64,000 bases of DNA from an uncultured Thermomicrobiales bacterium (GTDB lineage: Bacteria > Chloroflexota > Chloroflexia > Thermomicrobiales > UBA6265). Within the stretch, counting starts at the first letter, position 1. Every line of letters starts with the position of its first letter. The notes beneath the pieces were generated by a model. It did not search any database and was not told the origin of the DNA. It saw only the letters and a program-made list of their open reading frames with translations. Below, piece by piece: positions 1 through 64,000 of this stretch. The position numbers and the translations under genes were made by a program. The stretch lies in the NCBI GenBank assembly GCA_902806405.1, contig CADCWL010000011.1, positions 16,464 through 80,463 of the forward strand. Direction: 5' to 3'.

Positions 1-48
1 ACGAGCGTCCCGCCGGCCCTCTCCCGTTTTTGTTCGCTCCGGGCCGGC

Positions 49-3000
49 CTAACTGCCCGAGCGCCGGTAGATGAAGAGATCGAGCGAGCGGGGGTCCGTC
101 GCCAAGAGGTCGTCGGCGACGCCCTCGCCGACGAACGAGTAGAGGGTGACCCACCCGTTCGTCGTCGTCCCAATCGGCCGCCACAGGTTGACCAGTAGGT
201 AACGGCGCCCGCCGCCAAGGACGAGGTCCGGGTTGACGCCCTCGGTCTCGGCGGTTTGTTGCAACTCCTCGGACGCCGCGACCACGTCACCGCCTTCCGG
301 CACGTACTCGGCGATGACGTCGCCGTCGACCTTCACGCCGTAGAGACGATCGGGGTCGAGCGACTCCGGGTCCTCGGCGTAGAGGATGTTCGTCACGCTG
401 CTGTAGACGGATCGCTGCCAAGTGGCCTGACGGACGTACGTCTCGTCGCCGGTGACGACGACCTGCGGGTCACCGGTTACGGTGAAGGTGACCTCGAACG
501 ACGACGAGGCCTCGAAGCGGTAAAGGGTGTCCGCCGCTCGTCCGTCCCGCAGGAAGATGACCTGGCGGACGTCGATCCCCTCGGCTTGGTCCGCCTCGAA
601 CGGCCCGACGCAGCCGATCCGCGTCAATCGGACGTCCCCACCGGCGTCCTCTGCCCCGACGAAGCTGTACGCGATACCGGAAAGCTGGATTCTGGCGGGG
701 AGCCGCTCCGGCACCCCGTTGTCGCCGATCTGCCCGGGGTCACCCTGACATTGCCGCGGCAGCACCGGCACCTGGGCCACGACGCCTGTCGCCGCGGTCG
801 GTACGGGAGTCTGCCCGGTCTGCCCCGGCAAGGGCTGGACGCGAACGTTCGGGAGCGGCGTCGGCAGGGGCTGTGCCCGCGGCGCCTGGAGGGTGATCTG
901 GACCACCCCGGCCGGCGGCGGCACCACGTTTACGGTCACGTTGTTCACGTTGGTGACGTTGTTGACGACGGTAAAGGAGTTGACGCTGACCGGCGCCTCC
1001 ACGATCGTCGTCGAGTTGAACTCGTAGACACGATTGTCGATCACCGTGTAGCAGGTGGCGAGCGGGGCCTGTGCGGCGGCTTGCGGCGCCGGCGCAAAGA
1101 TCGGGAATGCGCCCGCGCAGCCAACTCGCTGCAGCCCGGCCTGACTCACGCTGACGCTAACCTCCGCACGGAACTCGAAGCGCGACTCGGCAAAGACGAG
1201 GTTGTTCAGGGTGGACGGGAAGCCCGCAGCGTTCAGCGCCGTGAAGCGTTGGAGCTCCCCTCCGTCGGAGAGGAAGACCTCGGCGAAGCCGACGGCGCCG
1301 CCACGGACGAAGAGCTCGCCGCCGCCGTCCAGTGTCGGGACCTGACCAAGGATCGCCGTGGTAGTCGTCCGGAGCGTCTCGATGGAGACGTTGACCTCGG
1401 TGCTGGCGTAGGCGTACTGGAACTCCTGCCCCTCAAAGGTATAGGCGAAGGACTGCCCCCCTGCCTCGGACGAGCACGGCTGGCCGAGGTCGATGGTACC
1501 GGCGGGAGTGATCGGCGCCTCTGGTACATAGCGGGCCACCACCCTTGCCGCGGCCACGGCGTAGATCTGGACGAACGGGCCTCGCAGCGTCTGAGCGATG
1601 AACCCGCGCCGCCCGCCGGAGGCCTGCGGGTCCTGCGACGCGAAGATGCCGAACGATGCGCCGGTCGTCTGGAGCGTATCGACCTGGATCAGCGACTGCG
1701 GATCGAGGTCGACCTCCAGATCAAAGAAGTATCGGATGCCCTGGACCTCGATCTCGCGCGGGAAGTCGGCCGGCACCGGCGGCGCCGCGTCGACCGGGAT
1801 CGACGAGACCGGCTCCGCGGGTGGCTCGACCGTCGGCAACGGCGTCGGCGAGACGGGCGCGTCGGTAGGCGGGGTCGGTTCCAGCTCGGCCGCCGGCGAG
1901 GCCTCAGCGGCCACCTCCGTTGGCGTCTCCGTCTCCGTGGTCGCCTCCGGCGTCTGCGCCTCCGTCTCTGTGGTCGCCTCCGTCGTTTGCGTCTCCGTCG
2001 TCGCCGGCGCCGCCTCCGTCGCGGGCGTCTCGGTCTCCGCGTCGGCGCCGGCCGTCTCGGGCGTGGCCTCGGCCGTCTCGGTCGGGGAGAGCGGCGTCTC
2101 CGTGGCGGCAACGGTCTCGGTGGCCGGGACCGCCGTCTCGGTCGGTGGTGGTGTCTCGGTCGGCACATCGGTCGGCGCGGGCGTCTCCGTCGCCGGGACG
2201 GCGGTCTCGGTTGGGGTTGCCGCCGCGGTCGGCTCTAGCGTCGGAAGCGGCGTCTCCGTGGCCTCCGGCGTCGGAATCGGCGTCTCGGTCGGCTCGGGCG
2301 TCTCGGTCGGCGGTGGCGGGGTCTCCGTCGGAGCGACCGTCTCGGTCGGCGGAACAGGCGTACCTGTCGGAGCAGTCGTCGCGGTCGGCGGTAACGGTGT
2401 TTCGGTCGGGACGGCCGTCTCGGTGGTAGCGGCTTGCGGCTCTTCGGTCATCGCCGCTCCCCCGACCGGGGTGCCGTCGCCATCGGCCGTCGGCGTGGTC
2501 GCCGCGAACGCGAGAACCCGCTGCGGCTGGTCGTTCAAGATGACGTAGAGTCGCTCCAGGCTGCCAGCCGCAACGCCCTCCTCCGCACGGGCGGGGAACG
2601 GACCGACGCAGCCCAGGCGATCAAGGGTAGTCGCGTCGACATCGTCGGTGACATTTCCCTCGAACGCGAAGGTCTGCCCGCCAAAGGCGATCGTCTGCCC
2701 GAGGTTCGTCGGCACCCCATCCTCGTCGAGCAGCACGAACCGATTCAGCGCGCCGTCGTCTCCAAAAAAGAGCTCGGGGAACGGCTGCGCCCCGGCTTCG
2801 GCGTAGATCGGCTGGCCGTCGCCGGTTTGGGTTACCGTCTCCAACTCTGCGGTTGAAAGGTCCAGCTCCAGGCCGGCGTACGCGTACTCCACCTCACCCA
2901 GAACCAACGGCGCGAAGTTCCCGGACTCGGCGAGACAGGACGCCTCGGCCGACGGCGTCCCCGACTCATCAAGAGGCAACTGCGCCAGGTAGCGGCCCGC

Positions 3001-3879
3001 TTGTCCGTCCCCGCCGGCCTCCGCCCCGTAGACGCGATCGAACGGTCCGGCTCCTTCCGTCGCCAACAGAGCGAGCCCACGGTCGGTCCCGATCTCCGTC
3101 AGCGCCTCCGTGTCGACCGGAACAGGGCGGTCGAGAGAGAATCGGGCGTCATCGAGCGCCACCTCGAGCGGGAAATCGCCGGCCCCGGCGGCGGGGGTCA
3201 CCGTCCCCTCGGGCTCGATTCCCGCGTCCTCCGTCGCCGCCGGCTCCCGCGTCGCCCCGACGTCGACGGGCGCGGTCGCCGCCGCGTCGACGACGGACGG
3301 AGCGGCGTCTGGGGTCAGCGCCGCATCCGTCGGCGTCCCCCCGGTCGGATCGGTGGCCGGTAGCCCTGCCGAGGGAGTATCGGTCTGGGCAACGCCTCCG
3401 ACGTCGGACGCCGCTTCCTCGGCGGCTTGGCTCCCCTCGGGCACGTAGCGCCCGAGGGGCTGGGGTCGGGTCTGGGCGGAGACGTAGACGCGGTCGAACG
3501 GCGGCGCCGCGCTCTCGGCGAAGAGGGTCAAGTCGCCCTGCTGTCCCAGCTCAATCAGGTCTGTCGGTGCTTCGGGGTCAACGCGGTCGAAGACGAAGTC
3601 TTCGCCGTTGATCTGGATCGCGGCGGGGAAACGCTGCGGGCGGGCGGGCGTCACCGCCTCGTCCGCTGGCGTCTCTCCCTGCCCCTGCGCCTGCCCTTGG
3701 GCCGCCTGCTCGTTCCGATTTCGGCCCGGATCCTGGGGGCGGTCCCGTTGGCGGGTGGCGGTGGGCGTCTCGTCGTTCTGGGCACCAATGGTGCCCTCGC
3801 CCGTAGCCAGCGGGAGAAGCAGCGCGGCGACCAGCCCCAAGATCGCGACGACGTGGAGCGTTCGGATGCGCATTGCCAT
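49..3879 (-). CDS. Large secreted modular protein, function unknown (Thr/Pro/Glu-rich central linker)
   Basis: The ORF is 1276 aa. It has a signal-like N-terminus (MAMRIRTLHVVAILGLVAALLLPLATGEG). An A-type module of about 60 aa (FxFDR...PFDRVY...GRYVPE) recurs. A B-type module ending RxGCxGxFP occurs on both sides of a roughly 200-aa T/P/E linker. I recognised no catalytic motif. Confidence 0.8.
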   Translation of the reverse strand: MAMRIRTLHVVAILGLVAALLLPLATGEGTIGAQNDETPTATRQRDRPQDPGRNRNEQAAQGQAQGQGETPADEAVTPARPQRFPAAIQINGEDFVFDRVDPEAPTDLIELGQQGDLTLFAESAAPPFDRVYVSAQTRPQPLGRYVPEGSQAAEEAASDVGGVAQTDTPSAGLPATDPTGGTPTDAALTPDAAPSVVDAAATAPVDVGATREPAATEDAGIEPEGTVTPAAGAGDFPLEVALDDARFSLDRPVPVDTEALTEIGTDRGLALLATEGAGPFDRVYGAEAGGDGQAGRYLAQLPLDESGTPSAEASCLAESGNFAPLVLGEVEYAYAGLELDLSTAELETVTQTGDGQPIYAEAGAQPFPELFFGDDGALNRFVLLDEDGVPTNLGQTIAFGGQTFAFEGNVTDDVDATTLDRLGCVGPFPARAEEGVAAGSLERLYVILNDQPQRVLAFAATTPTADGDGTPVGGAAMTEEPQAATTETAVPTETPLPPTATTAPTGTPVPPTETVAPTETPPPPTETPEPTETPIPTPEATETPLPTLEPTAAATPTETAVPATETPAPTDVPTETPPPTETAVPATETVAATETPLSPTETAEATPETAGADAETETPATEAAPATTETQTTEATTETEAQTPEATTETETPTEVAAEASPAAELEPTPPTDAPVSPTPLPTVEPPAEPVSSIPVDAAPPVPADFPREIEVQGIRYFFDLEVDLDPQSLIQVDTLQTTGASFGIFASQDPQASGGRRGFIAQTLRGPFVQIYAVAAARVVARYVPEAPITPAGTIDLGQPCSSEAGGQSFAYTFEGQEFQYAYASTEVNVSIETLRTTTTAILGQVPTLDGGGELFVRGGAVGFAEVFLSDGGELQRFTALNAAGFPSTLNNLVFAESRFEFRAEVSVSVSQAGLQRVGCAGAFPIFAPAPQAAAQAPLATCYTVIDNRVYEFNSTTIVEAPVSVNSFTVVNNVTNVNNVTVNVVPPPAGVVQITLQAPRAQPLPTPLPNVRVQPLPGQTGQTPVPTAATGVVAQVPVLPRQCQGDPGQIGDNGVPERLPARIQLSGIAYSFVGAEDAGGDVRLTRIGCVGPFEADQAEGIDVRQVIFLRDGRAADTLYRFEASSSFEVTFTVTGDPQVVVTGDETYVRQATWQRSVYSSVTNILYAEDPESLDPDRLYGVKVDGDVIAEYVPEGGDVVAASEELQQTAETEGVNPDLVLGGGRRYLLVNLWRPIGTTTNGWVTLYSFVGEGVADDLLATDPRSLDLFIYRRSGS
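1840..2470 (-). repeat. Imperfect tandem DNA repeats encoding the TETP/PTET linker of the large secreted protein
   Basis: Two adjacent 33-nt units (1928-1960 and 1961-1993) differ at 4 positions. The string gccgggac(c/g)gc(c/g)gtctcggt(c/t)gg occurs at 2123-2145 and again at 2192-2214. The whole stretch translates to reiterated TET/PTE/ATE units. Confidence 0.7.
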
Positions 3880-4144
3880 CGGCTCGTCTTCTCCCTCGTC
3901 CGAACGCCCGTCTCGCCGTACGCGGAGGCGTCAACCTACGGGCGGTGACATCCCCTCCCCCCACGCGGACGAACCGCGTCGGGCGTTGTGCTAACGACTG
4001 TATGCTAGCATGCGTCAACGGCGGCACTCCGAGGCCGTTGCCAGACCGGCACGATTCCCCCTCCAGTCGGGGGGCGCGGCGTCCACTTGATTGCCGGGCG
4101 TACCCGGCGACACGGGTGGTGATGAGCGAGGAAGGGGCGAGTCG

Positions 4145-5350
4145 ATGCGTTCATCGGCGCGGGCTTTGGGGTGGGCGCGACGCGCGATCGGCGCACTGGC
4201 GTTCCTAGCGCTGATCGTCGGCGTCTTCGGCGGGCTGGGCCTGTCACGGGCAACGGAGGCCGCAGCCCAGGACGGGGACCAGGCCGCGGCACGGGAAGTC
4301 AACGTCGAGCTGATCCTTGACCTCTCCGGCTCGATGGCAGCCGACATCGGCGGCGGCGAGACCCGGATGGAAGCTGCCAAGCGGGTCATGAACGACGTGG
4401 TCGACGCCCTTCCGGAGCGGGAGGGAATTAACGTCGGGTTCCGGATCTATGGCCACGAAGGCAACAACACCGAGGCCCAGCGCGAGGTCAGCTGCCAATC
4501 GTCCGAGCTTGTCGTGCCCATCGAGGGCGTCGACAAGGAGGCGCTGCGCGAGCAGGTCGATCTCGCGCAGCCAATCGGGTGGACCCCGATCGACCTTTCC
4601 CTCCGGCGGGCGGGAGGGGATTTCCAGGCCGGGGAGGGTCTCTCGAACAACATCGTCCTGGTGACGGACGGCGAGGAGACGTGCGGGGGTGACCCGTGCG
4701 CGACTGCCGCCTCCCTCAGCCAAGGTGACGCGGCCGTGACGACGCACGTCGTGGGCTTCGCGCTGACCGAGGTCCAGCGGCAGCAGGTGAGCTGCATCGC
4801 CGAGGAGGGCGGCGGACTCAACCTCGGCGCCGCGAACGCAAACGAGCTCAGTACCGCCCTCTTTACGATCCTCCAAGAGCTCCAAGTTGTCGTCAACAAC
4901 GGGTTCCTCGAGATCGAGGAGATCGGCGGGCTCTTCCCCCGCGCCACCATCACCTTCGTCGTTAGCGGCGACCAGAGCCCACGCGCGCCGGTGACGCTCA
5001 CCGACAACAATCGGGTCGAGCTGGCGGTCGGACTCTACGACGTGACGTGGGCGAACCAGAGCGGCCAGGAGAGCCAAATTCGGGTCAACATCGAGGCCGG
5101 CCGCACCACCTGGGTGCGCGGCTCGCTTCTCAAATTCCCGCAGGGCGCCGGCGAGATCTACGTCGTGCGGGACATCGCGGGGCTGACCCTTTGGCAGGCG
5201 CCCTTCGAGCAGGGGAACTACATCTGGGTGCTCCCCGGGATCTACACGATGGAATTGGTCGAGCGCGTTGGCGACCCCGTGTTGATCATGGCGCAGGTGC
5301 AGACCTTGCCGGGTAGCGCCACCCAGGTCGAGATCTTCACGGCCCCGTAG
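4145..5350 (+). CDS. von Willebrand factor A (VWA) domain protein with N-terminal membrane/signal segment and C-terminal beta-rich repeats
   Basis: MIDAS-type DxSxS motif (LILDLSGSM), and IVLVTDGEETCGGDPC typical of VWA. I moved the start to ATG 4145, which is preceded by GAAGGGG. A hydrophobic segment ALAFLALIVGVFGGLGL is present. The C-terminus holds two similar beta modules (GLYDVTW.., GIYTMEL..). Confidence 0.8.
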   Translation: MRSSARALGWARRAIGALAFLALIVGVFGGLGLSRATEAAAQDGDQAAAREVNVELILDLSGSMAADIGGGETRMEAAKRVMNDVVDALPEREGINVGFRIYGHEGNNTEAQREVSCQSSELVVPIEGVDKEALREQVDLAQPIGWTPIDLSLRRAGGDFQAGEGLSNNIVLVTDGEETCGGDPCATAASLSQGDAAVTTHVVGFALTEVQRQQVSCIAEEGGGLNLGAANANELSTALFTILQELQVVVNNGFLEIEEIGGLFPRATITFVVSGDQSPRAPVTLTDNNRVELAVGLYDVTWANQSGQESQIRVNIEAGRTTWVRGSLLKFPQGAGEIYVVRDIAGLTLWQAPFEQGNYIWVLPGIYTMELVERVGDPVLIMAQVQTLPGSATQVEIFTAP

Positions 5351-5363
5351 TCCAGCGCCGACC

Positions 5364-5909
5364 GTGGCTGGGCCACTTGGGGAGTCAGACGAGACCGGGC
5401 CGTGGGAGGACATCCTGCGCCCCGGTCTCGACGTTGTATTCGTCGGTTACAACCCATCCCTCCCTGCCTGGCGAACCGGTCACTACTACGCCAATCCCGG
5501 GAACCGCTTCTACCGGCTGTTGTACGAGAGCGGTCTCACGCCCCGGCTCCTGGTCCCGAGCGACGACCACCTGCTCCCCGACTTCGGGATCGGCGCCACC
5601 GATCTCCTCCCACTGCCGTCGGCGCGGGCCGATATGATCCCCGCTGCCCGCTTCAAGGAGGCGGCCCCGCTCCTGCGCGAGAAGCTGCGGAATTTCGCTC
5701 CCCGTTCGGTGTGCTGCAACGGGATCGGCGTTTACCGCCACCTCGTCGGTGGACCACCGGCCGGGCTCGGCCTCCAACCGGAACCGATCGGCACCGCCGC
5801 CCTCTTCGTCGTTCCCTCGACGAGCGGGCTTTGCAACGGCCGAGCCTCCCAACGCCTGGCGGCCTTTCGGGATTTGGCCGCCTGGGTTGAGGAGCGGCGT
5901 TGCCGCTGA
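5364..5909 (+). CDS. mug: G:T/U mismatch-specific uracil-DNA glycosylase (Mug/TDG, UDG family 2)
   Basis: The N-terminus (EDILRPGLDVVFVGYNPSLPAWRTGHYYANPGNRFYRLL) aligns with E. coli Mug (EDILAPGLRVVFCGINPG...FAHPANRFWKVI). A PSTSG motif lies near the C-terminus. The start codon is GTG. Confidence 0.8.
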   Translation: MAGPLGESDETGPWEDILRPGLDVVFVGYNPSLPAWRTGHYYANPGNRFYRLLYESGLTPRLLVPSDDHLLPDFGIGATDLLPLPSARADMIPAARFKEAAPLLREKLRNFAPRSVCCNGIGVYRHLVGGPPAGLGLQPEPIGTAALFVVPSTSGLCNGRASQRLAAFRDLAAWVEERRCR

Positions 5910-6036
5910 CCCGGTCGGCTGCTCTGGTCGCCCCGCGTCCGCATCTCGACTTCGGCTCGGGGGCCACGTTGCGCTCCTCTGGGGCGGGTGCCATGCTGCC
6001 GGGGACACGGAGGCGAGATGGGATGGAGGAGGGTTC

Positions 6037-7116
6037 GTGGAGTCTGGGCAACGGGTACGGGTTGGCGTCATCGGCTGCGGCGCCGGGCTCTTTCACCTGG
6101 AAGGGTACGCGGAGGAACCGCGGGCCGAGATCGTCGCCCTGGCGGGCCTGGAGACGGATCGCTGCCGGGAGCTTGCGGAGCGGTTCGGGATTCCCAACGT
6201 CTACCGCGACTACACCGAGTTGCTCGCCAACCCCGCGATCGCTGCCGTCAGCATCGCCGTGCCAAACCACCTCCACCTCCCGGTAGCGGTCGCCGCCGTG
6301 GCGGCGGGCAAGCACGTCCTGGTGGAAAAGCCGCTGGCGCGTAACGCGGCCGAGGGAGAGCAGATGGTTGCCGCTGCGGAGGCGGCCGGCAAGGTGCTCG
6401 CGATCGCCTTCCAGCGGCGCGGCCGGCACGATGTCCGGATCGTGAAGGGGGAGGTGGAGCGCGGGGCCCTCGGGCGGATCTACCATGCCAAGGCGTACTG
6501 GATGCGGCGCTCAGGGATTCCCGGTCTCGGCAGCTGGTTCACCAACAAGGAGCAGGCCGGCGGCGGACCCCTGATCGACCTCGGAGTCCATGTCCTCGAC
6601 ATGGCGCTCTGGATGATGGGCAATCCAAAGGTGCAGTCCGTCAGCGCCGCCACGTACGCCGAACTCGGTCCCCGCGGCACCGGCCAGTGGCAGGGCAGCC
6701 GGTTCACGATCGCCCCCGGTGTCGCGTATGAGGTGGAGGATTTTGCGACCGCCCTGCTCCGTTTCGAGGACGGAGCAACCCTCCAGCTCGATGCCTCCTG
6801 GGCGGCCTACACCGGGCACACCGACGAGTTCGGCGTCTCTCTGCTCGGTTCGAAGGGCGGCGCCGCTATCGACGTCAAGGACTACGCCCAGACCGGGACG
6901 CTCCGACTCTTTGGCGAGATTGACGGCACGCCGACGGTGACCGAGCCGCGCCTCGTCCCCCGCACCGGTCACGCCGACATCATCCACGGCTTCGTCGACG
7001 CCGTTCTCGACGGCGTCCCGGTCAGTCCGAGCGGCGTCGAGGGTCTCGAGCGGGTACGGCTGATCGAGGCGATCTACCGTTCCGCGGAGGAAGGCCGAGA
7101 GATCGCCTTCAGGTAG
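6037..7116 (+). CDS. Gfo/Idh/MocA family NAD(P)-dependent oxidoreductase
   Basis: Rossmann N-terminus VRVGVIGCGAGLFHLEGY and an EKPLA motif. I trimmed the start to GTG 6037, which follows GGAGGAGGG. The upstream part of the tracked ORF is low-complexity. Confidence 0.8.
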   Translation: MESGQRVRVGVIGCGAGLFHLEGYAEEPRAEIVALAGLETDRCRELAERFGIPNVYRDYTELLANPAIAAVSIAVPNHLHLPVAVAAVAAGKHVLVEKPLARNAAEGEQMVAAAEAAGKVLAIAFQRRGRHDVRIVKGEVERGALGRIYHAKAYWMRRSGIPGLGSWFTNKEQAGGGPLIDLGVHVLDMALWMMGNPKVQSVSAATYAELGPRGTGQWQGSRFTIAPGVAYEVEDFATALLRFEDGATLQLDASWAAYTGHTDEFGVSLLGSKGGAAIDVKDYAQTGTLRLFGEIDGTPTVTEPRLVPRTGHADIIHGFVDAVLDGVPVSPSGVEGLERVRLIEAIYRSAEEGREIAFR

Positions 7117-7191
7117 ACCCCGATCGACGGCGGGCGGAAGCCCGTACACCGCCCAATTCTCAAGCGATCTGACTCAACCGACGGGGGAACA

Positions 7192-7917
7192 ATGGACCGA
7201 TCACTGCAGGTCACCGTCTGGAACGAGTACCGCCATGAGCGGGAAGAGGAGCGGTTCGCGAAGATCTACCCGGAAGGCATCCACGGCGCGATCGCGGCCG
7301 GATTGAGGGAACACTCCGACCTGGTCGTCCGCACCGCCACCCTCGACGAGGCGGAGCACGGGTTGTCACCGGCGGCCCTGGACACGACCGACGTCCTGCT
7401 CTGGTGGGGACACAAGGCGCACGACGCCGTCGACGACGAAACGGTCGCCCGCGTGCAGGCACGGGTCCTCGCCGGGATGGGCCTTATCGTCCTCCACTCC
7501 GGCCACTTCTCCAAGATCTTTAAGCGGCTGATGGGCACCTCCTGCGACCTTAAGTGGCGGGAGGCAGGCGACCGCGAGCGGCTCTGGGTGGTGGACCCCG
7601 GCCACCCGATCGCCGCGGGCCTCGGCGAATACATTCAGCTCGACCAGGAGGAGATGTACGGCGAGCACTTCGACATTCCGCCGCCGGAAGCCCTCGTCTT
7701 CGTCAGTTGGTTCTCCGGCGGCGAAGTCTTCCGCTCGGGCTGCTGCTACACGCGGGGAGCCGGCAAGATCTTCTACTTCAGACCCGGCCACGAAAGCCAC
7801 CCGACCTACTTCCAACCCGATGTCCGCCGGGTCGTCGCCAACGCCGTGCGGTGGGCCGCCGCCGAGGATCTGCCACGGCGCACGTTCGGCAATGTCCCGC
7901 CGCTCGAGACGGTCTAA
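7192..7917 (+). CDS. ThuA-like (trehalose utilisation) domain protein
   Basis: The N-terminus [13 protein letters not shown]... is characteristic of the ThuA family. It sits next to a Gfo/Idh/MocA gene, a common pairing. Confidence 0.75.
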
Positions 7918-7950
7918 GCGGCAAACTCCGCGGGAGGGGGAACGGAGCCG

Positions 7951-9144
7951 GTGGCGACTTTCGACGCGATCGTGCTCGGCGGCGGCACGATGGGCACCGC
8001 CGCGGCGTGGGCACTCGCGAAGCGCGGCGCGACGACCCTGGTTTTGGAGCAGTTCGCCCACGTCCACCGGCTCGGGGCCCACGGCGGGCGGACCCGGGTG
8101 ATCCGCCATGCCTACGCCGAGTCGCCCGAGTACGTGCCGATCGTTCAACGCGCGGATGATCTGTGGCTCGAACTAGAGCGTGAGGCGGGCAACCGCGTCC
8201 TCCACCGGACCGGCGGCGTGGAGCTGTCGGCCCCCGGCTACGGGCACGCTCGCGCGGCCCGGCGGAGTGCGGAGCTCCACGGACTCCCCCACGAGTGGAT
8301 CTCGCCGGCGGAGGTCAACCGCCGCTGGCCGGCGATGTCGGTGCCTGAGGATTGGGATGCCCTCTACAGCCCTCAGGTCGGCTTCCTGGAGACCGAGGCG
8401 TCGCTGCGCGCCCTCGCGACCGTCGCTCGCCGTCGTGGCGCAACCATTCACGAGGGAGAACCGGTTCGGGGGTGGCAGGCAGATAGCTCCGGCGTCACCG
8501 TGGCGACCAACGCCGCCACCTACCGCGCCGATAGCCTGATCGTGACAGCCGGGGCCTGGACGGGCGGTCTCCTCGGCGAGCTCGGTCTGCCGTTGACGCT
8601 GCTGCGGAAGGTCCTCTGGTGGTTAAGGGTCGACGACCCAGCGCCGTTCTCGGTCGGCCGCTTCCCCGTCTTCATCGCCGACTCGGCCGCCGGCGAGATC
8701 TACGGCTTCCCGATCCATGACCATCCCGGGCTCAAGATCGCGGACCACCGCGGCGGCTCACCGACCACGGTCGAGACGATCGACCGAACCGTCCGGGACG
8801 ACGAGGAAAGGGGCGTCGTGGCGGGTGCTCAACAGTTGTTCCGTGGTGTGACGGATCGCGTCCTGGAAAGCCTCGTCTGCCACTACACGATGACGCCCGA
8901 CGCCGACTTCGTGGTCGACCGCCATCCCACTCGGCCGAACGTGACCATCGGGGCCGGCTTCTCCGGTCACGGCTTCAAGTTCGCGACCGCAATCGGTGAG
9001 ATGCTGGCCGACCTTGCGCTGGACGCGTCCGTCGAGCCCGTGCCGCGACTCGCGCTCGCCCGTCTTGCGGCCCTCTCGTCGCCTCAGGTGACCGACACTG
9101 GAGTCCCGATCGCACGCGGATCGGGTCTCCGCGCCCTTCGCTAG
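7951..9144 (+). CDS. FAD-dependent amine oxidase of the monomeric sarcosine / N-methyltryptophan oxidase family
   Basis: GxGxxG dinucleotide fold (IVLGGGTMGTAAAWALAKRG) and the family motif GFSGHGFKF near the C-terminus. GTG start after GGGAGGGGGA. Confidence 0.75.
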   Translation: MATFDAIVLGGGTMGTAAAWALAKRGATTLVLEQFAHVHRLGAHGGRTRVIRHAYAESPEYVPIVQRADDLWLELEREAGNRVLHRTGGVELSAPGYGHARAARRSAELHGLPHEWISPAEVNRRWPAMSVPEDWDALYSPQVGFLETEASLRALATVARRRGATIHEGEPVRGWQADSSGVTVATNAATYRADSLIVTAGAWTGGLLGELGLPLTLLRKVLWWLRVDDPAPFSVGRFPVFIADSAAGEIYGFPIHDHPGLKIADHRGGSPTTVETIDRTVRDDEERGVVAGAQQLFRGVTDRVLESLVCHYTMTPDADFVVDRHPTRPNVTIGAGFSGHGFKFATAIGEMLADLALDASVEPVPRLALARLAALSSPQVTDTGVPIARGSGLRALR

Positions 9145-9509
9145 GAGGGGATCTTCCCGCCGTCGACGTCCGGCAGTCCGTCCTCCGCGCTCACCGAGCC
9201 GAGCGAAGTGTCGGGGTTGCGCGGGTCCGACCCTCTCGGCCAGTCGCCGTTGGCCACCTCCCACTCTTCGACGATGTCGTGCAGGCGTGCGTCGCTCATT
9301 AAAAAGCCCGTCGCGGACGTTTTCCGGGCGCTGCCGCTGTCGGTGATTTCGGCCAGCCCCTCCCTGAGGTCGCGGACAAACGCCCGCCGACGGTCGGCAT
9401 CGAAGCGTCTGCTGAACGGAAAGAGCCGGTCGTCCTTCGTCTGCAGGTAGACCACGACCCGCTCGGCCAAACGGTGGTCGTAGTTCGGCTCCGGATCGAT
9501 CTGGGCCAC
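9141..9509 (-). CDS. Hypothetical protein (122 aa)
   Basis: GTG start preceded by GGAGAAGGAGAC. Third-position GC is high throughout. No recognisable motif. The 3' end overlaps the convergent oxidase gene by 4 nt. Confidence 0.55.
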   Translation of the reverse strand: MAQIDPEPNYDHRLAERVVVYLQTKDDRLFPFSRRFDADRRRAFVRDLREGLAEITDSGSARKTSATGFLMSDARLHDIVEEWEVANGDWPRGSDPRNPDTSLGSVSAEDGLPDVDGGKIPS

Positions 9510-9664
9510 CCGCGAGTCTCCTTCTCCATCTCCATCCGGACGGGCAGTCCGGTCCTCACCGCAACGCCCCGCCGACGGTCGGCGCTTGGGCGGTCGCCGT
9601 CCGACGCTTCATGCCGTACCCGCGCTTCTACGCAGCGATCGATCCGGTCGCGAAGGATGCCGGC

Positions 9665-10444
9665 CTAGCTCGGCCAACTCCCGCCATCGACGTTGAGCGT
9701 CTGCTGGGTAATGTAGTCGGAGTCGGCGGACGCCAGGAAGACGGCCGCCCCGGTGACGTCTTCCGGCTGCTCGATGCGGCCGAGAGGGATCGACTTGATG
9801 AACGTGGCCTTCGGCTCGCCGACCTCCATGTTCAGCAGCTTCGCGAACTGCTTGTCAACATCGACCCAGAGGGGCGTGTCCACGATCCCGGGCGCGATGC
9901 CGTTGACGTTGATCCTGTGGTCGGCCAGCGCGAGCGCCATGGACTGGGTCATGCTGATCACGCACGCCTTGCTCGCGCAGTAGGCCAGGACCAGCGCTTC
10001 GCCCCTCCGACCCGCCTGGGAAGCGAGGTTCACGATCTTGCCGCCCCTCCCCTGCTCGATCATCCGCCGCGCCGCGGCCTGGCTGCAAAAAAGCACGCCT
10101 TTGCAGTTGACGCCGAACATGAAATCCCAGTCTGCCTCGGTCGTCTCGAGGAATGGGATAATTTTGATCACCCCGGCATTGTTGACGAGGATGTCGACGC
10201 TTCCGAAGCGCTCGACCGCGGTCGCCACCATCGCGTCGGCCTGCGCCGCATTGCGCACGTCAACGCCCGTGCCGACCGCCTCTCCCCCCTGCGCCGTGAT
10301 CTCCTGGGCGACGCCGTCAGCCCCTTCCCGGTTCAGATCGGCGACAACGACCTTGGCCCCTTCCTCCGCGTAGCGGAGCGAGATCGCCCGGCCCATCCCC
10401 TGCGCGCCCCCGGTGACGATCGCCACCTTCCCTGCCAGCTTCAT
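9665..10444 (-). CDS. Short-chain dehydrogenase/reductase (SDR), sugar/polyol dehydrogenase-like
   Basis: TGGAQGMG cofactor motif and the YCASK catalytic YxxxK. I trimmed the start to ATG 10444, which has the upstream RBS GGAGGAGAGGGAG. Confidence 0.85.
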   Translation of the reverse strand: MKLAGKVAIVTGGAQGMGRAISLRYAEEGAKVVVADLNREGADGVAQEITAQGGEAVGTGVDVRNAAQADAMVATAVERFGSVDILVNNAGVIKIIPFLETTEADWDFMFGVNCKGVLFCSQAAARRMIEQGRGGKIVNLASQAGRRGEALVLAYCASKACVISMTQSMALALADHRINVNGIAPGIVDTPLWVDVDKQFAKLLNMEVGEPKATFIKSIPLGRIEQPEDVTGAAVFLASADSDYITQQTLNVDGGSWPS

Positions 10445-10463
10445 CTCCCTCTCCTCCCCGATC

Positions 10464-11651
10464 TTACGGGATATGTTGCTCGATCCGGTAGCGATCGAGC
10501 GTTGCGGTGTTGAGCCGGACGCCAAGACCCGGTCCCTCCGGCAGCGCGATCTTTCCGTCCGCGCCGACCGTGAGCGGCTCGTCGAACAGCTCCGAGCGGA
10601 GCGGGTTCGGGTTCTGGTCGAACTCCAGCAAGCCGGCGTTGGGCAGCGACGCGATCAGGTGCATATTTGCGATCGAGGCCACGGCCGATGAGAAGACGTG
10701 CGGAATGACCGGCAGTCCATGCGCCTGGGCAAGCGCTGCCACCTTCCGCGTCTCCGTGATCCCGCCGGTCCAGATCACATCGGGCTGGACGATGTCGACC
10801 GCCCGCCGCGAGATGAGGTCTCGGAAACCGCCCAACCCTGTCTCTGTCTCGTAACCGGCCACCGGCGTATCGAGCCGGTGAGCGACCTCCGCACTCCCCT
10901 CCACGTCCTCCGTCGCCACCGGCTCCTCCAGCCAGGCGATGTCCTGGTCATCCACCCGGCGCATGAAGCGGAGCGCGACCGGCGGCGTCCACGCATTGTT
11001 TGCGTCGATCGCGAGCCGCACCCCGGGACCGACCGCCGCCCGCGCTGCGCGCACCCGCTCGACGTCCTGCTCGAGGGTGGCGAGGGCGTAGTCGTTGGCC
11101 GGCATGTCGTGGAGCGGGTTGAGCATCACGTCCGGATTACGACCAACCTTGATCTTGACCGTTCGAAAGCCACGCGCTGCGTACCCGCCGACCTCCTCGG
11201 CGAGGGCCGCGGCGTCCTTGCCGCCGGCGTAGAAGCCGGCGGACGCGTAGACGTCGAGCGTCTCGCGGTATCCTCCCAGCAGCCGGTAGAGCGGCGTTCT
11301 GGTCGCCTGCCCGATGATGTCCCAGAGCGCGATGTCGATCCCGCTGATGGCCATCATCAGCATGCCCCGCCGCCCGCGCTGGTGCGCTCGGGTGGCCATC
11401 ATGCTCCAGAGCCGCTCCACCCGGAACGGGTCCTGCCCCAGGATCGTCCGCCGTAGTTCTCCCAGGATCAGCGCCTCGGTGCTCTCCAGGAAGCCTCCGT
11501 AGGCCGCTGCTTCGCCCAGCCCCACAATCCCCTCGTCCGTGTGGACCTGGACCAGGAGCGTCGGTCGCTCCGGCATGTAATGGATCGCGTCCGCCATCGG
11601 CACCGGCATCTCGTACCGGAGCTTGATGGTCGTCACGTCCGTGATCAGCAC
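10464..11651 (-). CDS. Enolase-superfamily enzyme (mandelate racemase/muconate lactonizing family; probable sugar-acid dehydratase)
   Basis: Family motifs KIKVG, IDANNAW and WLEEP. I trimmed the start to GTG 11651 (RBS GGGGAGAG). The remaining 241 codons of the tracked ORF are Arg/Pro-rich and run into the divergent gene. Confidence 0.8.
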   Translation of the reverse strand: MLITDVTTIKLRYEMPVPMADAIHYMPERPTLLVQVHTDEGIVGLGEAAAYGGFLESTEALILGELRRTILGQDPFRVERLWSMMATRAHQRGRRGMLMMAISGIDIALWDIIGQATRTPLYRLLGGYRETLDVYASAGFYAGGKDAAALAEEVGGYAARGFRTVKIKVGRNPDVMLNPLHDMPANDYALATLEQDVERVRAARAAVGPGVRLAIDANNAWTPPVALRFMRRVDDQDIAWLEEPVATEDVEGSAEVAHRLDTPVAGYETETGLGGFRDLISRRAVDIVQPDVIWTGGITETRKVAALAQAHGLPVIPHVFSSAVASIANMHLIASLPNAGLLEFDQNPNPLRSELFDEPLTVGADGKIALPEGPGLGVRLNTATLDRYRIEQHIP

Positions 11652-11716
11652 CCGTCTCTCCCCGTCTCGCGGCGGCTGAGGAAGGGCACACCCCTTCTCC
11701 CTCCACGGTGGGAATG

Positions 11717-11744
11717 ATTTTATCGGGGGGCTGCCGAGGGTCAA
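11717..11744 (-). promoter_or_regulatory. Sigma70-like promoter for the dehydratase-SDR operon
   Basis: On the minus strand: TTGACC (-35), a 16-nt spacer, then TAAAAT (-10). It lies in a locally AT-richer patch about 60 nt upstream of GTG 11651. Confidence 0.4.
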
Positions 11745-11956
11745 GAGGGGGACCTCCCGTGCGGCACCGGCGTCTGGCGCGGCGGGGATGTAGAATCGCG
11801 CCGCAGCGGACGACGGTTCGGGGACGGCGTGGGACACGGAGGCAATGCGCGCCCCGGCCGTTGCTCGAGCGGCCCGCCGGGGGTCCGGCACTGGGCCGGT
11901 GAACGATGCCGCGTCGACGGGGACGCGGCGGAACGCGGTGAGAGGAGACCAGGACG

Positions 11957-13015
11957 ATGGACCGACATTTTTCCCGGCGCGGGGTGCTCCGGGTCGGGGC
12001 GGCGGGCGCCGGCGCGGTCGCCTTCGGTGGATTCCGGCTGCGGCGGGTAGGCGCCGCCCCGCCGCCGCTTGAACAGAAGGAGACCTACCGGGTCGCCTTC
12101 GCCCAGGTCGAGGAAAACAACCCCTGGCGGATCGCTCAGACCGAGAGCATGCGCTCGGAGGCGGAGCGCCTGGGTTACGAGCTGCTCTACAGCAACGCCG
12201 AAGGCTCTGAGGCTCGCCAGATCGCGAACGTCGATCAGGCGATCGCGCAGGGCGTCGACATGATCTTCCTCGCCCCCCGCTCCGAGACCCCGCTCGCGCG
12301 GGCCGTGCTGAACGCGCGCCGAGCGAATATCCCCGTCGTCTGCCTCGACCGGGACGTCGACAACAACGTCGCAAAGGTCGGCGAGGACTACATCTGCTTC
12401 ATCGGCTCCGACTTTGTGCAGGAAGGCGCCCGTGCCGCGGAGTGGCTTGCCCGGACGTTGAACGGCGAAGGGGAGATCATCGAGCTGCAAGGGACCACCG
12501 GCTCTTCGCCGGCGATCGACCGCGGCCGTGGCTTCGCCGACTTCCTGGCCGGCACCTATACCCCCAGCGCCGCTGGCGGCGCCGCAACGCCTGCCGCCCC
12601 GCCGTCTGGCGGCTTCCCCGGGATGCGGGTCGTCGCCTCCCAGGACGGCGACTTCGCCCGGGACGAGGGCCGGCAAGTCTTCGAAACGCTCTACCAGGCG
12701 AACCCGACGGCCACCGCCGTCTACGCGCACAACGACGAGATGGCGATCGGTGCCATCCAGGCGCTTGAGGCCCAGGGCCGGGTTCCCGGCCGTGACGTCA
12801 CCATCGTCTCCGTCGACGGTTCCCGCGAGGCGCTCCAGAACATCGTCGACGGGAAGCTTGGGGCGACGGTCGAATGCAACCCGCGCTTCGGTCCGATCGC
12901 CTTTGAGACGCTCCAGCGCTACGCCGCCGGGGAGACGATCGAACCCCAAATCATCAACCAAGATCGCTTCTTCGACGCGACCAACGCGACCGAATTCTTG
13001 GACGAAGCCTACTAA
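11957..13015 (+). CDS. ABC sugar transporter periplasmic binding protein (YtfQ/RbsB-like, PBP type 1)
   Basis: Twin-arginine-like signal (SRRGVLRVGAAGAGAV). The pattern YRVAFAQ...NPW...QAIAQGVDMIFLAP is typical of type-1 sugar binding proteins. It is followed by an ATPase and two RbsC-like permeases. Confidence 0.8.
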   Translation: MDRHFSRRGVLRVGAAGAGAVAFGGFRLRRVGAAPPPLEQKETYRVAFAQVEENNPWRIAQTESMRSEAERLGYELLYSNAEGSEARQIANVDQAIAQGVDMIFLAPRSETPLARAVLNARRANIPVVCLDRDVDNNVAKVGEDYICFIGSDFVQEGARAAEWLARTLNGEGEIIELQGTTGSSPAIDRGRGFADFLAGTYTPSAAGGAATPAAPPSGGFPGMRVVASQDGDFARDEGRQVFETLYQANPTATAVYAHNDEMAIGAIQALEAQGRVPGRDVTIVSVDGSREALQNIVDGKLGATVECNPRFGPIAFETLQRYAAGETIEPQIINQDRFFDATNATEFLDEAY

Positions 13016-13040
13016 CGGGTCGCACACCGCGGACTCGACC

Positions 13041-13089
13041 CAAGGAGGGTGGTGGAAGCCGGCCGTTGCCGGCCCCGCCGCCCTCCTTG
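13041..13089 (+). other. Intercistronic stem-loop after the binding-protein gene
   Basis: CAAGGAGGG (13041-13049) pairs perfectly with CCCTCCTTG (13081-13089). An inner GCCGGC..GCCGGC pairing is also present. No T-run follows. Confidence 0.45.
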
Positions 13090-13188
13090 CAGCGGTCGCG
13101 CCTCGGCCAGCGGAATTGTCATGCCACCCGCGTCGCCCCTTGTCACTCTTCTGCCGGGTCGTTCCCCACACCGCCGCTCGGAGTCGTC

Positions 13189-14748
13189 GTGATCGAGACC
13201 GCGAACCACGATCTCCTGCTTCGCATGGAAGGCGTCACCAAAGCCTTCCCCGGCGTGGTCGCCCTGGCCGACGCCAGCCTTCGGGTCGGCCGCGGCGAGG
13301 TCCATGCCCTGGTCGGCCAGAACGGCGCCGGCAAGTCGACGCTGATGAAGATCTTGAATGGCGCGTACCGCCGCGACGGCGGCACGGTCGTCCTCGACGG
13401 CTCACCGATCGACTTCCGATCCCCGAAGCAGGCGCAGGCCGGCGGCATCAGCACCATCCACCAGGAGATCAACCTGGTGCCGTACCGCTCGGTCGCGGAG
13501 AACGTCTTCATGGGGCGGGAGCCCCGGCGCTTTGGAATGATCGACTGGCCGCGGATGAACCGGTCGGCACGGGAGATCCTTTCCCGGCTCAACGTCGGCG
13601 TCGACGTCACCCAACCGCTCCTCCGCCTGAACGTTGCCGTGCAGCAGATGGTCGCCATCGCCCGCGCCGTCTCCTTCCAGAGCAAGCTGGTCGTCATGGA
13701 CGAGCCGACGTCGTCGCTCGACGAGCGCGAGGTGGCGACCCTGTTCGCGGTGATTCGCGGGCTGAAGGCGGACGGCGTTTCGGTCATCTTCATCACGCAC
13801 CGGCTGGACGAGCTGTACGAGGTGTGCGACCGGGTGACGATCATGCGCGACGGGCGCACCGTCGAGGAGCGCCCGATGGGCGAGATCTCCAAACTGGAGC
13901 TCGTCGCTACGATGCTCGGCAAGGAACTGGGGGAGGTGCGGCGGACGGGCCAGACCGGCTTTGGGGAGAGCCAGAGGCACGGTCGTGGTGTACTCCTCGA
14001 GGCGAGCGCCCTCAGCCGCGGTCGGGCGCTGCGGGATGCCAGCGTCCGGGTCGACGCGGGCGAGATCGTCGGCCTGGCCGGCTTGCTCGGTTCCGGTCGC
14101 ACGGAGGTGGCCCGCGCCGTCTTTGGCGCGGACCCCGTTGACGCCGGAGAGATCCGCTTCCGCGGCGAGTCCGCGCGCTTCGACGGTCCGGGGGACGCGA
14201 TCCGGGCCGGCATCGGTTTCTGCACGGAGGATCGCAAGGCGGAGGGGATCATTCCCCATCTCTCGGTGCGCGAGAACCTGACGCTCGCCGCGCTGCCCGT
14301 CCTCGCGCGCGCCGGCGTCGTCGACCGGGGACGGCAGCGGGAGATTGTCGACCGGTTCATGCGACGGCTCGGCATCCGGGCCGCCGGGCCGGAGCAGCCG
14401 ATCCGGGAGCTTTCGGGGGGCAACCAGCAAAAGGTGCTTCTGGCTCGCTGGCTCTGCCTGAACCCCAAGCTCCTGATCCTCGACGAACCGACGCGGGGAA
14501 TCGACGTCGGCGCGAAGGCGGAGATCCAGTCGCTCATCGATGAACTGGCCGGCGAAGGGCTCGGCGTCTTGATGATCTCCTCCGAGCTGGAGGAGCTGAC
14601 GGAGGGCGGCGACCGGGTGGTCGTCCTCCGTGACGGTCGCACCGTAGCGGAGCTTTCGCGGGAGGCGGCGACCCAGGACGCGATCATGGCGGCGATGGCG
14701 CTCGGACCCGCCCAACCGGAAGCGGCAACCGATCCGGCCATCGCGTAG
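13189..14748 (+). CDS. Sugar ABC transporter ATP-binding protein, duplicated ABC domains (YtfR/RbsA-like)
   Basis: Walker A GQNGAGKST, signature LSGGNQQK, and a second nucleotide-binding half. The start is either GTG 13189 (GGAG 5 nt upstream) or ATG 13225. Confidence 0.85.
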   Translation: MIETANHDLLLRMEGVTKAFPGVVALADASLRVGRGEVHALVGQNGAGKSTLMKILNGAYRRDGGTVVLDGSPIDFRSPKQAQAGGISTIHQEINLVPYRSVAENVFMGREPRRFGMIDWPRMNRSAREILSRLNVGVDVTQPLLRLNVAVQQMVAIARAVSFQSKLVVMDEPTSSLDEREVATLFAVIRGLKADGVSVIFITHRLDELYEVCDRVTIMRDGRTVEERPMGEISKLELVATMLGKELGEVRRTGQTGFGESQRHGRGVLLEASALSRGRALRDASVRVDAGEIVGLAGLLGSGRTEVARAVFGADPVDAGEIRFRGESARFDGPGDAIRAGIGFCTEDRKAEGIIPHLSVRENLTLAALPVLARAGVVDRGRQREIVDRFMRRLGIRAAGPEQPIRELSGGNQQKVLLARWLCLNPKLLILDEPTRGIDVGAKAEIQSLIDELAGEGLGVLMISSELEELTEGGDRVVVLRDGRTVAELSREAATQDAIMAAMALGPAQPEAATDPAIA

Positions 14749-14800
14749 AACCTGGGACGACGGCCGCGAGGACCGGAGCGGCGGGGGACGGAGCGACGGG

Positions 14801-15817
14801 ATGGCGAACTCTGGGAGCACGGCGGCGGCGCGGACGGCCGCTCCGAGCCGGACGTCGTGGCGGCCGCGGGCCGGCTACGCTCAGACGCTCGGCGCCGGAG
14901 CTTTCCTCGCACTGCTGATTCTCTATAATGCGCTGTTCAATGGGGACGTCTTTCTCAACACCCAGTCGTTACGGCTGAACCTCACCCAGGTCGCGCCGAT
15001 CGTGATCGTCGCCGTTGGCATGACGCTGGTGGTCGCCACCGGCGGGATTGACCTCTCGGTCGGATCGGTCATGGCGATCGCGGGCGCGATCGCCCCGCTC
15101 ATCTTCCTCAGCGACGCGTCGCTCCTCACCCTGCCGTTCGTCGGCGGGGCGCTCGCCTACGCGGTGCCGGTCCTAATCGCCGGTCTCTTCGGCCTGTTCA
15201 ACGGGTGGCTCGTGACCGCCTTTCGACTGCAACCGATCATCGCCACCTTGGTACTGTTCGTCGCCGGCCGCGGCGTCGCCCAGGTGATCACCGACGGGCG
15301 CCTGCAGAGCTTCCGCGAGCCGGACTGGCAGTTCATCGGCCTTGGTCGCGTGTTCGGGGTGCCGTTCCAGGCGATCCTGATGCTCTGCGTCGTCGGCGTC
15401 GCCGCATGGGGGATGCGCTCGACGACCTTTGGGCGCTACGTCCTCGCGATCGGCGGCAACGCCGCCGCGGCCCGGCTGGCCGGGGTCCCGGTCGGCCGCG
15501 TCACGGCAGCGGTCTACGCGATCAGCGGTCTGCTGGCGGGGCTGGCCGGTCTGATCGTAATCGCGATCAACTCCTCCTCCGACGCGAATCAGGTGGGCTT
15601 GAACATGGAACTGGACGCCATCGCTGCCGTGGCGGTCGGTGGCACCTCGCTGATGGGGGGTCGCGCCACCGTGGTGGGGACGCTCATCGGCGCCCTGATC
15701 ATCCAGCTGATCCGGTTCACCCTGCTTACCCAGGGGGTTGGCGACGCCGTCGCCCGCGTGGTCACCGCGGCCGCCATCGTGGTCGGCGTCCTCGTTCAGC
15801 GGCGGCGGACGCCATGA
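14801..15817 (+). CDS. Sugar ABC transporter permease (RbsC/YtfT-like)
   Basis: Multi-pass hydrophobic protein with the GGIDLSVGS motif typical of the RbsC family. It follows the ATPase gene. Confidence 0.85.
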   Translation: MANSGSTAAARTAAPSRTSWRPRAGYAQTLGAGAFLALLILYNALFNGDVFLNTQSLRLNLTQVAPIVIVAVGMTLVVATGGIDLSVGSVMAIAGAIAPLIFLSDASLLTLPFVGGALAYAVPVLIAGLFGLFNGWLVTAFRLQPIIATLVLFVAGRGVAQVITDGRLQSFREPDWQFIGLGRVFGVPFQAILMLCVVGVAAWGMRSTTFGRYVLAIGGNAAAARLAGVPVGRVTAAVYAISGLLAGLAGLIVIAINSSSDANQVGLNMELDAIAAVAVGGTSLMGGRATVVGTLIGALIIQLIRFTLLTQGVGDAVARVVTAAAIVVGVLVQRRRTP

Positions 15818-15887
15818 GCGCCCCCGAAGCACGCACCGTCCACCGCAGCGTCGCGCCTTCGCAACGGCGCCGGCAGGGAGACGGGTG

Positions 15888-16886
15888 ATGGTGACCACGA
15901 CCGACGTCCGCGGGGACCGCCAGGCCCGCTCGTGGGATTGGGTTGGGAGCAGGCTCCAGCAGCAGGGCGCCCTGCTGGCCCTCGTCGCGCTTCTCGCCCT
16001 CGGTTGGGCGCGCTACGGCGACGACGGATTCGTCTCCTCGTACAACCTCGTCTCGGCGCTCCGCTACAACGCGATGTTCGCCCTGATCGCCCTCGGCATG
16101 ACCTTCGTGCTCATTACCGGCGGGATCGACCTATCGGTCGGGGGCGTCGCCGTCCTGGCAAGCGTCGTCGCCGCCGAGTTGAGCCCAGCTGGACTGTGGC
16201 CGGGGGTGACGGGCGCGATCCTGGTCGGCGTCGCCGTCGGACTGGTGAATGGCGGTCTCGTCGCCGGTTTCGGCATCCAGCCCTTCATCGTCACCCTCGC
16301 CACCCTGCTCGCGGCGCGCGGCCTGGCGCTGATTCTCGCCGGCAACGAAGCCGCTCCGGTCGACTTCGAAAGCAATTTCCTCCAGCTCGACCGGATCGTC
16401 GGTGGCGTCAGCCTGGCGGTCATCATCGCGGCGATCGCCTATGTGGCGGGCTCCATCCTCTTGAACTTGACCCGCTTCGGACGGCACCTGCTCGCCCTCG
16501 GCGGCAACGAGGAAGCTGCCAGGCTCGCGGGTCTTCCCGTCGCCCGCACGCTCGTCGCCGTCTACGCCCTCAGCGGCGGACTGGCCGGACTCACGGGGGC
16601 GATCCTGGCCGCGCAGACCTTCACCGGCAATCCGAATGAGGCCGTTGGTTGGGAGCTCTCCGCGATCGCCGCCGTGGTAGTCGGCGGCACCCTCCTCACC
16701 GGCGGCGTCGGTTCGGTCTGGACGACCCTGGTCGGCGTTCTTCTCCTCGGCTTGATCATCAACCTGCTCGGCTTCGAGAACCTTGACCCGTACTGGCAAA
16801 ACGTGATCCGCGGTGGTTTTCTCCTGGTCGTCGTCGTCCTGCAACGGCGGTTGACCGAGCGACGCGGGTCGCGCCGCATAGCCTGA
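15888..16886 (+). CDS. Sugar ABC transporter permease (RbsC/YjfF-like)
   Basis: Second RbsC-type permease (GGIDLSVGG). I trimmed the start to ATG 15888, which follows GGGAGA. Confidence 0.85.
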   Translation: MVTTTDVRGDRQARSWDWVGSRLQQQGALLALVALLALGWARYGDDGFVSSYNLVSALRYNAMFALIALGMTFVLITGGIDLSVGGVAVLASVVAAELSPAGLWPGVTGAILVGVAVGLVNGGLVAGFGIQPFIVTLATLLAARGLALILAGNEAAPVDFESNFLQLDRIVGGVSLAVIIAAIAYVAGSILLNLTRFGRHLLALGGNEEAARLAGLPVARTLVAVYALSGGLAGLTGAILAAQTFTGNPNEAVGWELSAIAAVVVGGTLLTGGVGSVWTTLVGVLLLGLIINLLGFENLDPYWQNVIRGGFLLVVVVLQRRLTERRGSRRIA

Positions 16887-16918
16887 CCCCGCGATCGAAC
16901 AGGGAGAAAGGACCTTCG

Positions 16919-19570
16919 GTGGCCGAGCACGATCGCGTCTTCGAGCGGACGCTGACCAACGGTCTTCGGGTGTTCCTGCGGGAGGACCACGGCGCGCCGA
17001 TCGCCTCGTTCTGGACCTGGTACCGGGTCGGTAGCCGCGACGAGCCGCCCGGGCTGACCGGTGCCTCGCACTGGGTCGAGCACATGCAGTTCAAAGGGAC
17101 GCCGAACCTGGCCAAGGGGCAGATCTTCGGCGATGTCTCCCGCGTCGGCGGCAGCCTGAACGCTCTCACCTCACACGATTGGACCGCTTACTACGAGACC
17201 CTGCCGGTCGAACGGCTGGATCTCGCCATCGGCATCGAATCGGACCGAATGCTCAACTCGCTCTTCGACCCTGAAGAGACCGAGTCTGAGCGAACCGTCA
17301 TCCTTTCCGAGCGCCAAGGGGCGCGCAACAACCCGACTTACCTCCTCTACGAGGAGGTGGTCGGCGCCGCCTTCCGCGCCCACCCCTACCGGCACATGGT
17401 CATCGGTCACGAGTCCGATCTTCGAACCATGACCCGCGACGATCTCTACCACCACTACCGACGCTATTACCACCCGGGAAACGCATTCGTCGTCGCGGTC
17501 GGCGACTTCAGCGCGGAAGAACTTTTCGAGCGGATCGAGCGGGCATTCGCCCCATTGCCGGCCGGGGTGGCACCGCCGGTCGTCCGGGCGGTGGAGCCTG
17601 AGCCGGTCGCCGAGCGGCGGATCACGCTGCGTCGGCCGGCGCCGACCTCCTACCTCCGCATGGCTTATCGCACGCCGAACGCCCGCGACCCCGACACGGC
17701 GGCCCTCCTGGTCGCGGACGCGGTGCTCTCCGGCGGCAAGGCGCTCGGGCTGGGCGGGGGAGGGGCAATGGGCCGCTCGTCCCGTCTCTACCGAGCGCTC
17801 GTCGCCTCGGGACTGGCCCGGGGGGCCGGCAGCGACGTCGGCCTCTCGCTCGATCCCTATCTTCTGATGATCGGCGTCACGGCCCTGCCTGGGACCGATT
17901 CTGGCTCCATCGAGGCGACCGTCGATGAGGAGTTGGCGCGGCTCCGCAAGGAGGAGGTACCGGAGGAGGAGCTGCGACGCGCTCTTAAGCAGGTCCGGGC
18001 TCAATACGTCTACTCCGCGGAAGGGGTGACGAACCAGGCGTTCTGGCTCGGGCAGATGGAGATCGTGGACCGGCACGGCCGCGCCGACACCTTCGTCGAG
18101 GAACTGGAGCGGGTGACGGCGGAGGACGTGCAGCGGGTGGCGGGCAAGTACCTCGATCCAGCGGTGCGAACCGTCGGCTGGCTGCTGCCGGACGTTGCAG
18201 GGGACGGGGGGTCTGAGGTGGTGGGGGACACCACGACGATCTCTCCGGCCAACTTTGCCCCGTTCCACCGGTGGTCCTGGTCCGTGGGCCCGTCGGCCGC
18301 TTCGCCGCCGCGTGGGCGACCGCCGTTCGAGCGGGCCGTGCTGCCCAACCGCCTCGTCGTCCTCGGCCAGGCGCGGCCTGTGGAGCCGAGTGTGGTGGTC
18401 CGGTTCCGCCTCCACGCCGGAGCGGTGCACGACCCTGAGGGCCGTGACGGGCTGGCCGCCTTCGCGGCGCGGATGCTTCCCCGCGGGACGGAGGGTCGAT
18501 CCTTTGCCAGGTTGAACGAGACGACGGACGCCCTCGGCGCCTCCTTGAGCGTTGACGCCGGGCGACACTTCGTCGAGCTCGGGGTGCGGTGCCTCCGTGA
18601 GGACCTGCCGACGCTGCTCGACCTCGCCGCGGAGGTTCTGCGCCAGCCGCGCTTCCCCGAAGAGGAGATTGAGAAGGTCCGGAACGAGCTCCTGAGCGGC
18701 ATCCGTGAGGCCGACAACGACACTCGCTCCTCCGCCGACCGTGCGCTCCGCCGCCTCCTCTACCCAGCGCCCCACCCCTACGGACGGCGCACCGCGGGCG
18801 AGCTCCACACCGTCGCGGCCATCAACCGCGACGACCTCGTCGCGTTCCACAGGTCGCGCTACGGAGCAGCGGCGACCACGGTAGCGGTTGTGGGGGGAAT
18901 ACCCGACGTACCAACGGCGGTCGAGCTCGTCGCGAGCCGTTTCGGGGACTGGCTCGACGAACCGGCGCCGGCCGTGCCTATCGCACCGCCGCCCTCCCAG
19001 CCGGCCGGACAGCGCGCCGACGTCAGCATCCGGGGCAAAGCCCAAGCCGACATCGCCGTCGGCTTTCCAACCCTCTCGCGGGTCGATCCGGCCTACGATG
19101 CCTTCGATACCGCCAATTTGATCCTCGGTCGGCTCGGCCTCATGGGGAGGCTGGGTGACTCCGTCCGAGACCGTCAAGGCCTTGCTTATTACGCGTTCAG
19201 TCAGGTGGAGGCGGACCGGTCCGGGAGCCTCTGGGTGAGCCGCGCCGGAGTCGACCCCGACAACGTCGAGCGGGCCGTAAGCAGCATCGGCTCGGAGGTG
19301 CGTCGACTTGGCAGCGAGCACGTGTCCGCGGAGGAACTGGCCGATGCCAAGAGCTACCTGACGGGTGTCCTGCCCCTTGCTTTGGAGAGCAACGGCGGCG
19401 TCGCGGCGACCCTTCTCTCCATCGAGCACTACGATCTCGGGCTCGACTACCTGGACCGCTACCCGCAGCGCATCGCGGCCCTATCGGCCGCCGATCTGCT
19501 CGCGGCGGTGCGTGCCCACCTCGACCCGGATCGCCTGGCAATTGCCGTCGCGGGCCCCCCCCGAGAGTAA
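16919..19570 (+). CDS. Double-length M16 (pitrilysin/insulinase) family zinc peptidase
   Basis: The inverted zinc motif HxxEH (HWVEH) lies in the N-terminal half. The second M16-like half lacks it. GTG start after AGGGAGAAAGGA. Confidence 0.85.
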   Translation: MAEHDRVFERTLTNGLRVFLREDHGAPIASFWTWYRVGSRDEPPGLTGASHWVEHMQFKGTPNLAKGQIFGDVSRVGGSLNALTSHDWTAYYETLPVERLDLAIGIESDRMLNSLFDPEETESERTVILSERQGARNNPTYLLYEEVVGAAFRAHPYRHMVIGHESDLRTMTRDDLYHHYRRYYHPGNAFVVAVGDFSAEELFERIERAFAPLPAGVAPPVVRAVEPEPVAERRITLRRPAPTSYLRMAYRTPNARDPDTAALLVADAVLSGGKALGLGGGGAMGRSSRLYRALVASGLARGAGSDVGLSLDPYLLMIGVTALPGTDSGSIEATVDEELARLRKEEVPEEELRRALKQVRAQYVYSAEGVTNQAFWLGQMEIVDRHGRADTFVEELERVTAEDVQRVAGKYLDPAVRTVGWLLPDVAGDGGSEVVGDTTTISPANFAPFHRWSWSVGPSAASPPRGRPPFERAVLPNRLVVLGQARPVEPSVVVRFRLHAGAVHDPEGRDGLAAFAARMLPRGTEGRSFARLNETTDALGASLSVDAGRHFVELGVRCLREDLPTLLDLAAEVLRQPRFPEEEIEKVRNELLSGIREADNDTRSSADRALRRLLYPAPHPYGRRTAGELHTVAAINRDDLVAFHRSRYGAAATTVAVVGGIPDVPTAVELVASRFGDWLDEPAPAVPIAPPPSQPAGQRADVSIRGKAQADIAVGFPTLSRVDPAYDAFDTANLILGRLGLMGRLGDSVRDRQGLAYYAFSQVEADRSGSLWVSRAGVDPDNVERAVSSIGSEVRRLGSEHVSAEELADAKSYLTGVLPLALESNGGVAATLLSIEHYDLGLDYLDRYPQRIAALSAADLLAAVRAHLDPDRLAIAVAGPPRE

Positions 19571-19698
19571 CGGGACGCGAGACAAGCTCATTGAGTCGCG
19601 CGCTCTGGGGCACGCATCACTCGCGATTGTTTAGGATTGAAGGAACGATACGGCCGAGAATAGACGATCGTTTGACCCGGTCCGACCCCGCTGCCGCT

Positions 19699-20037
19699 TT
19701 ACCGCGTCACTTCCGCCTGCGCCAACTCGGCCGCCACGATCGGTTTCAGATAGACCAAATATTCGTTCAAGCCAACCTTCAGCACCCGGTTCACAAGATA
19801 GCGGGTGTGGTGGATGCGGTCCTGATAGACGCCGCCTGCCCGGAATCTCCCCATCCGCATCTCGCGCGCGGTCTTCGCGATCAGCTCGTAGGTCGTCTTC
19901 CCGCATCCGTCGCACGTGTAGTACTGGTCGACCTCGTCGGTCGGGCCGGTGTACCCCCGTTGGACGAGCCGCGTCGCGGCGCTCCCGCACCAGGGACAGG
20001 GCCGATCGGGTTGGAACGCTTGCGATGCCTCTCCCAC
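19699..20037 (-). CDS. Small zinc-ribbon protein, function unknown (112 aa)
   Basis: CPWCG...x25...CDGCG four-cysteine ribbon. I trimmed the start to GTG 20037, which follows GGGGAG. The C-terminal part is conserved-looking and non-low-complexity. Confidence 0.55.
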   Translation of the reverse strand: MGEASQAFQPDRPCPWCGSAATRLVQRGYTGPTDEVDQYYTCDGCGKTTYELIAKTAREMRMGRFRAGGVYQDRIHHTRYLVNRVLKVGLNEYLVYLKPIVAAELAQAEVTR

Positions 20038-20294
20038 CTTCGGCTCCCCTTCGCCCCCGCCGCCCCACCCCGGGACCCGCGCTTCACGCGCAGCATTGTA
20101 CCAGGATGTCAACGTACCGGCCCCGGTACCCGGCACGGACGGGTGACGTCGCCGAGCCGCCGGGGCCGCGCGTCGCGGTAGGGCTAGGCCGCATAATGCG
20201 GACGTCGACGGGGATGTCGGTGCCATCTCGGCGGCCGTCCAACGGCAACGACGGGGCCGGTGCTCGACACACCGGCAGCAAGGAGGCACGAGTC

Positions 20295-21923
20295 ATGGCC
20301 ATGCAGGCAGCCGATTCAGGACCTCGGCACCCGGAGCGGACCCAGGAGCAGATCGACGCGTTCCTGGCCGAACGGACACTGATCGTGGCCTCCAACCGGG
20401 GGCCGGTCACCTTCTCCGCCGAGGACGACGGCACCTTCTCCGCGCGGAAAGGGAGCGGTGGCGTCGTCACCGCGGTGGCGGCCATTGCCCGCGAGCAGAA
20501 ACCGATCTGGATTGCCGCGGCGATGACCGACGGGGACCGCGCCCGTGCCGAGATTGCCGAGCGCCGCGGCGAAGCACTGATCGGCTTTGGGGCCGACTCG
20601 GAGTTCCGGCTCCGCTTCGTCGTCCCCTCGGCCGCCAGCTACCACCAGTACTACAACGTCATCAGCAATCCGCTCCTCTGGTTCCTGCAACACTACCTCT
20701 GGGACACGCCGCGGACGCCCGACATCACCGCCGAGACGTGGGAGGCGTGGCACGACGGCTACGTCGCGGTCAACCGGCTCTTCGCCGACGAGATCCTGGC
20801 CGCGTGCGAGCAGTGCGAAGACCAACCGGTCGTCATGCTCCAGGATTACCAGCTCTACCTCTGCGGCGGCTTTATCCGCGAGCGCAATCCGAACGCCATC
20901 CTTCAGCATTTCGTCCACATCCCGTGGCCCGACCCCGATTACTGGCGCCTGCTCCCGCTGGCGATGCGACGGGCGATCTGCGAAGGGATGCTTGGCAACG
21001 ACGTCGTCGGCTTCCAGACGCCGGAGCACGCGCGCTCGTTCATGTACACCTGCGAGGCCTACGTTCCCGGTGCCTCGATCGACTACGTCAACCTCGAGAT
21101 CGCCTGGCGGGGCCGCACAATTGAAGTCCGCTCCTACCCGATCTCGATCGACACCGAGGCGGTCCGCGCCGCGGCCTACAGCAAAGAGGCTCGCTCGCAC
21201 GACCGGTACCTACCGAACCACTGGAACGAGTTCACCGTGCTCCGCGTCGACCGGGCGGAGCCGAGCAAGAACATCGTCCGCGGCTTCCTCGCCTTCGACA
21301 GGTTTCTGGAGGCCCACGAGGAGTTCCAGGGTCGGGTCAACTTCGTGGCGATCACCGTCCCCTCGCGGATGGACGTCCACGAGTACCAGGACTACCTCGA
21401 CGACGTCAGCGCCGCGGTCGGCCGCATCAACGCGCGCTATGCAAACGTGGAGACCGGCTGGCAGCCGATCCACGTCATCATGGGGGAGAACTACGCGCGG
21501 GCCCTGGCGGCGATGAAGTGGTACGACGTGCTGCTCGTCAACTCGATCATCGATGGCATGAACCTGGTCGCCAAGGAAGGGGCGCTCCTCAACGAGCGCA
21601 ACGGTGTCCTGATCATCTCCGAGGGAGCGGGGGCCGTCACCCAGCTCGGCGAGCATTCGCTGATCATCGCCCCGACGGACGTGGAGGGGACCGCCGACGC
21701 GCTCTTTGAGGCCCTGACGATGCCGCTCCCCGAGCGCCGCCGCCGGGCCGAAGGACTTCGCCGCGCCGTCGAAGAGGACGACGTGGCCGCCTGGTTCCGG
21801 CGTCAGCTGGCAGACATCGTCCGCTACGCCTCTCCCGACGAGCGCGGCTCCGCCGCCCCGAATGAGGACGACGGTGCGCGACCGCGTATTGTCTCCCTTC
21901 CGATTTCTGCCCAGACGGATTGA
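20295..21923 (+). CDS. Glycosyltransferase family 20 sugar-phosphate synthase (trehalose-6-phosphate / glucosylglycerol-phosphate synthase-like)
   Basis: GT20 hallmarks SNRGPV and NPLLWFLQHYLW. I trimmed the start to ATG 20295, with AGGAGG 8 nt upstream. Confidence 0.8.
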   Translation: MAMQAADSGPRHPERTQEQIDAFLAERTLIVASNRGPVTFSAEDDGTFSARKGSGGVVTAVAAIAREQKPIWIAAAMTDGDRARAEIAERRGEALIGFGADSEFRLRFVVPSAASYHQYYNVISNPLLWFLQHYLWDTPRTPDITAETWEAWHDGYVAVNRLFADEILAACEQCEDQPVVMLQDYQLYLCGGFIRERNPNAILQHFVHIPWPDPDYWRLLPLAMRRAICEGMLGNDVVGFQTPEHARSFMYTCEAYVPGASIDYVNLEIAWRGRTIEVRSYPISIDTEAVRAAAYSKEARSHDRYLPNHWNEFTVLRVDRAEPSKNIVRGFLAFDRFLEAHEEFQGRVNFVAITVPSRMDVHEYQDYLDDVSAAVGRINARYANVETGWQPIHVIMGENYARALAAMKWYDVLLVNSIIDGMNLVAKEGALLNERNGVLIISEGAGAVTQLGEHSLIIAPTDVEGTADALFEALTMPLPERRRRAEGLRRAVEEDDVAAWFRRQLADIVRYASPDERGSAAPNEDDGARPRIVSLPISAQTD

Positions 21924-22108
21924 CGCATGGGTGGGGGGGAACCGGGCCCGACCCGATCGGCACCATACGTTCAACGGAACGCTGCTCGGTGGCCCCCGAC
22001 AATTTCCGTCACCATCCGTATCCAGTTCGAGCGGCCCGCGCTGCCAGAGGGATTGCCAACCGCAAGACCCACGGCGCGACCGAGATCACCCGAGGCGATC
22101 GATCGTCA

Positions 22109-23059
22109 CTAGACCCCAAGTTGCGGGTTGTTCGACCCGATCATTCGGCGCACCTCCTCCCGACGAGGAAACGCGTCGTAGGCTCCGGCCTTCGTCACGG
22201 CGAGGGCGCCGGCAGCGTTGCCGTCTAGGACCGATTCTTCGAGGTCGGCTCCGCTTGCCAACGAGGCGGCTACGGCGCCCGCGAAGGCATCCCCCGCCCC
22301 GATCGTGTCGACCACCGGTACGCGCCAGGCCGGATATCGGTGCGCGTGACCGCCCTCAAGTAGGACAACACCGTCCCCACCGAGGGTGACGACGACGGTG
22401 GGAACGCCGAGGCCGGACACCAGGCGTCGCCCAGCACTGACCACATCGTTGGCATCGCGGGCGGCCCTCCCGCTCAGCATCTCGGCCTCCCCTTGATTCA
22501 CGATAAGGAGGTCGACGTCGCGCCAAACGGCCTCCGGCAGAAGGTGGGGCGCCGCGGGTGCCGGGGCCGCGTTCAGGATTACGGTTGCACCCGCCGCGTG
22601 TCCCATCGAGATCGCGGTGGCCACGGTCGCTGGATCGATCTCAAGCTGGAGGAGCAGGACATCCGCCACGTCGAAAGCGTGCCGCGCTGCTTCCAGGTGC
22701 CCGCGATCGAGGCGCCCGGCAGCCCCGGGCACGACCACGGATGCGTAATCGCCGTCCTCGCCCGTGATCACCATGCTCGAACCCGTCGGTGCCTCGGGGT
22801 CCTCTGACAGATGGTCCGTTGCCACGCCTTTGGTCCGCAGAGCATTGCGCAGCCGTTCGCCGAACGCGTCCCGTCCGACCCGACCGATAAACGTCGAGGC
22901 GACGCCAAACAGCGCCGCCTGGACCGCCTGATTCCCGCCCTTGCCGCCGGGGTGGGCGGCAAAATGGGTGCCAAGCAACGTCTCTCCCCGACGCGGCAGC
23001 CGTGCGGCCCTCGCGACCAGGTCGACGTGGACGCTCCCAACGACGACGACGGACGGCAC
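22109..23059 (-). CDS. rbsK: Ribokinase
   Basis: The N-terminus VVVGSVHVDLV..LPRRGETL...GGKGGNQA and the C-terminal DTIGAGDAF motif are both present. The GTG start lies 3 nt after the upstream stop codon. Confidence 0.85.
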   Translation of the reverse strand: MPSVVVVGSVHVDLVARAARLPRRGETLLGTHFAAHPGGKGGNQAVQAALFGVASTFIGRVGRDAFGERLRNALRTKGVATDHLSEDPEAPTGSSMVITGEDGDYASVVVPGAAGRLDRGHLEAARHAFDVADVLLLQLEIDPATVATAISMGHAAGATVILNAAPAPAAPHLLPEAVWRDVDLLIVNQGEAEMLSGRAARDANDVVSAGRRLVSGLGVPTVVVTLGGDGVVLLEGGHAHRYPAWRVPVVDTIGAGDAFAGAVAASLASGADLEESVLDGNAAGALAVTKAGAYDAFPRREEVRRMIGSNNPQLGV

Positions 23060-23062
23060 CGG

Positions 23063-24067
23063 TCAGGCATCCTCTCCGGGCGAGGCCGCCGCGTCCAGGA
23101 TACGGCGCACCGCGACAGCGTCGTGCGCCGACCGCGCTCGCGCGAGTCCCGTTCGGTCGAGCCGATCGAGAATCCTCATGAACCGACGCACGGTGCCGAC
23201 ATTGGCAGCGCACTCGGCCACCGGATCTTCGCGTAGCGGGAAGGTGTCGAAGTAGAGGATGCCCCCGTATCCGCCATCGGTGAGCACCGCCAGCAGGTCC
23301 AGGGTTTCCCAGGGGTGAACGCTTCCGACCATTAGGCCGTCGTCCGCCGTCCCGTAGCCGTCGTTGAGATGGACGCCGAACAGCCGTCCCTCGCGCAGGG
23401 CCATCGCCGCCGCCGCTGCCGGCGACTCCCCCGTCATCAGGCCGTGGCAGACATCGAGCGTCACCCCGAAGTTCGGCAGGTCGACATCGCGTACCGCCAG
23501 CAACGCCTCACCCATCGACCGGATCAACGAGATGCGGCGCGGCTCGTTCGGCTTGTACTCGACGCTGACACGCACGGCCGGACTGTGGGCCGCCACCCGC
23601 CGAAAGCCGTCGATTTCCGCCGCCCACAATCGATCGTAGTCGACCTGGAAGGGGTAGTCGAAGCCGTCGGTCGCCATCCAGAGAACGACGTGGCCGGCCC
23701 TCAGTCTCTCGGCAAGCTGCACCGCTTCGAGCGCGAGACGCACGGCGGCCTCCCGCGTCGCCGCCCGGGGACTGGTGAATGCGCCATCGGCGAAGGCGAC
23801 ACCTTCGTAGCGAAGGTTGAGCCCCGTGAGCGGCAAGTCGACTTCAGCCAGGATTTCCACCAACCGCTTCTCGCCGACGGCCTCGACGTGCTGCGGGTAG
23901 TTGAGCTCCAGAGCGGTGAGACCGGGCACGCTTGCTGCGCGGTGGATCGCCGTCGCCACGTCGGCGCCGTCGGTTCGGAAAGAGTTCAGACGCGCGGCGA
24001 GCGGGTACTTCGCGGTCCCTGGGCTGTCCGCGCTGAAGCGGGGCCGACCCGTCGACGCCACACTCAT
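23063..24067 (-). CDS. Sugar phosphate isomerase/epimerase (xylose isomerase-like TIM barrel)
   Basis: Length and sequence pattern fit the AP-endonuclease-2 / TIM-barrel family. It is co-oriented with and coupled to rbsK. RBS GGAGGGG. Confidence 0.7.
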   Translation of the reverse strand: MSVASTGRPRFSADSPGTAKYPLAARLNSFRTDGADVATAIHRAASVPGLTALELNYPQHVEAVGEKRLVEILAEVDLPLTGLNLRYEGVAFADGAFTSPRAATREAAVRLALEAVQLAERLRAGHVVLWMATDGFDYPFQVDYDRLWAAEIDGFRRVAAHSPAVRVSVEYKPNEPRRISLIRSMGEALLAVRDVDLPNFGVTLDVCHGLMTGESPAAAAAMALREGRLFGVHLNDGYGTADDGLMVGSVHPWETLDLLAVLTDGGYGGILYFDTFPLREDPVAECAANVGTVRRFMRILDRLDRTGLARARSAHDAVAVRRILDAAASPGEDA

Positions 24068-24143
24068 GCCCCTCCATTCCGAATCGGCGCCGACCGGTGC
24101 GGCGGCGGGTGATTCTCGCGAACGGGACCGCCAGCGGACCCTA

Positions 24144-24172
24144 TTGACACCCTCCGTATCGGCCTCGATAGT
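24144..24172 (+). promoter_or_regulatory. Sigma70-like promoter of the CUT1 ABC transporter operon
   Basis: TTGACA (24144-24149), a 17-nt spacer, then GATAGT (24167-24172). Immediately downstream is the inverted repeat ACCAAA-n5-TTTGGT (24173-24189). Confidence 0.45.
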
Positions 24173-24252
24173 ACCAAACCCGTTTTGGTCGGGCGGCGAG
24201 GCATGGCGGGGCGGCGAGATGGCGCCCGACGCTTCAGGAGGAACTGCAGGCG

Positions 24253-25869
24253 ATGGCAGAAGTTCACAGGAACCGATCGCATGCGCTCTCCCGCTCCGTC
24301 TCGCGACGCTCGATCGTGAAGGCGGCCGCTGGCGCCGCCGCGTTCTCGGCCGTCGGGCTCCCCGGCAAGGCCTACCGGCGCGCGCTCGCGCAGGACGACC
24401 CCCGGGCCCGTCTGCTCGCGACCAGCGATCCCGAGGAGGCGGGGACGATCGCCCTCCGCACCCAGGTTCCCAGAGGCGCCTTCCAAGGGCAGACGGTCCG
24501 CTTTCAGGGGTTGAGCAACGCCAACTTCCACGTCAATGTCTTCCGCCCGCTCTCCCGGGCCTGGGAAGAGCATACCGGGGCAACGGTCGAATGGATCGAG
24601 GTGACGCAGGCGGATAGCTACCCCCGCATGTCGCAGGCGCTGGCCTCGAACACCGTCAACTTCGATATCCTCGAAGCGAGCGGCGGGTGGGAAGGGGATC
24701 TGCTCGGCGGCGGACATTGCCTGCCGATGCCGGACGCGGTCCGCAACGACCCCGGCTACGCCTTCGACGACATCGTCCCCTACCTCCAAACGCCGACCCG
24801 GACCTGGGACGGCATGCTCTACGGCGCCTCCATCGACGGCGACATGCACCACTTCAACTACCGCAAGGACGTCTTCGCCGACGCTGATCTGGCGGCCGAG
24901 TGGACGGCCTCCGGCGGCCAGGGAGCGTTTGGCCCTCCCCAGACGTGGCAGCAGGTCCAGGCCTATAGCCAGTTCTTCGCCGGCAAGCAGTTCGAAGGTC
25001 AGCCCGTCTACGGCATCCTCGACTCCTTCCGCGTGGACAACACGAGCCAGTACTTTTTCCACAGCCGTGCAAGCGCCTACGGTAAGCACCCGGACGATCC
25101 GGCCTTCTTCTTCGACCTCGACATGACTCCGCGGATCAACTCTCCCGCCTTCGTCCGCGCGCTCGAGGAGATGATCGCGGGGCTCGAGTACGCACCCACC
25201 GACCAGCAAAACGCCGATCTCCTGCAGAATCTCGGCAATTTCCTGGCCGGCACGGGCACGATGTGCCACTGGTGGGCCGACGTTGGCTCGAACGTGAACA
25301 CCAGCGCCGACAGCCTCGTCCAAGGCAAGGTCGGTTACGCCACCCTGCCGAGCTCACCCGATGTCTACAATGCGCAGACAAAGCAATGGGACACGCTGCC
25401 ACAGCCGAACAAAGCGCCGTACCTTGCGTTCCTCGGCTGGGGTCTCTACGTGATGAAAGCCGCCGAGGCGGAAGGTGTGGTCGACGCCTCGTGGGATCTC
25501 GTGTCCCACCTGTCCGGTCGTGACGTCTCGGCGTGGATGAACATCTACCCGTCGGGGATGAACCCCTGGCGGGAGAGCCATTTCCAGGCGCCGGAGTGGG
25601 AGGCCAGCGGCTTCCCGGTCGCCGAAGCGGAGGAGTACCTCGCCTCGATCCGCGACTCTTACAACCACCCGAACCGGATCGTGGACCTCCGCATCCCGGG
25701 CGTCGGACAGTACTGGGGCGCCGCCGAAGCGGAGTGGACCCGCGCCGTGGGCGGCGAGGTCACGGCGCAAGAGGCGCTCGATGCCGCGGCTCTACGGTGG
25801 AACGAGATCACCGACACACTCGGACGGGAGCGGCAGATCGAGCTCTACCGGGCATCGCTCGGGGTATAA
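24253..25869 (+). CDS. ABC transporter extracellular solute-binding protein (family 1, carbohydrate type)
   Basis: Tat-like signal SRRSIVKAAAGAAAFSAV. The protein is 538 aa and is followed by two MalF/MalG-type permeases. Confidence 0.8.
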   Translation: MAEVHRNRSHALSRSVSRRSIVKAAAGAAAFSAVGLPGKAYRRALAQDDPRARLLATSDPEEAGTIALRTQVPRGAFQGQTVRFQGLSNANFHVNVFRPLSRAWEEHTGATVEWIEVTQADSYPRMSQALASNTVNFDILEASGGWEGDLLGGGHCLPMPDAVRNDPGYAFDDIVPYLQTPTRTWDGMLYGASIDGDMHHFNYRKDVFADADLAAEWTASGGQGAFGPPQTWQQVQAYSQFFAGKQFEGQPVYGILDSFRVDNTSQYFFHSRASAYGKHPDDPAFFFDLDMTPRINSPAFVRALEEMIAGLEYAPTDQQNADLLQNLGNFLAGTGTMCHWWADVGSNVNTSADSLVQGKVGYATLPSSPDVYNAQTKQWDTLPQPNKAPYLAFLGWGLYVMKAAEAEGVVDASWDLVSHLSGRDVSAWMNIYPSGMNPWRESHFQAPEWEASGFPVAEAEEYLASIRDSYNHPNRIVDLRIPGVGQYWGAAEAEWTRAVGGEVTAQEALDAAALRWNEITDTLGRERQIELYRASLGV

Positions 25870-25893
25870 GTCCCGCCGTCATGGGCGTCCGCC

Positions 25894-25924
25894 GCGACCG
25901 GGGCGCGCGTAGCACCCCGGTCGC
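25894..25924 (+). other. Intercistronic stem-loop after the binding-protein gene
   Basis: GCGACCGGGG (25894-25903) pairs perfectly with CCCCGGTCGC (25915-25924), leaving an 11-nt loop. Confidence 0.45.
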
Positions 25925-25969
25925 AGCGCGGTCATGTTGTCTAGGGCCTTTAAAGGCGGTGCGGAGTCG

Positions 25970-26917
25970 ATGACGGATCGCGCATTCGGGCAGGGGAGTT
26001 CCATAGTCGCCCCGGCGGCTCGGCCCGGCAAGCGGCCGGGAATGAACCAGGGGTGGCAACGCCGGCTCTTCCTGCTTCCGGCGGTCATCCTGACGCTCGC
26101 CTTCGTCATCTTTCCCACGCTGTTCGGTCTGTACGTGAGCTTCACCGACTGGCAACTCAACGATCCGGCCGGACGGGTATTCAACGGCCTCGACAATTTT
26201 CGGGGTATCGCCGGAGATGGGCGTTTCTGGAACGCGCTCCGGAACAACTTCGTCTTCGTCGGCATCGGCATCCCGCTCCAGTACGTCGTCGCCCTCGGTC
26301 TCGCCTTGCTCCTCAATCAAGAGATTCGCGGCCGCAAGTTCTTCCGCGTGGTTTTCCTCCTCCCGTTCATGATGAGCCCGGTCGCCGCCGGTTGGATGAT
26401 CGGGCGGTCATTGATGGACGCCCAGCGGGGACCACTCCCGGAGCTTCTTCGCTGGCTTGGCTTCGAGAACGTGTCGTTCTTCGAAACCGGCGCGCGAGCG
26501 GTCGCGTCGCTCCTCCTGATCGACTCCTGGTACTCCATCCCGTTCCTATTGGTCATGCTCCTGGCCGGGCTCCAGGCGCTGCCGCCGGAGGTGATGGAGG
26601 CGGCGCGGATCGACGGCGCCACAGGGTGGCAGATGTTCCGGGACATGACGTTCCCGCTGCTGCTCCCGATCAGCCTGACGGCGGTCGTTCTTCGCGCCGT
26701 CTTCGAATTCAAGCTGATCGACATCATCCTCGTCGTCACCGGCGGCGGGCCGGGGAACGCGACCGAAACACTGACCACCTACATCTACCGCCGAGGCGTC
26801 CAGAACGTCGATGTCGGGTACGCCACGGCGATGTCCCAGGTGTTCCTGTTGGTGGTCATCGCGACGATAACCCTCATCCTGGCGACCGTCGGTCGACGCG
26901 TCCGCGAAGTCATGTAG
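25970..26917 (+). CDS. Carbohydrate ABC transporter permease (MalF/UgpA-like)
   Basis: EAA-loop motif EAARIDGATGWQMFRDMTFPLL. The start is uncertain among ATG 25934, 25970 and 26042; only 25970 has GGAG 5 nt upstream. Confidence 0.8.
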   Translation: MTDRAFGQGSSIVAPAARPGKRPGMNQGWQRRLFLLPAVILTLAFVIFPTLFGLYVSFTDWQLNDPAGRVFNGLDNFRGIAGDGRFWNALRNNFVFVGIGIPLQYVVALGLALLLNQEIRGRKFFRVVFLLPFMMSPVAAGWMIGRSLMDAQRGPLPELLRWLGFENVSFFETGARAVASLLLIDSWYSIPFLLVMLLAGLQALPPEVMEAARIDGATGWQMFRDMTFPLLLPISLTAVVLRAVFEFKLIDIILVVTGGGPGNATETLTTYIYRRGVQNVDVGYATAMSQVFLLVVIATITLILATVGRRVREVM

Positions 26918-26955
26918 GGGGCTTCGCTCTCCCATCGGGTCCGGTACGGCCCGCG

Positions 26956-27897
26956 ATGAATAGGGGGGACCGTGCGGTGACCGTCGGAACTGCGTCGCTT
27001 CCAGGAGTCGGTGACCACTCGCCGAGTGGGGTGCTGGGGAGACGCCTCCGCCACGCCGTGGGCAGAACCTTCACCTACGCCGTGCTGCTCGCCTGGGCAT
27101 TCGTCTGTCTCTTTCCCATCTACTGGACCTTCACCACCTCGCTTAAGGACCAGGCGGGGGTCCTCCAAGGCTCGACCTACGTCCCCGGCGTTGACTTCTC
27201 GCCGAGCCGGATCGGCTGGGACTCGATCCTCGGGAGCGAAGACCAACGCGCCACCTTGATCCGAAACACCCGCAACAGCCTCTTGATTGCGATCGCCTCG
27301 GCCTCGGTCGCGGTCGTCCTGGGCGCGATGGCCGGTTACGGCCTCGCTCGTTTCCCGTACCGGTTCGGGCCTTGGCGGAACCGCGACATCTCGTTCTGGT
27401 TTCTGTCTCAGCTGATCCTGCCGCCCGCGGCGGTCGTGATGCCAATCCTGATCCTCTACGGATGGCTCGATCTGCTCGACACCCAGGTCGGTTTGATCAT
27501 CCTCTACACGGTCGTCAGCTTGCCGATCGTCATCTGGATCATGCGCGATCAGTTCAACTCGATCCCCGTTGAACTCGAGCAGGCCGCCCTCGTCGACGGG
27601 GCAACCCTGTTCGGTGCGTTCGTCCGGATCGTGATCCCGATCGCTGCCCCCGGCCTGGTCGCGGCCTTCATCCTGTCGGTCATCTTTTCCTGGAACGAGT
27701 ACTTCTTCGCGGCGGTCCTGAGTGCGACGCGCGCCGTCACGCTTCCACTCCTTGTCGCCACTCAGGTCAGCTCGCAGGGCATCCGCTGGTGGGCAATGGC
27801 GGCCGTCGCCTCCGCCTCGATCCTTCCCCTTACCATCGTCGGCATCTTGCTCGAGCGGTACATCGTCAAGGGTCTGACGGCGGGCGCCGTCAAGTAG
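26956..27897 (+). CDS. Carbohydrate ABC transporter permease (MalG/UgpE-like)
   Basis: EAA-loop EQAALVDGATLFGAFVRIVIP. I trimmed the start to ATG 26956. The upstream 300 codons of the tracked ORF are an alternative frame of the preceding permease gene. Confidence 0.8.
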   Translation: MNRGDRAVTVGTASLPGVGDHSPSGVLGRRLRHAVGRTFTYAVLLAWAFVCLFPIYWTFTTSLKDQAGVLQGSTYVPGVDFSPSRIGWDSILGSEDQRATLIRNTRNSLLIAIASASVAVVLGAMAGYGLARFPYRFGPWRNRDISFWFLSQLILPPAAVVMPILILYGWLDLLDTQVGLIILYTVVSLPIVIWIMRDQFNSIPVELEQAALVDGATLFGAFVRIVIPIAAPGLVAAFILSVIFSWNEYFFAAVLSATRAVTLPLLVATQVSSQGIRWWAMAAVASASILPLTIVGILLERYIVKGLTAGAVK

Positions 27898-28039
27898 GCG
27901 TGGCCCCGGAGGTTCATCCGGTGACCCTTGGTCCGCCCCGTTGGCAATCGCCTTGCGTGCCGATCCCCCGACAGCCTCCCGGCAACACCGCACAGAGCGC
28001 GGTCGGCTTCACCACGAGGGAGACGGGGAGACCACGGCT

Positions 28040-28738
28040 ATGTCCCTGCCAAGACCCAGGAACGATCGGGCCGCCGGATCGGGGAGCGGCATCGATCTCG
28101 TCCAGGCGGAGCGTTGGGGCGCCTTCCTGGCAGGCGGTTCCCTGACGCTCTTTGGGCTCACCCGGCGCTCCTTGCCCGGCCTCGGCTTGGCCGCGGCGGG
28201 CGGCGGCCTGATCGCGCGGGCGCTCCTCCGGACAAGCGGGACGGCGCCTGCCTCCGGCACCGGTGTCGCGGTCGCGCGATCGGTCACCGTGAATCGGCCG
28301 ATCGCAGAGCTGTACGCATACTGGCGCGATTTACGGAACCTGCCGCGGATCATGGACCACCTCGAATCGGTCACCCTCGACGACGACCGGCGATCCCATT
28401 GGGTAGCCAAGGCGCCGCTCGGAACCAAGGTCGAATGGGACGCGGAGATTGCCGAGGACCGGACCAACGAGCTGATCTCGTGGCGGTCGATCGCCGGCGC
28501 CGAGATCCCCAATCGGGGATCGGTCCGATTCGATGCGGCGCCCGTGGGACGCGGGAGCGAGGTGACGGTAACGCTCGCCTACGACCCACCCGCCGGTGCG
28601 GTCGGCACGGCGGTCGCGAAGCTGCTCGGGGAAGAACCGGACCAGCAGGTGCGGGAGGATCTACGGCGCTTCAAGGCGGTGATGGAAGCCGGCGAAGCGC
28701 CGACGGTCGATGGCCAGCCATCGGGGCGCGAAGACTAA
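28040..28738 (+). CDS. SRPBCC (cyclase/dehydrase-like) domain protein with two N-terminal hydrophobic helices
   Basis: The pattern VNRPIAELYAYWRDLRNLPRIMDHLESV...WVAKAPLGTKVEWDAEI is typical of the polyketide-cyclase/SRPBCC fold. ATG 28040 follows GGGGAG. Confidence 0.7.
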   Translation: MSLPRPRNDRAAGSGSGIDLVQAERWGAFLAGGSLTLFGLTRRSLPGLGLAAAGGGLIARALLRTSGTAPASGTGVAVARSVTVNRPIAELYAYWRDLRNLPRIMDHLESVTLDDDRRSHWVAKAPLGTKVEWDAEIAEDRTNELISWRSIAGAEIPNRGSVRFDAAPVGRGSEVTVTLAYDPPAGAVGTAVAKLLGEEPDQQVREDLRRFKAVMEAGEAPTVDGQPSGRED

Positions 28739-28752
28739 GGAGGGCCAAGCGG

Positions 28753-29040
28753 ATGGGCGACGATCAGGGCACGGAAGACCAACGAGGACTCGGCAAGGTG
28801 GTCTATAGCGCCGAGCCGGCCGAGGTGCGGGCCGAACGGGAGGACCTGACCGGGCCGACCGATATCATCGAAGAGGCGTCGGAGGAGTCCTTTCCGGCGA
28901 GCGATCCGCCAGGTTACGCGACCGGCAATGCCGAGAACGTGGCGGTCGATGTCGGCTCTCAGGCCGACTCCGAGCACCCTCCGTCGAGCCAGGCGGTGGC
29001 GGCGATGGCCGATGGCGACCGACCGGAGCGCGCGCGATGA
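28753..29040 (+). CDS. Small acidic protein with SFPASDPP motif (95 aa), function unknown
   Basis: ATG 28753 lies 8 nt after AGGAGGG. The stop overlaps the next start (ATGA at 29037). The motif [10 protein letters not shown] is present. Confidence 0.55.
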
Positions 29041-30209
29041 AGGCGGTCTGCTGGCGGGGGCCGAACAACGTCCAGGTCGAGACGGTGCCCGACCCCCAGA
29101 TCCTGAACCCGCGCGACGCGGTCGTTAAGATCACCTCGACGGCGATTTGTGGTTCGGACCTTCACCTCTACGACGGATATATCCCGGCGTTGCGCGGCGG
29201 CGACATCCTCGGCCATGAGTTCATGGGAGAGATCGTCGAGACGGGCGCGGAGGTGAAGAATCTCGCCGTGGGCGACCGCGTCGTCGTCCCCTTTACGATC
29301 GCCTGCGGGCGTTGCTTCTTTTGCGAACGTCAGCTCTGGTCCCTGTGCGACAACTCGAACCCGCACGCGGCCGCCGCGGAGAAGCTCTACGGCTTCTCCG
29401 GCTCGGGCCTCTTCGGCTACTCGCAGATCTACGGCGGCTACGCCGGCGGGCAGGCGGAATACGCACGCGTCCCGTTCGCCGACGTGGGCCCGACCAAAGT
29501 GCCTCACGGCCTGACCGATGAGCAGGTGCTCTTCCTCACCGACGTCTTCCCGACCGGCTACATGGCGGTCGAGAGCGCCGGCATCCAACCGGGCGACACC
29601 GTCGCGGTCTGGGGGTGTGGCGCGGTCGGCCTCTTCGCGATCGTCAGCGCGTATCTCCTCGGCGCGGAGCGGGTGATCGCGATCGACCGCGTCCCGGAGC
29701 GGCTGGCGATGGCGCGCGATCGGGCCAAGGCCGAGACGATCGACTACGAGGAGACCGACGACGTCGTCGAGGCGCTGAAGCAGATGACCGGCGGGCGTGG
29801 CCCCGACGTCTGCGTCGATGCGGTCGGCCTGGAAGCGCACGGCACGAGCTTCACCGCGAAGCTCGACCGCGTCAAACACGCCGCCCGCCTCACCACCGAC
29901 CGTCCCTACGCGCTGCGCGAGGCGATCCAGGCTTGCCGCAAAGGTGGCGTCGTCTCCATTCCGGGTGTCTACGGCGGCTTTCTCGACAAGATACCCTTCG
30001 GCGCGGCGTTCGCGAAAGGGTTGACCTTCAAGATGGGCCAGACCCACGTCCATCGCTACATTGGCCCCCTCATGGAGCGCGTTCAAGCGGCGGAAGTCGA
30101 TCCGTCCTTCGTCATCACCCACTCCGTCCCGCTCGATAAGGCGCCCGAGATGTACCGGACCTTCCGCGAGAAGGAGGACGGCTGCATCAAGGTCGTGCTG
30201 AAGCCGTGA
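29037..30209 (+). CDS. Zinc-dependent alcohol dehydrogenase family (glutathione-independent formaldehyde dehydrogenase-like)
   Basis: Motifs CGSDLH and [12 protein letters not shown], a structural-zinc Cys cluster [15 protein letters not shown], and a GxGxxG (VWGCGAVG). Confidence 0.85.
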
Positions 30210-30244
30210 CGACCGGCCCGCCAGCCGGAACAAGGGGGCGGTGG

Positions 30245-32044
30245 TTAGCGCGTCTCCGTCGCGACCCGCCAGAGCTTGCGGGTGTCGGCCGTCTGCCACG
30301 TCTTGTTGGGCTGGAAGCCTCGGAGATCGGGGGCCGCGAGCACAAGTTGGCGCGGAAAACCGAACCAGAGCGCGAACAGGTCATCGTCCGTCTCCCGTTG
30401 CAGGTCCCTCAGGAGCGACCGCTGGCGCTCGATGTCGGTAGCGACGAGTATGTCGTCGATCAGCCGATCGGCCGTCTCGTTGGCATAGCCGCCGGGGTTG
30501 AAGCCCTGTGGGTTGGCGCGGATGTCCCACGACGATCCATAAAGGTCGAAATCGGTAAAGCCGGGATAGAGGTCGAACGCGAAGGCGATCAGGTCGAAGT
30601 CTCGGCTCTCCAGCCAACGGTCGGCGAACTCCTCGGGTCCCAGCGACTGCACCGACAGCTCGATGCCGACCTCGGCCAGGTCCCTGCGGACGCTGCGGAG
30701 CACGTCCACCAACTCGGGGCGGGCGTCGTCGCGGAGGATGACGGAGATCGCGAACCGTTGGCCCAGGACGTCGTCGAGGACTCCGTCCCCGTCGACGTCC
30801 TCCCACCCGGCTCCAGCCAGCAGGTCCCGTGCCCCCTTCAGGTCCTGACGAGGGATCGTCAGCTCCGGGTCATTCGCCCACGGCTGCGCCACCGTCCCGG
30901 CGGCGCGCTGGCGTATGAACCCGTCGAACACGTCGTCCGCGTACCGGTCGCGGTCGATCGCCAACGAGAGGGCGCGGCGGACGTTGACGTCGGCGAACAG
31001 ACCTGGCACGGGCCGGGCCGGATTGACGAAGTTGAACGCGGCAAACATGACCGACGCCGTGTCGGCAACGTAGACGCGCGCAGGCTCGTCGTCGACACGC
31101 TGGAGGTCTTCCGCCGAAAGCGGCCAGACGAGGTCCGCCTCTCCCGCCCGCCAAGCCTCGACCCGCTCGTCCGCGTTCTCTTCCCAGGCGACGAAGAACC
31201 GTTCGAACGCGGGCGGGCCCGCCCAGTAGCGGTCGTGCCGATCGAAGGCGACCTGGCGCTCGTCCCACTCCGCGATGCGCCACGGTCCCGTCCCGACGGG
31301 CAATGCCGACGCCCAGTCGAACCCCGTCAGCGTCCGTTGACCGACCGGTCGCGACTCCCAGTACTCCGCGTACTGGGCGCGCTGAAAAACCGGCTGGGTG
31401 GATGCCCCGAAGAGCCAGCTGCCGTCCGGATCGGCCAGCGTCACGCGGAGCGTTCGGGCGTCGAGCGCCTCTGCCTCCTGCATCGACGTGAACTGATTCC
31501 GGACCGCGCTGTCGACATCGTCCCGATACGCGAAGAACGAGAAGACGACGTCGGCCGCGGAGAGCGGGGTACCGTCGTGGAAGAGTACGTCGGGCCGAAG
31601 CGTGTAGGTCACGACTCGATCCCGCTCGCTCCAGGCCCATCGCTCGGCGAGCCACGGCAGCGGCTCCATCGACACCTCGTCGGGCCGCAGCAGGGGATCG
31701 AGGTAGCTGACAGGGATCTGGTAATCCTGACGCAGCGACACCGGACTGAAATCGTCGCGGACGGCCGGCGGCCGAAGCAGTCGGAGGTCGCCACCCCGGA
31801 CGGGAGGCCCGGGATCGGTCGGCCGCTGGTCACGGATAAGAAGGAAGCCTGGCTTGGCTGCGGGGGTGCCCTCCGGGCTCGCCCGGAACAGGATTGGCGG
31901 TGTTCCCTGTGCTTCCCGTCCTCCGACATGGGGAGATGACCGGGTGGCCGCCGCGAGCGGAACGACGACGCCGCCACCGATGAGCGCGCGGCGCGAGAAA
32001 CGGAATCGCCCCTCCCCATCGCGCTTCGAATCACCTCCGGACAT
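30245..32044 (-). CDS. ABC transporter substrate-binding protein, family 5 (peptide/nickel/oligosaccharide type)
   Basis: Tat-like signal FSRRALIGGGVV and the family-5 core TYTLRPDVLFHDGTPLSAADVVFSF. ATG 32044 lies 6 nt after GGAGG. No cognate permease or ATPase genes are adjacent. Confidence 0.8.
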   Translation of the reverse strand: MSGGDSKRDGEGRFRFSRRALIGGGVVVPLAAATRSSPHVGGREAQGTPPILFRASPEGTPAAKPGFLLIRDQRPTDPGPPVRGGDLRLLRPPAVRDDFSPVSLRQDYQIPVSYLDPLLRPDEVSMEPLPWLAERWAWSERDRVVTYTLRPDVLFHDGTPLSAADVVFSFFAYRDDVDSAVRNQFTSMQEAEALDARTLRVTLADPDGSWLFGASTQPVFQRAQYAEYWESRPVGQRTLTGFDWASALPVGTGPWRIAEWDERQVAFDRHDRYWAGPPAFERFFVAWEENADERVEAWRAGEADLVWPLSAEDLQRVDDEPARVYVADTASVMFAAFNFVNPARPVPGLFADVNVRRALSLAIDRDRYADDVFDGFIRQRAAGTVAQPWANDPELTIPRQDLKGARDLLAGAGWEDVDGDGVLDDVLGQRFAISVILRDDARPELVDVLRSVRRDLAEVGIELSVQSLGPEEFADRWLESRDFDLIAFAFDLYPGFTDFDLYGSSWDIRANPQGFNPGGYANETADRLIDDILVATDIERQRSLLRDLQRETDDDLFALWFGFPRQLVLAAPDLRGFQPNKTWQTADTRKLWRVATETR

Positions 32045-32885
32045 CGTCTGCCTCCACCCCACGCTTCCGCTTTTCCTCCGCCCCTAACGCTCGCCGGGGC
32101 CGATCGTTCACCGATGCCAGGAGTGGTACGACATCGGCTATCGTGGCGACCACGCGATCGGGTGGTGGACCTCCCGGCCATCCTCTGCCCAACGTGTCGA
32201 CCCAGATTGGGCGGATACCCGCCCCCCGTGCGCCAGCCACGTCGTGCTCGGCGGAATCGCCGACGAAGACGGCGTCGGCCGCCTCCGTCCCCCCGCGTCG
32301 TAGGGCCTCGGCGAAGATGCGAGGGTCGGGCTTCCATACCCCCTCCTCGCCGGAAACGACGCAGAAATCGACGAGATCGTCGAGGCCGAGCAGCTCGATC
32401 TTGGCACGCTGGATCTCGGCCGGGCCATTCGTGATCACGCCGAGGCCGCGCGGAAGCATGGCACCTCCCGTTGTCCGGTAGTGCCGAACCGCGGCCAACG
32501 TCTCAAGGGCGGCGGGGTGCAGGCGCAAGGCGTGGAAGCGGTGGCGCCGGTACCACGCCATGGCATCCTGCGCTCGCTCCGGATCGAGGATGCCGTGACG
32601 GCGGAACAGCTCGGGGAAATGGTCGGACCCGTGGGGATCGGACGCGATGGAGTCGGCCACCATGGCGTCCAGCCGACCGTCCATCTCCTCCCATCGACCG
32701 GTGCCGCCGAACGCCTGCCGGAGTCGGGCATCGCGGGCGGATGCGTAGTCGCACAGCGTGTCGTCCAGGTCAAAGAGGACGAGCGTCGGTGGAGGATCGA
32801 GCGGCGAACGATCGAACGGCGGCGCGTTCGTCGATGTCTCGTCGAATCCACGAGACGGCGGAGGAAACGACGCGCCGCTCGCCAT
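32031..32885 (-). CDS. HAD-superfamily hydrolase (subfamily IA-like)
   Basis: Motif I LFDLDDTL, motif III K (VWKPDP), motif IV VGDSAEHDV. ATG 32885 overlaps the upstream stop (ATGA). The 3' end overlaps the next gene by 14 nt. Confidence 0.8.
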   Translation of the reverse strand: MASGASFPPPSRGFDETSTNAPPFDRSPLDPPPTLVLFDLDDTLCDYASARDARLRQAFGGTGRWEEMDGRLDAMVADSIASDPHGSDHFPELFRRHGILDPERAQDAMAWYRRHRFHALRLHPAALETLAAVRHYRTTGGAMLPRGLGVITNGPAEIQRAKIELLGLDDLVDFCVVSGEEGVWKPDPRIFAEALRRGGTEAADAVFVGDSAEHDVAGARGAGIRPIWVDTLGRGWPGGPPPDRVVATIADVVPLLASVNDRPRRALGAEEKRKRGVEADDVRR

Positions 32886-35143
32886 CACGCCGGGCTCCCC
32901 TCCGCCTCGTCCCGATCCCGCATCCGTTGCGCGACCAGCTCCGCCAGGTGGCGGACCCGCAGGGGGCGACGGGCCGCGTCGCACCCGCCGCGGAGGTGGA
33001 GGATGCACCCCTGATTGTCGGTCACGAGGACGGGAGCGCCCGTCGCTTCGGCGTCGTCGAGCTTGCGGTCCAGCAACCGCTCCGCCACCTCCGGATACTC
33101 GAAGGAGAAGGAGCCGCCGAAACCGCAGCAGAGCGAGGACTCCGAGAGTTCCCGCACCTCTTGCCCGAGAACGTCTCGGAGGAGACGCCGTGGTTCCTCC
33201 CGCAGACCGAGGGCGTTCAGCCCCTGGCAGGAATCGTGGTATGCCACGGCCTCCCCGGGCTCGCCTGCCAGCACGCCGGATTCCAGATCGGCAACGTCTG
33301 TCAGAAACGAGGTGAAATCGCGAACCCGCGCCGCCAAAGTCTCCGCTCGCGAACGCCAGGCGGGCTCGTCCCGGAAGAGATGGGCGTAATCCTGGGTCAG
33401 CGTCGCGACGCAACTCGCGCTGCCAGAGACCACAAGGTCCGCCTCCGCCCGCGACAGGGCGGTTATCGTCCGCCGCGCCATCCACCGCGCGTGGCGCTCG
33501 TCCCCAGAATTGACGGCGGGGAGTCCGCAGCAGTGCAGGGCCGGGGGCGTCACGACCCGCACCCCCAGCCCGCGGAGGACGAAGCGGATTGCCTCACCCT
33601 GCTCCGGGTAAAGTCGCTCCGTCATGCAACCGGGGAAGAGGGCGACCGACATTCCGGCCGCCTTGTTCGGCACGATCGGTCGTTCCGCAGCCGTGCCGGC
33701 TTCCTGCCGGACCCGATCCCGCAGGGGCCGCCGGGCCACCGCGGGAAGGGACCGCCACCGCGTCTGCCGGCGCAGAATCGGCAGTCGGCGCGCCCGCACG
33801 AACGCGCCGCCGCGGGTCAGCGGCATCTGCGCCTGACGGGCGATTCGGAACAGGAGGTCGGCGGTCCGGGGCCGCGCGTAAGCGCCGAGGCCGATCCGCT
33901 TCGCAACCGGCAGCCCCTTCTGTTCGACCACCATGCTCCGGACGTCCAGAATTTGGCGCGGCAGTGGGATCCCGACCGGGCAGACCGTCTCGCACGCGTT
34001 GCAGGACAAGCAGAGGCTTTGCGGACCGGCGGCGGCATCCAGGCCGTGGTGGAACGGGGTCACGACGAGACCGATCGCGCCGGTGTAGACGTGGCCGAAG
34101 ACGTGGCCGCCCACCTCCCGGTAAGGGGGACAGACGTTTGCGCAGGCCGCGCACCGGATACAGTGGAGCGCCTCGCTGAACTCCGGACGCGCGGCCATCG
34201 CCCGCCGCCCGTTATCGACGAGGACGATGTGCATCTCGTGCCCGCTCGTCGGGCCCGTGATGAAGGTCGAGTAGGAGGTGAGCCGCTGGGCGGTGCCACT
34301 CCGCGCCAGGAGCCGGAGCTGGGTCACGGCGTCCTCGAAGGTGGGAACCAATTTCTCGATTCCGGCCAGCACGACGTGAAGCGGCGGCAGGGACGAGCAG
34401 AGACGACCGTTCCCCTCGTTGGTAACCATCATCACCGTGCCGCTCTCGGCGATCAGGGCGTTCGCGCCCGTCACCCCCATCCCGGCGGCGAAGAAGACCT
34501 TGCGCAGCTCGTCCCGTGCGACCCGCACCTGCTCGCCGATGTCCTCCCGCGAGACGGGCCGGCCGAGCGCCTCCTCGAACACCTCCCCGACCTCCTGCCG
34601 GGCGAGGTGCACGGCAGGCATTACCATGTGGCTCGGACGTTCGGCTCGAAGTTGGACGATCCACTCCCCGAGGTCGGTCTCGACGGTCTCCACACCGGCG
34701 CTCGCCAACTCGTGGTTGAGGTCAATCTCCTCGGTGACCATCGACTTCGATTTGGCAACCACCTCGACCCCGCGCTCCCGCGCCAGGCGACCGACGATGG
34801 CGATTGCCTCCGCCGCGTCGCGGGCGAGATGGACGGTTGCGCCCGCTGCTTCGGCCGCCGTCCGGAAGCGGCGGAGGTGACCGTCGAGGTCGGCGACGAC
34901 GCCGGATTTGACCTCCTTCAACCGGGTCCGCAGGTCGTCGAACTCGATCTCGGAGACCGCCACGGCGCGCGCCTCGCGCCACGCCCGCTGGAACGTCGTG
35001 AGGTTCCGGGAGAGGCGGGGATTGGCGAGCGCTAGCGCGTAGCGCTCCCGGAAGGGGCGGGGGACGTGGCCGTGACCCGACTCGGGATGTTCAGTCAGCG
35101 CCGCGGCCGACGCGGCAGCGGCGGGTATTTCGGTACTCTTCAA
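32885..35143 (-). CDS. Fused LutB-like (LUD domain + 2x[4Fe-4S]) and LutA-like (CCG-domain Fe-S oxidoreductase) protein
   Basis: Two ferredoxin motifs, CIRCAACANVCP and CLSCNACETVCP, are followed in the same frame by a LutA/GlcF-type half (MSVALFPGCMTE..., HCCGLP, LCCGFGGSF). The start is uncertain; TTG 35143 is the best candidate, and homology begins near FRERYALAL. Confidence 0.75.
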   Translation of the reverse strand: MKSTEIPAAAASAAALTEHPESGHGHVPRPFRERYALALANPRLSRNLTTFQRAWREARAVAVSEIEFDDLRTRLKEVKSGVVADLDGHLRRFRTAAEAAGATVHLARDAAEAIAIVGRLARERGVEVVAKSKSMVTEEIDLNHELASAGVETVETDLGEWIVQLRAERPSHMVMPAVHLARQEVGEVFEEALGRPVSREDIGEQVRVARDELRKVFFAAGMGVTGANALIAESGTVMMVTNEGNGRLCSSLPPLHVVLAGIEKLVPTFEDAVTQLRLLARSGTAQRLTSYSTFITGPTSGHEMHIVLVDNGRRAMAARPEFSEALHCIRCAACANVCPPYREVGGHVFGHVYTGAIGLVVTPFHHGLDAAAGPQSLCLSCNACETVCPVGIPLPRQILDVRSMVVEQKGLPVAKRIGLGAYARPRTADLLFRIARQAQMPLTRGGAFVRARRLPILRRQTRWRSLPAVARRPLRDRVRQEAGTAAERPIVPNKAAGMSVALFPGCMTERLYPEQGEAIRFVLRGLGVRVVTPPALHCCGLPAVNSGDERHARWMARRTITALSRAEADLVVSGSASCVATLTQDYAHLFRDEPAWRSRAETLAARVRDFTSFLTDVADLESGVLAGEPGEAVAYHDSCQGLNALGLREEPRRLLRDVLGQEVRELSESSLCCGFGGSFSFEYPEVAERLLDRKLDDAEATGAPVLVTDNQGCILHLRGGCDAARRPLRVRHLAELVAQRMRDRDEAEGSPA

Positions 35144-35257
35144 GACCTCGCGGTCCTTTCTCTGCGCCGACCGGCAACACAAGGCCCGGTGCCCCCGGTA
35201 CCCCGGCGGCACCAGGAGCGGCCGATCGCGGCCGCCCCGCTGAACGAGAGGATGGGC

Positions 35258-35291
35258 GCCTCGGCCGGGGAAGTAGCACTTCCCCCGAGGC
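35258..35291 (-). other. Stem-loop between the NTF2-like gene and the lutBA-like gene
   Basis: GGGGAAGT-agc-ACTTCCCC is extended by GCCTCG/CGAGGC with a 3-nt bulge. No T-run follows, so a terminator role is unproven. Confidence 0.35.
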
Positions 35292-35318
35292 GGCCAGCGA
35301 AGTCGCCGCCCGGCGTCG

Positions 35319-35744
35319 CTACGCCGGGCCGCCTTCCTCCCAAAACAGACGCCGAAACTCCGTGCTGTCGTAATAGCCGACGATGCTGACGATCCTGCTC
35401 TCGGCCGAGCGGAAGATCGCGATCTGCTCCGAGATGAGCTCCCGGCCGAGATTCGCCGCGTACTCGCGGACGGTGAACTGCACCGCCGCTCGTTCGGCAT
35501 CGGCGATCACGTCGGTCACTTCCCACCGTGCGGTCGGGTAGGAGGAGACAACCGTCCCGAAGTAGGCAACGATCTCGTCCGCGGGCCGGACCACCTCCGC
35601 GTGCGGCAGGGCCCGAAATGTGGCGTGGTTCGCCAGGGTGGCCCGCAGCCGGCGTGGATCACGCGCGTCAAGGGCCGCGAAGAATTCCCGTCCCAGCTCT
35701 TCGACGGCCGAGGAGGACGACAGGGACCTCGGGATGTCGCTCAT
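35319..35744 (-). CDS. NTF2/SnoaL-like fold protein (141 aa)
   Basis: ATG 35744 overlaps the upstream stop (ATGA). Size and pattern (FFAALDARDPRRLRATL...ARWEVTDVIADAERAAVQF) fit the SnoaL-like family. The assignment is by pattern only. Confidence 0.55.
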   Translation of the reverse strand: MSDIPRSLSSSSAVEELGREFFAALDARDPRRLRATLANHATFRALPHAEVVRPADEIVAYFGTVVSSYPTARWEVTDVIADAERAAVQFTVREYAANLGRELISEQIAIFRSAESRIVSIVGYYDSTEFRRLFWEEGGPA

Positions 35745-36370
35745 CGGGTCCGGGTCGGCACGAGCGACAGGAGCTCGTCCACCGGCCCCGTGGAGACCGT
35801 CGCGATCCCCGTTCGCGCGCCGCTCCGCGTCAACGCCCGGTCCATCGCCGACAGCGTGAGCCGATCGTGGGCCACCAGGTGCTCGCCGAGCGCGCGAAGC
35901 GTCCAGTCGTGCTCCCGCCGGCTGATCCCCCGCCGCTGCCAAGCGGCATCGGGCAGACTCCGGAGCAACGAGCAGGTGCTTTGCCGCAGCCGCCGAAAGT
36001 CCGCCATGATCTCGATCACGGTCGCCGCGCCGTCTTGACGCAGCTCCTCCTCGCTGGCAAGGCGCGGAGGCAACAGATCGAGGTCGGGCTCGGTGCTGGT
36101 GGCGATCACGTGCATCCGCTGAAAAAACTTCCGCTCCTCGTCGCGGAGCCGGATCATCAGCTCCTTGACCGACGCCTCCTCCCGCTGGGGCGAGCGGTCA
36201 AGCCGGCTCTGGTCGTGGATCGGTGACAACCACCGCGAGAGATGATTCACGGTGAAATGCAGGCGAAGGATGAGGGTATCGTTGTCAAGATCGGCCACGG
36301 GGATGGAGCCGGACGGCGAGCCGCCGCGCGAGCCCCTCGGTACCGCAACGGATCGATGTCCAGGCTCCAT
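35741..36370 (-). CDS. DinB-superfamily (DinB_2-like) protein
   Basis: ATG 36370 lies 9 nt after AGAGGGAG. The C-terminal WQRRGISRREHDWTLRALGEHLVAHD resembles the His-rich helix pattern of DinB_2. Confidence 0.55.
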   Translation of the reverse strand: MEPGHRSVAVPRGSRGGSPSGSIPVADLDNDTLILRLHFTVNHLSRWLSPIHDQSRLDRSPQREEASVKELMIRLRDEERKFFQRMHVIATSTEPDLDLLPPRLASEEELRQDGAATVIEIMADFRRLRQSTCSLLRSLPDAAWQRRGISRREHDWTLRALGEHLVAHDRLTLSAMDRALTRSGARTGIATVSTGPVDELLSLVPTRTR

Positions 36371-36405
36371 ACGACGGATGCTCCCTCTGGTTTGCTGACC
36401 GGAAA

Positions 36406-36888
36406 TCAGCCTGCGGCCGGTTCGACCGGCGCGTCGTCCACGATCACCGCAACCTCCCGCACCGAGGCGGCTCCCATGCTCCCGCCCGTCCCCGCCGGTG
36501 AGGCAAACCAGCAGCGGGCCACCGGGGGGGAGGAGGCCAAGCCGAAGATGAGCAGCAGCGAGTCGGGATAGTGGGCCTCACGAAGATCGGTCACCGATGG
36601 CGTGGGGGAAGTTCTCGGGTGGGAATGCACGATCGCGACAAGCTCCCAGTCGCGTGCCTCCATCTCCCGAAAGGCAGAGATCACTTCGACAGGGTCCATT
36701 GTATATCGCGTCGGCGATCGATCGAGATTCGTCCCGCGGAAGAAGCGCGTGGCCTGCCGCTCCCCACCGTTAGCCACCCCGGCGAGGAGCCCGACCCCCT
36801 CCGCCGGCTGGGCCTCGTTCAGGTGATCGACGATCTCACCGTACAGCGAGCGATCGATTCGGAGCAACGAGGGAGAGGGCCAGACCAC
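36406..36888 (-). CDS. JAMM/MPN+ family metalloprotease (Mov34/Mec+-like)
   Basis: Complete JAMM motif: an upstream Glu (QPAEGVGLL) and HSHPRTSPTPSVTD, which equals HxHx7Sx2D. GTG 36888 follows AGGAGGTG. Confidence 0.75.
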   Translation of the reverse strand: MVWPSPSLLRIDRSLYGEIVDHLNEAQPAEGVGLLAGVANGGERQATRFFRGTNLDRSPTRYTMDPVEVISAFREMEARDWELVAIVHSHPRTSPTPSVTDLREAHYPDSLLLIFGLASSPPVARCWFASPAGTGGSMGAASVREVAVIVDDAPVEPAAG

Positions 36889-36998
36889 CTCACTTCACCT
36901 CCTCATCGTTTCCGCCGGCACGTCGGCCTCCGCTTCGTCGGGCGACCCGGCCCTGGGGCTCGGGAGGAAGAAATGGCGCGGCGGCGGGAGCGGACGCA

Positions 36999-38561
36999 TC
37001 ATCCACGTGGCACCGGCGGCAACGCGGCGGCCAGCAGCGCCAGGTGGAGCAGCGTCCGCGTCCCCGCATCCGCGGGATCGTAGCCGGTGAGAGCGCAGAT
37101 TTGACGCAGCCGATAGGCGAGCGTGTTGCGATGGATACGGAGTCGTGAGGCCGCTTCGACGTGGGATCCGCCCGTCTCCAGGTACGCGAGCAGCGTCTGC
37201 CGAAGCGTCCCCCGGCGATCGCGTTGCGGCAGCTCGCCGAGGGCATCCGCCGCGAAAGCGGCGAGATCGGAGCTGCCCCACGAGTCGTAGAGCAGCCGGA
37301 ACGCGCCGACGTCGCGCAGGTGGTCGAACCGGGCAACCGGCCCCCCCAGCATCCCCGTCGCGAGGAGGGCGCCGAGATAGCGGGCCTGGCGGGCGGCAAC
37401 GGGCAAAGGCCGCGGTCCGACCACCGGTGCCGACACCGCCATCCAAACCGGCCGTTCGGCGATCGGATTCGCCGCCTTCTCCACCCGCCGCGCGAACGCC
37501 AGGAGACGACCCGGCGACGCGTCCACGAGGACCGCGGCCTGCTCGTCGCGCACGTCGACGATCGCCGCCGGCCAGCCATCGAGCACCGTCGCGTCGTGGA
37601 CCGTTCCGGACGGTGCCAGGAGCCGCTGCAGGCCCGACGGCCCGAGCTCGGGCGACGCGACGGCGACGCGGAATGAGGCGTCGCTGGCCAACCCAAGAGT
37701 TACCGCGCGAGCGCCGAGGTCGACGACTGCGCCGTCGAGCGGGGCGAGGAAAGCGGCCAACGCCGCGGCCCGGGCGGGTCCCCGGGGCCGCGTCTCGACG
37801 GCGCGCGCCAGGGCCGCCTCCGCTGCCGCGGCAGCCCGCTCGCCGGCCAGCCGTGCCAGCGCCCTCGCTTCCGCAGCCACCGGTCCCAGCAGCAGCCTGC
37901 CCCCGCCGCTCAGCAGAACCTCGTGGTGCAAGCCGCCGCCGGACGTCCCGGGTCCTACCGCGAGGCCACGCCCGCCATCGCTCTCCGTCCCCACCGCCGC
38001 CAACCGCTGGCCATTCGCATCCACGATCTCCGCGGGGATCCCCAGCGCGTCCGCCGTCGCCGCGAGGACACGACCGACGTCCGCACCGACGCTCGTCAAC
38101 CCCGCGAGGAGACGGCCTAGCTCCGTCCCTGCCCGGTACAACTCCCCGCGGTGCTGCGTCAGCAGCCGGTTCAGGTCGCTCTCCAGATCCGCCGTCACCG
38201 GACCGACCGGGAGCACCACGATCGGCAACGGGGCGCCGATGGCGCGGAGGCCCGGCGGCACCGCCTCCGCTTCGAGGAGGACCCCCGCCGCGCCGTGAGC
38301 GGCCAACTCGCGCAGGAGCGGACCGATGGCAACGCCGCTCTCCGCCAGCACGCGGTGGGGGAGCAGGACGAGCTCGCCGCCCCGCATCGGCGGCAGCATC
38401 GGTGGCGACGCGCGGGCGGCCACCGCCCAGGTCAACTCCCGGTTTGCGCCGTGTCCCGCATCCCGTCCGCCGCGACCGCTCTCGCTCGGGGGACCGAACC
38501 CGCTTGCGGGGCGGAGGCGGGGCTCCCAGGCGAGGAGATCCCCGAGCGTAACTTCCGCCAT
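36999..38561 (-). CDS. PucR/CdaR-family transcriptional regulator
   Basis: C-terminal PucR-type HTH (LLAYLETGGSHVEAASRLRIHRNTLAYRLRQI). I trimmed the start to ATG 38561, which has a very strong RBS (GGAGGGAGAGGAGGAGG). Confidence 0.75.
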   Translation of the reverse strand: MAEVTLGDLLAWEPRLRPASGFGPPSESGRGGRDAGHGANRELTWAVAARASPPMLPPMRGGELVLLPHRVLAESGVAIGPLLRELAAHGAAGVLLEAEAVPPGLRAIGAPLPIVVLPVGPVTADLESDLNRLLTQHRGELYRAGTELGRLLAGLTSVGADVGRVLAATADALGIPAEIVDANGQRLAAVGTESDGGRGLAVGPGTSGGGLHHEVLLSGGGRLLLGPVAAEARALARLAGERAAAAAEAALARAVETRPRGPARAAALAAFLAPLDGAVVDLGARAVTLGLASDASFRVAVASPELGPSGLQRLLAPSGTVHDATVLDGWPAAIVDVRDEQAAVLVDASPGRLLAFARRVEKAANPIAERPVWMAVSAPVVGPRPLPVAARQARYLGALLATGMLGGPVARFDHLRDVGAFRLLYDSWGSSDLAAFAADALGELPQRDRRGTLRQTLLAYLETGGSHVEAASRLRIHRNTLAYRLRQICALTGYDPADAGTRTLLHLALLAAALPPVPRG

Positions 38562-38678
38562 CCTCCTCCTCTCCCTCCCGGCGCAATCCGGGCCGGCGAC
38601 GAGGCCGGCGGCGTGGTCACCGGCAAATCCAACCCTGCGAACCCCTATAGTACGGGAGAGCATCCCACCCTCGACGGA

Positions 38679-39617
38679 ATGGAGTCCGGCTTCGTCGTAT
38701 CGAAGAGTGGGAGCGAGGATTTGGGGCGCGTCCGATCGCCGCGCTCGAGCGGCAGCCACTGGGTGATCGGGGCTGCCAGCCTGATCGGGCTCGCCGCGTT
38801 CTTCTACCCGTTCTTCCTGCCGGTGGTCGCGCCGGTCGTGGACGGCGAGCGGCTCGCCCGGGCCGGGGAAGCACCGATCGTGCTGGCAGCGGTCACCGGT
38901 TGCTGTCTCCTCGCCATTCTGGCGGAGCTTGGCGGAGCGGGTGCCGGCCGCGCCGGCGCTGGCGGCACCGCCAAGACCGTCGCTCTCCTCGCCTCCCTGG
39001 TCGCCATCGACGCCACTCTCCGGCTGGCGCCGACGGTCCTCGGCGCATCGCCAATCTTCTTCCTGATCATGCTCGTCGGCGTTACCTTCGGCGCCGGCTT
39101 CGGCTTCACGATGGGGGCGCTCACCCTCCTCGTCTCGGCATTCCTGACGGGCGGACTGGGACCGTGGCTGCCCTACCAAATGCTCGGGGCCGGCTGGGTT
39201 GGGATGAGCGCGGGTTGGCTACCGAGCCACGGCACGCAACGGGGCCGCTTGGTGGCCCTCGCCGCGTTCGGGGCGGTGTGGGGTCTACTCTTCGGAGCGC
39301 TCCTCAACCTCTCGTCGTGGCCGTTCACGGCGCCGGGTCTAAGCGTCGACGCGGGTCTTTATCCGTCGCCCGGGATCTCTGCCGCGGAGACGCTGCAGCG
39401 CTACGGCCGCTTCTACCTCGTGACCTCGCTCCCGTACGATCTGCTCCGGGCCATCGGCAACGCCATGCTCGTCCTCCTGCTCGGCGGCCCCGTCCTGCGC
39501 CTCCTAGAGCGATTTCGCGATCGCTTCACCTGGCAGGAGGTGCCCGAGCGCGCGGTGCGGTTCGGGTCGTCCTCCCGGTCGCGACCCGGCTCTCCCGATT
39601 GCCGCGCGACCCCGTAG
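38679..39617 (+). CDS. Multi-pass membrane protein, ECF-transporter S-component-like
   Basis: About 7 predicted hydrophobic helices, and a GGLGPWLPYQMLG motif reminiscent of ECF S components. The start is uncertain (ATG 38679 or GTG 38613). The function is a pattern-level guess. Confidence 0.5.
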   Translation: MESGFVVSKSGSEDLGRVRSPRSSGSHWVIGAASLIGLAAFFYPFFLPVVAPVVDGERLARAGEAPIVLAAVTGCCLLAILAELGGAGAGRAGAGGTAKTVALLASLVAIDATLRLAPTVLGASPIFFLIMLVGVTFGAGFGFTMGALTLLVSAFLTGGLGPWLPYQMLGAGWVGMSAGWLPSHGTQRGRLVALAAFGAVWGLLFGALLNLSSWPFTAPGLSVDAGLYPSPGISAAETLQRYGRFYLVTSLPYDLLRAIGNAMLVLLLGGPVLRLLERFRDRFTWQEVPERAVRFGSSSRSRPGSPDCRATP

Positions 39618-39768
39618 ATTTCGCCACCTCGACGACGCTCCCTCCCTGCGCCCTGTCGCGATGCTTGCGGCATTGCGTCTAGACCGTTTCTTGCCTATCA
39701 TAGTGTGTACGTACACCCCACGGGTTGGGGTCGGTGTCCGTCCAGGAGGACCGCCGCGACCTTGACCC

Positions 39769-39817
39769 GATGGCACATCTTGTGCCTAGTCCCGACTGGG
39801 GTATACTACATCTTGCG
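39769..39817 (+). promoter_or_regulatory. Two NrdR-box-like repeats upstream of nrdJ
   Basis: ATGGCACATCTTGTGC (39769-39784) and ATACTACATCTTGCGT (39802-39817) share the core ACATCTTG(T/C)G and lie 33 bp apart. The second matches 12/16 positions of my recalled NrdR consensus acaCwAtATaTwGtgt; the first matches only about 9/16. Confidence 0.4.
39779..39806 (+). promoter_or_regulatory. Sigma70-like promoter of nrdJ
   Basis: TTGTGC (39779-39784), a 16-nt spacer, then TATACT (39801-39806). It overlaps both repeat boxes. The implied leader is about 240 nt. Confidence 0.4.
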
Positions 39818-40051
39818 TTTGGGGCGCCCCTCCCGATCATTCGATCATGGATCGTCCCACGTGAACAAGGGGAGGCGTCGAGGAGCACTCGCCGGAAACC
39901 GGCGCCACGCTTCTCGGACGCAGTACCGCCGCCGTCGCTCCGCCGATCTCGGCTCGTCCGCAGGACCGGGGTCAACTTTCCACGTTGCGTCGGTCGCGCC
40001 GCGGCCGAATCAGAGACCCGGTGGGGGTCGCGAGCGGGGAGCTAGACCGAG

Positions 40052-43000
40052 ATGTCCGAGATGGCGCGAAGCGAAGGTAGGCGGCAGGACGAACGGCAGG
40101 GGGGAAAGGGCGGCGGCGTCGGCGAAACGCCGCGACGGACGCACGGCGGCGCCGTCAATGGTGGCCTCGCGATCCGGCGTCGGTTCACGGAAGCGGGTGA
40201 CGACCCCTTCGCAAAGGTGGCCTGGAGCCGCCGCACGTCGCGAATCACGAACCCCGACGGCTCAGTCGTTTTCGAGATGGCGGACGCCGAGGTGCCGGCC
40301 GCTTGGTCGCAGATGGCCTCCGACATCATGGTCTCCAAGTACTTCCGGAAAGCGGGCGTGCCGCAGCTCGACACGGCCGGCGCGCCGATCCTGGATGATG
40401 CGGGCAACGCGGTCCTCGGCCCGGAGCGCTCGGCGCGGCAGGTGATCCACCGCCTCGCGGGCTGCTGGCGGGAGTGGGGCGAGCGCCACGGCTACTTCGC
40501 CACCGCCGAGGACGCCCAAGCCTTCTACGACGAGATCTGCCACATGCTCGTCCACCAGATGGCGGCGCCAAACTCGCCTCAGTGGTTCAACACCGGCCTC
40601 AGCTGGGCCTACAACATCACCGGCCCGTCCCAGGGGCACTACTACGTCGACCCCGACGACGGCGAGCTGAAGCTGAGCGAGGACGCCTACACCAGAGCCC
40701 AGGTCCACGCTTGCTTCATCCAGAGCGTCGACGACACCCTGGTCGGCGACGGCGGCCTGATGGACCTCTGGGTGCGCGAGGCGCGGATCTTCAAGTACGG
40801 CTCCGGCACCGGCACCAACTTCTCCAGGGTACGCGGCGAGGGCGAGCCACTCTCCGGTGGCGGCACCTCCTCCGGCCTGATGAGCTTCCTCAAGGTCGGA
40901 GACCGCGCGGCCGGCGCGATCAAGAGCGGCGGCACGACCCGCCGCGCCGCGAAGATGGTCTGCCTCGATCTTGACCACCCCGATATCGAGCGTTTCGTCA
41001 CCTGGAAGGCGGACGAGGAGAAGAAGGTTGCGGCGCTGATCGCGGCCGGCTACCCGGCCGACTACAACGGCGACGCCTACGCAACCGTCTCCGGCCAGAA
41101 CTCCAACAACTCGGTCCGGGTCCCGAACGCCTTCGTCGACGCGGTCGAGTCCGACGGCGAGTGGGCGTTGACGCGCCGCACCGACGGCGCCGTCGCCAAG
41201 ACGGTCCGCGCCCGCGACCTCTGGTTGAAGATCGCGGAGGCGGCCTGGCAGTGCGCCGATCCGGGCCTTCAGTTCGACTCGACGATCAACGAATGGCACA
41301 CCTGTCCCGAAGGGGGGCGGATCAACGCCTCAAACCCCTGCTCCGAGTACATGTTCCTCGACGATACGGCCTGCAACCTGGCGTCGCTGAACCTGCTCAC
41401 CTTCCTCGACGTCGAGACGGGCACATTCGACGTCGAGGCCTACCGGCACGCCGTTCGGATCTGGACGATCGTGCTCGAGATCAGCGTCTTGATGGCGCAG
41501 TTCCCGAGCGAGCAAATCGCCCGTCTCTCCTACGACTACCGGACGCTCGGCCTGGGCTACGCCAACCTCGGCACGGTGCTGATGTTGCTTGGCCTGCCCT
41601 ACGACTCCGACGAGGCCCGCGCCTACGCCGGCGCCGTCACTGCGATCCTGACCGGGGAGAGCTACGCGGCCTCCGCCGAGCTGGCGGAGCAGCTCGGCCC
41701 CTTCCCCAAGTACGCTGCGAACGAAAGCCACATGCTCCGGGTCATTCGGAATCACCGGCGCGCCGCCTACGCTGCGCCGGAGGGGGAGTACGAGGCGCTG
41801 TCGGTGCGGCCGATGGCGATCGACGCGACGCTCGCGCCGCCCGACCTGCTGGCCGCGGCGCGGGAGACGTGGGACCGGGCCCTCGCGGCGGGGGAGCGGC
41901 ACGGCTACCGCAACGCCCAAACCACGCTGCTCGCCCCGACCGGGACGATCGGTCTGCTCATGGACTGCGACACGACGGGGGTCGAGCCGGACTTCGCCCT
42001 CGTCAAGTTCAAGAAGCTCGCCGGCGGCGGCTATTTCAAGATCGCGAACCAGAGCCTCGCGCCGGCCCTGAAGAACCTCGGTTACGGGGACGTGGAGCGG
42101 CAGGAGATTCTGGACTACGTCCTTGGCTCCCTGCGCCTCGACGGGGCTCCGCACGTCAATCGCGCGAGCCTCCGGGCGAAGGGCTTCAGCGACGACGACC
42201 TGGCGAAGATCGAGCGCGCACTGCCGGGCGTCTTCGAGCTGTCGTTCGCCTTCAACGCTTGGACCCTGGGCGAGGAAGCGCTGGCTCGCGTCGGCGTCTC
42301 GTTGGGGGCGGCGAGTGAGCCTGGCTTCGACCTCCTCGCGGCCCTCGGCTTCTCCCGCCGGGAGATCGACGAGGCGAACGAGACCATCTGCGGCACGATG
42401 ACGGTCGAGGGTGCCCCCCACCTGCGGCCGGAACACCTAGCGGTCTTCGACTGCGCGAACCGGTGCGGCAAGAAGGGCGAGCGTTTCATCCACCACCTTG
42501 GCCACGTCAAGATGATGAGCGCCGCCCAGAGCTTCCTCTCGGGCGCGATCTCGAAGACGATCAACATGCCGCACGAGGCGACGGTTGACGACGTGACCGA
42601 CGCCTACATGGAGAGCTGGAAGCACGGCCTGAAGGCAATGGCGCTCTACCGCGACGGCTCCAAGCTGAGCCAGCCCCTCTCGACCAAGAGCGACGTCGGG
42701 GTCAAGGAGGGCACCGAGGCGGAGATCGAGCACGAGGATCGGGTCCAGGCCCGGGTCGACGAGGCCGTTGCCGCGGCCGTCGCCCAAGCGCGCGCCGATT
42801 TCGAGGCGGAGCGCCGCCGCCACGAGGCGGAGCGCCCACTAGAGCTGCCGATGGCGCCGCCGGTGGCGATCCCGGCCGTGGCCGCCCCCGCCGGAGCGGC
42901 GTCGAACCGACGCCGGCTTCCGGTCAAGCGGCACGGCTTTACCCAGGAGGCACGGGTCGCCGGCAACAAGCTCTTCCTGCGGACCGGCGAGTACGAGGAC

Positions 43001-43645
43001 GGCACCCTCGGCGAGATCTTCATCGACATGTACAAGGAGGGTGCCGCCTTCCGCTCGATCATCAACTGCTTCACGATCGCGATTTCGAAGGGACTCCAAT
43101 ACGGCGTCCCGCTCGAAGAGTTCGTCGACACCTTTACCTTCACGCGGTTCGAGCCACAGGGGATGGTCACGGGGCACCCCAACATCAAAATGTCGACCTC
43201 GATCATCGACTACGTCTTCCGGGTCCTCGGCCTGGAGTACCTCGGCCGCACCGATCTCGCCCAGGTCCCGCCGGAGTTCGACAACGCGCTGGACGGCGAG
43301 TCCGGGCCGATTGACGCACCGATGCCGGTGGCCGCGCCGGTCGCGAACCCGTCGACCGCCGTCGCGGCGCAGACATCGACGGCGTCCCTTGGTGCCCCTG
43401 GGAAGACCAACGGGAACGGCCACGCGAACGGCAACGGCAACGGTACCCACCACACCGCCGCGGCCGGGTCGACGCCGAGCGCCACGGCGCTCCTAGAAGG
43501 CACCGCCCCGCTGGACATGCTCGACGCTCACCTCGCCGAGATGATGGGCGACGCGCCCTTCTGCGACGTCTGTGGCCACATCACGGTCCGTAATGGCGCC
43601 TGCTACAAGTGCCTCAACTGCGGGAACAGCCTCGGCTGCTCTTGA
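40052..43645 (+). CDS. nrdJ: Class II (adenosylcobalamin-dependent) ribonucleoside-diphosphate/triphosphate reductase
   Basis: 1197 aa. RNR core motifs are present (NPCSEY active-site region, SGGTTRRAA, TTGVEPDFALVKFK). The C-terminal zinc ribbon CDVCGHITVRNGACYKCLNCGNSLGCS is typical of long NrdJ. Confidence 0.9.
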   Translation: MSEMARSEGRRQDERQGGKGGGVGETPRRTHGGAVNGGLAIRRRFTEAGDDPFAKVAWSRRTSRITNPDGSVVFEMADAEVPAAWSQMASDIMVSKYFRKAGVPQLDTAGAPILDDAGNAVLGPERSARQVIHRLAGCWREWGERHGYFATAEDAQAFYDEICHMLVHQMAAPNSPQWFNTGLSWAYNITGPSQGHYYVDPDDGELKLSEDAYTRAQVHACFIQSVDDTLVGDGGLMDLWVREARIFKYGSGTGTNFSRVRGEGEPLSGGGTSSGLMSFLKVGDRAAGAIKSGGTTRRAAKMVCLDLDHPDIERFVTWKADEEKKVAALIAAGYPADYNGDAYATVSGQNSNNSVRVPNAFVDAVESDGEWALTRRTDGAVAKTVRARDLWLKIAEAAWQCADPGLQFDSTINEWHTCPEGGRINASNPCSEYMFLDDTACNLASLNLLTFLDVETGTFDVEAYRHAVRIWTIVLEISVLMAQFPSEQIARLSYDYRTLGLGYANLGTVLMLLGLPYDSDEARAYAGAVTAILTGESYAASAELAEQLGPFPKYAANESHMLRVIRNHRRAAYAAPEGEYEALSVRPMAIDATLAPPDLLAAARETWDRALAAGERHGYRNAQTTLLAPTGTIGLLMDCDTTGVEPDFALVKFKKLAGGGYFKIANQSLAPALKNLGYGDVERQEILDYVLGSLRLDGAPHVNRASLRAKGFSDDDLAKIERALPGVFELSFAFNAWTLGEEALARVGVSLGAASEPGFDLLAALGFSRREIDEANETICGTMTVEGAPHLRPEHLAVFDCANRCGKKGERFIHHLGHVKMMSAAQSFLSGAISKTINMPHEATVDDVTDAYMESWKHGLKAMALYRDGSKLSQPLSTKSDVGVKEGTEAEIEHEDRVQARVDEAVAAAVAQARADFEAERRRHEAERPLELPMAPPVAIPAVAAPAGAASNRRRLPVKRHGFTQEARVAGNKLFLRTGEYEDGTLGEIFIDMYKEGAAFRSIINCFTIAISKGLQYGVPLEEFVDTFTFTRFEPQGMVTGHPNIKMSTSIIDYVFRVLGLEYLGRTDLAQVPPEFDNALDGESGPIDAPMPVAAPVANPSTAVAAQTSTASLGAPGKTNGNGHANGNGNGTHHTAAAGSTPSATALLEGTAPLDMLDAHLAEMMGDAPFCDVCGHITVRNGACYKCLNCGNSLGCS

Positions 43646-43654
43646 TCGATCCTC

Positions 43655-43742
43655 GGGGCCGTCGCCGACGTCGCGCCGCCCGGCGACGGCCCCGAGTGGA
43701 ACAGAACGGCGGCCGGGCTGGTGCCCGGCCGCCGTTCTGTTC
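43655..43742. terminator. Tandem GC-rich hairpins between convergent nrdJ and cysK (likely bidirectional terminator)
   Basis: Hairpin 1: GGGGCCGTCGCCG (43655-43667) pairs with CGGCGACGGCCCC (43681-43693). Hairpin 2 is a perfect 20-bp stem, GAACAGAACGGCGGCCGGGC (43699-43718), loop tggt, GCCCGGCCGCCGTTCTGTTC (43723-43742). Confidence 0.6.
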
Positions 43743-43772
43743 AGCCTGTGTTTCCGCCGCCAGTGAAGAACG

Positions 43773-44801
43773 CTACGTCGTCGCCGTCATCGCCGCCGCC
43801 TGCTCGCGCAGGTCGGCGAAGAGCGGCGTGCTGAGGTAACGCTCGCCGGTGTCCGGCAGGACGGCGACGATCAGCTTGCCGCGGTTCTCCTCGCGGGCGG
43901 CGATCCGCCGCCCCGCTTCGGCGGCCGCGCCGCAGGAGATGCCCTTCAACAGGCCCTCCCTCCGCATCAGCTCCCGTTGGGCCGCCATCGCGGTCGGCGC
44001 GTCGACGTGGATGATCTCGTCGTAGATGTCGCGGTCGAGAACATCGGGCACGAAGTTGGCACCGATCCCTTGGATCTTGTGGGAACCGGCGGAGCCGCCC
44101 GCCAGGAGCGGTGACTCGGCCGGCTCGACAGCGACCACCTGGAGACCGGGCTTCAACGCCTTCAAGACCTGTCCGGCGCCGGTGATCGTGCCACCCGTGC
44201 CGATGCCGCCGACTAGGACGTCGATGGCGCCACCGGTGTCCTCCCAGAGCTCGACCGCCGTTGTCCGGCGGTGGATCTCCGGGTTGGCCGGGTTCCGGAA
44301 CTGCTGGGGCATCCAGGCGTCGGCCGTCTCCGCCAGGATGCGCTCCGCGCGGGCGACCGCCCCGGCCATCCCTTCGGCGGCGGGGGTCAGGATCAACTCG
44401 GCGCCGTAGCCGAGCAGCAGCACCCGCCGCTCCAGGCTCATGCTCTCGGGCATCGTCAGGATGAGGCGGTAACCGCGAGCGGCTGCGACCCAGGCAAGCG
44501 CGATGCCCGTATTGCCGCTCGTCGGTTCGACGATGGTGGTGACGCCCGGTCGGATCTCGCCACGCCGCTCCGCGTCGTCGACCATCGCGACGCCGATGCG
44601 ATCCTTAACCGAGAATCCGGGGCTGAACGACTCGAGCTTGCCGACGAGCGTACCCGGAAGGTCGCCCGCAAAGCGGCTCAACCGGACCAGCGGGGTGTTC
44701 CCGATGAGGGCGGTCGCGTCGTTGGCGATCCCGGGACGTTGGTACCGAGGCGGGAGTTGCACCGCCTCGACTGCGGTAGGGCGAACGAGCGTGTCGGTCA
44801 T
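43773..44801 (-). CDS. cysK: Cysteine synthase (O-acetylserine/O-phosphoserine sulfhydrylase family, PLP-dependent)
   Basis: PLP-lysine motif SVKDR, the loop TSGNTG, and GIGTGGT. CysK and CysM subtypes cannot be told apart by eye. Confidence 0.85.
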
Positions 44802-44865
44802 ATCGCCTGTCCTTTTTCTGAGCCGCGACGACCGCCGGAGAGGACCTCGTCGCCGTTAGATCGCC

Positions 44866-44894
44866 ATTCTACAGTTCTAGATCAACATAAGCAA
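44866..44894 (-). promoter_or_regulatory. Sigma70-like promoter of cysK
   Basis: On the minus strand: TTGCTT (-35), a 17-nt spacer, then TAGAAT (-10). It lies in the AT-richest patch of the region, about 60 nt upstream of ATG 44801. Confidence 0.4.
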
Positions 44895-44939
44895 GCCGGA
44901 TTGTTCATGCCGTTGGTGGGGGGACGTGTTCTGCGAGCC

Positions 44940-45659
44940 CTACACTGCTTCGGTTGCAGATGTGGCCGGGCTCCTCACCTCGCGCTGGTAGTCTGCCTCG
45001 CTCCCGATCCAGCTGGCGCCGTCGGCATAGTGCTCCTTTTTCCAGATTGGGACGATCTCCTTGATCCGCTCGATGGCGTAGGCGCAGGCCGCGAACGCCT
45101 CCCCCCGATGCGGGGCGGCGACGGCGATGATGACGCTCGCCTCGCCGACGCTCAGCGACCCGGTCCGGTGAACGATGGCGACGCCCGGCAGTCCCCACCG
45201 TTCCTCGATCTCTCGGCCGATCTGCGCCAGCATCTTCTCCGCGGCCGGCACAAACGCCTCGTAGTCGAGGGTGGTCACGACCTGCCCTCGGGCGTTGTCG
45301 CGGACCACGCCGGTGAACGTGACAACGGCGCCGGCGCTGGGTCCGGCGACCGACGCTTCGACCGGTCGAGGGTCAAGTGGCTCCGCCTGCACCCGGAACC
45401 GGCCGTCAGCACCGTCGCCGCCGCTCACCGGTGGGATCAGCGCCAGTTCGTCCCCATCGCTCAGAGGGCGGTCCGCGGGCGAAAACTCCTGGTTCACCAT
45501 GAACATCGTAGCCGGCCGCATCGGTGCCAGTCGGGGCGTCTCCTCCGCGAGCAGATTGAACAACTCGGCCGCAGTCGTGCCCGTCGCGACCGTCCGTGTC
45601 TCCTCGCCGCGGCCAAGCGTCTCCCGAATGGTCGCGAAGTACCGCAGCGTGATCTTCAC
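44940..45659 (-). CDS. moaDE: Fused molybdopterin synthase subunits MoaD-MoaE
   Basis: The MoaD-like N-terminus VKITLRYFATIRE...ELALIPPVSGG ends in Gly-Gly at codons 80-81. It continues in frame into a MoaE-like domain (AGAVVTFTGVVRD...VAAPHRGEAF...IVPIWKKE). The start is GTG 45659 (GGGGTGGGGA upstream) or ATG 45695. Confidence 0.8.
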   Translation of the reverse strand: MKITLRYFATIRETLGRGEETRTVATGTTAAELFNLLAEETPRLAPMRPATMFMVNQEFSPADRPLSDGDELALIPPVSGGDGADGRFRVQAEPLDPRPVEASVAGPSAGAVVTFTGVVRDNARGQVVTTLDYEAFVPAAEKMLAQIGREIEERWGLPGVAIVHRTGSLSVGEASVIIAVAAPHRGEAFAACAYAIERIKEIVPIWKKEHYADGASWIGSEADYQREVRSPATSATEAV

Positions 45660-45815
45660 CGTCCCCACCCCGTTCCGTCCTAACCGCCGTCCCATCCCTT
45701 CGATCAGCAAGTCGAAATCGACCTGCCTCCGCACGGTGCGGCTCCGGAGAACATACAGGACCGCCCCCGGCCGACTGGCCGAGGGCGGTCGATTCTCCGT
45801 GTGGATGCGGTCCCG

Positions 45816-46046
45816 CTAGGAGCCGGAGCTGATGTGGCGACCGAGCGCACTGCGCAACTGCTGGGCGCTGGCACGGTTGTTCTCGCGCAGCGTGCGGAAC
45901 GCCGTCGCGGTCTCTTGATCGCCGGCCTGCTCCGCGTCCTGGGCATACTTCTGGAGCGCCTCCATCCCTTCGAGCAGATTGCTCAGGGAGGTGACCAGGT
46001 CGTACTCGATGTCGCTGACCCCGTAGGTGCCCTGTCCCTTATCCAC
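45816..46046 (-). CDS. Small helical protein, function unknown (76 aa)
   Basis: GTG 46046 lies 4 nt after AAGGAGGGG. The sequence is VDKGQGTYGVSDIEYDLVTSLSNLLEGMEALQKYAQDAEQAGDQETATAFR.... It sits between moeA and moaDE. Confidence 0.5.
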   Translation of the reverse strand: MDKGQGTYGVSDIEYDLVTSLSNLLEGMEALQKYAQDAEQAGDQETATAFRTLRENNRASAQQLRSALGRHISSGS

Positions 46047-46128
46047 GATTCCCCTCCTTCGGCTCATTCGCCGAACATCGCGATCGGCTACCCGTTCGCC
46101 GTGCAAGCGCCGTGCCAGAACGACGATC

Positions 46129-47361
46129 TCACCCCGTAGCCGGAAGGGGCAACCCGAGCAGGACCGCGTCAACCAGCTCCCCAGCGGCGTACGGGTGGGG
46201 ACGCGGTGGGATGATCACGAGCGCGTTTGCGCCAACGAACGAGGCCAAACGGGAGGACGATTGGCTTCCGGTCGTGGTCGCCCGTAACCGTCCGTCATCC
46301 GTAACCCGCACCGTCGCCCGCTGGAACTCGATCCGGTCCGACGCGGCCGTCTCCCTGGCGAGCGTCACGGGAACGCGGGCGCGCGCCACCGCGCCCCCGC
46401 CGCTAAGGACCGCCAACGCGGGCTTGACGAAGAGCTCGAGAGAGACGAGGGCCGAGACCGGGTTCCCTGGCAGGCCGAAGACCAACGTCCGGTCGGTGGT
46501 AGCGAAATTGAGCGGCTTCCCCGGCTTCATGAAGACGCGCCGGAAATGGACCTCGGCGAGCTCCCCGAGCAGCGCCTTGACGAGATCGAGCTCGCCCATG
46601 GAGACGCCGCCGCTCGTCACCACCACGTCGCTGGCCGCGATGCGCTCGGCCAGCAGCGAGCGCAGCGCGGCCCGTTCGTCCGGGGCCTTACCGGTCCAGA
46701 CGACGTCGGCACCGGCACCGCCGAGAGCGGCCGCCAAGCTGAAGCGGTTCGAGTCGCGGATCTGGCCCGGCGCCGGCCGCTCCCCCGGGTCGACCAACTC
46801 GTTCCCCGTCGAGACGACGCTGACCCGAGGTCGGCGCCGGACGGGGACCGGCACCGCTCCCAGCCCCGCGATAATGCCCAGCTCCGCGGGCCCGAGAATG
46901 CACCCCGCGGGCAGGATCCGCGTTCCCCGCCGCAGGTCCGCCCCAACCCCCCGGATGTTCTCGCCGGGACGAACATCGAGCCGATGGACGATGACGTGGT
47001 CTTCGGCCGTCTCGGTCTCCTCGACCGGAACGACGGCGTTGGCCCCCGGCGGCACCGGCGAGCCGGTGGTAATGCGGACGGCCGTCCCCTCGGTAACCTC
47101 CTCGTCGAGGACGAATCCCGCCGTCTGCTCGCCGATCACCTCCCGCCAGGGCGACCCGTCCCCGGCGACAACCGCATAGCCGTCCATCGTCGCCGCCGGG
47201 AAGGGCGGGTGATCCTCCTCGGCGACGACGTCGTCGGCCAGTACTTGCCAGGCCGCTTCGGCCAAGGGAATCCGCTCGATCGGAAGCGGCCGGGCGCGGG
47301 CCAGGATCATCGCGAGCGCCTCGTCGGGATGCCGCAAACGATCGATGTCGCCGGTTTCCAT
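46129..47361 (-). CDS. moeA: Molybdopterin molybdenumtransferase MoeA
   Basis: Motifs PPFPAATMDGYAV, GGVSMGE and PGNPVSA. I trimmed the start to ATG 47361, which follows AAGGAAGG. Confidence 0.85.
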   Translation of the reverse strand: METGDIDRLRHPDEALAMILARARPLPIERIPLAEAAWQVLADDVVAEEDHPPFPAATMDGYAVVAGDGSPWREVIGEQTAGFVLDEEVTEGTAVRITTGSPVPPGANAVVPVEETETAEDHVIVHRLDVRPGENIRGVGADLRRGTRILPAGCILGPAELGIIAGLGAVPVPVRRRPRVSVVSTGNELVDPGERPAPGQIRDSNRFSLAAALGGAGADVVWTGKAPDERAALRSLLAERIAASDVVVTSGGVSMGELDLVKALLGELAEVHFRRVFMKPGKPLNFATTDRTLVFGLPGNPVSALVSLELFVKPALAVLSGGGAVARARVPVTLARETAASDRIEFQRATVRVTDDGRLRATTTGSQSSSRLASFVGANALVIIPPRPHPYAAGELVDAVLLGLPLPATG

Positions 47362-47589
47362 GTCCCCAACGCCTTCCTTGCGCCCGTTACCCGGGCACCC
47401 GCTCCGCTCGGTCCCATCGCCCGCGCCGATGCTATCATCCGCCCGAGTCCCCACCGCCGCCCTTGCCGTCGCCCGCTCGGCGCTCCCAAGCAGAACGGCC
47501 GGTCCGGAGCGCGCGGCTTCCACCGCGCCCCCCCGCAGGCGATTAGAGGCGGCCGAAACGGGGGGAGTGCGCGGCGGCGGCGGTCCCGT

Positions 47590-47618
47590 TTGACGGCGCC
47601 CAGGAACGGTTCTACACT
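47590..47618 (+). promoter_or_regulatory. Sigma70-like promoter of rel
   Basis: TTGACG (47590-47595), a 17-nt spacer, then TACACT (47613-47618), about 45 nt upstream of ATG 47663. Confidence 0.4.
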
Positions 47619-47662
47619 CTGTAAAATCTCCACCAGCTGCACAGCCAACAATTCAGGGCGAA

Positions 47663-49957
47663 ATGCAAACCCGGACGCTGCCGACGACCCGACCGGCGCC
47701 AGCCGTTCCCACGAACGCCGGTCAACCGCCGCCGCATCCGAAGGATGCCTCGGGGCCGATCGCTGGCGCCGACATCGAAGCGGCGATCGCGCGCCTGCTT
47801 GCGGTGGTTGCCGAGAACGCTCCGGCAGTCAGCTGCGAGCTGATTCAGCGGGCGGCGGCGTTGGCGGTCGAGGCGCACGGAAGCGACCGCCGGAAATCGG
47901 GAGAGCCTTACGTTCTCCACCCGATCGCCGTCGCCGCGATCCTCGCGGAGATGCAGCTCGACGCGGAATCGATCGTTGCCGGTCTCCTTCACGACGTGGT
48001 GGAGGATACGCCGGTCGGTCCGGAACGAATCAACCGGGAGTTCGGTCCGCGGGTCGTCAAGCTCGTTGACGGTGTTACCAAGCTCGGTCGGATCCCCTGG
48101 ACCGCCGACGACGGCTCGACGCCCGCGACCCGGGAGAAGGCGCACCAGGCCGAGAGCCTGCGCAAGATGTTCCTGGCGATGGTCGACGACATCGGCGTCG
48201 TCCTCATCAAGCTGGCCGATCGCCTCCACAACATGCGGACCCTCGACGCTTTGCCTCCCCCGAAGCAGCGCCGGATCGCGCAGCAGACGATGGAGATCTA
48301 CGCGCCGCTGGCGAACCGACTCGGCATCTGGCAGCTGAAGTCGGAGCTGGAAGACCTGGCCTTCAAGTACCTCAATCCGGAGGCATACGGCGCGATCGTG
48401 CGGGAGCTCGAACGGCGTGGCCGCGACCGAGCCGGCTACATCGAGCGGACGATGGGCGACCTCCGGATGGCGTTGGCCGAGACCGGCATCGCCGCCGAGA
48501 TCACCGGGCGCGGCAAGCACATCTACTCCATCTACCGCAAGATGCTCCACAAGGGGCGCAGCTTCGACGAAATCTACGACGTCATCGGCCTGCGGGTGAT
48601 GGTCGACGACCGGAAAGACTGCTACGGGGCGCTCGGCGTCGTCCATGCAATGTGGCACCCGCTCCCGGGCGAATTCGACGACTACATCGCGACCCCCAAA
48701 GAGAGCATGTACCAATCGCTCCACACGGCGGTCGTCGGGCCCGAAGGGCGGGCCCTCGAGATCCAGATACGGACCCGGGAGATGCACCGGATCGCGGAGT
48801 ACGGCGTCGCCGCCCACTGGCGCTACAAGGAGGGCGGCCGCTCCGACGCCCGGGTCGAGGCGAAGGTCGCCTGGTTGCGCCAGCTCATGGACTGGCGGGA
48901 CCAGGTTGCCGACGCCGAAGAGTTCGTCGAATCGCTCAAGTCCGACGTCTTCCAGGAGATGATCTACGTCTTCACCCCGGCCGGCGACATCATCGAGCTG
49001 CCGGCGAGAGCGACACCCGTCGATTTCGCCTACCGGATCCATACCGAGGTCGGCCATCAGTGCGTCGGCGCCAAGGTCAACGACCAGCTCGTCCCATTGA
49101 ACTACGACCTCCAGAACGGTCAGGTCGTCCGGATCCTGACGAGCAAGACGAAGGTCGGGCCGAGCCGCGACTGGCTGCAAGCCTCGGCCGGCTACGTGAC
49201 GACCGCCTCCGCCCGGGAGAAGATTCGGCAGTGGTTCCGCCGCCAGGAGCGGGACGAGAACATCGCCCAGGGCAAGGAGATCCTCGACCGGGAGCTGCGC
49301 CGTCTGAGCCTGGAGCTGAAGCCGGACGAACTGCTCGCCCATTTTCCTCAATACCCGAAGGTAGACGATCTACTCGCCGCGGTCGGCTACGGTGCCGTCT
49401 CACCCCAGGTGATCTCTGCCCGGCTCGACGGGGCGCGGGAGAAAGACGTCCTGGTTGCGGCACCGCACATCGACGTGCCGCGGACGCCCGCCCGTCTCCA
49501 GGTGATGGGCGTCGGCGACCTGCTGACCAACCTCGCGCCATGTTGCAAGCCAGTCAACGGCGACGCGATCACGGGCTACGTGACACGCGGCCGCGGCATC
49601 ACCGTCCACCGGCAGGACTGCCCCAATGTCGGTGGCCTGCCGGACCCCGAGCGGTTGGTCCCCGTCACCTGGGGTGACCGAGGCCACGACACCTTCCCCG
49701 TCACGATCCGGGTCCACGCCTGGGACCGGGTCGGCTTCCTCAAGGACGTGAGCACGCTCCTCGCCGACGAGAAGGTGAACATCGTCTCCGTGCTGACCAC
49801 CACCCACGACGACCGGACGGTGACGCTGTTGATCACGGTCGAGGTGGAAGGTATCAGTCAGCTGAGCCGCATCCTCCAGAAGCTGGAGGGGATTCGCGAC
49901 GTGTACGAGGTGCGCCGCGATGCAGTGCATGCCCCCGTCCGTACCGCCGCCGGTTAG
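47663..49957 (+). CDS. rel: Bifunctional (p)ppGpp synthetase/hydrolase (RelA/SpoT homologue)
   Basis: HD hydrolase domain (HPIAVA...LLHDVVEDT), synthetase domain (GRGKHIYSIYRKM, YQSLHT), a TGS region and a C-terminal ACT-like region. Confidence 0.9.
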   Translation: MQTRTLPTTRPAPAVPTNAGQPPPHPKDASGPIAGADIEAAIARLLAVVAENAPAVSCELIQRAAALAVEAHGSDRRKSGEPYVLHPIAVAAILAEMQLDAESIVAGLLHDVVEDTPVGPERINREFGPRVVKLVDGVTKLGRIPWTADDGSTPATREKAHQAESLRKMFLAMVDDIGVVLIKLADRLHNMRTLDALPPPKQRRIAQQTMEIYAPLANRLGIWQLKSELEDLAFKYLNPEAYGAIVRELERRGRDRAGYIERTMGDLRMALAETGIAAEITGRGKHIYSIYRKMLHKGRSFDEIYDVIGLRVMVDDRKDCYGALGVVHAMWHPLPGEFDDYIATPKESMYQSLHTAVVGPEGRALEIQIRTREMHRIAEYGVAAHWRYKEGGRSDARVEAKVAWLRQLMDWRDQVADAEEFVESLKSDVFQEMIYVFTPAGDIIELPARATPVDFAYRIHTEVGHQCVGAKVNDQLVPLNYDLQNGQVVRILTSKTKVGPSRDWLQASAGYVTTASAREKIRQWFRRQERDENIAQGKEILDRELRRLSLELKPDELLAHFPQYPKVDDLLAAVGYGAVSPQVISARLDGAREKDVLVAAPHIDVPRTPARLQVMGVGDLLTNLAPCCKPVNGDAITGYVTRGRGITVHRQDCPNVGGLPDPERLVPVTWGDRGHDTFPVTIRVHAWDRVGFLKDVSTLLADEKVNIVSVLTTTHDDRTVTLLITVEVEGISQLSRILQKLEGIRDVYEVRRDAVHAPVRTAAG

Positions 49958-49984
49958 CTGGCGACCGCCCCACGGACGGACGGC

Positions 49985-50983
49985 GTGAGCGGCACGGTAC
50001 CCCCCCCGGTTGCTGGGATTCACGCTGCGACAGGGCCGGTGCTGTCGATCGGCGAAGCGCTGATCGACCTGATCGCGACCGACGGTTCGTCGAGCCTCAA
50101 GGAGGCGTCGGCGTTCGTCGCCCGACCGGGCGGGGCTCCCGCGAACGTGGCCGTCGCCCTGGCCCGCCTCGGCGTACCGGCGGCGTTCGGTGGCGTCGTA
50201 GGCGACGATCCGTTCGGTCAGCGGCTGCGCGCGACCCTGACGGCGGAGGACGTCGACGTTTCTCGGATGCGCACGACGACGGAGGCAGAGACCACGCTCG
50301 CCTTCGCCTGGAAAGACGCGGCCGGAGACGGCCACTTCCGCTTGCTCCGCGGAGCGGACGCCCTCCTCGCTCGGGAGGACGTGGATCGGGCAGGCATCCC
50401 CGGGTTGGCAGGGCTCGTCGTCGGTTCGGTAGCGCTGGCGGCCACACCGTCGAACTCCGCCGTAGCATGGGCCGCTTCCCTCGCCGTCGATGCGGAGGTT
50501 CCGGTCTGTTTCGACGTCAACATCCGGCCAAGTCTGTGGCCCGACCTCAATGCGGCTCGCGACGCCTGCCGCCCGCTGCTCGAGCGAGCGCGCCTGATCA
50601 AGCTGAGTCTCGACGACGCGCGGGCGCTTTTCGGCGGCGATCCGGAACCGGTGACGGCGGTCGAGCAGCTACGTTCCGGTCCCGAGTCTCCGATCGTGGT
50701 CTTGACGGACGGTGGACGTGGTTGCTGGCATGGGGCGGGCGGCAGCGGCATGCCGGTTCGGTACCTGCCCGCCTTCCCCGTCGATGCCGTCGAGCCGACC
50801 GGGGCGGGCGACGCGTTCACGGCCGCCCTCATCTCGCGGCTGCTCGCCAAGAGCTGGGCGCCGCCGGACGAGGCAGACGTCCGCTTCGCCGCCGCCGCCG
50901 GCGCGCTGGCGACGACCCGACCCGGGGCGCTTGACGGACTGCCGACGCGTGGGGATCTGGATCGGTTTCTGGCCTCCCGGTAG
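49985..50983 (+). CDS. PfkB-family carbohydrate kinase (fructokinase/KDG kinase-like)
   Basis: N-terminal GEALIDL and GGAPANVA, with a C-terminal TGAGDAF motif. The start codon is GTG. Confidence 0.8.
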   Translation: MSGTVPPPVAGIHAATGPVLSIGEALIDLIATDGSSSLKEASAFVARPGGAPANVAVALARLGVPAAFGGVVGDDPFGQRLRATLTAEDVDVSRMRTTTEAETTLAFAWKDAAGDGHFRLLRGADALLAREDVDRAGIPGLAGLVVGSVALAATPSNSAVAWAASLAVDAEVPVCFDVNIRPSLWPDLNAARDACRPLLERARLIKLSLDDARALFGGDPEPVTAVEQLRSGPESPIVVLTDGGRGCWHGAGGSGMPVRYLPAFPVDAVEPTGAGDAFTAALISRLLAKSWAPPDEADVRFAAAAGALATTRPGALDGLPTRGDLDRFLASR

Positions 50984-51034
50984 GCTTCTACCACCGCTTG
51001 GATAACGGTAGCGGATGTCCTCTATCGGCTGCAT

Positions 51035-51886
51035 GTGGGAAAGGATCGACGGTTGCCCTCCCCCGCCGATCCCGTCGCCTTTACCCTGTTCGGCATCGGC
51101 GTCCGCTGGTACGCGCTCTTCATCCTCTCCGGCATCCTGGCCGCCATCGCCCTGATCCGGGCTCTAGCCCGTCGGCGGGGGCTTGATCCTGACTTCCCTC
51201 TCGACATTGCTCCCTGGTTCGTCTTCGCCGGGATCGCCGGCGCCCGGATCTACTATCTCCTCCTCCGCGGCGACTACTACCTGATGCACCCCGGGGAGGC
51301 GCTCAACCTCCGCCTCGGCGGTCTCACCATCCACGGCGCAATCGTTGGCGGCGCGCTCGCGCTCTGGCTGCTCTGTCGCCGGAGTTGGCAGCCGTTCCTG
51401 GCCTGGACCGATCTGATCGTCGCCGGCGTTGCCCTCGGCCAAGCGATCGGTCGCTGGGGCAACTGGGCGAACCAGGAGGCGTTCGGCTTGCCGACCGACT
51501 TGCCGTGGGGCGTTGCCATCGACCCCGGCCGGCCCGGCACGGTCCCCGGCGCGGCCCGGTACCACCCCGCGTTCTTGTACGAGTCGCTTTTCAACCTCGC
51601 GAACGCGGCGCTCCTCTCGTGGCTCGTCCTCCGACTGCCGCGGAGCCACTTCCTGCGGCCGGGGGACGTGCTCGCCATCTACCTCGTGCTGTACGGCTGC
51701 GCCCGGCTCCTCATCGAGCGGCTGCGCACCGACAGTCTCTACATCGGGCCCTTACCGGCCGCGTACTGGGTGAGCGCCGGTCTGATCGGTCTCGGGGCGG
51801 CGATGTTGCTCCGCCCGCGGATTGCGGGGTTCATCCCGCCCCGTCAGGGGTCCCGGTCGCCGCGGAGCGAAAGGCGACCGTCTTGA
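51035..51886 (+). CDS. lgt: Prolipoprotein diacylglyceryl transferase
   Basis: The motifs DPVAFTLFGIGVRWYAL, GGLTIHGA and GRWGNWANQEAFG are Lgt signatures. The start codon is GTG. Confidence 0.85.
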   Translation: MGKDRRLPSPADPVAFTLFGIGVRWYALFILSGILAAIALIRALARRRGLDPDFPLDIAPWFVFAGIAGARIYYLLLRGDYYLMHPGEALNLRLGGLTIHGAIVGGALALWLLCRRSWQPFLAWTDLIVAGVALGQAIGRWGNWANQEAFGLPTDLPWGVAIDPGRPGTVPGAARYHPAFLYESLFNLANAALLSWLVLRLPRSHFLRPGDVLAIYLVLYGCARLLIERLRTDSLYIGPLPAAYWVSAGLIGLGAAMLLRPRIAGFIPPRQGSRSPRSERRPS

Positions 51887-52038
51887 CGCCCGATGCGCCG
51901 ATTGCTATCGTCCCGACCATCTCGCGGGAATAATCAGCGCCGTCATCGGCGTTGCTGACCGGCCACCAGACCGTCGTCCCGGTCGCCGCCGTGCGCCGTC
52001 ACGACCGATCGGCGGCGGAGGGCGAGGAGCGGAGCCGG

Positions 52039-52521
52039 ATGGCCAGACGGGGCACCCTGCTGGTGGCGATGATCGGATTGGCGATCTCGGTCGCCGCCTG
52101 CGGCCGGGCGAGCCAGGCAGAGATCGAGCAGGCGCTCGGCATCACGCCCACCGCCACCGCCTCCGCGGCCGAGATCGCGGGCGCCACGGAGGCGGCAGTC
52201 CGGGCCACGATGGCGGCGGAAACAGCGGTGGCCGCCGCGGTGGCGTCCGGCGGTGGTAGACAGGTGGCCCTGGGCGACGTGACCCGCGGCAGCCGGCAGT
52301 TCCTGACCCAGTGCTCCGGGTGCCACCGCGTGGGAGGGGCGGGGCCGGACCTCCTCTCGCCGGGCAGTGCCGGTGCCGCGGTGAACACGGAGACGCTGAT
52401 GCCCCTGCTCCGGGAGGGGATCGGTCACCCCGTGCCACCGGGTCCGTACCCTGCCCCCCTCCTCAGCGACGGGGCCATCGCCGACCTCGCCGCGTACATC
52501 GCCTCCGAAGCCGGCGGCTGA
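52039..52521 (+). CDS. Lipoprotein c-type cytochrome
   Basis: ATG 52039 follows GGAG. The lipobox is LAISVAAC and the single haem-binding site is CSGCH. Confidence 0.7.
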   Translation: MARRGTLLVAMIGLAISVAACGRASQAEIEQALGITPTATASAAEIAGATEAAVRATMAAETAVAAAVASGGGRQVALGDVTRGSRQFLTQCSGCHRVGGAGPDLLSPGSAGAAVNTETLMPLLREGIGHPVPPGPYPAPLLSDGAIADLAAYIASEAGG

Positions 52522-52549
52522 CCGGAAGTGAGAGCAATCCCACCCAGAG

Positions 52550-54133
52550 CTACGCCCCGGCTGCGGTGAAGAGCGCCTCCCGGATCGCCATGATCTGCGA
52601 TCGGAGCGCGGTGTCGGTCGTTAGGGCTTGCTTGATCTGGTTGATGCCGTGCATGACCGTCGTGTGGTCCTTGCCGCCCAGCTCTTTGCCGATGGCGACC
52701 AGCGACGATTCGGTCTCCTCCCGCATCAGGTACATCGCGACCTGACGCGGCACGACCACCTCCTTCGTCCGGGCCCGGCCGCGCAGATCCCGCAAGGAGA
52801 CCCCGTAGTGGCCGGCCACCGCGTCGACCACGCCCGCGGCCGTCGTCCGCGCTCGGCGTGCCCCGACCGCCGCGTCGGTCAATGCCTCCATCGCTAGGGC
52901 GAGGGATATCGGCTGGTCGGACATCCGGGAGCGGAACAGGACCTTGTTGAGGGCCCCCTCCAGCTCCCGAATATTGCTCTGGTCCCTCTGGGCGATGTAC
53001 TCGACGACCTCCGCCGGAAAGGCGATGCCGAGCTCCTCCCCCTTCGTCCGGAGGATCGCGGTGCGCATCTCGTAGTCTGGCAGCTGGACGTCCGTGATCA
53101 GGCCCCCCTCGAACCGGGAGCGGAGACGGTCTTCGAGGGCGGAGATTGCCTTCGGCGGCTTGTCGCTCGTGATGATCACCTGCTTGCCGCTCTGGTAGAG
53201 CGAGTTGAAGGTGTGGAAGAACTCCTCCTGCGTGCTCTCTTTGCCGGCGATGAACTGGATATCGTCGATCATCAAGATGTCGATGGTTCGGTAGCGGGCG
53301 CGGAACTCTTCCATTTTCTGCCGTCGGATCGAATCGATGAGTTCGTTCGTGAATTTTTCTGACGTGACGTAGACGACGTTGAGCCCCGGATTCAGCTCCA
53401 GCGCGCGATGGCCGACCGAGTGGAGAAGGTGGGTCTTGCCCAACCCTACTCCGCCATGGACGAAAAAAGGGTTGTACGTTCCCCCCGGCTGCTCGGCCAC
53501 GGAGAGCGAAGCGGCGTGGGCGAAGCGGTTCCCGGATCCGACCACGTACGTGTCGTACACGTAGCGAGGGTTGAGGCCGTGGGTAGGGGTTGCCGCCAGC
53601 TCGATCTGACGCGCTGGCGTGCCATTCGACCCACCTCGGGGCTCGGCCTCGGCGCGGCGTCGGTGCGGACTCCCGTCCCCGTTCGCGCGATGAAGCCCAC
53701 CAGCGGTTGTCTCCAGCACCCGCTCGCCGCCGCGGCCGGAAACCGGTTGGGCGCCACCGAAGAGAGTTCGGGCGCCGGCGTCGAGGAGCGCCGCCGTCTC
53801 CCCGGCGTCGAACCCGCCCCGGCGCCCTACGGCAGCGGCGCCGGGCTCGTCCCCACCGAGCACCGTGAAGCGGACCCGGATCGGTCGCCCAACGATGTCG
53901 GATATCGCCTTCGCGACCTGCGGCGTGAACTTGGATTGGAGCGTCGAGGCGCTGAATGTGTTAGCGGCGGCGATGACCGCCTCGTCCTCATCAAAGGCGA
54001 CGAGGGTCGTCTGCCGCATCCAATTATCGTAATGGGTGCGCGAGAGGCGTACCTGGAGCTCCCCGAGCACCGTCTGCCAGAGTTGCTTGGCGTCCATCTG
54101 GAGCGCCGCGTCGCCGGCCACGCCCTCACCCAT
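52550..54133 (-). CDS. dnaA: Chromosomal replication initiator protein DnaA
   Basis: Domain I LWQTVLGELQVRLSRTHYDNWM, the AAA+ Walker A GGVGLGKTHLL, box VII, and a C-terminal DNA-binding domain (GGKDHTTVMHGINQIK). The start is ATG 54133 or 54097. Confidence 0.9.
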   Translation of the reverse strand: MGEGVAGDAALQMDAKQLWQTVLGELQVRLSRTHYDNWMRQTTLVAFDEDEAVIAAANTFSASTLQSKFTPQVAKAISDIVGRPIRVRFTVLGGDEPGAAAVGRRGGFDAGETAALLDAGARTLFGGAQPVSGRGGERVLETTAGGLHRANGDGSPHRRRAEAEPRGGSNGTPARQIELAATPTHGLNPRYVYDTYVVGSGNRFAHAASLSVAEQPGGTYNPFFVHGGVGLGKTHLLHSVGHRALELNPGLNVVYVTSEKFTNELIDSIRRQKMEEFRARYRTIDILMIDDIQFIAGKESTQEEFFHTFNSLYQSGKQVIITSDKPPKAISALEDRLRSRFEGGLITDVQLPDYEMRTAILRTKGEELGIAFPAEVVEYIAQRDQSNIRELEGALNKVLFRSRMSDQPISLALAMEALTDAAVGARRARTTAAGVVDAVAGHYGVSLRDLRGRARTKEVVVPRQVAMYLMREETESSLVAIGKELGGKDHTTVMHGINQIKQALTTDTALRSQIMAIREALFTAAGA

Positions 54134-54681
54134 CCCCTCGCCCCCGTTCGGCACCCGTCTTCGGGTGTACGGACACTTCGAAGACCGGGATCGTAACAGC
54201 CGTCGGGGAGGCACGCAAGCATCCGTGCCAGGGGCGAGAGTCCTCGAGCGAGAAGATTCGGTGCAAGCCGTCGGCGGGATCGGTGGCATCGTCGGATGCG
54301 GGCTAATCCTTGCAAAGACAAACGGAAGCTAGCCGACGCGGGACGGTGGTTCGCCCCTTGCGCGTCCCCGGCGGGACGGCCGCGATACCGCGTCGGCCTT
54401 GCCGTCGGGGTTAATGCCGGCCCCTCCCCTCCTCTTGCCCTCGGCAACCTAGCCGGGCCCATTGGAGATCGCAGACGGCAGGAATTGGTCTCGGTCTCGA
54501 GCGGGAGAGCGTGACATCGGAGTGCCGATAGCGGAGGCTCCTCATCGTTCCCGAGCTGGCACCGGCTCCGGGACCAGGACACTTGCGGTCGTCGAGGTCG
54601 CCGTCGGGTAGCGACTCCTAGCGGATTTTCCCGGCATTTTTAGAGCATTGAAGCCGCCGAAGGGCGGCGAAGGAGAGCAAG

Positions 54682-56217
54682 ATGAACGTTTCCTACGCCA
54701 CCGGGGACCCTCTCGCCGAAGCGGCGGACGCCACGATCGTCCCGGTCGGAACGGTCGACGGCAAGGCCGATCCGGCCCACCTTGCTGCAGTGGATCGAGC
54801 ATTGGCGGGAGAACTGGCGCGCCTCGTCGCGGAAGCGCGCTTCACCGGCTCGCTCGGGTCAACGATGGCAGTGTCTACTCTGGGCCACATGGCGCCGCGG
54901 CGGTTGGTGCTGACCGGGGTAGGCGCCGCGGATGCCGTAGATCGGCGGGCGATCACGCGGGCCTGGGGAGCGGCGGCGGTGGCCGCCCGTGACGCGGGCG
55001 CCTCCGCCATCGTCTCCTCGCCGCCGCCAACCGGCACGGCGCTCACCCCCGATGCGGCGCTCGCCGCCGGCGCCGAGGGCGTTCGGATTGCCCTCTACCG
55101 CTTCGATACGTACCGGGGGGCAGGGCGTGGCGACGGTCCGACCAAGGAAGTCGCATCCTGCCGTTTCATTGGCGGTACGATCCCCGACGGGGAAGCGGCC
55201 CGGGCGTTGATCCTGGCCGAAGCTATCGCCGCCGGCGTCGCCCTCGCTCGGGACCTGGTGAACGAGCCTGCGAACGTGCTGAACCCGGAGGCGATGGCAG
55301 AGCGCGCCCGCCGGGTGGCCGCCGCGTCCAACCTCGAGATCGAGGTCCTCGGCGTCGAAGATCTCGCCGAGATCGGCGCCGGCGCCATCACCGCCGTCGG
55401 CCGCGGGAGCGCGAATGGTCCGCGTCTGATCCGGCTCCGGTATCGCCCGAACGCAGAAGATGCCGAGCCGGTCGCCAACGCCGGCACGGCGGCACGGGTC
55501 GTCGGTCTCGTCGGGAAGTGCATCACCTTCGACACAGGTGGTTACTCGATTAAGACCTACGAGGGCATGCTCGAGATGAAGGGGGACATGGCCGGCGGCG
55601 CGGCCGTCCTCGGTACGATGTCGGCGCTGCGAGCGCTCCGCTGCCCCGTCGCCGTCGATGCCACGATCTGCGCCGCCGAGAACATGATCTCCGGCGAGGC
55701 GTTCCGCCCGGGCGACGTGTTGACCGCAATGAACGGCGTCACAATCGAAGTCCTCTCGACCGACGCCGAGGGGCGGTTAGTCCTGGCCGACGGGCTCGTT
55801 GACGCCGCGCGGCGCGGCGCCACGGAACTGATCGACCTCGCGACGCTGACCGGGGCGGCGGTGGTCGCACTCGGCGAAGGCACGACCGCGCTTTTCGCCT
55901 CTGACGACCCGTTGGCCGACCGCCTTCTCCGAGCGGCGGCACTGACGGGCGAGCGCGCCTGGCGTATGCCGCTGATCGAGGAGCTCAACGAAAAGATCAA
56001 GGGAGACGTCGGCGACATCAAGAACACCGGAGGACGTGGCGGCGGGGCAATCACCGCCGCCCTCTTCCTCCAGCGCTTCTCGGAGGGTTTGCCATGGGCG
56101 CATTTCGACATCGCCGGCTCGGCTCGGAGCGCGAAGGGTGGTCCGGCGGGGCCGAAGGGGGCCACCGGGGTCGGGGTGCGGACCCTGCTGGCCTACCTCA
56201 CCCAGCCCAGCGCTTGA
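54682..56217 (+). CDS. pepA: Leucyl aminopeptidase (M17 family)
   Basis: M17 signatures VGKCITFDTGGYSIK and STDAEGRLVLAD. RBS AAGGAGAG. Confidence 0.9.
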   Translation: MNVSYATGDPLAEAADATIVPVGTVDGKADPAHLAAVDRALAGELARLVAEARFTGSLGSTMAVSTLGHMAPRRLVLTGVGAADAVDRRAITRAWGAAAVAARDAGASAIVSSPPPTGTALTPDAALAAGAEGVRIALYRFDTYRGAGRGDGPTKEVASCRFIGGTIPDGEAARALILAEAIAAGVALARDLVNEPANVLNPEAMAERARRVAAASNLEIEVLGVEDLAEIGAGAITAVGRGSANGPRLIRLRYRPNAEDAEPVANAGTAARVVGLVGKCITFDTGGYSIKTYEGMLEMKGDMAGGAAVLGTMSALRALRCPVAVDATICAAENMISGEAFRPGDVLTAMNGVTIEVLSTDAEGRLVLADGLVDAARRGATELIDLATLTGAAVVALGEGTTALFASDDPLADRLLRAAALTGERAWRMPLIEELNEKIKGDVGDIKNTGGRGGGAITAALFLQRFSEGLPWAHFDIAGSARSAKGGPAGPKGATGVGVRTLLAYLTQPSA

Positions 56218-56224
56218 GCTCCGT

Positions 56225-57115
56225 CTAGAGCTCAGCGGCGAAGATGATGACCGCCGACGGGAGCGTCAGGAGGACGGAGCCGGCGAGGACCGCCCAGAAC
56301 AGCTGCCGTTCCCGCCGGTACCCCACCTGCCAGAAATCGATCAGGATGATCCGGAGGCCGTTCAACGTGTGGTACACCACCGCGCCGACGAGGGCAATTT
56401 CCATCGGGATGATGTACCAGCGGCCGTAGAACTCCACCGACTCGTCGTAGACGTCCCGTCCGAACCCGATCAGCATGATGTCGATGATGTGGACGAGCAG
56501 GAAGAAGAGAACACCGATGCCGGTCGCGCGGTGCAGGACCCAGGCGTATTGGCCCGGGTCGCCCGCGTAGATCGGCGGACCGCCTGCCCGGTAGCTGCGC
56601 AAAACCCAGACGAGCAGGGCAGGGATCGCCAGGTAGGTCACCACCGCGAACGCCACAAGCGACCAGCCGATCGCGGTCGCGATCCAGAACTGGTCGGCGA
56701 GCGGGCCGGTATTGTCCCGCGCGGCCGCCTCGTCGAAGGTAAAGATCGTGATCGTCCCCAAGGCCGTGAAGACGAAACCGATTGTCCAGATCGAGGCGTG
56801 CCCGACAATGCGCCAACCGGGACGGCGGAGGTAATCCGTGACCGAGTACCGGAGCCCGAGGACGCCGTGCCACAGGGACGACATCAGCAGCAGCCAGTCG
56901 AAGGTGCGCCAGAGCGGGTTCGCCCAGCGGTTCGCGACGAAGTCGAACACGGTCTCCGTCGGCACGTTGATGTAGTGCGTGATGAAGAGGTGGACGCCCG
57001 CGAGTACCACCAGGAGAACGCCGGAGACGCGCAGGAACAGCCAGACCAGGCGGTCCGCGCCGGGGATTGTGAACCCGGATGCGCCGCTCATTCGGCCGGG
57101 CGAGATGACCGCCAT
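56225..57115 (-). CDS. Fused SdhD-like + SdhC-like membrane protein (succinate dehydrogenase/fumarate reductase haem-b anchor family)
   Basis: The first half carries LRVSGVLLV and WHGVLGLRYSVTDY, the SdhD pattern. The second half carries HRATGIGVLFFLLVH and YHTLNGLRIILIDF, the SdhC pattern. About 6 TM helices. ATG 57115 lies 8 nt after GGGGAGGGAGAA. Confidence 0.65.
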   Translation of the reverse strand: MAVISPGRMSGASGFTIPGADRLVWLFLRVSGVLLVVLAGVHLFITHYINVPTETVFDFVANRWANPLWRTFDWLLLMSSLWHGVLGLRYSVTDYLRRPGWRIVGHASIWTIGFVFTALGTITIFTFDEAAARDNTGPLADQFWIATAIGWSLVAFAVVTYLAIPALLVWVLRSYRAGGPPIYAGDPGQYAWVLHRATGIGVLFFLLVHIIDIMLIGFGRDVYDESVEFYGRWYIIPMEIALVGAVVYHTLNGLRIILIDFWQVGYRRERQLFWAVLAGSVLLTLPSAVIIFAAEL

Positions 57116-57283
57116 CGTTGCCGTTCTCCCTCCCCGAGCACTGCTGAGGGCCGGTTTCGATCGGGCGCTGCCCGCCGACCTCGTGACGGCATTGTAAGCG
57201 CTTGCGACCGGGGCCGGGCCACGGCCGAGGCTACGTCGCCCGTGAGCGGCTGCCGAACCGGCTCGTCGGAACGACGCACTCTC

Positions 57284-57337
57284 AAAAACGGGCCGGGGCA
57301 TCACCGAGGGATGGCGTGGCAATGTGCCTCCCGCCCG
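57284..57337 (-). terminator. Intrinsic-terminator-like hairpin downstream of moaC
   Basis: On the minus strand, CGGGCGGGAGGCACA pairs 10/12 with TGCCCCGGCCCG around a 22-nt loop, followed by TTTTT. Confidence 0.45.
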
Positions 57338-57433
57338 AGAGATCATGCGCCCCGGTCGCCAGGGCGGCACGGCCCACCCGATCGGGTTCGTGATCCGGTC
57401 GCGGGAGAATCGACGAGAACCGTCGTGACGACG

Positions 57434-57970
57434 CTATCGGAGATCGGCCTTAGGTGCCGCCTGGTCGCGCAGCCACGCGCCGGACCGCCCGCCCACCTTC
57501 TCCTCCAGCCGGATCGCCTCAATCGTCATCTCGCGGTCGACCGCTTTGACCATGTCGTAGATGGTCAGCGCGGCAGCGCTGACGGCGGTCAAAGCCTCCA
57601 TCTCGACGCCCGTCTGACCGCGGGTCTCGACCAGCGCCGTGATCGCGATCGAGGCCGACTCGAGCTCGAATCCCGCCTCGATCTTTGTCAGCAGCAGGGG
57701 ATGGCACATCGGAATGAGCTCGTGGGTCCGCTTGGCCGCCATGATCGCGGCCACCTGCGCCACCGCCAGCACGTCCCCTTTCGCCGCCCGGCCATGGCGG
57801 ATAATCGCCACCGTCTCCGGGCGCATGGTCACCCGACCGGACGCTACGGCAACCCGTCGAGTAGCCTCCTTGTCCCCGACGTCCACCATCCGGGCGTTTC
57901 CCTGCCCGTCGAAGTGGGTCAACTCGCGGCCCACCGCGGCCTCCGCCGGAATCTCCTCATGATCCGCCAT
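57434..57970 (-). CDS. moaC: Cyclic pyranopterin monophosphate synthase MoaC
   Basis: MoaC signatures [17 protein letters not shown] and GVEMEALTA. Confidence 0.9.
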
Positions 57971-58053
57971 CGTCGCCCCCGTTCTCCCTTAACCTCGTCG
58001 CAAAGCTAACCTCAACTCTCGGATAGTACTGGAGACCGGTCAAGCGAAGCGGC

Positions 58054-58565
58054 ATGGCGGCGCTCGTGCTCGTCAAGCACTCGCTGCCACAGATCGATCC
58101 GGCAAGTGGGCCCAACACGTGGTCGCTCAGCGATACGGGCCGTGAGCGATGCCGTCGACTGGCGGAGCTGCTCGCGCACTACGCCCCCGCGACCCTCGTA
58201 TCCAACCCCGAGCGAAAGGCATGGGAAACCGCCGCCGTCCTCGCCGACGGACTCGGCAGCGGGGCTCCCTCCGCCACGATCGCCACGAGCACGGGCGCGA
58301 TTCGCTCGGGTGGCTTGAGGACGAGGCGTTCGACAGCGTCCGGTCACGCTTCGCCGCCTTGATCCAGGACCTCGGAGGACGGAGCGCGCATGGGAACCTG
58401 TCCATCATCGCGCACGGAACGGTGATCAGCGCGTTTGCCGCTCCCCGCTTCGGTCCGACCCTTCCGGCACTGTGGCGGCGCCTCGGGCTCCCACCCTTCG
58501 TCGCCCTCTCCGTCCCTAACTTGGTTCCCTTGGCTGCGGTGAGGGAGATCGACGAAGGCAGTTAG
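58054..58565 (+). pseudogene. Histidine phosphatase family gene interrupted by a single-base frameshift (or a sequencing error at a G-run)
   Basis: The N-terminal part (LVLVKHSLPQIDP...WSLSDTGRERCRRLAELL...) reads in the frame of 58054. The C-terminal part (LRHDRHEHGRDSLGWLEDEAF...GNLSIIAHGTVISAF) reads in the frame of ORF 58149..58565. Adding one G to the GGGG run at 58261-58264 joins them as ...GLGSGGSLRHDRHEH.... Confidence 0.55.
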
Positions 58566-59404
58566 ATCGGGGTGGACGCCGACCAACCGGCGGCGGCCCG
58601 GGCAAACCACCGACCGCCAGCGGCCTCGACCCGCACCTTTAAGCCAAAGCAGGCGGAAATCGTGGCCGACGAGAGTGCTTCGGCCACCGGTCCGGCGGCC
58701 ACGACCCCTCCGTCCCGGAGGAGCATGGCGTGCGTCGTCGACGCTGGCAGCTCCTCCAGATGGTGCGTGACCAGGACAGAGGCGAGACTGGGACGGGCGC
58801 CGTCGAGCGCGCCGAGCGCGGCGAGCAACGCCTCCCGCGCGGTCAGATCGAGCCCGGTGGCCGGCTCGTCGAGCAGCAGCAAGTCCGGCTCCGCCACCAG
58901 CGCCCTGGCGATACGCACCCGCTGCCGCTCCCCCTGGGAACAGTCCGCAATCCGCCGCGCCGACATCCCGGCGCAGCCCACGAGCGACAGCATCTCGCGC
59001 GCCCGATTGAAGTCGTTGGCTCCGTAACGCCCGGGAAGAGGCCGGATCGTCGCCGTCACGCCGGTCAACACCACCTCTTCCGCGCTCAACCAGTTGAGCA
59101 AAGGCAACCTCGGATCTACGACGCCGATCCTGCGCCTCAGGTCCGGCATGTCCACCCGACCGAGGCGACCCCCGAGGACGGTTACCGCGCCGTCGCTCGG
59201 ATGACGGACGGCGCCGGCTAGAGAAAGGAGCGTGCTCTTACCGGCCCCGTTCGGCCCTAGCAAGGCCCACCGCTCACCGGCGCCGACGGTCCAGGAAACG
59301 TCCCGCAGGATGTCAACTCCCTCGGGCGTCCAGACGCGGACTCGGTCCATCACGATCGCCGCGGCCTTCGCTGGCGCCGTCTCGCCGTCTTGGCGCATGG
59401 ACAT
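58562..59404 (-). CDS. ABC transporter ATP-binding protein (single domain, no adjacent permease)
   Basis: Walker A GPNGAGKST, a Q-loop, a degenerate signature CSQGERQR, and Walker B LLLLDEP. The start is ATG 59404, 11 nt after the upstream stop, or ATG 59350. Confidence 0.8.
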   Translation of the reverse strand: MSMRQDGETAPAKAAAIVMDRVRVWTPEGVDILRDVSWTVGAGERWALLGPNGAGKSTLLSLAGAVRHPSDGAVTVLGGRLGRVDMPDLRRRIGVVDPRLPLLNWLSAEEVVLTGVTATIRPLPGRYGANDFNRAREMLSLVGCAGMSARRIADCSQGERQRVRIARALVAEPDLLLLDEPATGLDLTAREALLAALGALDGARPSLASVLVTHHLEELPASTTHAMLLRDGGVVAAGPVAEALSSATISACFGLKVRVEAAGGRWFARAAAGWSASTPI

Positions 59405-59415
59405 GGGGATGTCCG

Positions 59416-60285
59416 TCACTCCGCGAGCCGCACGACCGGGTTGCGCAGCGTGCCCACGCCGTCGATCGTGATTTCGACGTCGTCGCCGTCCTCGAGCGTG
59501 AACTCCGGTGGGGGGATAATCCCGGTTCCGGTCATCAGGACGACGCCGGCGGGAAAGGAGTTGTGGCGCCGCAGGTAACGGACAAGCTCGGCGAAGGGGC
59601 GGTGAATCTCCCTCGTCGCCGTCTCCCCCTCGAAGAGGACGACACCGCCGCGGCGGATGGTGAGCCGGATCGCGAGGTTGCCGACGTCCCCAATCTCCCA
59701 CGCCAGCGCGATCGTTGGACCGAGCGCCGCGGCCGCGGTGTAGACCTTGGCCTGAGGCAGGTAGAGCGGGTTCTCGCCCTCGATCGAGCGCGACGAGACG
59801 TCGTTCCCGACCGTGTAGCCGACCGTCTCCCCGTCCCGGTTGAGCACGAGAGCAAGCTCCGGCTCCGGCACGTCCCAGGTGGAGTCGGCTCGGATTGCGA
59901 CCGGCACGCCTGGCCCGGAGACGCGGTCGGGCGTGGCCTTCAGGAAGATCTCAGGGCGGGACGCGTCGTAGACGCGATCGTAAACATCCTTCTGCGTCGA
60001 CTCCTCCATCCGGGCGTCACGGGAGCGACGGTACGTCACCCCGGCCGCCCAGACCTCCTGGCGGTCGAGGGGCGCCGCGAGCCGAACCCCGGCAAGGGGG
60101 ATGATCGCCGCGTCGGTCCGGACCGCATCAAGGCGGGCTCGCAACTCCGGGAGCGGCATCGCGAGCGCAGCGGCGAGCGTCGTCGGCCCCCCGGCCGCCG
60201 GGACGTCGACGACGCCTGTACCATCCACGGTAAGGCCCAGACGTGCTTCGTTCCCGGTTTCGGCCCGGTACAAGCAGAGCGGCAC
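59416..60285 (-). CDS. Fumarylacetoacetate hydrolase (FAH) family protein, 2-keto-3-deoxy-sugar-acid dehydratase-like
   Basis: FAH-fold C-terminal domain ([27 protein letters not shown]...VVLMTGTGI). I trimmed the start to GTG 60285, 6 nt after GGAAGGAG. Confidence 0.8.
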
Positions 60286-60561
60286 GGCGTGCTCCTTCCG
60301 CGGCGGTGGAGCGGTCGTGCACCTGCATGGCGCAGGTGTTCGAACCCTCCGAAGAGACCCGGATGGTAAAAGAGGCCCTGCCGGCTGCCAAGAGGGCGCG
60401 GCAGACCGCCCCGCCACCGATCCACCCCGCCAACATTCGCAAGTTGGAGGGTTCAGTGCAGCGGACCGTCGCGAACGGCCGAGAGGAGACCGGTAGCCAG
60501 CGATCGGAGGGGACGGACAGGGCTGCGACCTGGTGCGACACCGCCGCAATCTCGGAATCCG

Positions 60562-60801
60562 TTACTCGGCCCGTGCCTCGGCGACGAGGTCGAGGTCGAC
60601 CCCGGCGTCGGCGAGCGATTCGCGGAAGCGGCGGACGAGCGTCAACTCGCGCTCGTTCAGCTCGTACCCGTGCGCCACCAGCGCGGCGTCCAGATCGTCG
60701 CGCGCCTGCGCTCTGAACGACGGGTCGCTCATCGCCTGCTCGGCGAGACGGCGCAACACTTCAACGCGCACCTCGTCCGGTACCACCATCGAATCGTCCA
60801 T
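60562..60801 (-). CDS. Small helical protein, function unknown (79 aa)
   Basis: ATG 60801. Third-position GC is high. The sequence is ...VLRRLAEQAMSDPSFRAQARDDLDAALVAHGYELNERELTLVRRF.... The RBS is weak. Confidence 0.45.
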   Translation of the reverse strand: MDDSMVVPDEVRVEVLRRLAEQAMSDPSFRAQARDDLDAALVAHGYELNERELTLVRRFRESLADAGVDLDLVAEARAE

Positions 60802-60975
60802 CGGATCCTGTCTGCCACCTTTGCGTGCCGCTCGCGTCGACCCCGATTCGCGCATTGTGCGTGCCACGCTCCGCAATGGATCGGAGACGCACGCGAAGGA
60901 CGCCACCTCCGCGAAGCTCGGCGAGCGGGTAGGATGTCGGCTCAAAGGGGGCTGGTTTCGCATCCGGAGGAGACG

Positions 60976-62067
60976 GTGAACACTGATCTCGCGACGCCCA
61001 TCCGCCTCCGTCCAAGACTCGACCCGAAGCCGTGGGGCGGACAGAAGCTGCGGCGGTTCGACCCGTCGCGAACCGGCGGGGTGCCGATCGGCGAGGCGGT
61101 CGCCACCGCGGCCGAGTCCGTAGCGACGGAGGGCGCCCTCGCGGGGACGACCCTGGCCGAACTGGTGCGGATGGACCCGGGCGGCCTCATCGGCAAGCGC
61201 GGCCTAGCCGCCACCCGTGGGCGACCGCTCTTTCCGCTCCTCGCGAAACTGATCGACGCCGCCGAAAACCTCTCGATCCAGGTCCATCCCGACGACGCCG
61301 CGGCGGCACCGCTCGATCGCCTCGGCAAGACCGAGGCGTACCACGTCCTTGAGGCGGCGCCGGGCGCCGTGATCGGCCTCGGACTGCGCGACGGCGTGAC
61401 GGTTGAGGAGTTCATCGCCGGCTGCCGCTCAGGATCGGGCGCAGCGACGACGTTGGTGCGCTGGGTTGCGGCGGTGCCGGGCACCACGTTCCTGATCCCC
61501 GCCGGCACGGTACACGCCCTCGGCGGCGGCTGCCTCGTGTACGAAATCCAGCAGCCGTCCGACGTCACCTACCGCTTCGACGACGGGGGGCGCGTCGACG
61601 CCGACGGAAAGCCCCGTGCACTCCACGTCGACCAAGGCGCGGCGGTGCTCCGTCCGGGCTACCGGCCGGAGCCGATTTCCCCGATCCGTCTCCGCGGCGA
61701 TGTCGGTCGTCGCGATCTGCTCGCCGCCTGCGACGTCTTCGGCTTGGAGCGGATCGGACTGGAGGCGGGCGCCGCGGTCGCGGTCGTTTCCGTCGACGGC
61801 CCCCAGGTGATCACCTGCCTCGAAGGGACCGTCGACGTTGCAACAGGCGATGGGAGCGTGACGATCGGAGCCGGCTGGACGGCGGTCACGGGAGCGTCGT
61901 TGGAGACGACCATCCGCGCCGTTGCCCCGGCCGTTCTCCTCCGAGCCTGGGTTCCCGACCTGGAGCGGGATGTGGTCCTGCCGGCCCGCACCGCTGGCGC
62001 GGAGCTCGCCACCGTCGCCGCGCTCTCCGGACCGCTGCCCGACCTCGCCCGTATTCTCGGACGGTGA
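60976..62067 (+). CDS. manA: Class I mannose-6-phosphate isomerase (cupin)
   Basis: Motifs PKPWGG, LSIQVHPDD, GKTEAYHVL and GTVHALGGG. The start is GTG 60976 (after GGAGGAG) or ATG 60934. Confidence 0.75.
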   Translation: MNTDLATPIRLRPRLDPKPWGGQKLRRFDPSRTGGVPIGEAVATAAESVATEGALAGTTLAELVRMDPGGLIGKRGLAATRGRPLFPLLAKLIDAAENLSIQVHPDDAAAAPLDRLGKTEAYHVLEAAPGAVIGLGLRDGVTVEEFIAGCRSGSGAATTLVRWVAAVPGTTFLIPAGTVHALGGGCLVYEIQQPSDVTYRFDDGGRVDADGKPRALHVDQGAAVLRPGYRPEPISPIRLRGDVGRRDLLAACDVFGLERIGLEAGAAVAVVSVDGPQVITCLEGTVDVATGDGSVTIGAGWTAVTGASLETTIRAVAPAVLLRAWVPDLERDVVLPARTAGAELATVAALSGPLPDLARILGR

Positions 62068-62307
62068 ACCCGCTCCGGGCGGCTACGGCAGGGATGGTGG
62101 CAAAGGAGAGCGGTGCCGGGCCCCGCGTGCCGGCCGGCGGGCTCAGGCCGCTGGCCAGACGACGACCCTCTTGCCGAGGCCGTCGGTCCATGATTCGGTA
62201 GGTGGTGTGTTATCATTCCGACTCGCGGGTGCGAATCGTACCCGCCTTCGTGTTGCGTGCCGATTGGGCTCGGAAGTCCGACCCGATGCTGGAAGACGAG
62301 ACGATCG

Positions 62308-62832
62308 ATGACCGATCCCCAGGACCGACCGGAGGCCGAATCGACGAGCCGAGTCCCCGGCGACGAGCTGGCTGGCGACGCACCGGCCCCGCTTCCCACC
62401 CCCGTCGCCACGACCGCCGAGGCCGTTCCGGTCGTGCTCGGGGAAGCAGCGGCACCGTCTGCCCCGGTGGCAGTCTCCGCTCGGCGGGCGCCGCGAGCCA
62501 GGCAGCTTTCGCTGGCGTCGCCGTACGCCATCATCGAGACCGGCGGCAAGCAGTACCGCGTTAGCGTCGGCGACACCGTCGCCGTGGAGAAGCTTCCCCA
62601 CGACGCTGGCGGAGACGTGACGATCGATCGCGTGCTCCTCCTTGGGGGAGATGGCGCAACCCGCGTCGGAACGCCGACGGTCGCCGGTGCCAGGGTGACG
62701 GCCCGGGTGGACGACCACTACCGTGGCGAAAAGATCGTCGTTTTTAAGTACAAGGCGAAGAAGCGGTACCGCCGGCGGACGGGCCACCGGCAGTCCTTGA
62801 CGCGATTGACGATCACCGGTATCGCCGGCTAG
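62308..62832 (+). CDS. rplU: 50S ribosomal protein L21 with long N-terminal extension
   Basis: The core YAIIETGGKQYRVSVGDTVAVEKL...FKYKAKKRYRRRTGHRQ is L21. No ATG or GTG lies close to the core. The nearest supported start, ATG 62308, adds about 70 residues of Ala/Pro-rich sequence. Confidence 0.75.
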   Translation: MTDPQDRPEAESTSRVPGDELAGDAPAPLPTPVATTAEAVPVVLGEAAAPSAPVAVSARRAPRARQLSLASPYAIIETGGKQYRVSVGDTVAVEKLPHDAGGDVTIDRVLLLGGDGATRVGTPTVAGARVTARVDDHYRGEKIVVFKYKAKKRYRRRTGHRQSLTRLTITGIAG

Positions 62833-62872
62833 CAGTTGAGGCGTCTCCGCCAACGGAGAGAGGAGCGGGTCA

Positions 62873-63202
62873 ATGGCCCACAAAAAGGGAGTCGGCAGCT
62901 CCCGCAACGGGCGCGATAGCGAGTCGAAGCGGTTGGGCGTGAAGCGCGCAGATGGGCAGATCGTCCGCGCAGGTACGATCGTGGTCCGTCAACGGGGCAC
63001 CGAGTTCTGGGTCGGCAACAACGTTGGGATTGGCAAAGATCACACGATCTATTCAAAGATCGATGGGGTGGTTCGCTTCGAGCCGGTCAGTCGGCTGAAG
63101 CGGCGGATCAGCGTTTACCCGGCCCACGTCTACCCGGTCGGCGGCGCCCGCGAGCTGCTGCAATCCCCCACGGCCGCCGTCCCGGCGATCGCGGCGGACT
63201 AG
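62873..63202 (+). CDS. rpmA: 50S ribosomal protein L27
   Basis: [25 protein letters not shown]... is the canonical L27 N-terminus. The protein carries about 24 extra C-terminal residues. Confidence 0.9.
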
Positions 63203-63295
63203 CGGGCGCGGCATCGAACACACGCTGCGCAGGATAACTTGCAACGGCCGGGGCATCATCGGCTTCGGCAGGAATCAACGGAGCACCGAGAAACC

Positions 63296-63751
63296 ATGAA
63301 GGCAGGCATTCACCCCACCTACGTCGAAGCGACCGTCACCTGCGCCTGCGGGAACAGCTTCACGACCCGTTCCACCAAGCCGCAGCTGCGAACCGACCTC
63401 TGTGGCGAGTGCCACCCGTTCTACACGGGCGAGCAGCGCATCGTTGACTCCGCCGGCCAGGTCGAGCGCTTCATGCGTCGAATGGAGACCGCAGCGGGCG
63501 CGACCCGTCCGTCGAAGCGACAGCAGCGGCTGGCCACGCGCGCGACGGCGCTCGAGGCGCAGCGACGGCGCGAAGACGCGTCCCCGGTCGATCTCCTCGA
63601 CGAGGAGAACGAGACGGACGCGCAGCGGGCCGCCCGCTCGGACGGCCGCGGCGGGGCGGAGGCGCCGATCCTTCCGACCCCGGTCCAGCCCGACGCCGTG
63701 GCCGCCGGTGTGGCGGTCACCACGGACGAGCGCCAGGCGGCGACGACCTAG
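63296..63751 (+). CDS. rpmE: 50S ribosomal protein L31 (Zn-ribbon type) with long C-terminal extension
   Basis: [22 protein letters not shown]...[10 protein letters not shown] carries the CxC...CxxC zinc form of L31. About 80 additional charged or low-complexity residues follow. Confidence 0.85.
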
Positions 63752-63780
63752 CGGTCGACGGAGAGACGAAGATCTGGTGA

Positions 63781-63831
63781 ACGAGGTCGGGAGGACGGCG
63801 GTGGTCATTGCCGCCGCTCTCCCGACCTCGT
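63781..63831 (+). terminator. Terminator-like hairpin after rpmE
   Basis: ACGAGGTCGGGAG (63781-63793) pairs perfectly with CTCCCGACCTCGT (63819-63831), with inner GGCGG/CCGCC pairing. No clear T-run follows. Confidence 0.45.
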
Positions 63832-63893
63832 CCGATTAGCCTTCCCCGGAACGCTGCCGTGGCAGTCGCCTCCGAGAGAGGCAGGAGGATCCC

Positions 63894-64000
63894 GTGGTCG
63901 AATCGAACGAGGCGGCCGACAACACGGAGGGGACGGTCGTCGCTTTCATCGAGATTCCCCGTGGGAGCCGCAACAAGTACGAATACGACCCTGCGACCGG
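63894..64000 (+). CDS. ppa: Inorganic pyrophosphatase (5' partial, runs off window)
   Basis: GTG 63894 lies 5 nt after AGGAGG. The translation ...VVAFIEIPRGSRNKYEYDPAT matches the family I PPase N-terminus. Confidence 0.8.
   Translation, partial: MVESNEAADNTEGTVVAFIEIPRGSRNKYEYDPAT

What the first reader, a model, noticed from the sequence alone, without database searches (positions are those of the whole stretch)
49..3879. 1276-aa secreted protein built from duplicated, unrecognised modules
The protein has a signal-like N-terminus and no motif I can assign to a known enzyme or adhesin family, yet it is clearly modular.
- A module of about 60 aa recurs at least four times. Examples are INGEDFVFDRV...PPFDRVYV...GRYVPE, DDARFSLDRP...GPFDRVYG...GRYLAQ, VQGIRYFFDLE...GPFVQIYA...ARYVPE, and the C-terminal ...GVKVDGDVIAEYVPE.
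- A larger module occurs once on each side of the central linker. It begins with a Cys (CLAESGNFAP / CSSEAGGQSF) and ends in RLGCVGPFP / RVGCAGAFP. A shorter copy ends in RIGCVGPFE.

The conserved Cys pairs suggest disulfide-stabilised extracellular domains. A protein this large, with internal duplication and no assignable family, is the best candidate in this window for an undescribed envelope or secreted component.
Basis: seen in the sequence. Interest (0 to 1): 0.6.

Follow-up and report, generated by a model that had tools for sequence, protein, structure and literature searches.

The report
Secreted protein of novel triple-β-repeat domains
This is a real, conserved, exported 1276-residue protein of soil Thermomicrobiales, built from an undescribed three-repeat β domain and always encoded beside a secreted VWA protein; it defines a new domain family, but its function is still only inferred.

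Summary
ORF 49..3879(-) encodes a 1276-aa acidic protein with a Sec-type signal peptide, a 239-aa Thr/Pro-rich linker and real internal duplications. It has no hit in Pfam, NCBIfam, PHROGs, PDB sequences, or by Foldseek against PDB and BFVD.

The "large" module is two more copies of the ~62-aa "small" unit. Small plus large together form one compact ~235-aa domain of three six-stranded β units (AF2 pLDDT 92.5, pTM 0.89), with an invariant Cys pair.

This domain also occurs in other secreted proteins, fused to PQQ-type β-propellers or to SpaA and M23 cell-wall-hydrolase domains.

The family is small: 139 clusters among 1.84 billion proteins. It is confined to Thermomicrobiales/Chloroflexia MAGs plus the cultured actinobacterium Desertimonas flava. 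It is under purifying selection (dN/dS about 0.1).

An orthologous secreted VWA/MIDAS protein lies adjacent in every locus where neighbouring DNA is available.

Most likely this is a cell-surface or extracellular scaffold. Its triple-repeat domains would act as binding or anchoring modules, and its conserved C-terminal domain would work with the VWA partner. That function is inferred, not shown.

The parts
49..3879 (-). Whole gene: 1276-aa precursor. The mature protein is about 129 kDa, pI 4.05, with 1 Lys and 0 His. It is identical to 'hypothetical protein AVDCRST_MAG19-341', uncultured Thermomicrobiales bacterium.
3781..3879 (-). Sec-type signal peptide, residues 1-33: basic n-region MAMRIR, hydrophobic core VVAILGLVAALLLPLA. 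The probable cleavage site IGA|QN aligns with the family's VQA|QD.
   Evidence: Read from the sequence; the position is conserved in the family. The cleavage site is inferred.
3436..3618 (-). Most homologues have a complete three-unit domain here. In this protein the other two units are replaced by low-complexity sequence (residues 150-235, window 3175-3432).
2497..3177 (-). Three-unit domain 1 (residues 235-461). It consists of the small module N2 plus large module A, i.e. units at 239-300, 325-382 and 397-461. The invariant Cys pair is C315 (2935-2937) and C424 (2608-2610).
   Evidence: AF2 pLDDT 92.5, pTM 0.89, 3 x 6 strands; unit HMM; hhalign between units 76-95%; invariant residues.
1780..2496 (-). 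Thr/Pro/Ala/Glu-rich linker, residues 462-700 (T 27.6%, P 22.2%). It is variable in length among homologues and presumably extended or disordered.
1012..1764 (-). Three-unit domain 2 (residues 706-956). It consists of the small module N3 (with an insertion) plus large module B. Cys pair C802/C921.
   Evidence: hhalign of n3/b1/b2 against units 1/2/3 gives 99.2/98.7/99.5%. The AF2 model is poor for the B part.
760..1011 (-). Inter-domain region, residues 957-1040. It contains the conserved PPPG-VQITLQ...PTPTPLPNVR motif and a query-specific VVNNVTNVNNVTVNVV insertion (about 919-966). The model has low confidence here.
52..759 (-). C-terminal domain (residues 1041-1276), the most conserved part of the family. 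It has the Cys pair C1044/C1090, one unit of the third type (1064-1125, RIGCVGPFE), a second six-stranded segment ending in VDGDVIAEYVPE, one helix, and a final β subdomain (RRYLLVNLW..GTTTNGWVTLY..DPRSLDLFIYRR).
   Evidence: (pLDDT 80-90)
3880..4144 (.). Shared divergent intergenic region between the two genes. It contains a block that is conserved in nine homologous loci and weaker here.
   Evidence: no Rfam hit; no sigma-70 consensus match
4145..5350 (+). Divergently transcribed partner gene: a 401-aa secreted VWA protein.
- Signal peptide ending AAA|QD.
- Intact MIDAS residues: DLSGS, GWTP, TDGEE.
- Four conserved Cys.
- A conserved ~170-aa C-terminal β region with no family match.
- The conserved start is the ATG at 4145, not the TTG at 4091.

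Best explanation
The gene encodes a Sec-exported, disulfide-stabilised, strongly acidic extracellular scaffold protein.

Its building block is a previously undescribed ~62-aa unit of six β strands. Three such units, of distinct types 1-2-3, pack into one compact ~235-aa domain. The protein carries one orphan unit and two complete three-unit domains, separated by a 239-aa Thr/Pro-rich stalk. It ends in a highly conserved C-terminal domain that starts with one type-3 unit.

I infer that the three-unit domains are binding or retention modules for an envelope or extracellular polymer. In this they would resemble the triple SLH or CWB2 wall-binding repeats of monoderm bacteria. I also infer that the invariant C-terminal domain is the part that cooperates with the co-encoded secreted VWA protein, probably through metal-dependent (MIDAS) binding of an acidic side chain.

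Shown: gene reality, export signal, repeat hierarchy, domain autonomy, gene pairing and purifying selection.
Inferred: cell-surface location, the ligand, and the VWA interaction.
For: Real and constrained gene:
- 42 homologues, mostly of similar length; 139 clusters at 50% identity in the exhaustive search.
- dN/dS 0.08-0.20 in six pairs.

Export: a conserved signal peptide, and no cytoplasmic-type domains.

Repeat hierarchy:
- The iterated unit HMM finds 9 copies.
- Profile-profile alignment of units 1, 2 and 3 runs in register at 76-95% probability.
- The AF2 model of residues 235-470 has pLDDT 92.5 and pTM 0.89, with 3 x 6 strands.

Autonomous, mobile domain. The same three-unit domain, with the same invariant Cys pair, occurs in other proteins:
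- at the C-terminus of PQQ/BamB-type β-propeller proteins (P0179, P0171, P0188, P0176);
- N-terminal to SpaA and Peptidase_M23 domains, plus an SLT-like stretch seen by eye, in P0166;
- in P0198 and P0164.

Copy number of the domain varies from 1 to 3 between orthologues, while the C-terminal domain is constant.

Partner gene:
- An orthologous VWA gene (46-74% identity) is adjacent in all loci with neighbouring DNA, about 27 in all. This includes the most divergent members and Desertimonas flava. Outer neighbours differ between loci.
- The MIDAS residues are conserved.

Analogy: wall-binding CWB2 and SLH repeats typically come in threes and are fused to varied passenger domains, including amidases (PMC5817068).
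Against: - No experiment or expression data bears on location or function.
- There is no recognisable anchor: no LPXTG, no lipobox Cys, no C-terminal TM segment, no SLH/CWB2/LysM (read from the sequence). The protein could simply be released into the medium.
- The ligand of the three-unit domain is unknown.
- The other proteins that carry the domain also share a second unassigned N-terminal Cys-rich domain, which could be their anchor instead.
- One of them lies in a locus with transposase and integrase genes.
- The AF2 model of the second three-unit domain was poor.
- The VWA interaction rests on gene adjacency alone.
Confidence: 0.45

Rival explanations
1. It is a secreted enzyme or lectin that acts on an external polymer. 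The three-unit domains would be carbohydrate-binding-module-like, the Thr/Pro stretch would be the usual CBM-to-catalytic-domain linker, and the conserved C-terminal domain would be an unrecognised catalytic or sugar-binding domain.
For: - Thr/Pro linkers joining folded modules are typical of secreted actinobacterial glycoside hydrolases (own knowledge). A related fragment hits Pfam PT repeat PF04886.
- The domain is fused to enzymes and propellers elsewhere.
- The invariant residues of the domain are Asp, Arg, Tyr, Glu and Phe, as in sugar-binding sites.
- The C-terminal domain has invariant R..YSS, VD, N.DL and GTTTNG motifs.
Against: - No CBM or GH family hit, even at E up to 10.
- No carbohydrate-utilisation genes are conserved around it; outer neighbours vary.
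- It does not explain the strict pairing with a VWA protein.
Confidence: 0.2
2. It is an adhesin or biofilm-matrix protein. The protein and its VWA partner would be released and would mediate attachment to mineral or soil surfaces, or to other cells, in desert soils.
For: - VWA/MIDAS domains are common in adhesion (own knowledge).
- The protein is very acidic (pI 4.05), repetitive and long.
- The sources include desert and other soil metagenomes (isolate names).
Against: - No hit to any known adhesin repeat such as Big, Cadherin, FN3, PKD or SpaA.
- Nothing distinguishes this reading from the scaffold model without experiments.
Confidence: 0.15
3. It is an S-layer or other lattice-forming structural coat protein, with the three-unit domains as wall anchor and the C-terminal domain as the self-assembly domain.
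For: - The architecture parallels S-layer proteins that carry a triple SLH or CWB2 wall anchor (PMC5817068).
- Acidic pI, few Cys and almost no Lys.
Against: - Three-unit domains lie on both sides of the linker.
- Copy number and length vary from about 700 to 1400 aa between orthologues.
- The 239-aa disordered stalk is atypical of lattice proteins.
- No expression-level evidence.
- The family was found in only about 30 of 185,579 species genomes. The two-peptide scan would miss divergent members.
Confidence: 0.12
4. It is a component of a phage or mobile element (tail fibre, or surface protein of a conjugative element), not a cellular envelope protein.
For: - Four of 13 family members give sub-threshold hits to PF20953, a phage baseplate attachment insertion domain (best E 6e-4; 15-16 bits against a cut-off of 27 in the two full-length members re-scanned).
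- One protein sharing the domain sits next to transposase and integrase genes.
- The cassette occurs in an actinobacterium, which suggests horizontal transfer.
Against: - No PHROG hit for any module.
- No significant BFVD match.
- Neighbours in the window and in homologous loci are housekeeping genes, with conserved synteny to GFO_IDH_MocA/ThuA/DAO.
- No phage or conjugation genes nearby.
Confidence: 0.03
5. It is a spurious ORF or a high-GC artefact.
For: 69% GC sequence produces many long ORFs on all frames.
Against: Homologues across two phyla, dN/dS about 0.1, a conserved signal peptide and Cys residues, and a high-confidence fold.
Confidence: 0.01

Closest known systems
Triple cell-wall-binding repeats of monoderm bacteria: CWB2 (PF04122, e.g. 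Clostridioides difficile Cwp proteins) and SLH (PF00395)
   Same: Both are three tandem repeats of roughly 55-90 aa that together make one unit. Both are appended by linkers to varied secreted passenger domains, including wall hydrolases, and both sit in Sec-exported proteins (PMC5817068).
   Different: - No sequence or Pfam match.
- The unit here is all-β with six strands, whereas SLH and CWB2 are helical or α/β (own knowledge).
- Here there is an invariant disulfide-type Cys pair.
- Binding to any wall polymer is untested.
- The family is found in Thermomicrobiales and one Acidimicrobiia species, not in Firmicutes.
Secreted modular enzymes of Actinobacteria with Pro/Thr-box linkers (Pfam PT repeat PF04886)
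   Same: A long Thr/Pro-rich linker joins independently folded extracellular modules. A related fragment hits PF04886.
   Different: No CBM or catalytic family could be assigned to any module.
BatA/BatB-type bacterial VWA proteins (PDB 4jdu, 3ibs), compared with the neighbouring gene only
   Same: VWA fold with MIDAS residues. These are the best PDB sequence matches (E 2.5e-4 and 7.7e-3). Pfam VWA scores 30.8 bits against a cut-off of 23.8.
   Different: No MoxR, DUF58 or TPR genes of a Bat operon nearby. The neighbour has a cleavable-looking signal peptide, four conserved Cys and an extra unassigned ~170-aa β region.
Gram-positive pilus tip adhesins with VWA domains and their pilin partners (e.g. 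RrgA type)
   Same: A secreted VWA protein is encoded next to a large β-rich surface protein.
   Different: No LPXTG motif, no sortase gene, and no SpaA/CnaB domains in this protein (sequence reading).
Spindlin-type tandem Tudor-like β-barrel repeats
   Same: Three tandem small β units. Spindlin chains recur among the weak Foldseek hits.
   Different: E at least 0.2, probability at most 0.11, TM at most 0.19, so this is not a credible structural match. Spindlin is a eukaryotic nuclear protein.

Membership tests
Any Pfam-A / NCBIfam family (whole protein and each module) | Profile match at or near the curated threshold | tested here: not met
   0 families at E up to 1 for the whole protein. 0 families at E up to 10 for six separate modules. 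Only noise across 13 family members.
SLH / CWB2 / LysM / SH3b wall-binding domains | Match to PF00395, PF04122, PF01476 or the SH3b models | tested here: not met
SLH / CWB2-like wall anchors (functional class) | Non-covalent binding to peptidoglycan or a secondary wall polymer | not testable with these tools
   Needs binding assays with sacculi or wall polysaccharide.
Sortase-anchored (LPXTG) surface proteins | C-terminal LPXTG motif, hydrophobic segment and basic tail | tested here: not met
   The C-terminus reads ...DPRSLDLFIYRRSGS, with no LPXTG or hydrophobic tail.
Bacterial lipoproteins | Lipobox with Cys at +1 of the signal-peptide cleavage site | tested here: not met
   The first Cys is residue 315.
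Known adhesin repeat families (Big, Cadherin, FN3, PKD, SpaA/CnaB, Rhs/YD, β-propeller) | Profile match or significant structural match | tested here: not met
   Pfam: none. Foldseek against PDB: best E 0.055 for model 1 and 0.097 for model 2, TM at most 0.23.
Solved structures (any PDB fold) | Significant sequence or structure similarity | tested here: inconclusive
Phage structural proteins | PHROG or BFVD match, phage gene context | tested here: not met
   PHROGs: 0 hits for the three modules. BFVD best E 0.012, probability 0.07. PF20953 hits lie below the cut-off. Neighbours are housekeeping genes.
VWA domain proteins (neighbouring gene 4145..5350) | PF00092 match above the gathering score | tested here: met
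   30.8 bits against a cut-off of 23.8.
VWA domain proteins (neighbouring gene 4145..5350) | Intact MIDAS motif DxSxS...T...D | tested here: met
   DLSGS, GWTP and TDGEE are conserved in the orthologues that cover those columns.
S-layer proteins | Self-assembly into a 2-D lattice covering the cell | not testable with these tools
   Only compositional hints are available: pI 4.05 and few Cys.

The most novel reading that the evidence does not exclude
The three-unit β domain is a new class of non-covalent envelope-anchoring module of Chloroflexota (Thermomicrobiales), a functional counterpart of SLH and CWB2 with an unrelated, previously unseen fold. On this reading, the protein plus its MIDAS-bearing VWA partner form a hitherto unknown metal-dependent surface complex, one that has also been transferred to an actinobacterium.
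Probability: 0.2. Interest if true: 0.65.

Novelty: new variant of a known kind. Interest (0 to 1): 0.42.

Why it matters
Thermomicrobiales and related Chloroflexota are abundant in arid soils, yet their cell surface is almost uncharacterised.

This family supplies three things:
- a well-defined new extracellular domain: about 235 aa, three β units, an invariant Cys pair, a high-confidence model, and no detectable relative in Pfam or PDB;
- a strictly conserved two-gene cassette with a secreted VWA protein, which gives a concrete interaction to test;
- a cultured organism, Desertimonas flava SYSU D60003, that carries a minimal version of the cassette and so makes experiments possible.

If the domain proves to be a wall- or polymer-binding module, it would add a new surface-display mechanism for monoderm-type bacteria. 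It would also be a useful marker for annotating secreted proteins in these lineages. If not, it is still a DUF-level domain definition. That is useful but not surprising.

Tried and rejected
- A self-BLASTP of the protein returned no off-diagonal hits. I replaced it with Smith-Waterman scoring against shuffles.
- Pfam, NCBIfam, PHROGs and PDB-sequence searches on the whole protein, on modules and on family members gave nothing usable.
- Sub-threshold hits to PF20953 (phage baseplate insertion domain) were followed up with BFVD and PHROGs and dropped.
- Foldseek of both AF2 models against PDB, and of model 1 against BFVD, gave only non-significant generic β hits: propellers, Rhs, Spindlin, sliding clamp, NisI, LolA.
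I used the alignment of the C-terminal half instead.
- The third word-indexed homology search, with A4, was swamped by linker words and gave only three fragments.
- Two hits in the exhaustive search are low-complexity artefacts: P0178 (eukaryotic cadherin) and P0186 (SprB/PKD, T9SS).
- The 1257-aa unannotated protein near the D. flava homologue is unrelated to this family. By eye its motifs resemble 2-oxoglutarate dehydrogenase.
- The unit HMM did not detect the unit in the VWA protein or in any other ORF of the window.
- Rfam and promoter/terminator scans of the intergenic region found nothing.
- The third segment of the C-terminal domain (1213-1276) could not be shown to be a further copy of the unit (hhalign at most 47%).


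Full report
**1. The observation**

The ORF listing gives one ORF at 49..3879 on the minus strand: ATG start, 1276 aa. The region is 68-73% GC and carries many overlapping spurious ORFs on other frames. Gene reality therefore had to be shown by other means.

The protein is identical to a deposited 'hypothetical protein AVDCRST_MAG19-341 [uncultured Thermomicrobiales bacterium]'.

The internal repeats are real. Smith-Waterman scores were compared with 200 shuffles:

| Comparison | z-score |
|---|---|
| Large modules A (306-470) vs B (796-960) | 27 |
| A vs the C-terminal region | 9.7 |
| Small modules N1/N2/N3 vs each other | 5.9-9.8 |

Pfam, NCBIfam and PDB-sequence searches found nothing, for the whole protein or for six separate pieces at E up to 10.

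**2. Anatomy**

*Units.* An HMM seeded on N1/N2/N3 and iterated over the family finds nine copies of a ~62-aa unit. They lie at 88-148, 239-300, 325-382, 397-461, 709-787, 814-881 (weak), 894-956, 1064-1125 and 1144-1195 (partial). As a control, the same HMM hits no other ORF among the 691 six-frame ORFs of the window.

Independent profile-profile alignment of the three unit positions, using 14 diverse sequences, gives in-register matches at 95%, 86% and 76% probability.

*The three-unit domain.* AlphaFold2 on residues 235-470 (N2 + A), with 42 aligned sequences, gives pLDDT 92.5 and pTM 0.89. It shows three consecutive blocks of six β strands. The three units thus form one compact domain of about 235 aa.

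N3 + B is the same domain: hhalign gives 99.2, 98.7 and 99.5% to unit types 1, 2 and 3. Its model was poor, however.

*The C-terminal domain.* Residues 1041-1276 are the most conserved part of the family and are modelled at pLDDT 80-90.
- It begins with a type-3 unit (97.7%).
- The next two β segments resemble the unit only weakly (at most 60%).

*Other features.*
- Residues 462-700 form a Thr/Pro/Ala/Glu-rich linker (T 27.6%, P 22.2%).
- Most homologues have a further complete three-unit domain at the N-terminus. The query keeps only its first unit, followed by low-complexity sequence.
- The mature protein is about 129 kDa, pI 4.05, with one Lys and no His.
- The N-terminus is a typical Sec signal peptide. 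The likely cleavage site IGA|QN aligns with the family's VQA|QD.
- Three Cys pairs are conserved: 315/424, 802/921 and 1044/1090. C315 and C424 are invariant in all 14 diverse copies of the domain. C943 is not conserved.

**3. Family, distribution and selection**

- The word-indexed search found 42 homologues. More than half are about 1250-1440 aa; the rest are shorter or truncated. None has a Pfam domain.
- A search with the C-terminal domain alone added 32 more, mostly fragments.
- An exhaustive hmmsearch with a profile of residues 700-1276 against 1.84 billion representatives found only 139 proteins at E up to 1e-3.
- A scan of 185,579 species genomes found 31 loci. All are in Thermomicrobiales/Chloroflexia MAGs (one Sphaerobacteraceae), except one in the cultured actinobacterium Desertimonas flava SYSU D60003.
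- The D. flava contig is 99.94% identical to part of a 168-kb metagenome contig.
- The D. flava version is minimal: one three-unit domain, a Thr/Pro linker and the C-terminal domain.
- Copy number of the three-unit domain ranges from 1 to 3 among orthologues, while the C-terminal domain is constant.
- dN/dS over the C-terminal ~560 codons is 0.08-0.20 in six pairs.

Neither is met.

**4. The domain occurs in other proteins**

The exhaustive search also recovered proteins that have the three-unit domain but not the C-terminal domain.

| Protein | Architecture |
|---|---|
| P0179, P0171, P0188, P0176 | PQQ/BamB-type β-propeller followed by the domain |
| P0166 | The domain, two SpaA domains, an SLT-like stretch (seen by eye only) and Peptidase_M23 |
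| P0198 | The domain plus SpaA |
| P0164 | DUF3466-like repeats plus the domain |

Their alignment with the query's two copies shows invariant D16, R62, Y63, C81, A101, E104, R146, P156, G189, C190, G192 and F194.

The domain is therefore an autonomous, mobile extracellular module. P0166 lies beside transposase and integrase genes, a SpaA protein and an M23+SLT protein.

**5. The neighbour**

The divergent gene encodes a secreted VWA protein.
- Pfam PF00092 scores 30.8 bits against a cut-off of 23.8. The nearest PDB sequences are BatA/BatB-type.
- Aligning nine orthologues shows the conserved start at the ATG at 4145.
- The same alignment shows a signal peptide, MIDAS residues (DxSGS, GWTP, TDGxE) and four conserved Cys.
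- A conserved ~170-aa C-terminal β region has no family match.

An orthologue (46-74% identity) is adjacent in every locus that includes neighbouring DNA, about 27 loci in all. It is almost always divergent and upstream; in L028 it lies downstream. The pairing includes D. flava and the most divergent family members. Genes further out differ between loci.

The other neighbours in the window are unrelated housekeeping or metabolic genes: UDG-family glycosylase, GFO_IDH_MocA oxidoreductase, ThuA and DAO.

**6. Comparison with known structures and families**

- Foldseek against PDB gave no match at E up to 0.001 for either model. The best were E 0.055 and 0.097, with TM at most 0.23.
- BFVD gave nothing significant.
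- PHROGs gave nothing for the three modules.

**7. Interpretation**

*Shown:*
- a real, constrained gene;
- an export signal;
- a hierarchy of unit, three-unit domain and multi-domain protein;
- a domain shared with other secreted proteins;
- an obligate gene pair with a MIDAS-bearing secreted VWA protein.

*Inferred:*
- The three-unit domains are binding or retention modules for an envelope or extracellular polymer.
- The conserved C-terminal domain works with the VWA protein, perhaps by MIDAS coordination of an invariant acidic residue.

The closest functional analogy is the triple SLH or CWB2 wall-binding repeat, which is fused to varied passengers (PMC5817068). Membership of those families was tested and is not met.

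Rival readings cannot be excluded without experiments: CBM-like modules on an unknown enzyme, an adhesin or matrix protein, or an S-layer protein. The phage/mobile-element reading and the spurious-ORF reading are unlikely.

**8. Verdict**

This is a new domain family within a familiar kind of protein: a modular, linker-connected, secreted surface protein. It is of moderate interest. It becomes more interesting if the domain proves to be a new envelope-anchoring module, or if the VWA complex is real.

Noticed in passing
window 3880-4144 (weak copy around 3960-4010); L001, L006, L009-L012, L014, L016, L017 intergenic regions: A conserved non-coding block (GCCGCCGCATGGAGCGTGCCA ... GTGGCCTAGTTCRTGCGCGT) lies between the two divergent genes in nine homologous loci. 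It is much weaker in the window. It may be a shared promoter or operator, or a 5'-UTR element. No Rfam hit and no sigma-70 consensus match.
   Followed up: partly
L035 (Desertimonas flava NZ_QKYK01000055.1), L005: The whole two-gene cassette is present in a cultured Acidimicrobiia actinobacterium: VWA 58% and C-terminal domain 41% identical to the window. Every other genome hit is Thermomicrobiales/Chloroflexia. This suggests horizontal transfer between desert-soil phyla. The deposited D. flava protein (P0072, 214 aa) is a truncated gene call; the ORF continues upstream through a Thr/Pro linker.
   Followed up: partly
L042 (locus of P0166), 1-13135: Two proteins carrying the three-unit domain (P0166 and a 720-aa SpaA protein) sit with a second M23+SLT hydrolase, DDE transposase fragments, a phage-type integrase and a type I restriction fragment. 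The arrangement looks like an integrative or conjugative element encoding surface proteins.
   Followed up: no
P0166, P0198, P0179, P0188, P0164 N-termini (about residues 30-145): These proteins share a second unassigned ~110-aa Cys-rich N-terminal domain (GTVTV.A..CP...DPNG...FALT...VVFC...C.W), followed by a Pro/Thr linker. No Pfam hit was reported for it.
   Followed up: no
window 3175-3432 (residues 150-235): Compared with the family consensus, the query has lost units 2 and 3 of its first three-unit domain. Ala/Thr/Gly/Pro-rich low-complexity sequence stands in their place.
   Followed up: partly
window about 919-966 (residues about 972-987): A query-specific insertion, VVNNVTNVNNVTVNVV, falls in a region that is gapped in most homologues. 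It looks like a short tandem duplication.
   Followed up: no
window 49-3879: The composition is extreme: one Lys, one Met and no His in the 1243-aa mature protein, with pI 4.05. Arg is essentially the only basic residue.
   Followed up: no
window 4091-4145: The mechanical ORF list starts the VWA gene at TTG 4091. Alignment with orthologues places the real start at ATG 4145 (MRSSARALGW...).
   Followed up: yes
L028 8523-9734: In this one Chloroflexia MAG, the VWA gene lies immediately downstream of the large gene on the same strand, instead of divergently upstream. The pair is kept despite the rearrangement.
   Followed up: no
L006 5573-8927; L010 3976-4845: The large gene (L006) and the VWA gene (L010) are split into several called genes or truncated. 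These are probably frameshift errors in the assemblies rather than real pseudogenes.
   Followed up: no
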